From assembly GCF_001594005.1 (NCBI RefSeq), contig NZ_LTBA01000003.1, positions 57,537-89,536 of the forward strand: 32,000 nt of DNA, written 5' to 3'. This DNA is from Clostridium tepidiprofundi DSM 19306 (GTDB taxonomy: Bacteria; Bacillota; Clostridia; Clostridiales; Clostridiaceae). The notes under the pieces were generated by a model. It saw only the letters and a program-made list of their open reading frames with translations, ran no database searches and was not told the origin of the DNA. The position numbers were made by a program, and so were the translations under genes. This document shows positions 1 to 32,000 of this stretch, piece after piece. Numbering within the stretch: the first letter of the stretch is position 1; every line of letters begins with the position of its first letter.

Positions 1-25
1 TAACGTAACTCTTTAATTTCCTAAT

Positions 26-664
26 TTACGTTCTTATAATCACTTCTTTTACATATTTTACCATATTATATCTGTCGATATCAACCTGTTTACAAATATC
101 TTCTAATATTGTTAATGACAATAAAACTACTATTAAATCCTTATTAGAATATTCCATTATGCCATATTTTATTTTCATCTTGTTTACTATCTTTTTATCA
201 TAATATATTTCTCTGTATATCTCATCAAACGTTTTATACAGAATATTGTATGAAACATTTGTAAAATCCAAACGAACCTTCTTATTACTTCTTCTTACCT
301 TTTTAATAATATTAAATGCTTTTTCACTTCTGTAATATTTTTCAATCATTACAACATAATTATCAGCAATAAAGTCAGCAATGATTTTAGTATCAATAAT
401 AGCTATATCACCCTCTGTATTAAACATAGCTATAAAATCTATATCTTTCTTTACATCTCTTATTTCAGCAATTAGTTTTTTTATTCTATAACTGAATGCA
501 CTAGTAAATCGTGCATTGTACACTAAATAATTTATATTTTTTTCTGATGAAATTGCAACTATGTCACTAAATTTCCTTACTCCATTCTTCCCACATTCTT
601 TGTCAGACAAGCATATCACCTCATGATATAGTATTTCGATGTTTTTATTCTTTGTAAAATACAA
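26..664 (-). CDS. hypothetical protein, no family recognised
   Basis: 212-codon ORF. The longest start is TTG at 664. An in-frame TTG at 608-610 lies 6 nt after a GAGGTG RBS (617-622), so the true start is uncertain. K/I/N-rich soluble protein with no motif I recognise. Confidence 0.45.
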   Translation of the reverse strand: MYFTKNKNIEILYHEVICLSDKECGKNGVRKFSDIVAISSEKNINYLVYNARFTSAFSYRIKKLIAEIRDVKKDIDFIAMFNTEGDIAIIDTKIIADFIADNYVVMIEKYYRSEKAFNIIKKVRRSNKKVRLDFTNVSYNILYKTFDEIYREIYYDKKIVNKMKIKYGIMEYSNKDLIVVLLSLTILEDICKQVDIDRYNMVKYVKEVIIRT

Positions 665-813
665 TAATTTTATACTATAACTTCAATTCGTAATATGCAC
701 TATAAATATTTAATATCATATATTTTTTAGTAATATTCACTATAAAAATCTCTGCATACTGCATTTTTTCGTTGTAATATGTATGATAAAAATCTAAATT
801 ACGAATTGAAGTA

Positions 814-2097
814 CTATAATTGTCTTTCAATATTCTTATAATTTTGTTTCATTATTTTTAAATCATCGTTTTTCATATCATGTTGTGAAAATTTAGCCTC
901 ATTATAAATTTGGCTTATAGAATCCAAATCCTCAACATCATCAACATACAATTTTGTAACATTGCTAAGCTGTGTTGCATTCATATGAGGCTTAAAAATA
1001 TTCTTATCCAAAGTCATTATTTGAAACTTTTTATAAACATATAATATTTGTTCATTAATACTTCCCTTACCTTTTAATATTTTTCTTGCTAAATCCCTAA
1101 ATATACTTTTCTTTTTTCTGTTGATAATTTTTTCCTTTTCTTCAGTTACTAGCTCAAATCGTACACCTTTAGTTTTTTTATGTCCAATTACAATTTTATA
1201 TATAGCAAAAACAACCAACGCAATCAACAGTATCTTAATAGCTATATCCAATGCTGTTGTACCTATTGTACTAGCATAATCTTTTCGTATATTGGCATTT
1301 ATTGTATTGTCTCCTTTAACTAAATTGTCGAGTAGCTTTTCTGTATTTTCATTCATATGGGCAACTATGAAATTTTTTAAATATAAAAAAGGTTTTTCTA
1401 ATATCTTCATTAAAAACAAAACCACAATATTCACAACAACTTGAAATAGCTTGTTTATTTCTGAAAATATCCAATAAAATATTGTTTTAAAGATCAAGAA
1501 AACCTTATCTATTGAAAACAATATTATCGTTATAGCTATCACAATATTATAAAAATATGATCTTTTATTCCTTATTTTGAATGAATATCTTCTACTCTCC
1601 CTTAAAAGGAGTACCGCCGTTACAATAATAAAAATATAGTATTTTGAAAGAAGTATTGACATACACTTATCAGTGAATGAAATTATAACTCCGAAAAAAA
1701 TAAATAAAATTAATCCTTTTTGGACTCTATCTCTATAAGTATAATAATCAATTACCTCATCTTCATATCTGTATGATATATATATGCTGATTACAATAAA
1801 AACAATACTAAATATTACATTTCCAATATTAAATATAATCATTAATACTGTACATGCAACTAAAGAAATACCAATCGGCAAAACAAATTTATATTTCTTC
1901 CATAACAATAAATTATTAAATTTGTATTTCAGAAACTGCATCAAAAAAATTCCTAGTAGTGATATCAGGAAAATACTCTCATCAACATATATATTGAAAA
2001 ATATTTTTCCGACAATACACCAAATAATGAAGAATAACAATTGAAAAAATATATTATATATCGTTTTGACCTGTCTAAACCAACTCACTAGCTCCAC
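814..2097 (-). CDS. polytopic membrane protein with a DUF4129-like C-terminal domain (third gene of the MoxR/DUF58 operon)
   Basis: 427 aa. Residues 1-330 are mostly hydrophobic helices, followed by a soluble tail (ATQLSNVTKLYVDDVEDLDSISQIYNEAKFSQHDM) of DUF4129 type. The start overlaps the DUF58 stop by 10 nt. Confidence 0.6.
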   Translation of the reverse strand: MELVSWFRQVKTIYNIFFQLLFFIIWCIVGKIFFNIYVDESIFLISLLGIFLMQFLKYKFNNLLLWKKYKFVLPIGISLVACTVLMIIFNIGNVIFSIVFIVISIYISYRYEDEVIDYYTYRDRVQKGLILFIFFGVIISFTDKCMSILLSKYYIFIIVTAVLLLRESRRYSFKIRNKRSYFYNIVIAITIILFSIDKVFLIFKTIFYWIFSEINKLFQVVVNIVVLFLMKILEKPFLYLKNFIVAHMNENTEKLLDNLVKGDNTINANIRKDYASTIGTTALDIAIKILLIALVVFAIYKIVIGHKKTKGVRFELVTEEKEKIINRKKKSIFRDLARKILKGKGSINEQILYVYKKFQIMTLDKNIFKPHMNATQLSNVTKLYVDDVEDLDSISQIYNEAKFSQHDMKNDDLKIMKQNYKNIERQL

Positions 2098-3215
2098 TCA
2101 CCTTTATAATCCACTTTTTCTACACCCCTAATATTAGTGACAGAATTGTCTAATGAAACATCTATCAATTTAATATCCATTCCCTTATCCCTTAATTTGG
2201 AAATGATACTGACTGATGCCTCATTCAAATATGGTGTTAAAATTAAATATGTATTCTTCTGCATAAAATCATTTTTCTTATTCTCTAAATATTTGTCAAA
2301 TTTAATTTCAACAGAACAATCAATACGTGCACATAGCTCTAAAATTTTCACAAATGAATTTGTTGAAGCTTTAACTGTACTAGAATACATTGATTGCATA
2401 CCTATTAGTTTTGCATTAGTCCACATTCCTGTAGGCATTCCCTCTTTAGTAGCCTTCGCAGCTAAAGCTACGCCTACTTTAATAGCATCTTCAATACACT
2501 TCTCACATATAGTGCTCCATTCAATTTCGCCACACTGTATATTCAAAATAATTATTAACTCTCTTTCAGATGTGTAATCATATTCCTTAACCATAAGCTT
2601 GTTCATCTTTAAACTAGATTTCCAATGAATATCCTTCATTCTGTCCTCAACATTATATTCTCTAACTCCTCTAACATAAAGAGGATCCTTATGTATCCAC
2701 CTTTTAACTATTTCATCACCCAATAAATTTGTATTATTAAATTTGAATTTGCTGATATTTTTCACTTTAGGATATACAATTACTTCTTTATAATCTAAAA
2801 TATCCTTAGTTTCTGCCGAGAATCCAAATAAATCCCCTATTGTTATCTGTATGTCCCTTATTATATATGTACCTCTTTTATTAACTAGTACATTATATTT
2901 TCTTTTTCTTCGTTCATAATTCAATATAGAATACTTGCTTGTATGATACTGATTATTGCTATTTCTTAAAATCTGTGCATTGTTGCCATACACAAAATTT
3001 AATGGTATTCTCTCTTTAATCAATATAAATGAAACAGGAAGCCATTTATTATTTTCAACCACTGTCTCAATAATCAATTCTTCACCTTCAAATATCCTAT
3101 TGTTTTGTATATTTCTTGTTATTTTTAACTTTTCAAAACCCTTAATTCGTGTAACTTTTGCAATTAACATTAACAATAAAATTATACAGCATATGAAAAA
3201 AACCTGCATTAACAT
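2088..3215 (-). CDS. DUF58 domain protein (vWA-like partner of MoxR)
   Basis: 375 aa with an N-terminal TM helix and the DUF58 signature region REYNVEDRMKDIHWKSSLKMNKLMVKEY. Lies 9 nt downstream of the MoxR gene. Confidence 0.8.
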   Translation of the reverse strand: MLMQVFFICCIILLLMLIAKVTRIKGFEKLKITRNIQNNRIFEGEELIIETVVENNKWLPVSFILIKERIPLNFVYGNNAQILRNSNNQYHTSKYSILNYERRKRKYNVLVNKRGTYIIRDIQITIGDLFGFSAETKDILDYKEVIVYPKVKNISKFKFNNTNLLGDEIVKRWIHKDPLYVRGVREYNVEDRMKDIHWKSSLKMNKLMVKEYDYTSERELIIILNIQCGEIEWSTICEKCIEDAIKVGVALAAKATKEGMPTGMWTNAKLIGMQSMYSSTVKASTNSFVKILELCARIDCSVEIKFDKYLENKKNDFMQKNTYLILTPYLNEASVSIISKLRDKGMDIKLIDVSLDNSVTNIRGVEKVDYKGEWS

Positions 3216-3224
3216 ACCATCACC

Positions 3225-4175
3225 CTAAACCTCTTCTAGAGGAGCCTTAATTGAATTTAAAATATCTTCTATAATCTTTTCTGATAAATTTTTACTAATG
3301 CTGATTTCACTTTTAAGAATTAACCTATGACTTAAAACAGGAACAGACATTTCTTTAACATCTTCAGGTATAACATAATCTCTACCATTTATTGCTGCAT
3401 TAGCTTGAGAAGCCTTCATAAGATTCAATGTTGCTCTAGGACTACATCCTAATTCTACATCATTATGTGTTCTTGTCTTTAAAATAATATTTAATATGTA
3501 TTCTTTTATATCCTTGCTAACAAAAACTTTGTCATAATTATTTTGAACATATTCTATCTCTTCTATTGAAACAACTTCCTCAATTGAATCAAAAGGATCA
3601 GAATCTACATATCTATTCATCATTTCAATTTCTTCATTTGAATTTGGATATCCCATAGAAAGTTTGATAAAAAACCTATCTAATTGTGCCTCTGGAAGTG
3701 GAAAAGTCCCGAATTGCTCCACAGGATTCTGAGTTGCTATTACAAAGAAAGGCCTTGATAATTTAATTGTATTACCCTCTATTGTTACTTGACGTTCTGC
3801 CATGCATTCAAGCAATGCTGATTGTGTCCTTGGAGTAGCCCTATTTATCTCATCTGCTAGTATAAACTGTTTTAATAATGGTCCTTCTTTAAACTCAAAT
3901 TCTTGTGTTTTTTGATTATAATAGTAGATACCTGTTAAATCAGAAGGGAGAAGATCTGGCGTAAACTGAATTCTGCTAAAACTACAATTCATTGACTTTG
4001 CCATGCTTTTAGCTAGTTTTGTTTTCCCTACCCCTGGAACATCTTCTAAAAGAACGTGCCCAGAGCAAATAAATGCAACAATAATTTTATCTATTTTATC
4101 TTCCTTCCCAACAATAACCTTGCTAATGTTTTTATTCACTTTACATTTAAAATTTTCAAACATATCAGTTTCCAT
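3225..4175 (-). CDS. MoxR-family AAA+ ATPase
   Basis: Walker A GVPGVGKT, Walker B ILADEINR, ATQNP and PEAQLDRF motifs. I place the start at ATG 4173-4175 (METDMF), 8 nt after GTGGGGG. The track's GTG at 4190 sits inside that RBS. Confidence 0.9.
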   Translation of the reverse strand: METDMFENFKCKVNKNISKVIVGKEDKIDKIIVAFICSGHVLLEDVPGVGKTKLAKSMAKSMNCSFSRIQFTPDLLPSDLTGIYYYNQKTQEFEFKEGPLLKQFILADEINRATPRTQSALLECMAERQVTIEGNTIKLSRPFFVIATQNPVEQFGTFPLPEAQLDRFFIKLSMGYPNSNEEIEMMNRYVDSDPFDSIEEVVSIEEIEYVQNNYDKVFVSKDIKEYILNIILKTRTHNDVELGCSPRATLNLMKASQANAAINGRDYVIPEDVKEMSVPVLSHRLILKSEISISKNLSEKIIEDILNSIKAPLEEV

Positions 4176-4242
4176 ATTAATTACCCCCACGCAACAATAT
4201 CATTGTAAAATAATGTATATTAGAAGCACTTTCTACGACTTT

Positions 4243-4271
4243 ATTTTACTCGTAAAAAGAAAATAATTCAA
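4243..4271 (-). promoter_or_regulatory. candidate sigma-A promoter of the moxR operon
   Basis: On the minus strand: TTGAAT (4266-4271), 17-nt spacer, TAAAAT (4243-4248), about 70 nt upstream of the moxR start. Confidence 0.3.
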
Positions 4272-4335
4272 GTCTAATAATTTTTAGTTTTTAGTTTCTT
4301 ACGAATATTCTAAATTTAATTTTTCTTTTAAATTC

Positions 4336-4586
4336 CCAGCACCTTGTTTTTCCTCTAGTACCTCCTTTCCCCTCCTAGTACCTAACAAGATACTGGTTAC
4401 CAAGTTACAAATTTGTGTTAGAGACTAGAGATTGGAGACTGGAAACTGAACCAAAGTCGCTAATCACCAATCACCAAAGCAGATTGTAACTTAGTTAGAA
4501 ATTTAAAGTCTAGCACCTTGTTTTTCCTCCCAGTACCTTCTTTCCCCTCCTAGTACCTAACAAGATACTGGTTACCAAGTTACAAA
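4336..4586. repeat. composite intergenic repeat, family B, locus B1
   Basis: A direct repeat of about 76 nt (4336-4411 and 4510-4586, nearly identical) flanks an imperfect stem-loop of about 95 nt. Stem pairings are 4402-4410/4485-4493 and 4418-4440/4455-4477. Homologous to 29103-29455. Confidence 0.85.
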
Positions 4587-4598
4587 CTATCACTTTGT

Positions 4599-5066
4599 TT
4601 AGTATCCAAGCATAGCTGGAACAGCTACTAACCCTATTGTTATAACTGCTGATGAAATCAATGCCCCTATTGCAGCACATAGAACTGATTTCTTAAAATC
4701 AAATTTTAAAAACGCAGCAATAGCAGTACCTGTCCAAACTCCAGTAGTAGGAAGCGGTATAGCAATAAATGTAATTAATGCTGGCTCTTTATATTTTTCA
4801 AATTTATATTTGTTTTTATTTATTTTTCTTTCTATAATGTCACAAAATTTATAAAAAATTTTATATTTCTTTAGCCATTCAAATATTTTTTCAAATAGTA
4901 GTAATATAAATGGAACAGGCAACAAGCTTCCTAAATAACTCACAACAAACACAACAAATGGATTTAAATTATACCTAAACAATCCAATAGGTATAGCTCC
5001 CCTTTGTTCAACAATAGGAACTGCTGACCAAAATATCACTATCAATATACTTTTAATTATACCCAT
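4599..5066 (-). CDS. small multidrug-export-like membrane protein (COG2426 / Sm_multidrug_ex type)
   Basis: Hydrophobic protein with the VEQRGAIPIG motif near its N-terminus. Start chosen at ATG 5064-5066 (MGIIKSIL), preceded by AAGGGGA. The upstream in-frame extension to 5153 has no RBS. Confidence 0.7.
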   Translation of the reverse strand: MGIIKSILIVIFWSAVPIVEQRGAIPIGLFRYNLNPFVVFVVSYLGSLLPVPFILLLFEKIFEWLKKYKIFYKFCDIIERKINKNKYKFEKYKEPALITFIAIPLPTTGVWTGTAIAAFLKFDFKKSVLCAAIGALISSAVITIGLVAVPAMLGY

Positions 5067-5196
5067 AATTCGATTCCCCTTATATAATTTCATAGTCATT
5101 ATAATTTTATAAGTCTTATAACCTATTATATAGAGCATTTGAAAATCTTTCAATAAACTTATCTAAATTCTAAAAACTTCATAATACATAATACAT

Positions 5197-5231
5197 AAAA
5201 ATCTCTAAGAACTCTTCGTCTTAGAGATTTT
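5197..5231. terminator. bidirectional rho-independent terminator downstream of ssb
   Basis: AAAATCTCTAAGA / TCTTAGAGATTTT stem with an 8-nt loop and T-runs on both strands. Confidence 0.7.
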
Positions 5232-5235
5232 TGGG

Positions 5236-5574
5236 CTAATTTGTTTTCTCTTCCTTCTTGAAATCCAAGAAATTAATTTGCTCTGCTATTATTTCTGCAT
5301 AGTATTTTCTTTCACCTTCTTGAATCTCATAACTGCCAACCTTTAATCTGCCAATAACATTAATGAGTCTACCTTTTTCTAAATGTTCAACCAAACTTTC
5401 TGCAATTCTGCCCCACAAAGCAATCTGTATAAAATCAGTTTCTTTGTCCTTGTTGATGTTCTTAAATTCTCTATCTACCGCTAAAATAAATTTTAGATAT
5501 GGTATATTCTTTTCTGTTGTATGTCTTAATTCTGGTGTTTTAACTATTCTTCCAATAAGCAAAACTTTATTCAT
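5236..5574 (-). CDS. ssb: single-stranded DNA-binding protein paralog (OB fold only, no acidic tail)
   Basis: MNKVLLIGRIVKTPELRHT...DFIQIALWGRIAE...YEIQEGERKYYAEIIAEQINFL aligns with the canonical SSB OB fold. Ends at 112 aa with no Gly/Pro linker and no D-D-D-I/L-P-F tip. Confidence 0.8.
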   Translation of the reverse strand: MNKVLLIGRIVKTPELRHTTEKNIPYLKFILAVDREFKNINKDKETDFIQIALWGRIAESLVEHLEKGRLINVIGRLKVGSYEIQEGERKYYAEIIAEQINFLDFKKEEKTN

Positions 5575-5965
5575 TTTATCACTCCTGACTTCATAAAATA
5601 CACCTTATATATAAATTAATATCCAGTTTAATACTTTTTAAACACAGAAGTTTAGCACTTAAATATCTTTCAAGTTAGCATTAATTGTAAACTGCCATAA
5701 TAGACTTTAATCCCATTTTATGTTATACTGGTATTACAGTTTAATATTATTCTTTTCTTATGCATAAAATAGTGTCGAGTAGTTTTATTTTAATACATGG
5801 CATCTTATCAAATCATACATAAGCATTATTCATAATATTATACCTATTTTGAGTTTTATTCATTTTATAATAACTTCAAATGAATTTGTTTTACTAAATC
5901 AAAAATATTAGTACTTTGTGCGGAAATATTACTCTATCTAAAGCAAAAATTCAAATTTCCACTCA

Positions 5966-6026
5966 TAAAGCATTTGAAATAAAATAACTCAGTAAACTCG
6001 TTTTGATAAAGCAAAACATTGAGACT
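5966..6026 (+). repeat. degenerate family A repeat arm plus small hairpin (copy A4)
   Basis: TAAAGCATTTGAAATAAAATAACTCAGTAAAC matches the family A terminal arm. The following CGTTTTGATAAAGCAAAAC hairpin (6000-6017) matches 10942-10960 with 1 mismatch. Confidence 0.55.
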
Positions 6027-6223
6027 TTAGTTGGAGGCTCTACTCTACTTGAAATAGAAGCTTCAATCTCCCACTTGTAAAAGTGGAAGTCTTGTAAAAT
6101 TGATAAATAAGCACGTTAAGTTTAAGACTCGCTCAAAACAAGAACATAAACTATCACTTTGATAGACATTCCGAAACTTAAACTTAAAACTAACTGCAAA
6201 AATATGATAAGAGGTGGTTTTAT

Positions 6224-7402
6224 ATGAAAATAATTATAATAGGTAGCGGTGCTGCAGGTTATTATTCTGCAAAGGCTGCACGTGAAAAAAATAAAGAATG
6301 TGACATTGAAATAATATCAAAAGAAACTCTCATGCCTTACTTCAAACCAATGCTGACAAGCTATTTAACTAAAGATACATCCATAGATAAATTATTTATC
6401 TCTCAACAAGAGTGGTATGAAAAAAATAATATCAATTTAAATTTAGGAAAAAATGTTGTAAAAATTAATACCAATGATAAGAATATTGTTTTAGAAGATG
6501 ATACTATTATTGATTATGACAAATTGATAATTGCATCTGGTGCTCATGCATTTATGCCTCCTATTCCTGGTAAAGAAAAACTTAGAGCACTTACACTTAG
6601 AACATTAGAAAATGCAAATAAAATAAAAAATTACTTAAAATCAGCTGAAAGCATAGTAATAGTTGGAGGTGGCCTCTTAGGACTCCAAGCTGCGTATGAA
6701 ATAAGTAAATTGAACCTTAAAGTTATAATTGTAGAAAGAAATCCTATACTTATGCATCGTCAATTAGATAAAACTTCATCTAAGATATTAAAATCCCTTA
6801 TGGAAAATAAGAACGTTAAAGTAATAATTGGTGAATCTGTTAAAGAAGTATTGGGTTTTACAAAAGTCACTGGAGTAAAATTATCAAATAATAAATCGTT
6901 AAGATGTGATTTAGTATTATTTTCTATTGGCATAAAGCCAAATATTGATTTAATAGAAAACTCTGAAATAAAATACCACAAAGGAATTTTAGTTAATACA
7001 AGAATGGAGACTAATGTTAAAGATGTTTATGCCTGTGGTGATTGTGCAGAACTTAGTACTGCATCATATGGTAATTGGGCTGTATCCCAAAAAACAGGCG
7101 AAATTGCTGGCTCGAACGCCGCAGGAGGTAATTCTGAGTTTAACAATTTTGTACCATCATTCTTCTTCCAAGGATTTAACACAAAAATCTTTTCATGTGG
7201 TAATTTAAACAATATCGAAAGCACTCAACAAGTTAGGTTCATAGATAAAGACAGGAAGATTTTTAAAAGACTATATTTTAAACACGATGAAATTACAGGA
7301 GCAATATTGATGGGTAATACGGATAAGTCAAATGATATTGTGAATGCAATAATAAATAAGAAGACATTTAACGATATTATGAAAGAGTATACGCTCATTT
7401 AG
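6224..7402 (+). CDS. NAD(P)/FAD-dependent pyridine nucleotide-disulfide oxidoreductase (NADH:rubredoxin/ferredoxin reductase-like)
   Basis: Two Rossmann dinucleotide motifs (IIGSGAAG and VGGGLLGLQ) and an ACGDCAE FAD motif. 392 aa. RBS AAGAGGTGG lies upstream of the ATG. Confidence 0.85.
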   Translation: MKIIIIGSGAAGYYSAKAAREKNKECDIEIISKETLMPYFKPMLTSYLTKDTSIDKLFISQQEWYEKNNINLNLGKNVVKINTNDKNIVLEDDTIIDYDKLIIASGAHAFMPPIPGKEKLRALTLRTLENANKIKNYLKSAESIVIVGGGLLGLQAAYEISKLNLKVIIVERNPILMHRQLDKTSSKILKSLMENKNVKVIIGESVKEVLGFTKVTGVKLSNNKSLRCDLVLFSIGIKPNIDLIENSEIKYHKGILVNTRMETNVKDVYACGDCAELSTASYGNWAVSQKTGEIAGSNAAGGNSEFNNFVPSFFFQGFNTKIFSCGNLNNIESTQQVRFIDKDRKIFKRLYFKHDEITGAILMGNTDKSNDIVNAIINKKTFNDIMKEYTLI

Positions 7403-7404
7403 TA

Positions 7405-7570
7405 CTAAGGCATTTTCAAAAAAATAACTAGTCAGTATGCTAGCCTATTTTGCGAACTACTTCATCGTTGGAACCCGTTGATAGAACCTACTATCAGCGG
7501 AACCCAACTCTTTGTATTTCACAAAATATACGTCGCATCTTTGACTTGTTATTTTCTTTCAAATACCTAA
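7405..7570 (+). repeat. MITE-like long palindromic element, family A, copy A1
   Basis: 166 nt starting 3 nt after the oxidoreductase stop. Terminal arms TAAGGCATTTTCAAAAAAATAACTAGTCAGTATGC and GCATCTTTGACTTGTTATTTTCTTTCAAATACCTAA are inverted repeats. Apical hairpin GTTGATAG/CTATCAGC is flanked on both sides by GGAACCC. Confidence 0.8.
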
Positions 7571-7596
7571 AAGGCTATTTGTGAAAAATAGCCTTT
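7570..7596. terminator. bidirectional rho-independent terminator shared by the convergent oxidoreductase and wecB genes
   Basis: AAAGGCTATTT / AAATAGCCTTT stem with a GTGAA loop, followed by TTGTATAT on the plus strand. Confidence 0.7.
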
Positions 7597-7625
7597 TGTA
7601 TATGTAATTAAACATCTTCAAAAAT

Positions 7626-7669
7626 GACTAGTCATCATACTTGTTATTTCCTTTCAAACAAATGCCTTA
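7626..7669 (+). repeat. family A solo right arm (copy A1')
   Basis: GACTAGTCATCATACTTGTTATTTCCTTTCAAACAAATGCCTTA. Its terminal TTA (7667-7669) is the complement of the wecB TAA stop codon. Confidence 0.7.
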
Positions 7670-8833
7670 AAACTCATTTGGTCTAGTATCACTAATATTG
7701 AAATAATATAATATAGAATCGATTATCCTTTCAGATGCTTTCCCATCACCATATGGATTTACTGCTGTACTCATTTTATTATAAACTTCTCTGTTATTTA
7801 GTAGCTCACTAGCACTTTTTATTATGATATCTTCAGCCGTACCAACAAGTTTAACAGTACCATACTCAACAGCTTCTTCTCTCTCTGTAACATCTCTAAA
7901 TACTAAAACTGGCTTAGAAAGATATGGTGCTTCCTCTTGAAGTCCCCCTGAGTCTGTCATAACCATATAGCATTTATTCATTAAATTATGTGCTTCTCTA
8001 GTATTAATTGGTGGTAGTAAATAAACTCTTTCAATGTTTTCTAAATATTTATATACAGTATTTCTAACTATCGGATTTAAATGCACTAAAAAAACTATCT
8101 CTACTTCATTATTATTTTCAACAATTTTTCTAAGTGCTTTGCATATATTTTCTATTCCTTTTCCCCAATTTTCTCTTCTGTGTGCAGTTACCATTATTAT
8201 CTTTTTATTTTCATAATCTAAATCATTCAGAATATCATTTTCAAATTTATATTTGTCTTTAACTGTATATTTGAGTGCATCAATAACTGTGTTGCCAGTA
8301 ACAAATATATTTTCTTCTTTTACTCCTTCTGTTAAAAGATTTCTTTTATTCACTTCAGTAGGTGCAAAATTCAAATCTGCTATTACTCCTGTAAGTCTCC
8401 TATTCATCTCCTCTGGATATGGAGAGTATTTTTCAAAACTCCTAAGTCCCGCTTCAACATGCCCAACTTTAATTTTTTTATAAAAAGCCGATAGAGCTGC
8501 CGCAAATGTAGTAGTTGTATCACCATGAACTAAAATCATATCCGGAGTATATTCTTTGTAAATGTTCTCAAGTCCAACAAGTACTCTATTCGTTACACCT
8601 GTCAGATTCTGCTTATATTTCATTATGTCCAAGTCATAATCAGTATCAATATCAAACAATTCTAATACTTGATCTAACATCTCTCTATGCTGAGCAGTAA
8701 CACATATTTTAGATTCAAAGTATTTATTTCTATCAAGCAACTTAATTAGCGGAGCCATCTTTATAGCTTCCGGTCTTGTACCAAATATTGACATTATCTT
8801 TATTCTTTTAGTTACATTCATCTTTTTCACCAT
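7667..8833 (-). CDS. wecB: UDP-N-acetylglucosamine 2-epimerase (non-hydrolysing)
   Basis: The FGTRPEAIKMAPL N-terminal signature, HVEAGLRS, and DSGGLQEEAP are all diagnostic. The start could be ATG 8833 or the ATG four codons downstream (8821). Confidence 0.9.
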   Translation of the reverse strand: MVKKMNVTKRIKIMSIFGTRPEAIKMAPLIKLLDRNKYFESKICVTAQHREMLDQVLELFDIDTDYDLDIMKYKQNLTGVTNRVLVGLENIYKEYTPDMILVHGDTTTTFAAALSAFYKKIKVGHVEAGLRSFEKYSPYPEEMNRRLTGVIADLNFAPTEVNKRNLLTEGVKEENIFVTGNTVIDALKYTVKDKYKFENDILNDLDYENKKIIMVTAHRRENWGKGIENICKALRKIVENNNEVEIVFLVHLNPIVRNTVYKYLENIERVYLLPPINTREAHNLMNKCYMVMTDSGGLQEEAPYLSKPVLVFRDVTEREEAVEYGTVKLVGTAEDIIIKSASELLNNREVYNKMSTAVNPYGDGKASERIIDSILYYFNISDTRPNEF

Positions 8834-8853
8834 CTTTGTTTATCATTAAAAAT

Positions 8854-9675
8854 TCACTCTTTTTTCTGTGACAAAATAGCATTTATCTCTCCCCCTAACA
8901 GTATAACAACTGAAGTTATAAATAGCCATACCATAAGTACAATTATTGCACCAATTCCACCATAAATTCCCGAATAATTATTAAAATTATTTACATAAAA
9001 AGCAAATGCCATAGATGACAGCAACCATCCTAATGTACAAAATGTTGCCCCAGGCATGACTTCATGCCAATCAAGCTTTTTACACGGCGTTAAGTGATAC
9101 AATGCTGCAAATGCAAATATCATTAATACAATTGCACCTATATACCTTAATATATTCCAATTAATTTTAAAATTAATCGACAATCCTAACTTGGTTACCA
9201 TCATATTGCCTATCATTTCACCAAATACTAATAATGATATTGAAAAAATTATTATAAATGTCAATGCAAACATACACAAAACCGATATAATGACAACCAT
9301 CCAGTATGGTCTTTTTTCTTCTCTATTGTAAGCTTTATTCAATCCTTTAATTACAGCTCTAAAACCACTTGAACCAACCCAAATCGTAACTATCGCACTA
9401 AATGATAGTAAATTTCCATTTCTTGAATCTACTATTTCTATTACTGTACTTGTTATCAAATCAAAAGCATTAGTAGGTAAAACCGTCCTCAACATAGATA
9501 ATACATCACTACTATTAACTGAAGAATATCCCACTATAGTAAGCAAAAAAATCAAAAACGGGAAAAAAGATAATATTAAACTATATGCAAGTTGAGAAGC
9601 TAATGCAATAATATCATCTTCAAAAAACTTTCTACCGAGAATTTTCAAATCATCAATCATATCTTTATTCTCCAA
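8854..9675 (-). CDS. YihY/virulence factor BrkB family membrane protein
   Basis: LASQLAYSLILSFFPFLIFLLTIVG and six hydrophobic helices are typical of YihY (formerly annotated RNase BN). Lies 20 nt upstream of wecB on the same strand. Confidence 0.85.
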   Translation of the reverse strand: MENKDMIDDLKILGRKFFEDDIIALASQLAYSLILSFFPFLIFLLTIVGYSSVNSSDVLSMLRTVLPTNAFDLITSTVIEIVDSRNGNLLSFSAIVTIWVGSSGFRAVIKGLNKAYNREEKRPYWMVVIISVLCMFALTFIIIFSISLLVFGEMIGNMMVTKLGLSINFKINWNILRYIGAIVLMIFAFAALYHLTPCKKLDWHEVMPGATFCTLGWLLSSMAFAFYVNNFNNYSGIYGGIGAIIVLMVWLFITSVVILLGGEINAILSQKKE

Positions 9676-9963
9676 TCACTGATTAACAAATTTACTAGAG
9701 TATATAATTTTCTAAACAAAATGTGAATTCTTATACTTATATTTATATTAATTGTAAAATTCTCCAAACCGCATAATATTCTAGCAAAAAAAATATAAAT
9801 CTTATATACTTGCAAAATTCTTAAAACCGTATAATTCTCTAAACCAAAATATGAATTTTATAGCCTGACAAATAAAAAATGCATTACCACAAATTATAAT
9901 ATTCAAATTTTACTAAATATATGTAATTAGTATTATACAACAAAGTAAAAAGTATTACAAAAA

Positions 9964-10002
9964 AATTAAGTTGTTAATACAAAACATATTAACAACTTAA
10001 TT
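9964..10002 (-). terminator. rho-independent terminator downstream of the YitT-family gene
   Basis: AATTAAGTTGTTAATA / TATTAACAACTTAATT 16-bp stem, followed by TTTTTTT on the minus strand (TTTTTAT on the plus strand). Confidence 0.8.
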
Positions 10003-10024
10003 TTTATCAATAATACTACTCTAA

Positions 10025-10873
10025 CTATAATGCAGGTTTTAAAAAACCATTTCCTTGGACTTCAGAAGCATCTACTACAGAAACCAATGCCTTACTATCT
10101 ATTTTATCAATAATAGCTTTAGCCCTTGTCAATTCCCTTAATGTAACAATGCAATATAATATCTTCTTTTTATCCCCTGTATATGCACCTTCAGCATCTA
10201 AAAAAGTTACGCCTCTTCCAATTTTATTCATTATTTCAGTTGAAATCTCTTTTTCCTTAGATGTTATAGCCATAATCATCTTCTTTTGTTCAAAACCAAC
10301 AATAACCCTATCAATTACCAAAGACTTAATGTACATCAATAGTACTGTATATAATGTTAGTTTTAAATTAGTAACAAATACTCCAAGTAAAACTATTGTA
10401 CCATTAAGAACAAAATATAGCGTCGACATTTTAGCTCCATTTTTATTTCTTATTATCACAGCTATAATATCCGTTCCACCTTGTGAAGCTCTATTCTTAA
10501 AAATAATTCCCATACCAATACCACTTATTATAGCACCAAAAATAGTCGATATAACAATATCATCAACCTTTAAAAATCCTACAATGTTTCTTGTTATTAT
10601 CAAGAATCCTGACATGGTAAGCATTCCTAGAATACTAAAAAGTACAAAATCCTTATCAACTTTCTTAACCCCGATTATGAATATGGGAATATTTAATATA
10701 AATACCCAATATCCTGATGGGACACTAGTAACATATTGGAATAATAATGAAATCCCTGCAATTCCACCACTCAATAATTTATGAGGTGCTATAAAAGCAT
10801 TAATACCAATTGCATAAAGCAAACTTCCTAATGAAACAAGTAAACTTCTTTTGATAATATTATTATTTTCCAT
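10025..10873 (-). CDS. YitT family membrane protein (DUF161 repeats plus C-terminal DUF2179)
   Basis: 282 aa with five or six TM helices, a GGTDIIAVII motif, and a soluble DUF2179-like C-terminus (VTFLDAEGAYTG...LVSVVDASEVQGNGF). Confidence 0.85.
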   Translation of the reverse strand: MENNNIIKRSLLVSLGSLLYAIGINAFIAPHKLLSGGIAGISLLFQYVTSVPSGYWVFILNIPIFIIGVKKVDKDFVLFSILGMLTMSGFLIITRNIVGFLKVDDIVISTIFGAIISGIGMGIIFKNRASQGGTDIIAVIIRNKNGAKMSTLYFVLNGTIVLLGVFVTNLKLTLYTVLLMYIKSLVIDRVIVGFEQKKMIMAITSKEKEISTEIMNKIGRGVTFLDAEGAYTGDKKKILYCIVTLRELTRAKAIIDKIDSKALVSVVDASEVQGNGFLKPAL

Positions 10874-10924
10874 TTTATTTCTCCTTTATTATTAATTATG
10901 AATATAAAATACATTGAACATATC

Positions 10925-10990
10925 TAAGGCATAGTGAATTCGTTTTGTTAAAGCAAAACTTTGACTTGTTATTTTCTTTCAAATGCCTTA
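10925..10990 (+). repeat. short family A element (copy A2) in the leader of the YitT-family gene
   Basis: TAAGGCAT...CGTTTTGTTAAAGCAAAAC...TTTGACTTGTTATTTTCTTTCAAATGCCTTA. The right arm is nearly identical to 7539-7569. Bracketed by TA. Confidence 0.75.
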
Positions 10991-11094
10991 CTTTCATATT
11001 CCTAAATCTTAATATAAAACGGAAAATAATGTATCAATATCCTATTCAAAGGTATATTACCCTTTGAAAAAAGATAAAGTATTATGGCTCTCAT

Positions 11095-11290
11095 CACATA
11101 TTCCTCCCCTCCGAAAGACTTGCGAAGAGCAACAGGCAGGTCTCCTGACTCATGATTCATCCTCCTTCTACCCTTCCCAGCAAATAGCCAGTGGTATACT
11201 TAGAATTCGTCATCATTCACAGTAGCGGGGGCTGTAGTGGATTTTCACCACTTTCCCTTTTCATTCTAAAAAGAACACCTGTCACCTACT
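11095..11290 (-). promoter_or_regulatory. cobalamin (B12) riboswitch
   Basis: The minus strand reads GGGAAAGTGGTGAAAATCCACTACAGCCCCCGCTACTGT...GCCACTGG...GGGAAGG...AGTCAGGAGACCTGCC. These are the conserved core and the B12 box. A CTCTTCG/CGGAGGG helix can mask the following GGAGGGGAGG. Confidence 0.85.
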
Positions 11291-11314
11291 TTTTTAGTTT
11301 TCTTCACACACAGG

Positions 11315-11343
11315 ATTATATAAGCATTACTTATATTGGTCAA
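11315..11343 (-). promoter_or_regulatory. sigma-A promoter of the B12-riboswitch transcript
   Basis: On the minus strand: TTGACC (11338-11343), 17-nt spacer, TATAAT (11315-11320), about 25 nt upstream of the aptamer. Confidence 0.55.
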
Positions 11344-11450
11344 ATCTATATATCTTTAAATTCTATTGTATAAGCAAATTATCTCAATATATTTCTGCTT
11401 TATTTCAATTTACTCATGACATTACAGTCCATTTAGTTCCAATCATTAAA

Positions 11451-11488
11451 TACAACCCATTATTGGATTAATCCAATAATGGGTTGTA
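11451..11488 (-). terminator. terminator hairpin downstream of metG
   Basis: TACAACCCATTATTGGA / TCCAATAATGGGTTGTA 17-bp perfect stem with a TTAA loop, starting 7 nt after the metG stop. The trailing T-run is weak (ATTTAATG). Confidence 0.6.
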
Positions 11489-11494
11489 TTGCTT

Positions 11495-13450
11495 CTATCC
11501 TACTTGACTGCCATTTGGCAATTTACCCTGAATTCCTGCTAAAACAAGCTTACTATCATCATTAGTATATGCTGCAAGTATCATTCCTTGTGACAATTCT
11601 CCTCTTAATTTCACAGGTTTAAGATTTGCTACAAGAATAACTTGTTTACCAATCAAATCTTCTGGTTTATAATGCTGTGCTATTCCTGAAACTACCTGTC
11701 TGATTTCTCCACCCAAATCAACTTTCAATTTAAGTAGCTTTTTAGCTTTTTTAATAGGTTCACACTCCAAAACGGTAACTACTCTTAAATCTATTTTATC
11801 AAAATCATCTATTGTTATTTCATCTTTGATTGGAATCATTTCTTGCTTTTCTTCATCATTTGCAGCAGCCGCAGCCTTTCTCTGTTCTTCGGCTATTTTT
11901 TCAAACTCTGCTAATTTCTTTTCAACATCGATTCTTGGGAATATAACCCCCTTTTTCTCAACTTTAGTACCTGCCTTTGTTCCATCAAAGGATACAAGAC
12001 TATCCCACGAAGTTAAGTCTATATTTAATTGCTCATTTATTTTTTCACTAGTCTCTGGCAAGAATGGTGAAACTAATACTGATATAAATCTCAAAGATTC
12101 TGATAAATTGTAAAGTACAGTAGAAAGCCTATCTTTTTTGCTTTCGTCCTTACCAAGAATCCATGGCTCTGTTTCATCTATATATTTATTTGTTCTTCTT
12201 ATAAGTGTCCAAATATGGTCAAGTGCATAAGGTATCTTTAAATCATCTATTTCTTTTTCAACTTTAGAAGGAGTTTCTAATGCTAATTTTATAAGTTCAT
12301 CATCAACAGCTTCCTTTACATTAGGTGCAGGCATTTCTCCTCCAAAGTACTTAGAAATCATAGTAACTGTTCTTGAAAGAAGATTTCCTAAATCATTTGC
12401 AAGGTCTGAATTAGTTTTTTTGATAAATATTTCATTACTAAATATTCCATCAGAACCAAATGGAATCTCGTGAAGTAAATAATATCTAACTGCATCTACT
12501 CCAAAATGCTCTACAAGCACTTCTGGATCAACAATATTTCCTTTTGATTTAGACATTTTACCCCCCTCAAGCATAAGCCATCCATGACCAAATACTTGCT
12601 TAGGAAGTGGTAATTCAAGTGCCATTAACATAATTGGCCAATATATTGTATGGAATCTTAAAATGTCCTTACCAATAAGGTGTACATCTGCTGGCCAATA
12701 TTTTTCCATTAATGCTGGCTCATCATTTAAATATCCTAATGCTGTAATATAGTTTGAAAGTGCATCTATCCAAACATAAACAACATGATCAGTATCAAAT
12801 TCAACAGGAATACCCCAATTAAAAGATGTCCTAGAAACACATAAATCTTGAAGTCCTGGTCTTAAGAAATTATTGAGCATTTCATTTTTTCTTGTTTCTG
12901 GTTGAATAAAATCTGGGTGTGTTTCAATATATTCAATTAATCTATCTGCATATTTGCTCATTTTAAAGAAATATGCTTCTTCCTTAGCTTTCTCCACTGG
13001 TCTTCCACAATCAGGACATTTTCCATCTACCAGTTGTGATTCAGTGAAGAATGACTCACAAGGAGTGCAATACCATCCTTCATATTCTCCTTTGTATATA
13101 TCTCCCTTGTCATATAGTTTCTTAAAAATTTTTTTGACTGATTCTTCATGATAATTGTCAGTAGTTCTTATGAATTTATCATAGCTAATATTCATTAATT
13201 TCCACAGTTCCTTAATTCCAGCTACAATTTCATCAACATATTGTTTTGGAGTTACTCCCTTTTCCTCCGCTATTCTTTGAATTTTTTGTCCATGCTCGTC
13301 GCTCCCAGTTAAAAACATTACATCATAACCAGTGAGTCTCTTAAATCTTGCAACAGCGTCAGCCGCAACAGTTGTATAAGTATTACCAATGTGAAGTTTT
13401 GCCGATGGATAATAAATAGGTGTCGTAATATAATACGGTTTCTTGTTCAT
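11495..13450 (-). CDS. metG: methionine--tRNA ligase with C-terminal EMAP/Trbp111-like tRNA-binding domain
   Basis: HIGN (HIGH) and KMSKS motifs, a CxxC...CPDC zinc knuckle, and a C-terminal LRVVTVLECEPIKKAKKLLKLKVDLG OB domain. Start set at ATG 13448-13450 (MNKKPYYITTPIYY) after AGGAAGG. The track's longer ORF runs into the leader. Confidence 0.95.
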   Translation of the reverse strand: MNKKPYYITTPIYYPSAKLHIGNTYTTVAADAVARFKRLTGYDVMFLTGSDEHGQKIQRIAEEKGVTPKQYVDEIVAGIKELWKLMNISYDKFIRTTDNYHEESVKKIFKKLYDKGDIYKGEYEGWYCTPCESFFTESQLVDGKCPDCGRPVEKAKEEAYFFKMSKYADRLIEYIETHPDFIQPETRKNEMLNNFLRPGLQDLCVSRTSFNWGIPVEFDTDHVVYVWIDALSNYITALGYLNDEPALMEKYWPADVHLIGKDILRFHTIYWPIMLMALELPLPKQVFGHGWLMLEGGKMSKSKGNIVDPEVLVEHFGVDAVRYYLLHEIPFGSDGIFSNEIFIKKTNSDLANDLGNLLSRTVTMISKYFGGEMPAPNVKEAVDDELIKLALETPSKVEKEIDDLKIPYALDHIWTLIRRTNKYIDETEPWILGKDESKKDRLSTVLYNLSESLRFISVLVSPFLPETSEKINEQLNIDLTSWDSLVSFDGTKAGTKVEKKGVIFPRIDVEKKLAEFEKIAEEQRKAAAAANDEEKQEMIPIKDEITIDDFDKIDLRVVTVLECEPIKKAKKLLKLKVDLGGEIRQVVSGIAQHYKPEDLIGKQVILVANLKPVKLRGELSQGMILAAYTNDDSKLVLAGIQGKLPNGSQVG

Positions 13451-13550
13451 TAAAATTCCTTCCTTTCTTTTTATAGATTCAAACTTTACAGATATAAAAT
13501 TTAACACTTTGATATTTGCAAAAGTTAATTTGTAAACTAAAAACATTAAT

Positions 13551-13880
13551 AAAAAACAAACGCCTCCAAGCCAAATCTTGCTTAGAGGCGAATATACGCG
13601 TTACCACTCTAATTCTTCCCTACCTCACGATAAGGAACTCATTAAGTGACTCTCAACCTAAATAGAAAGGTCAATTTATCACTTTGCAATATAACGGTTG
13701 CAAATCCGTACTGCTCTACTACCACTTCAAACAGTATGCTCCAAGGCCATGTTCGTAAACTTCCATATCGCCAGCTTTCACCTGACCTGGCTCTCTTTAG
13801 ATACTTTCATTTACTACTCTTCTCTTCAACGCATTTACTCCACTCATACTTAACACTCATGCTTAAAGTCTTTTTATTTA
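13551..13880 (-). promoter_or_regulatory. T-box leader (Met specifier candidate) controlling metG
   Basis: The minus strand carries AGAGAG plus a GGTGAAAGC stem-I distal region and a candidate specifier AUG-G (13748-13750). It also has the T-box sequence AATTAGAGTGGTAACGCG (13597-13614). The terminator is CGCCTCTAAGCAAGATTTGGCTTGGAGGCG followed by TTTGTTTTTT. Confidence 0.85.
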
Positions 13881-13886
13881 CTAATA

Positions 13887-13915
13887 ATATTATTATAGTT
13901 AACAGTCTCTGTCAA
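13887..13915 (-). promoter_or_regulatory. candidate sigma-A promoter of the metG leader
   Basis: On the minus strand: TTGACA (13910-13915), 17-nt spacer, TAATAT (13887-13892). Confidence 0.45.
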
Positions 13916-13944
13916 TATTATTGTTAAATCAAACATAATTTATT

Positions 13945-14508
13945 CTATTTATTCTTTATTTCAATATATCTAGCTTTTACGCTTTTCAAATCTTGCCAAA
14001 AAAATTTTTTCTTGCTCTCATCCCTTAGTAATGCAGCTGGATGAAATGTTGCCATCATATAAACTCCTTTTCTTTTAATCCATTGTCCTCTATTTCTTGT
14101 TATTCTCCATTCTTTACTTATAACATATCTCATTGCAACAGAACCTAAACATACAATTATCTTTGGTTTTATTAGTGCTGCTTGATTTCTTAGGTAAGGT
14201 AAACACGCATATGCTTCCTCTTCTTTAGGATTTCTGTTTTTAGGAGGTCTACATTTACATATATTGCATATATAATAATCTTCTTCTCTTGTTAGTTCTA
14301 GTGCTGTAAGTGCTTTATTAAGAAGTTGACCTGCTTTTCCAACAAAAGGAACTCCCGTTCTATCTTCATCTCCTCCAGGCGCCTCTCCAATAAACATAAT
14401 ATCTGCATTAATATTTCCCTCTCCAAAAACCATTTTATTTCTATTTTTACACAACTCGCATTTGCTACAATTTAAACATTCATCGTATAATTCTTTCCAT
14501 TGAAACAC
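13945..14508 (-). CDS. uracil-DNA glycosylase, family 4 (Fe-S type)
   Basis: An N-terminal Cys cluster ([10 protein letters not shown]), [23 protein letters not shown], and the HPAALLR motif are characteristic of family 4 UDG. Confidence 0.85.
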
Positions 14509-14654
14509 ACTTTCACCTCATTTCTTACATCATATCATTGAGATAATTTTACCACATTTCCCATTATAGCAAAAAAAATTTCATCTATTTTCCCAATTGT
14601 ATAAATTGAGGCATATGTTATTAATATAAACATCTATTTTTTGAGGTGATTAAC

Positions 14655-14828
14655 ATGAAAAATAAAAAAGAAGACAACTTCAAAAAAGCTTATATTGAGC
14701 TTTTGACTAAACTCCAAACAGCTGTAAACAATATAAATGCTTCTGATTATAGCAAAAAGTCACTGGGGAGATTTAAAGAAAAGGTTGAAAAAATCGTTTA
14801 TGAAGCAAACGAATATATTAAGAATTGA
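14655..14828 (+). CDS. small hypothetical protein (57 aa, helical, K/E-rich)
   Basis: ATG at 14655 lies 6 nt after GAGGTG and is followed by a strong terminator. No family recognised. Confidence 0.4.
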   Translation: MKNKKEDNFKKAYIELLTKLQTAVNNINASDYSKKSLGRFKEKVEKIVYEANEYIKN

Positions 14829-14844
14829 CATACAATAAAAAAAT

Positions 14845-14869
14845 AAAGAGGCCTGCAAAATGCCTCTTT
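14845..14869. terminator. bidirectional rho-independent terminator (small ORF / spmB)
   Basis: AAAGAGGC / GCCTCTTT stem with a 9-nt loop, flanked by an A-run upstream and a T-run downstream. Confidence 0.8.
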
Positions 14870-14875
14870 ATACTT

Positions 14876-15412
14876 TTAATTAAACATAACTCTTGCCAAA
14901 GTTACCGCCATAATAATCGCAGTAATATCAGCAAAAATAGCGGCCCACAAAGTATGTCTTATTTTTTTTATATTAACGGCTCCATAATATACAGTTAACG
15001 TATAAAAGATAGTTTCAGTAGACCCCATTATAATTGAAGCAACAAGCCCAATATAAGTATCTGCACCATATTTATTTAGTATATCAGTAAAAACACCTAA
15101 AGCTCCACTACCTGATAATGGCTTAATTAAAACCAGTGGTAGTATTTCGGAAGGTAGTCCAATTATTTGAGATATGGGCTTCATTATATTGATAAATCCA
15201 TCTAATATTTTAGATTCTCTAAGAACAGAAACTGCTAAAAGCATTGCAAGAAGATATGGAAATATCTTAAGGCAAATTTTAAGTCCTTCTTTTGCTCCCT
15301 CAATGAAACATTCGTAAACTTTTACACCTTTAAATATACCATATGTAATAATAGCTACAACAATCAAAGGTATAATTGCTATTATTAAATATTCATGTAC
15401 TAATTTTATCAT
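14876..15412 (-). CDS. spmB: spore maturation protein B
   Basis: Nucleoside-recognition-type membrane protein (GVKVYECFIEGAKEGLKI). Start set at ATG 15410-15412 (MIKLVHEY), 10 nt after GAGGTG, giving 178 aa. Lies directly after spmA. Confidence 0.8.
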   Translation of the reverse strand: MIKLVHEYLIIAIIPLIVVAIITYGIFKGVKVYECFIEGAKEGLKICLKIFPYLLAMLLAVSVLRESKILDGFINIMKPISQIIGLPSEILPLVLIKPLSGSGALGVFTDILNKYGADTYIGLVASIIMGSTETIFYTLTVYYGAVNIKKIRHTLWAAIFADITAIIMAVTLARVMFN

Positions 15413-15432
15413 TTTATCAATACACCTCATTC

Positions 15433-16008
15433 TTAGAAAAATCTGCTTAATATTTTACTAACGAGCACTCCTACTATAGCAGCTGTTCCTGTAGCAATTA
15501 TTGCAGGTATAATTATCATTCCTGGGTTTTTAGATCCACTTGCTGCTCTTATTGAAATTACGGTAGTAGGCACAAATTGAATACAAGCTGCATTAAGAAC
15601 TAAAAATAGTGCCATATCATCTGTTGCAGTATCTTTTTTAGGATTCAACTTATTCATTTCCTCAATCGCTTTTATTCCAAATGGAGTTGCTGCATTAGAA
15701 ATTCCCATCATATTTGCAGTTAAATTCATAACAATAGCTCCCATAGCTTTACTATCTTTTCCCTCTTTCTTAAATATCATATTCAATATTGGACGTAATA
15801 TCTTTGCAATTTTTTCAGTCAGTCCACTTTCTTCTGCTATTTTCATAACGCCACACCACAAACACATCATACCTATTAACTTAATAATCAATTCAACTGT
15901 TGATTCAGTGGACATAACCATTGCCTTTGTTATACCTTCTCCATTTCCAGTTAAAATCCCTACGATTATTCCTGATGCCAATATCAAAAACCAAATAATA
16001 TTCATCAT
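15433..16008 (-). CDS. spmA: spore maturation protein A
   Basis: MMNIIWFLILASGIIVGILTGNGEGITKAM and downstream helices match SpmA (Gate/nucleoside recognition domain). RBS AAGGGGGAT lies upstream. Confidence 0.8.
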   Translation of the reverse strand: MMNIIWFLILASGIIVGILTGNGEGITKAMVMSTESTVELIIKLIGMMCLWCGVMKIAEESGLTEKIAKILRPILNMIFKKEGKDSKAMGAIVMNLTANMMGISNAATPFGIKAIEEMNKLNPKKDTATDDMALFLVLNAACIQFVPTTVISIRAASGSKNPGMIIIPAIIATGTAAIVGVLVSKILSRFF

Positions 16009-16189
16009 AATGTATAAGTATCCCCCTTGATTCAGTTTGCCAAAGTACTAGACATACTACATTTATACATGTTAATGTTAAAATATATACCTAAGCTCAA
16101 ACTTAATCTTAAATTCAAACTTATACTTAATATATATACCCATTTTTATAATCATATTACTAATACCACTTTGAATTACATACAAAACA

Positions 16190-16233
16190 AAAGTCCACAA
16201 ACATCATTTTTATAAATAACGTTTGTGGACTTT
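16190..16233. terminator. rho-independent terminator downstream of the histidine kinase
   Basis: AAAGTCCACAAAC / GTTTGTGGACTTT 13-bp stem, followed by TTGTTTTG on the minus strand and TTTAAAA on the plus strand. Confidence 0.75.
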
Positions 16234-16253
16234 TTTAAAATCACTCAAATTGT

Positions 16254-17966
16254 TTAATCTATATATATGTCAGAAAATTCTATATTTATCTTCTCAACAT
16301 TTGCATACTCATCATAAGCTTTATCTTTACATATAATTTTACTTTCAAATTCACGTACTGGTAATTCAATTATGAATTCACTTCCATTTCCATATTCACT
16401 ATTTACCTCTATTGTACCTGCATGCATTTCTACAAAAGCCTTTACCATAGATAACCCTATACCACTACCCTCATTTTTTCTTGAAAGCGATTTATCCACC
16501 TGAACAAACCGCTCGAATATTTTATCTTGCTTATCCTTTGGTATACCTATACCAGTATCTTTTACAGAAATTCGCACCTTGTCCCCTAAGTCGGTAAATG
16601 TTACCCTTATCTCATCACCAGCTTCAGTAAATTTAATAGCATTCGATAAAAGATTCAATACTATTCTTTCAATTTTATCTGGATCAACACACATATATTT
16701 TTCTTCAACGTTCGTGTCAAAAATCAAATTTATGCCCTTGCTTTCTGAATATCCAACAACAGATAATGTAATATTTTCAATTACGTTAACTAAGTTATAC
16801 TTACCAAAATTCATACTTAAATATCCAGCATCTATTTTTGTAATATCAATAAGATTGTTTACCAATCTCAGCAATCTATAACAATTATGCTTTAGTGTTC
16901 TTATATAACTTGATATCTTGCCCTGATTAAATTCATAACTGCCATTAGATTTCTTTTCAACTAATTGTATTATTCCAAGAATAACATTTAATGGTGTTCT
17001 AAGCTCATGCGATATATTTGTAAAAAATTCCGTTTTAGCCTTATCATACTCTTTCGATTTTTCAAGAAGTAAAGTTTTTTCTTTAATCTTTTCCTTTAAT
17101 ACCTGTATTTTTTTTCTTTCTGATATATCTCTAGAAACATTTAACACAACTTTTTCACCCTTATATGGTACTAATGCATGTTTTGTCTCAATAATAATCT
17201 CTTTATTATCGCTTTTCCTAATATATCTTTTTTCAATCACAGGTACAACACCATTTCTGTACAAAATATCATTTTCCTGTTCAATCAAAGCAACATCATA
17301 AGCACTCAACACCAAAAAATCACTTACCCTTTTTCCTACAATATCACTCGGTTTTGAAGCACCTAAAAGCTCAGCTGCAGCTTTATTTGCATACACAATA
17401 CAATTATTATTTAATAATACCAAACTATCAGGAATCAACTCTAACAAATTACTGTAAATTACAAAATTTTCATGCATACTAGATTCCAATTTATTATATT
17501 CTTTGTCACTACTATCTAGCAAATCATGCTCCAGTTCCTTCAATAAAGCATCATGGTTAATCATCTCAATATTGTCAAACACTTTATCCACTCTTAAAAG
17601 AAATTCATATTTTTCAGTTTGTTTAACAAGCATATCTACAAATTTTAAATATGCATTTTTGAAAATTTTCTCAATTTTCACTAAACTATCATGCTCAATA
17701 CTAGAGGATATTGTATAGCAAAGCTTAAACATACCTCTTAATATTTCATTATAATCATTATCATTTCCACCATATTCATCATAACCTATAACAATATCAT
17801 TTATCTTTAGTACTGTGTACTTAACAAGTTCAGCTATAAAATCAGCAAAAGTTATACTTTCTTTTAAATGTTTTTTATCACTGTCATATAGCAAAGATTC
17901 TAGTACTTCATCCGTGATAAATTTCTCATTTTCTTTCAATGCACCATAATTCACCATCAGCTTCAC
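16254..17966 (-). CDS. cytoplasmic PAS-domain sensor histidine kinase (orphan)
   Basis: H-box FFTNISHELRTPLN, N-box LLSNAIKFT, G-boxes VKDTGIGIP and GSGIGLSMV. PAS-like segment LIPDSLVLLNNNCIVYANKAAAELLG. No TM helix and no adjacent response regulator. Confidence 0.85.
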   Translation of the reverse strand: MKLMVNYGALKENEKFITDEVLESLLYDSDKKHLKESITFADFIAELVKYTVLKINDIVIGYDEYGGNDNDYNEILRGMFKLCYTISSSIEHDSLVKIEKIFKNAYLKFVDMLVKQTEKYEFLLRVDKVFDNIEMINHDALLKELEHDLLDSSDKEYNKLESSMHENFVIYSNLLELIPDSLVLLNNNCIVYANKAAAELLGASKPSDIVGKRVSDFLVLSAYDVALIEQENDILYRNGVVPVIEKRYIRKSDNKEIIIETKHALVPYKGEKVVLNVSRDISERKKIQVLKEKIKEKTLLLEKSKEYDKAKTEFFTNISHELRTPLNVILGIIQLVEKKSNGSYEFNQGKISSYIRTLKHNCYRLLRLVNNLIDITKIDAGYLSMNFGKYNLVNVIENITLSVVGYSESKGINLIFDTNVEEKYMCVDPDKIERIVLNLLSNAIKFTEAGDEIRVTFTDLGDKVRISVKDTGIGIPKDKQDKIFERFVQVDKSLSRKNEGSGIGLSMVKAFVEMHAGTIEVNSEYGNGSEFIIELPVREFESKIICKDKAYDEYANVEKINIEFSDIYID

Positions 17967-18152
17967 CCTTTTATCATATAAATAGAAACCATTTATTTTT
18001 ACACCTTGTCAATACAAAAATTATTATGTCTATTTATACTTCCATAGCATTATAATACATTATTTATTAATATTTGTAAACACCTGTACAAATACCCACT
18101 TATATTCAATATTATACATTCCTTGTGATTGCAGCCATTTCTAGCTTTAAAA

Positions 18153-18989
18153 TCATACTATAATAACATTTTTACATTTATTTCTTTTTGCTATTCTAAA
18201 TAATTTATTCATGATCTCATCTGATGGCGAATATGAGTTTATTAAATGGTTTCTTACTCCAATAGGTCTATATTTTATAAGCTTATACCTTATATCAGGA
18301 TTTATTGATGCTATCATATTGCTAATTTCAAATACATTTTTTTCATTATCTAAAATATCTGGAACAATAACCGTTCTCACTTCATATAATTTATTTATTT
18401 TCCCTAAATATTTTAAATTTTTCAAAACAATATCATTCGATTTTCCAGTAAGCTTATAATGTTCTTTAACATCAAATGCCTTTACATCTAGCATAACTTT
18501 ATCAATAACTTCGACCAATTTTTCGTTTTCATAAAAAGGCATAGAGCCATTAGTATCCAGAAAAACAGTCAATCCAAGACTTTTAACTTTCTCGCACACA
18601 GAAGTCAATAATTCAAGCTGTCTTGTACATTCTCCTCCTGAAATTGTTACTCCCGAAATAAATGCCTTTGTCTTTTTTATCTCATCAACAATATCTTCAA
18701 CACTCATTTTCTGAACTTTAGGCGAACTATCTCTAGGACATATTTCTAAACACTTACCACATTTATGACACTTATTCTTATCCCAAACAACATTTCCTTC
18801 CATAATTTTAAGTGCTTCATATGGACATTCCTTTACACATATACCACAGTTATTACATATATTGATGGTTTCAGGATTATGACAGTAAAGGCAATTAAAA
18901 TTGCATCCCTGAAGAAAAATAGAAGTTCTATTTCCCGGCCCATCCACAGAACTGAAAGGAAGTATTTTATTAACCAATCCATCAATCAT
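18153..18989 (-). CDS. yjjW: YjjW-family glycyl-radical enzyme activase (radical SAM)
   Basis: PFSSVDGPGNRTSIFLQGCNFNCLYCHNPET radical-SAM cluster, two ferredoxin-type Cys clusters, and GGECT. Collinear with E. coli YjjW as I remember it. ATGA overlap with yjjI. Confidence 0.85.
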   Translation of the reverse strand: MIDGLVNKILPFSSVDGPGNRTSIFLQGCNFNCLYCHNPETINICNNCGICVKECPYEALKIMEGNVVWDKNKCHKCGKCLEICPRDSSPKVQKMSVEDIVDEIKKTKAFISGVTISGGECTRQLELLTSVCEKVKSLGLTVFLDTNGSMPFYENEKLVEVIDKVMLDVKAFDVKEHYKLTGKSNDIVLKNLKYLGKINKLYEVRTVIVPDILDNEKNVFEISNMIASINPDIRYKLIKYRPIGVRNHLINSYSPSDEIMNKLFRIAKRNKCKNVIIV

Positions 18990-20527
18990 ACTTTTCTTAC
19001 CTTTCTACTTAATATACCTTGATTTTTTACAGATCCCAATCCTAACTCAACAGTATCTCGTAGTACTTGCTCTCCTCTTTCTAATTTTTCCATTTCAGAC
19101 CTTTTTACAAGATATCCAGTTATTCTTATAACATCAGAATCAGAAGCATAAAACGAAATATACCTCATATTTTCTTTAAATGCACCCTTAATTATATCTA
19201 AAACATATTGTGGATTATTCTTAGCTGTCTTTTCAAAAGCAAACACATCACCTATTCCCGATGGAAAAAATTTATGAAACTTAGATGATTGCAATAAATG
19301 TTTATAAAGCTCAGGTTCTTCCCCTATAGGTATCCTGCATCCTGGACTAATACCTTCATCAGAATCTATGCCAACTTGTGCATGAAGAAGAAATTTTCCA
19401 TTTGAAAACTTGCAATATTCATTGTAGTGCTTATTAACTTCTTCATAAAGTCTTTCTATAATTTCTAGTCCAATATTGTCAGCCATTTCGCTATGTCCAA
19501 ATCTATCTTCTAATCTATCCGAATCAATAAAATGATTTACACACTCTGCAAGTCCAAACATACCAAACATAGCAGTAAATCTATCTTTACTAATCAAGCC
19601 TTCTTTTACCAAGAAACTACCTTCAAAAAAGTTACTCTCCTCCACTAGAAATTTAATTCTTTCATCCATATAACTTGCCATTCTTTCAACTGCATCTGGA
19701 AGCAATACATTCAAAAACTCTTTTTTATATTTTGTCTTCTTAGCCAACCCTGCAAGATTCAATCTAACTAATGTAAAGCTCCCCCCACCTATAGGAAGGC
19801 CATTATAACAACTAGCAATAGCATATTCAGTCCCAAACTCATTCTCAAAAATTTCATTATTAGCAAAACTAGGTTTTGCTGTAGCAAAAGCCGTATTAAT
19901 TGCACTAATAGCAAAACTATCAGGTGTATTTTTACTATACTTAAGCGATATATTTGGAATAGAAGTTTGAATTTCTCTTTGAATGTCTAATATCATTCTT
20001 CCCGCTTTTGTATCTAAAGGACCAATGTTCGCATGACAAAATGAATCTGTTATAGTCCTATCTATATGAATTAAAAACAATTTAATTGCATTGTAAGCTT
20101 CCTTTTCATCATTAATAAAAGGTTCCAACAAATAATCTATATTCCCTATATAAACAGGGAAAGATGTAATAGAAGGTACATGTTTATATAATATGAGCAA
20201 ATTATTTGTAGCTTCCCATATATTCTTTGGAGCACTAAGTTCTAAAAATTTGCTACCATTCTTCATAAATCTTGCATAATCAGGCACAACATATCTAGGT
20301 CTATAAGGTGCATTTCCCTCAAAAAGATCACATATTATACCCTCATCCCTATACTGCTGAACATTTTTAGTTATATTCAATACATTCAAAGAATTTTCTG
20401 CCTTTCTTGCAAGCTCTAAAACCTTTTGTTGATAAGTAATTTTTCTACTTTTTATAATCTCCATATTTTCCTCATCCCCCTGGGGTGTAAATTTTTCCAA
20501 TGAAACTTCCAAAACTTTTTTATTCAT
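18986..20527 (-). CDS. yjjI: YjjI-family glycyl-radical enzyme (DUF3029), substrate unknown
   Basis: 513 aa, the size of E. coli YjjI (about 516 aa). C-terminal glycine-radical-like motif DSDVIRITGYLVKR. Translationally coupled to the YjjW activase. Confidence 0.8.
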   Translation of the reverse strand: MNKKVLEVSLEKFTPQGDEENMEIIKSRKITYQQKVLELARKAENSLNVLNITKNVQQYRDEGIICDLFEGNAPYRPRYVVPDYARFMKNGSKFLELSAPKNIWEATNNLLILYKHVPSITSFPVYIGNIDYLLEPFINDEKEAYNAIKLFLIHIDRTITDSFCHANIGPLDTKAGRMILDIQREIQTSIPNISLKYSKNTPDSFAISAINTAFATAKPSFANNEIFENEFGTEYAIASCYNGLPIGGGSFTLVRLNLAGLAKKTKYKKEFLNVLLPDAVERMASYMDERIKFLVEESNFFEGSFLVKEGLISKDRFTAMFGMFGLAECVNHFIDSDRLEDRFGHSEMADNIGLEIIERLYEEVNKHYNEYCKFSNGKFLLHAQVGIDSDEGISPGCRIPIGEEPELYKHLLQSSKFHKFFPSGIGDVFAFEKTAKNNPQYVLDIIKGAFKENMRYISFYASDSDVIRITGYLVKRSEMEKLERGEQVLRDTVELGLGSVKNQGILSRKVRKV

Positions 20528-20611
20528 TTGTCTGTATTTTTTGATTTTTTTCTAGTATAATAATATCGTGATTACATTACAATTATATCACAACTTTTTA
20601 GGGGGGATAAT

Positions 20612-21826
20612 ATGAAAAAAGGGAAGATTCTATTTGAAAATTTAGGAACATGGATTATTGTTGCTATGTTCTTAGGAATTATAGTTGGAGGAGTAATGGG
20701 AAAAAATGCATCAATATTTGCACCACTTGGTGATATATTCATGACTCTTTTAAAAATGGTAGTAATACCTCTTGTAACATTTTCTATCATTACTGGTGCT
20801 GCTTCAATTGGCAACTCCAAATCTGCAGGTAAGATAGGTATAGCAACTTTTGTATATTACCTATCTACAACCGCTGTTGCCGTAGTTGTTGCATTAATAC
20901 TAGGTCAATTATTTAAACCTGGTACTGGTTTACCTATGGAGCAAATTAAATCAATATTCTCAAACGAATACGCTAATAAAGGTACTGTACCTGGCTTTTG
21001 GGAAACAATTAAAGGAATAATACCCGCAAATCCAATAGCTTCACTCGTTCAAGGAAATATTTTGCAAATTTTATTCTTCAGCTTATTCTTTGGATTTGGA
21101 ATTGCTTCTTTAAAAGAAGAACAAAAAGAATTACTTACAAAAGTTTTTAATGCTATCACAGATGCACTAATTTTTGTTATTATGAAAATCATGTATATTG
21201 CTCCAATAGGTGTATTTGCACTAATGGCCGATGCAGTAGGCACATTTGGATATAATATATTAGGTCTACTTGTGAAATTATTGGTTATTTATGTTATAGG
21301 ATTATTACTTCAAGCATTTGGAGTATATTCTCTTGCTCTGAAACTATTTAGTAAAACACCTGTTAAAAAGTTTTTCTCCAAAATATATAAAGTTCAATTG
21401 TTTGCATTATCAACTTCATCTTCTATGGCAACTCTTCCAATAAACATGGAAACATGTGAAGAAGAATTAAATGTATCAAAAGAAACAACTTCATTTGTTC
21501 TACCACTCGGTGCAACAATAAATATGGATGGTAATGCAATATATTATGCACTAGTAGCTTGTTTCTTTGCCCAAATGTTTGGTATAAAGCTTGGAATGGC
21601 TCAATACTTAGCAATTATATTCACTGCAACAGTCGGTTCTATTGGTCAAGCCGGTGTACCTGGTCCTTCATTATTAGTTGTTGCAGTATTGCTTTCAGCA
21701 AACATACCAATAGTAGGATTACCTCTTTTATTTGGAGTTGACAGATTGTTCGATATGATGAGAACAGCAGTAAATGTTACTGGAGATGCCTCTTGTGCGG
21801 TAATAGTCGACAGATTAAAAGAATAA
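20612..21826 (+). CDS. dicarboxylate/amino acid:cation symporter (DAACS family)
   Basis: 404 aa with MTLLKMVVIPLVTFSIITG, SSSMATLP, and the NMDGNAIY and DRLFDMMRTAVNVTGD motifs of GltP/SstT-type carriers. RBS AGGGGGGAT lies upstream. Confidence 0.9.
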   Translation: MKKGKILFENLGTWIIVAMFLGIIVGGVMGKNASIFAPLGDIFMTLLKMVVIPLVTFSIITGAASIGNSKSAGKIGIATFVYYLSTTAVAVVVALILGQLFKPGTGLPMEQIKSIFSNEYANKGTVPGFWETIKGIIPANPIASLVQGNILQILFFSLFFGFGIASLKEEQKELLTKVFNAITDALIFVIMKIMYIAPIGVFALMADAVGTFGYNILGLLVKLLVIYVIGLLLQAFGVYSLALKLFSKTPVKKFFSKIYKVQLFALSTSSSMATLPINMETCEEELNVSKETTSFVLPLGATINMDGNAIYYALVACFFAQMFGIKLGMAQYLAIIFTATVGSIGQAGVPGPSLLVVAVLLSANIPIVGLPLLFGVDRLFDMMRTAVNVTGDASCAVIVDRLKE

Positions 21827-21840
21827 TTATATATGCTCTA

Positions 21841-21876
21841 AAAGAAACTCCATAATGTCGTTGATGGAGTTTCTTT
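21841..21876. terminator. bidirectional terminator between the DAACS gene and bioY
   Basis: AAAGAAACTCCAT / ATGGAGTTTCTTT 13-bp stem with T-rich tails on both strands. Confidence 0.8.
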
Positions 21877-21882
21877 TCTATT

Positions 21883-22437
21883 CTATATTGCTTGTCTTTT
21901 TATTATTGGTATGATTTTAACACCTAATACTGCAGTCAATATGCATTTTGCTATATCTCCTGGAATAAATATTAACATTCCTATTTTAAGCGCTTTCGCT
22001 ACTGAAATACCCACTCCTGAAACATCTTTCAAAATTATATATAAATATGGAACACCTATAGCATAAATCACTACCATACCAGTTAATGACGCTATAAATA
22101 ATCTTGTAAAATTAACCACTTTAGTTGTTTCTGATATTTTGCCTATAATATAAGCACCTACTATAAATCCTATAAGATACCCAAATGATGGCGTAAACAC
22201 AGTAGAAATTCCTCCAGTTCCCCCTGCAAATATAGGTAATCCAACAAGTCCTAGAAATACATAAACCATTTGTGATAAAGCACCTAATCTTGAGCCTAAT
22301 ATCACACCAGCTAACGCTGTAAAAAGAACCTGTAATGTAATAGGTGCAGGACCTATTGGTATTTGAATAAATGCCCCCACGGCAGTTAAAGCCGCAAATA
22401 GCGATACAAGAACCATGTCTTTGGTATTGATTTTCAC
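21883..22437 (-). CDS. bioY: biotin transporter BioY (ECF S-component)
   Basis: LFAALTAVGAFIQIPIGPAPITLQVLFTALAGVILGSRLG...GGTGG is the BioY signature. GTG start lies 8 nt after AGGGGGAA. Confidence 0.85.
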   Translation of the reverse strand: MKINTKDMVLVSLFAALTAVGAFIQIPIGPAPITLQVLFTALAGVILGSRLGALSQMVYVFLGLVGLPIFAGGTGGISTVFTPSFGYLIGFIVGAYIIGKISETTKVVNFTRLFIASLTGMVVIYAIGVPYLYIILKDVSGVGISVAKALKIGMLIFIPGDIAKCILTAVLGVKIIPIIKRQAI

Positions 22438-22471
22438 GTTTAAATTCCCCCTTAATCGTAAATAAATTTAT

Positions 22472-22505
22472 ATTGTAAACCATATACGCGATTAAAGTTT
22501 ACAAT
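22472..22505. promoter_or_regulatory. BirA operator (bioO-like inverted repeat)
   Basis: ATTGTAAAC-N16-GTTTACAAT perfect 9-bp inverted repeat, 35 nt upstream of bioY. Same half-site as the E. coli bio operator (TTGTAAACC/GGTTTACAA). Confidence 0.65.
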
Positions 22506-22511
22506 ATGAAT

Positions 22512-22538
22512 ATTATAACATAAGAAAATATTTGTCAA
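22512..22538 (-). promoter_or_regulatory. candidate bioY promoter
   Basis: On the minus strand: TTGACA (22533-22538), then TGTTATAAT (extended -10, TATAAT at 22512-17) or TAATAT at 17-nt spacing. Immediately upstream of the BirA operator. Embedded in a 16-bp perfect palindrome (22520-22535/22546-22561). Confidence 0.45.
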
Positions 22539-22624
22539 TATACAAACAAATATTTTCTTATAAACAACAAACCCAAATTAAAGAACCTTAATTAGAGAAT
22601 ATTGAATAAGGAATAGAGAATAGT

Positions 22625-22915
22625 AAAAGTTGGGGCTGTCGCACTAAATAATTAGTACGTAGCTCCTTTTTTATAAGAAATTAACAGTAAGCAAAATAAG
22701 CCCTCCTTATTCGGCTTACGCCCCACCAGTTTGCTGTCTACGCTTAGCCCTTTGGGTCACCCCAAACAACTTAAGACTCGCTAATGACTGTTGGTTAAAC
22801 TTTGTCATACAGGACTCCCACCTGCTATACATCACGCCCTTTGCTTGGCGCACGGTCTGACCCCTTAGCGAGGGAGCCTGGAGGGCGGTTGCGACCGAGC
22901 TTGCTTTTCTGGTTG
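22625..22915 (-). ncRNA. candidate structured RNA of unknown class (G+C-rich 3' extension of the DUF4160/DUF2442 unit)
   Basis: No open frame on either strand. Composition jumps to 68 G+C per 120 nt (22801-22920, hand count). An 8-bp long-range helix (22777-22784/22865-22872) encloses three hairpins, and there is a GNRA-capped hairpin at 22751-22766. A terminal stem at 22632-22666 is followed by a T-run. The strand call is tentative. Confidence 0.45.
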
Positions 22916-23170
22916 CTAATTAATTTGTTTTCCTTTAGTCCATAATTCATACTCACTAATATCCGCTTCATCGTTCCAACTAATTCCATATCCTCCAACG
23001 TCAACCTTTGCCATACTGAATATTATTTTATCCTTTAATATCTCAAACTCTTCAATATTCAACCATGGTTTCATATCATATTTTTTAACAATATTGTTTT
23101 CGAAAGTTACTATCACTATATAATCTTCTTCTACTTTTACATCTTTTATTTTAGGTATTTTAATTTTCAT
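22916..23170 (-). CDS. DUF2442 domain protein
   Basis: 84 aa. IVIVTFENNIVKKYDMKPWL...GGYGISWNDEADISEYELW fits DUF2442. ATG at 23168-23170 lies 6 nt after AGGAGGTG, which overlaps the upstream stop. Confidence 0.7.
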   Translation of the reverse strand: MKIKIPKIKDVKVEEDYIVIVTFENNIVKKYDMKPWLNIEEFEILKDKIIFSMAKVDVGGYGISWNDEADISEYELWTKGKQIN

Positions 23171-23182
23171 ACAAAACACCTC

Positions 23183-23431
23183 CTACTTCAACCCATCTAA
23201 TTTTTTAAATACTTTCTTTTCCCAAATTTTCATAAGTTCATTTTGATGTAGCTCAGCCCATTCTCTTATTAATTTTACAGCTCTATTAGGCAAATCTCCT
23301 TCCGTCATTTCCAGTGTGTTTATATCAAATACTCCATTATATTCCCCATAAATAGCATGAAAATGTGGTGGTAGATGATCGTTGAAATACATTTTAATGA
23401 TTATTCCGTAAAATCTTGTTATTATTGGCAT
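23183..23431 (-). CDS. DUF4160 domain protein
   Basis: 82 aa. RFYGIIIKMYFNDHLPPHFHAIYGEY...GDLP is the DUF4160 signature. ATG at 23429-23431 lies 8 nt after GGAGG. The track's TTG start lies in the RBS. Confidence 0.75.
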   Translation of the reverse strand: MPIITRFYGIIIKMYFNDHLPPHFHAIYGEYNGVFDINTLEMTEGDLPNRAVKLIREWAELHQNELMKIWEKKVFKKLDGLK

Positions 23432-23740
23432 TCTTTTTTCCTCCAAAAACTAATCTTAATATTTTTATTTTCATGTCACCATTTCTCTCTTTACTTATTA
23501 TTATATCTTAATTTTTGTTGCATTTTCACTATCTTTTAAAAAGTATTTATATTTTTTATTAATACAAATTCTACAACAACATAAAACATCAAAAATAGGA
23601 TACCCGGTTCCAATGGAATATTGGAATCAAGCATCCATATGTGCATGAATTTTAATTAAATTACCTATCCACTTGATATGTATCAGTATATTATTCTGGT
23701 AATTAGAAAATTTTGCACCCCTGGGGTGAAGATACTAATA

Positions 23741-25159
23741 CTATGGTGCTATAACACCTTTAAATATCAAAACAATAGCGACAATTGCTGCGATAACAAT
23801 GCCTGCCGATATCATCTTTTCGCCACCAGTCAATTCACCTCTATCCGCTTCCTTCTTTGACAAGTAATAGAAATAAATTCCCGGTGCATAAAGCACTGTA
23901 CACATCAATAAATAATCCAATCCAGCTGCATATATCAACCAAATAGCATATATTGAAGCTATCAGTGCTATTAATTTATCTTTTCCTCTGTTTTCAGGCT
24001 CAACACTATAAGCTCCCTCATCCAAAGTAACCTTGTATCCATATAAAGCACTAAACAAATATGGAATTAATATAGCAGTACTTGCCATATAATATATAGC
24101 TTGGTATGTACCGGATGAAAATAGAGTTACAATTAAGAAAAACTGAATCAATCCATTAGTAGCCCATAATGATGTCACTGGAGTACCTTTTTCATTCTCT
24201 TTAGCAAACACTTTAGGAAATACACCATCTTTTGCTGCAACATATGGTATTTCTGTTGATAACAACGTCCACCCAAGCATTGCTCCTAATAGCGAAATAA
24301 TCAATCCTATATTTATTAAAGCAGCACCCCATTTTCCTACCATTGCCTCCATTACGTATGCCATTGATGGGTTCTTTAGTTTAGCTAATTCAGGTCTTTT
24401 CAGAATACCTACTGATAGTAATGATATTAACACATAAATAGCCAATGTACCTATAAGCCCTATAACAGTAGCCTTTCCAACATCTCTTTTGTCTTTTGCT
24501 CTTCCCGAAACAACAACAGCTCCTTCTACTCCTATAAATACCCATAAAGTAACTAACATGATGTTTTTAACTTGACTTACAACGCTTCCCAAATCGGAAC
24601 TACCCCAAAATTCAAATTTAAAATTATTAATGTTGAATGTTATAATACCAAAGACAATAAATATTATTATTGGTATTAACTTTGCAATTGTAGTTACCAC
24701 ATTAATAATAGCTGCTTCTTTTACTCCATTTAATATCAGAGTATGCATTAACCAAAGCAATACAGATGCACACACAATTGAAACTAAATTGTTGCCATTT
24801 TCAAATATTGGGAAAAAATATCCCAATGCACCGAACAAAAGAGTAGCATATGCAACATTCCCTAAAAGAGCACTAAGCCAATAACCCCATGCAGAATTAA
24901 ATCCTGAAAAACTTCCAAATCCCTCTTTCGCATAACTATAAATCCCACCTACTAACTTTGGCTTTCTCAATGACAAGTTCTGATAAACAAGTGCCAAAGA
25001 AATAATACCAATACCTGTAACAATCCATCCTATTATCACTCCTCCACTACCCGCACTAGCCGCCATATCAGATGGCAAATTAAATACTCCTCCACCTATC
25101 ATAGAACCAACAATCAATGCAATAAGTACACCTAATCCTAATTTGTTTTCATTTTTCAT
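23741..25159 (-). CDS. basic amino acid/polyamine antiporter, APA family (ArcD-like)
   Basis: 472 aa with 12-13 TM helices. The N-terminal [28 protein letters not shown] and [12 protein letters not shown] motifs are typical of arginine:ornithine-type and related exchangers. Substrate not determinable from sequence. Confidence 0.85.
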
Positions 25160-25187
25160 ATCAACTCAACCCTTTTTCATTTGTCAA

Positions 25188-25362
25188 TTAGGCACTTGAA
25201 AGGAATTAACAAGTCAAATATGTCACGTATATTTTGTATCAAACAAGCAGAAACAAGTTCCTCTATGATAGTGGAACTATCGTAGAATTTCAGTGTTTCA
25301 ACACAATACACGATACGAAATAAGCTAACATACTGACTAGCTATTCTTTTAAAGATGCCTTA
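25188..25362 (-). repeat. MITE-like long palindromic element, family A, copy A3 (inverted relative to A1)
   Basis: The reverse complement aligns end to end with 7405-7570. The arms TAAGGCATCTTTAAAAGAATAGCTAGTCAGTATG and CATATTTGACTTGTTAATTCCTTTCAAGTGCCTAA are shared, while the centre diverges. Bracketed by TA. Confidence 0.8.
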
Positions 25363-25512
25363 TACAAGTTTTAGAACTCTATAATTTCTGAGAAAATACG
25401 AGTTCCAAAACTTATTAAGTATACAATTATAGTATCCATAATTCTTATATATATTCTTGTTGGCTCGTGTTAAATTTTACTAAACATCATTCCTTTTTTA
25501 TTCAAATATTCA

Positions 25513-25707
25513 CTAATACGACTGTGGTTTAAAATTTCTTAATCTAAGAGCATTTGAAACTACTGAAACCGAGCTCAAACTCATTGCCGCTGCCGCAATC
25601 ATAGGATTTAGTAATGGTCCTCCAAATATATGCAATACTCCCATAGCTATTGGAATTCCCAAAATATTATAACCAAATGCCCAGAAAAGAAATACTTTTG
25701 AAATCAT
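25513..25707 (-). pseudogene. copA: remnant of copper-translocating P-type ATPase copA (last about 60 codons only)
   Basis: [56 protein letters not shown] is the final two-TM segment of CopA-type P1B ATPases. The ORF starts 9 nt after the csoR stop. The other roughly 700 codons are absent. Confidence 0.7.
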
Positions 25708-25716
25708 TACTTACAC

Positions 25717-25983
25717 CTACTTTCCTATAAGTTTTGTTAGTACTTTCATAATTTCATCAATCTTTTCTTCACCCTCATCATTTAAAAATGCCTCTCTAAC
25801 ACAATGGTTCAAATGCTGTTTTAAAATCAACATATTTGCTTTTTTTAGTAAAGATTGTGCTGCAATTATTTGATTCGAGATATCAATACAATATCTTCCA
25901 TCATCAATCATTTTTATTATTCCTTCAATTTGACCTTTTGAAGTCTTTAATGCTTGAACTGCTTGCTTTTTCTCTTCATTCAT
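25717..25983 (-). CDS. csoR: CsoR-family metal-sensing transcriptional repressor
   Basis: 88 aa. LKTSKGQIEGIIKMIDDGRYCIDISNQIIAAQSLLKKANMLILKQHLNHCV carries the C-H-C ligand pattern of CsoR/RcnR (DUF156). Confidence 0.85.
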   Translation of the reverse strand: MNEEKKQAVQALKTSKGQIEGIIKMIDDGRYCIDISNQIIAAQSLLKKANMLILKQHLNHCVREAFLNDEGEEKIDEIMKVLTKLIGK

Positions 25984-26000
25984 TTTATATTACCTCCCCT

Positions 26001-26018
26001 CCCCCGTATAGGGGGTAT
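26001..26018. promoter_or_regulatory. candidate CsoR operator
   Basis: CCCCCGTATAGGGGGTAT, a G/C-tract pseudo-palindrome (TACCCCC-N4-GGGGG on the minus strand). It lies between the candidate promoter and the csoR RBS, as in known CsoR boxes. Confidence 0.55.
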
Positions 26019-26024
26019 ATTTCA

Positions 26025-26053
26025 ATTAAAACACATAAGTACATTCTTGTCAA
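26025..26053 (-). promoter_or_regulatory. candidate csoR promoter
   Basis: On the minus strand: TTGACA (26048-26053), 17-nt spacer, TTTAAT (26025-26030). Confidence 0.45.
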
Positions 26054-26183
26054 TTCTAAATCTATACATTATTTTTTCTTTTAATGAATTTATTATTCGT
26101 GCTATCAGTACTCATGATTGTGATTATCAGACTTTTAGTATATAATTATAGAGACAAATCTTATTATAAAAAGAGGTGATTAT

Positions 26184-27674
26184 ATGAAAAAATTAATAGG
26201 AATTTTATTGTTAGCTATAATAAGTTTTTTTATTGGCATCATTATAAACTATTTTAAAATTAGCAACTATGTTTCCTTTGCTGCTATTATTCTTATCAAT
26301 ACTTTTGGAATAATATTAATTTATTATATTGAAAATAAAAAAAGAGTCAGTTCACTAGATAATTCAGATAAACCATTACTTGTTACAAATGAATGTTCTG
26401 ATAATAGTATAGCTAATGTAGCTTTATCATTAGCAGATAGTAGTAAAAACATGTATTTAACTACAAATGACCTGAGTAAACTCTCTGACAAAATTTATAA
26501 TGCTTCTAAAGAAGTTTTAAACCGTATTGAAATTGATAATTCTAATATTACATCTATTGATAAAGAAATTCATAAAATTTCTGTAGAAATTAATGAAATA
26601 AATAATGTTATAAAATTCACTCAAGAATTTTCTAAAGATAATATTCAAACTGTAAAGAAAGAAGAAATTGTATTAAACGACGTGCGTAAAAACATGCAGG
26701 AACTTGTTAATTTTTTTAAAAATTTCTTATATGTCACAGAAAACTTGCAAACCTCTTCGCAAGAAATACATAATATAATCTCATACATTGAAAATATCGC
26801 CAATAAAACAAACTTACTTTCTCTTAATGCTAGTATTGAAGCGGCTAGAGCAGGTGAACACGGAAAAGGTTTTGCAGTAGTAGCCACTGAAATAAAAAAA
26901 TTAGCAGATCAATCAAAACAGTTCAGTTCGAATATTAATGTTAAACTGCAAAATATCGAAGAAAATATAGATAGGCTAAACAGCATTTCTCATTTAACAG
27001 AATCAAAAATAAATATAACAAATGATGCACTAAACAATGTCAACAACACTTTAATAAACATAGCTAATTCTTCACATATACTTGATAACAAGATAAAAAA
27101 TATTATTCAAAAATATTCTACAATAATCGAATCTATTGAAAATGTTATCAATAATAATGAATTTCTTATGGAGTCTAATGGAGAAACTGTCAATTTAATG
27201 CAAGAATTTGCAGCTGATATTGATGTTCAATGGAATATATTAAATAGTTTTAAAAACATAACTGAAAATATATCAAATGTGTCTAACCAATTTTTAGACT
27301 ACTATTTAGATGAAGAAATCAATAAAAAATTAATGGATATTGCTCTTCAAATAATAAACAGCAATCCTGACATGAGTAAAACAGGTTTAAAAACTTTATG
27401 CAATCAGTTAGGAATAGATGGTTTGTACTATGCTAACAATGATGGAATATTTGAATATTGTACAGTAAAAGAAGCTTGTGGTCTTAATATTTTTCAATTA
27501 GATAAAAGATATAAAGAATTTATGAGAAGTGAAAAAAATGTTAGAATTTACCCTCTAACAAGAAAAATTGATACTGGTGAATTAAGTGTTTTTATGGCTA
27601 TTAGAAGGCCTAATAACAAAGGAGTTATTTCGGCTGAAATATCAATTAACAATCTATTGAATTTAGCCGCCTAA
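26184..27674 (+). CDS. methyl-accepting chemotaxis protein with an unassigned C-terminal domain
   Basis: Two N-terminal TM helices with almost no external loop. The MCP hairpin-tip consensus is [34 protein letters not shown]. About 125 extra residues follow the signalling domain. RBS AAGAGGTGA lies upstream. Confidence 0.8.
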
Positions 27675-27696
27675 CATTTCAAATACACATTATAAT

Positions 27697-27730
27697 AAGG
27701 GATTAAATTACGTAAATAATTTAATCCCTT
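27697..27730. terminator. bidirectional terminator between the MCP and amidohydrolase genes
   Basis: AAGGGATTAAATT / AATTTAATCCCTT 13-bp stem followed by ATTTGTTTG on the plus strand. Confidence 0.8.
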
Positions 27731-27752
27731 ATTTGTTTGTTAATTTTTCACT

Positions 27753-28913
27753 TTACTTTCTTTTCACAACTTTACCATCAACAATAACAATATCAACTGT
27801 GCTTCTTAAATCAAATGGATGTCCACTATAAACAACAATATCAGCGTCTTTCCCTACTTCAATACTTCCAACTTTATCCTGTATACCTAGTATTTCAGCT
27901 GCATTTATTGTCACAGCTTTTAATGCCTCTTCTTCATCCATTCCTTCTCTAGCTGCCAATGCTGCACATACTGGTAAATATTGAAGTGGAATAACTGGAT
28001 GATCAGTCATTATAGCTACTTTGATACCAGCCTTTGAAAGAATTCCAGGAGTTTTAAAAGTAAGGTTTTGAAGTTCTACTTTAGATCTGCTTGAAATTGA
28101 AGGGCCCAATATTACACCTTTTTGATATCCTTCTTTTAAATAGTCGACAATCAAATGCCCCTCCGTGCAGTGATCTAAAGTAATATCCACATCAAATTCT
28201 TTTGCTACTCTAAGCGCAGTTAATATATCATCAGCTCTATGTGCATGTGCTTTTAAAGGTATTTCCTTCCTAATAACCTTAGCTAGTTCTTCCATTTTCA
28301 TATCATATTCTGGCATTTTTGAAGAGTCATCATTAGCTTTTTCCTTCTTATCCACATATCTCTGAGCCTTAATCAAACTTTCTCTTAAAATTGCTGCAAT
28401 TCCCATCCTTGTAATTGGTGATTTTTTTAGCTCACTATAACATCTTTTTGGATTTTCACCAAATGCAATTTTCATAGCGGAGCATTGATTAATAATCATA
28501 TCATCCACTCTATTCCCATATGTTTTCATTATAGTAAATTGACCACCTATTACATTTGCACTACCAGGCCCAGTAGAAACCGTCGTAACCCCTGACTCTA
28601 AAGCTTCTTTAAAGCCTATATCCATTGGATTTACAGCATCAATCGCTCTTAGTTGAGGAGTTACAGGATCTGCTATTTCATTCCCGTCTACTCCAGGCTT
28701 ACCCGTTCCACTTTCAAACATTCCAATATGACAATGTGCGTCGATTAATCCCGGCATTACAAATTTGCCTCCTACATCGATTACTTCTGCATCATCTGTA
28801 ATATTGATATTTTCCCCTATTTCCTTTATTTTACCTTTGTCTATCAATATCATCCCATTTTTGTAATCAGTACCCGCCATAGTATGTATATTTGCATTCT
28901 TTATTAAAATCAT
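27753..28913 (-). CDS. metal-dependent amidohydrolase family protein
   Basis: PGLIDAHCHIG (HxH metal site), later H and D ligands (LDHCTEGH, GKDADIV). 386 aa. RBS AAGGGGGAT. Substrate unknown. Confidence 0.85.
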   Translation of the reverse strand: MILIKNANIHTMAGTDYKNGMILIDKGKIKEIGENINITDDAEVIDVGGKFVMPGLIDAHCHIGMFESGTGKPGVDGNEIADPVTPQLRAIDAVNPMDIGFKEALESGVTTVSTGPGSANVIGGQFTIMKTYGNRVDDMIINQCSAMKIAFGENPKRCYSELKKSPITRMGIAAILRESLIKAQRYVDKKEKANDDSSKMPEYDMKMEELAKVIRKEIPLKAHAHRADDILTALRVAKEFDVDITLDHCTEGHLIVDYLKEGYQKGVILGPSISSRSKVELQNLTFKTPGILSKAGIKVAIMTDHPVIPLQYLPVCAALAAREGMDEEEALKAVTINAAEILGIQDKVGSIEVGKDADIVVYSGHPFDLRSTVDIVIVDGKVVKRK

Positions 28914-28937
28914 ATAATAATCCCCCTTCTGACTTTT

Positions 28938-29064
28938 TTAGAGAATAGTGAATGGTGAATAGTAAAGGTTGAAATTGCTATGCAATTTCTTCAATAAAGA
29001 AGATTGCCAGTTACAAGTCGGCTAGTGGCTAGTTAATGTTGAAATCGTTGTACGATTTCTTGAA
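28938..29064. repeat. repeat module C plus twin paralogous hairpins
   Basis: TTAGAGAATAGTGAAT...GAATAGTAAAGGTTG also occurs at 22602-22631. Hairpins 28967-28994 and 29037-29064 share the flanks GTTGAAAT...ATTTCTT-AA but have different, still complementary, stem cores. Confidence 0.7.
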
Positions 29065-29102
29065 TGCAATATAAAAACATTTGGTTATTATAAGTATATA
29101 GT

Positions 29103-29455
29103 AATCAAGTTATAAATCTGCACTAGCAGTCTAGCCATCTAGCAAACTTGCTTTATCCTAGCACACTTATTTTTATCTCCTAGCACCTAGTACCTAATAA
29201 GATACTGGTTGTCAAGTCACAAATTTCTGCTGGAAACTAGCGATTAGCGACTGGAGATTAAACAGAAGTTACCAATAGCCAATCTCCAATCACCAATCAC
29301 CAATCACCAAAGCATATTGTTACTTTGATGAAAACTAATACCTAGAACTTTGTTCTTAAATAGATACTAGTTTTCAAGTTACAAATTTGCACTAGCTCTC
29401 TAGCCACCTGGCAACCTAGCACACTTATTTTTATCTCCTAGCACCTAGTACCTAA
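29103..29455. repeat. composite intergenic repeat, family B, locus B2
   Basis: Direct repeats of about 90 nt (29103-29197 and 29364-29455) include a perfect 41-nt copy (29157-29197 = 29415-29455). They flank a 25-bp stem (29235-29259/29281-29305) and a CACCAAT x3 heptad run. Homologous to 4336-4586. Confidence 0.85.
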
Positions 29456-29503
29456 CTCCTAGTTCCTTCTTTTCCACTACTACCTAATTCCTAGTACACT
29501 TAC

Positions 29504-30448
29504 TTAGGAAAGTCTACTCTCATCTTCAAAATATACCATTAATTCTTTTATATTATTAGCCCTCATATCTTGTTTCAACATAGGTATCTTTATTATTTTT
29601 TTGCCTTTAAATGTTTCATAAATTTCATCTATGTACTTCTTTTCTAGTTCTTTTTTATTAATCCAAAATTCATCTTTAATATCATCTGGCAAAATTCTAT
29701 TTACTATTAGGCTATCTACTTTTATTTTATATTTATCAAGTATATTAACTGCCTTTTTTGTTTCTTCTATGGGAAGCTTTTCTGCATTCAAGACAAAAAC
29801 AAAACTAAGTTTATCGTTATCAGTGATAATAGCTCTTGCTTTTTGCATATTATCATATCTCTTTTTAAGTATCTTTATAACAGCATCATTTTCTATTTCG
29901 TCTTTATTTTTTTTGCCTGCATTTTGTGCCATTTGCATTAACTCTAATGCTTTTTTTCTTTTTAAAATAAGTGAATTGAGCCATGCTCCCAATAGCTCTG
30001 GTAAAGACATCAATCTAACAGTATGCCCAGTTGGTGCAGTATCAAAAATGATTTTATCGTACTCTTCACTTTTATCTATTATTATTTCAATCATTTTATC
30101 AAAAAGTGCAGCTTCTTCTGTGCCAGGAGAAATCGCAGCAGCATCAATTTGCTTTTTGATTTCCTTGACTATAACGGGACTTACTACATTTTTTAAATTT
30201 GCCTTAACTCTGTTCATGTAATTTTTACATTCTATTTCAGAACTTATCTCCAATGCATCTAAATTCTCTCTTATATTTACTATTTTATACCCTATTTTTG
30301 TTTCAAAAATATCCGAAATCGAGTGTGCTGGATCCGTTGATACCAAAAGTGTTTTCATACCTTTATTGGCACAGCTCAAAGCAAATGAAGAAGAACATGT
30401 TGTTTTACCAACTCCACCTTTTCCTCCAAAAAATACTATTTTGTTCAT
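29504..30448 (-). CDS. ArsA/Get3-family P-loop ATPase (single domain)
   Basis: FFGGKGGVGKTTCSSSFAL deviant Walker A, STDPAHS switch motif, DTAPTGHT. 314 aa, which is one ATPase half rather than the duplicated ArsA. RBS AGGGGTG. Confidence 0.85.
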   Translation of the reverse strand: MNKIVFFGGKGGVGKTTCSSSFALSCANKGMKTLLVSTDPAHSISDIFETKIGYKIVNIRENLDALEISSEIECKNYMNRVKANLKNVVSPVIVKEIKKQIDAAAISPGTEEAALFDKMIEIIIDKSEEYDKIIFDTAPTGHTVRLMSLPELLGAWLNSLILKRKKALELMQMAQNAGKKNKDEIENDAVIKILKKRYDNMQKARAIITDNDKLSFVFVLNAEKLPIEETKKAVNILDKYKIKVDSLIVNRILPDDIKDEFWINKKELEKKYIDEIYETFKGKKIIKIPMLKQDMRANNIKELMVYFEDESRLS

Positions 30449-30474
30449 AAATTCACCCCTAATTGAAAATTATT

Positions 30475-30765
30475 TTATGCATCCAAATCCCAATCGCCCC
30501 ATTTTTCACCCCATATTGATTTTCTATCTAACATTCTTCTCTGCCAATATTCCAAATCATCAGCTATATATGGCAAAATTTCCAAGGCATAATACGATGT
30601 GGGGAGTGGAAGTCCTAGCATATCTGCAAAACATAGGAGTATAAAGTTATCCATTTGATCATGTGCTTCTTTTTCAAGAATTGCTCTTGACTTTCTATTA
30701 AAATCAGAAGCTCCCTCAAAAAACAACTTCAAATTTTCTAAAAATTCCTTTAATTTATCATTCAA
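30475..30765 (-). CDS. small hypothetical protein (96 aa) with W/D-rich C-terminus
   Basis: TTG start 7 nt after AAAGGGGA. Helical, ends in WGEKWGDWDLDA. Lies 26 nt upstream of the ArsA-like gene. No family recognised. Confidence 0.5.
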   Translation of the reverse strand: MNDKLKEFLENLKLFFEGASDFNRKSRAILEKEAHDQMDNFILLCFADMLGLPLPTSYYALEILPYIADDLEYWQRRMLDRKSIWGEKWGDWDLDA

Positions 30766-30792
30766 TATTTAATCCCCTTTCTAACACATGCT

Positions 30793-30825
30793 AATAATTC
30801 CCCACTTAATACGTGGGGAATTATT
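30793..30825 (-). other. 12-bp hairpin between cstA and the small ORF
   Basis: AATAATTCCCCA / TGGGGAATTATT perfect stem with a 9-nt loop and no clear U-tract. Could be a weak terminator, attenuator or processing site. Confidence 0.5.
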
Positions 30826-30866
30826 AATCCTTATTCAATGCTCGCCATAAACTCACCAAGTTTATT

Positions 30867-32000
30867 TTAAGCTTTAAAATTCTTATCCTCAGATACTTTG
30901 TTGTCACTTAATGCTTTAACTCCTGTTATCATTAATATAATTGCTAATACAAATAATACAACAGCAATAAGTATTATAGGCCAATTCTTACCAAAGTTAC
31001 TCATCTTTCCAATTATCAACAATACCAATGCGAATAATGTTACTAAGAACATAAATACTGTTGGAATTGAAGCCATTCTGTATTCTTTTCCTTGTCTTTT
31101 CAAGAATACTGCAAGCGATAGCAATGCAAGTGCTGCTAACAACTGATTTGCTGAACCAAATACTGGCCATATTGTTCTCCAACCCTTGAAAGTTAACAAT
31201 CCACCTAATACAACAGTTATGATAGTTGCAACATATTTGTTTGTCAATGGGTTAGAAGATACTTCATCTGCTGATTTTCTCTTATCAAACATTTCTTGGA
31301 ATATAAATCTTCCAAGCCTCGTAGCCGTGTCTAATGAAGTTAAAGCAAATGCAGAAATAGCAAGTGCTACGAAACTCTTACCAGTTGCAAAAGGAAGTCC
31401 AAAACCTGTCATAAATTCTCCCAAACCATTTGAGAAAACATTAGTAGCACTACCCTTTAACAATTCAGCTAATTTATCCTGTCCAATGTATGCAGCCGTA
31501 ATAATTGCTAATGTAGCAAGTACACCTTCTATAAGCATTGAACCATATCCAATAACCTTTACATCCTTTTCATTATCAAGCTGTTTTGATGTTGTACCTG
31601 AACCAACAAGTGAATGGAAACCAGAAATAGCACCACAAGCTACGGTTACAAATAATATTGGGAATAATAATTTGTAATTTCCAAGGTTAAATGATGTAAC
31701 TGCTGGTAATTGGATTTTTGGATGTTTTATTAATACACCTAGCACACCACCAAGTAACATTGCATATAGTAAGAATGAATTCAAATAATCTCTTGGTTGA
31801 AGCAATATCCAAACTGGCGTTACTGATGCAACAGCAATATACGCCAATAATATGACAACCCAAGTATTATAAGACAAATGTAATGGGAACTCTAAACCTA
31901 ACCAAATACAGAAGAACAACAATGCTACACCAATTACTGAACTAATTCCTAATCCAGCACCCCTTCTGTATACTAAGAACCCAAAAATAATTGCCAATAA
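30867..32000 (-). CDS. cstA: carbon starvation protein CstA (pyruvate/peptide transporter family), C-terminal part; gene continues beyond the window
   Basis: A long hydrophobic ORF open to the window edge. Segments such as GAISGFHSLVGSGTTSKQL and LTSLDTATRLGRFI are CstA signatures. Confidence 0.85.
   Translation of the reverse strand, partial: LLAIIFGFLVYRRGAGLGISSVIGVALLFFCIWLGLEFPLHLSYNTWVVILLAYIAVASVTPVWILLQPRDYLNSFLLYAMLLGGVLGVLIKHPKIQLPAVTSFNLGNYKLLFPILFVTVACGAISGFHSLVGSGTTSKQLDNEKDVKVIGYGSMLIEGVLATLAIITAAYIGQDKLAELLKGSATNVFSNGLGEFMTGFGLPFATGKSFVALAISAFALTSLDTATRLGRFIFQEMFDKRKSADEVSSNPLTNKYVATIITVVLGGLLTFKGWRTIWPVFGSANQLLAALALLSLAVFLKRQGKEYRMASIPTVFMFLVTLFALVLLIIGKMSNFGKNWPIILIAVVLFVLAIILMITGVKALSDNKVSEDKNFKA

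Follow-up and report, generated by a model that had tools for sequence, protein, structure and literature searches.

A G+C-rich island between DUF2442 and bioY in Clostridium tepidiprofundi is very probably a composite relic of a group II intron and an IS1182-family element

The window, by which we mean the whole 32,000-nt stretch of DNA analysed here, comes from Clostridium tepidiprofundi DSM 19306 (contig NZ_LTBA01000003.1, positions 57,537 to 89,536 of the forward strand). Within it, the minus-strand genes DUF4160 and DUF2442 are followed by a G+C-rich island and then by bioY (Table 1). A sequence-only reading of the window had described this island as a candidate structured, unclassified RNA co-oriented with the DUF4160/DUF2442 genes. 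The compositional switch next to the DUF2442 stop codon that it reported was exact, with a recount giving the same values as both hand counts (68/120 G+C at 22801-22920 and 55/120 at 22681-22800). In 200-nt windows, G+C peaked at 0.555 at 22700-22899, where the flanks lie at 0.24-0.30 and the window as a whole at 0.302. Both gene assignments were upheld, and no open frame runs through the element: the only ORFs overlapping it are chance frames of 45-59 aa, none of which spans it. The DUF2442 protein is 100% identical to CLTEP_06250 of C. tepidiprofundi DSM 19306, while the next-closest homologue in the collections searched shows 65-71% identity, and exact-protein look-ups with DUF2442 (two start codons) and BioY found the same locus in no other assembly on record. 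A second copy of the element was not present elsewhere in the 32-kb window. When the element was compared by BLAST to a phage collection there was no match, and in a plasmid collection only its bioY-proximal end, discussed below as an insertion sequence (IS) end, was matched.

Table 1. Features of the island and its neighbours in window coordinates. Intron hairpins are listed in the order in which they occur on the minus strand.
Feature	Position	Strand	Remarks
DUF4160	23183-23446	minus	
DUF2442	22916-23170	minus	
Putative 5'-exon remnant, foreign G+C-rich DNA, 62 nt	22854-22915	minus	39/62 G+C
3'-truncated group II intron, nt 1 to ~133	22721-22853	minus	Rfam, BLAST, MAFFT, covariation
Conserved domain I hairpin	22850-22846/22839-22835	minus	
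Conserved domain I hairpin	22825-22821/22813-22809	minus	
Conserved domain I hairpin	22808-22799/22791-22784	minus	
Long conserved domain I hairpin	22781-22761/22756-22733	minus	GUGA loop 22760-22757
Junction segment, 36 nt	22685-22720		Sits where intact IS copies carry the second hairpin
Solo IS1182-family terminal inverted repeat	22632-22684	plus	Tip GGGGCTGTCGCA from 22632, reading inward
Parts of the IS end	hairpin 22632-22666; T-run 22667-22672; then A/T-rich stretch	plus	
bioY	21883-22437	minus	

All six helices drawn by hand for the island are perfectly complementary, and the loop at 22757-22760 does read GUGA on the minus strand. Relative to shuffled sequences, the minimum free energy of the whole element was modestly better than chance on either strand (z = -2.63 for minus and -2.07 for plus). 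The origin of most of this structure was given by Rfam. A gathering-threshold scan of the window returned three matches in total, of which one, to RF02005 (group-II-D1D4-6), fell on the minus strand of the island at 22818-22699 with 65.2 bits against a gathering score of 49 (E 2.8e-16); RF02005 matched the minus strand only. The alignment really covers model positions 1 to ~104 of 225 and skips ~100 positions, and a forced match to the end of the model (AGGGCU) was unconvincing; the score is therefore evidence of family origin and not of a complete set of domains. A structured RNA does lie behind the G+C richness, on the minus strand as proposed. It had also been stated that a confident Rfam hit to a known family would count against novelty; with RF02005 above its gathering score, the RNA is not an unclassified one. 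The by-eye judgement that the element fits no riboswitch, RNase P, SRP, tmRNA, 6S or T-box consensus agreed with the covariance models, none of which matched in 22400-23000, where families other than RF02005 gave only sub-threshold matches to eukaryotic miRNA, lncRNA and snoRNA models (E >= 0.29).

The 5' end of the intron could be placed precisely. The 5' splice-site sequence GUGCG lies at 22853-22849 on the minus strand, which makes 22853 intron nucleotide 1; it falls in the same alignment columns as the 5' ends of 12 relatives and fits the boundary consensus GUGYG. The relatives begin with GUGCGCCCAGC.AAGGGCG, for which the window has GUGCGCCAAGCAAAGGGCG from 22853. By BLAST, identity to full-length introns was 70-77% over 22853-22731, while MAFFT and a covariance model extended the homology to GUGGGG at 22726-22721, beyond which the window diverges. 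Four of the hand-drawn hairpins (22835-22850, 22810-22824, 22785-22807 and 22751-22766) proved to be conserved domain I helices with support from covariation across the relatives, which explains why these small hairpins exceed chance. In a 13-sequence alignment, 88.1% of cells in the stub helices were paired and 18 pairs had changed on both sides; none of 500 shuffles reached this value, and controls in which the helices were slid along the alignment paired at 29-42%. The window itself retains 33 of 37 helix pairs (89%, against a family mean of 88%), so that its pairing equals that of live introns. Such well-paired helices fit a recent truncation, with selection as another possibility.

The 8-bp helix that had been taken to close a junction around three hairpins (22777-22784 with 22865-22872) behaved differently. 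About 0.6 such helices are expected by chance in 291 nt (our estimate, from ~42,000 position pairs x 4^-8), and the helix is not conserved. It pairs 5'-exon bases at 22865-22872 with the invariant intron block UUAGCGAG, which is partly used by the fourth conserved helix, and relatives with other exons have no complement for it. The supposedly complete multi-helix junction is instead the first ~133 nt of an intron of ~1.9 kb. We therefore consider it exceedingly improbable that the island is a new structured RNA built around that junction, whether it stood alone as an sRNA or served the DUF4160/DUF2442 transcript as a 3' UTR element. The G+C island and its hairpins are real, and the modestly stable minus-strand fold would suit such an RNA, but the hairpins belong to group II domain I under a confident RF02005 match, the junction-closing helix, which relatives do not have, joins exon to conserved intron sequence, the 3' stem belongs to an IS repeat (see below), nothing similar lies beside other DUF2442 pairs, and the window has no other copy.

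Full-length relatives of the stub were collected with a pattern made from the two most conserved blocks, which returned 20 viral-contig loci; a search of viral contigs with the 16-mer GGGGTCAGACCGTGCG mostly yielded unrelated G+C-rich coding DNA. RF02005 was found in 9 of 9 relatives scanned, at 114-171 bits, and RF00029 (domains V/VI) in 7 of the 9 as well, ~1.8 kb downstream at 48-60 bits. In the sole relative checked for coding capacity (L002), the intron codes for a protein of 433 aa that has RVT_1 and GIIM domains and finds LtrA as its best match in the PDB (8e-43); the protein alone does not decide among the bacterial classes IIA, IIB and IIC for these relatives. The stub shares with introns of this RF02005 subgroup (IMG/VR L002, L012 and L006; Blautia/Ruminococcus L026-L031) the GUGCG end, the four 5' domain I hairpins, the invariant blocks AGCGAGUCUU and AAGCGUAGACAG, and 70-77% nucleotide identity over the first ~120 nt. 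In contrast to these, it has neither the part of domain I that binds the exon nor domains II-VI, and no gene for the 433-aa reverse transcriptase/maturase.

Each of these absences was searched for. RF00029 had no match at E<=10 in 22400-23000 and none at E<=0.1 across the window, and tblastn of the 32-kb window with the proteins of two relatives gave nothing below E = 2.5. The exon-binding sites of group II introns reside in distal domain I, and homology in the window stops at intron nt ~133, before the distal domain I that can be aligned in the relatives. With catalytic domain V and branch-point domain VI gone, along with domains II-IV, the remainder of domain I and the reverse-transcriptase/maturase gene, the stub can neither splice nor move. 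That it is nonetheless an active reduced intron, acting in cis as an ORF-less mini intron or as the 5' half of a split intron assembling in trans, is extremely unlikely. Its GUGCG 5' splice site and exon motif are intact and its retained helices undecayed, and engineered Ll.LtrB fragments split within domain I do work (PMC3410883). However, only ~133 of about 600 ribozyme nucleotides are left, domains V/VI are absent from the 32 kb, IS-derived sequence comes right after the break, and the 62-nt non-coding exon scrap that follows the DUF2442 stop codon leaves nothing to splice together. To the particular form in which the remainder, from distal domain I to domain VI, is encoded elsewhere in the genome as part of a natural split intron, we assign a probability close to nil; were it true, the GUGCG junction and the undecayed helices would have been kept by selection rather than by youth.

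A truncated group II intron is our reading of 22721-22853. Incomplete target-primed reverse transcription leaves 3' fragments; since the stub is a 5' fragment, this process cannot explain it. Fragments of group II introns occur commonly in bacterial genomes and may represent either end, with IS insertions and rearrangements among the causes (PMC2504315). Like the fragmented bacterial introns of the Dai and Zimmerly compilation, as far as that is relayed in PMC2504315, and like RmInt1-type remnants (PMC4181065), the stub is partial, non-functional and intergenic, and it sits beside other mobile DNA, plausibly as a product of IS-associated rearrangement; unlike those fragments, it is a 5' piece truncated at its 3' side.

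A second, independent 3'-truncated 5' stub of the same intron family was observed in a Lachnospiraceae metagenome-assembled genome (MAG; L032, 6096-6217; RF02005 49.0 bits). Its homology stops directly behind AAGCGUAGACAG, at a point no more than ~15 nt from the breakpoint in the window, and it lies 19 nt downstream of a transposase ORF with an rve domain. That the two break so close together could be a coincidence, or the stretch behind the long domain I hairpin could be fragile or a target. In both L006 (8664-8686) and L032 (6073-6095), an L006-type intron follows the same 23 nt (TTGACCACAxTGGGGTCAGACC), and in both contigs the intron lies just downstream of a transposase-like ORF, which suggests that the natural home of the L006-type lineage is the end of an insertion sequence.

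Upstream of the intron, the 62 nt that reach the DUF2442 stop codon are read as a putative scrap of the foreign DNA that housed it. The last 11 of these nucleotides, 22864-22854, are GGGGTCAGACC and are identical to the 5'-exon motif of the L006-type intron, an identity first noticed in an alignment of relatives picked regardless of their exons. The 11-mer lies immediately before GUGCG in L006, as it does in 7 Lachnospiraceae loci (Blautia, Ruminococcus and Eubacterium MAGs), the latter being all that a scan of genome contigs with the junction pattern returned. Upstream flanks of the seven loci are unrelated, apart from a semi-conserved CACATT ahead of the motif; a shared motif within differing flanks is the behaviour of an intron target site. 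The other 51 nt (22865-22915) had no match in the collections searched. A 24-mer from it was found zero times in metagenome contigs and a 23-mer zero times in viral contigs, BLAST against all 159 fetched loci returned only chance 12-13-mers, and there was no similarity to the IS repeat. The piece is unstructured (z = +0.76), and translation in six frames shows only a possible ORF tail of 16 codons, which stops 11 nt short of the intron and is too short to identify.

The bioY-proximal part of the island is of a different origin. The imperfect stem at 22632-22666, which had been counted as the terminal part of the RNA, is the terminal inverted repeat of an IS1182-family element, as shown by three lines of evidence. 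First, the 53 nt at 22684-22632 show 85% identity to each of the two IS1182-family copies on pTW9. The plasmids matched are Enterococcus faecalis plasmids, and in pTW9, which we inspected, the match adjoins a gene annotated as an IS1182-family transposase with DUF772 and DDE_Tnp_1_6 domains; each of its two copies is bounded by inverted GGGGCTGTCGCA. Second, the first 25 nt of the repeat match 25/25 in at least 120 metagenomic loci, and since the sequence outside the tip differs in every one of them, the tip must mark where a mobile element ends. Third, a covariance model of IS ends, constructed on 21 intact ends that did not include the one in the window, matched the window only at 22632-22705 (49.2 bits, E 2.6e-10; next match 16 bits). 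IS1182-family members such as IS1272 have terminal repeats that form stem-loops (PMC5678879). The same 3' hairpin had also been considered as intron domain V, as it shows AGC and a 2-nt bulge on paper; it has no RF00029 match and is the IS repeat.

Compared to the pTW9 copies, the first 25 nt of the tip are identical, and the order of hairpin, T-run and A-rich stretch is that of the transposase-proximal end of intact copies. The end in the window is solitary, however, and is without a second repeat, the second hairpin with its TGGTAAAAT box, or the DDE transposase. In a search of the window for a terminal repeat with <= 3 mismatches allowed there was a single match, and tblastn of the 32-kb window for an IS1182 transposase gave nothing below E = 2.3. 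With one end and no transposase, the remnant cannot transpose. Intact transposase-proximal ends in the metagenomic loci (L040-L159) consist of a stem-loop, a T-run, an A-run, a second hairpin, TGGTAAAAT and ATG, and the arms of the second hairpin co-vary between subfamilies. The first hairpin resembles a terminator and may protect the transposase gene against transcription entering from outside.

Between the IS end and the intron stub, the junction segment forms a 13-bp hairpin of its own at 22687-22719 (-14.2 kcal/mol, z = -2.65). The TAAGCC/GGCTTA stem drawn by hand is present as the inner part of this hairpin. A few BLAST alignments of the IS end extend to 22703, and the IS-end covariance model, used to ask whether the IS part runs on through 22719 as the second hairpin, reaches 22705 but skips the positions of that hairpin. 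The origin of the junction segment is uncertain.

The presence of a genuine IS end raised the alternative that the whole island is a MITE-like, internally deleted IS1182 derivative with two repeats, an intron as cargo and the capacity to be mobilised in trans. On the DUF2442 side, GCTCGGTCGCA at 22900-22890 does loosely resemble the tip GGGGCTGTCGCA, but in local alignments the left 64 nt were no more similar to five IS ends than shuffled sequences were (p = 0.07-0.9). With no second repeat within 3 mismatches and no other copy in the window, and with the left piece unmatched among the loci fetched by the IS-end motif, several of which span complete ISs, we regard this derivative as very unlikely.

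We conclude that the island is very probably a composite relic of two mobile elements with no activity of its own. The feature noted by the sequence-only reading is real and was correctly observed; it consists of non-functional fragments of two known families and is not novel. The ribozyme and the IS terminal stem-loop are the source of its G+C richness and its hairpins. Read on the minus strand from the DUF2442 stop codon, the proposed composite would run from an exon scrap through intron nt 1-~133 and a ~36-nt junction hairpin to an IS end of at least 53 nt. A group II intron would have retrohomed into the 11-nt target motif in foreign DNA, and this DNA, with the intron and a nearby IS, would then have been inserted between DUF2442 and bioY. 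Since its tip faces away from the intron, the IS cannot have reached this arrangement by simply inserting into the intron, and at least one deletion from intron domain I into the IS would be needed. We place one endpoint in domain I and the other probably ~55-90 nt inside the IS end; everything between the two would have been removed. The IS tip at 22632 adjoins host DNA a short way upstream of the bioY promoter.

The present effect of the relic would be passive, as a structured 3' tail should the DUF4160-DUF2442 transcript read through. A further step would be that the relic has been exapted, as a 3'-end stabiliser or terminator for that transcript or as an insulator before the bioY promoter. 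This is unlikely on balance, though passive use as a 3' stabiliser or terminator is alone among the rival readings in having appreciable probability. The island sits exactly between the DUF2442 stop codon and the bioY promoter, and the IS hairpin folds stably on either strand (-15.0 and -15.7 kcal/mol) and is followed by T6 on the plus strand and by AACUUUU on the minus strand. Against this, a terminator scan of both strands of 22600-22920 called none, the T-run is not on the strand that the DUF operon would need, the element is missing beside other DUF2442 pairs, and a single available genome leaves no conservation to weigh. The island shows no association with DUF4160/DUF2442 pairs: in three genomic contexts, 0 of 5 homologous loci have the element downstream. 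Downstream of these five closest loci there was no Rfam group II match, BLAST similarity or comparable G+C island.

The biological weight of the composite relic is small, as it is ordinary mobile-element debris. It would record that a Clostridium of hydrothermal vents once took up foreign DNA into its chromosome, between DUF2442 and bioY, and has since deleted nearly all of it. Relatives of the intron are found in gut Lachnospiraceae and their phages, and an IS1182-type element would have come too. The practical lesson is the larger one: taking G+C-rich non-coding islands in A+T-rich genomes as signs of novel structured RNAs also catches ribozyme and IS debris, and the first screen of any such island should be for matches to the Rfam group II models and for IS terminal repeats. 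Annotation is due for 22721-22853 as a group II intron fragment and for 22632-22684 as an IS1182-family end.

Several other observations were made in and around the locus. First, the closest metagenomic DUF4160/DUF2442 pairs (L033 1187-1693 and L034 1137-1643) lie among toxin-antitoxin genes (PIN/PhdYeFM, ParE-like), which hints that the pair is part of an accessory, TA-like gene pool. Second, a bioY promoter is predicted on the minus strand, with TTGACA at 22538-22533, a 17-nt spacer and TAATAT at 22515-22510. A perfect palindrome with 16-nt arms (22561-22546/22535-22520) overlaps its -35 element, and a second palindrome, TTGTAAAC-N16-GTTTACAA at 22504-22473, lies between the -10 element and the bioY start codon. 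Both are candidate repressor operators, and the second resembles biotin-repressor (BirA) sites. Lastly, a cobalamin riboswitch (11118-11297, 122.7 bits) and a T-box leader (13581-13838, 114.7 bits) were identified by Rfam on the minus strand of the window.
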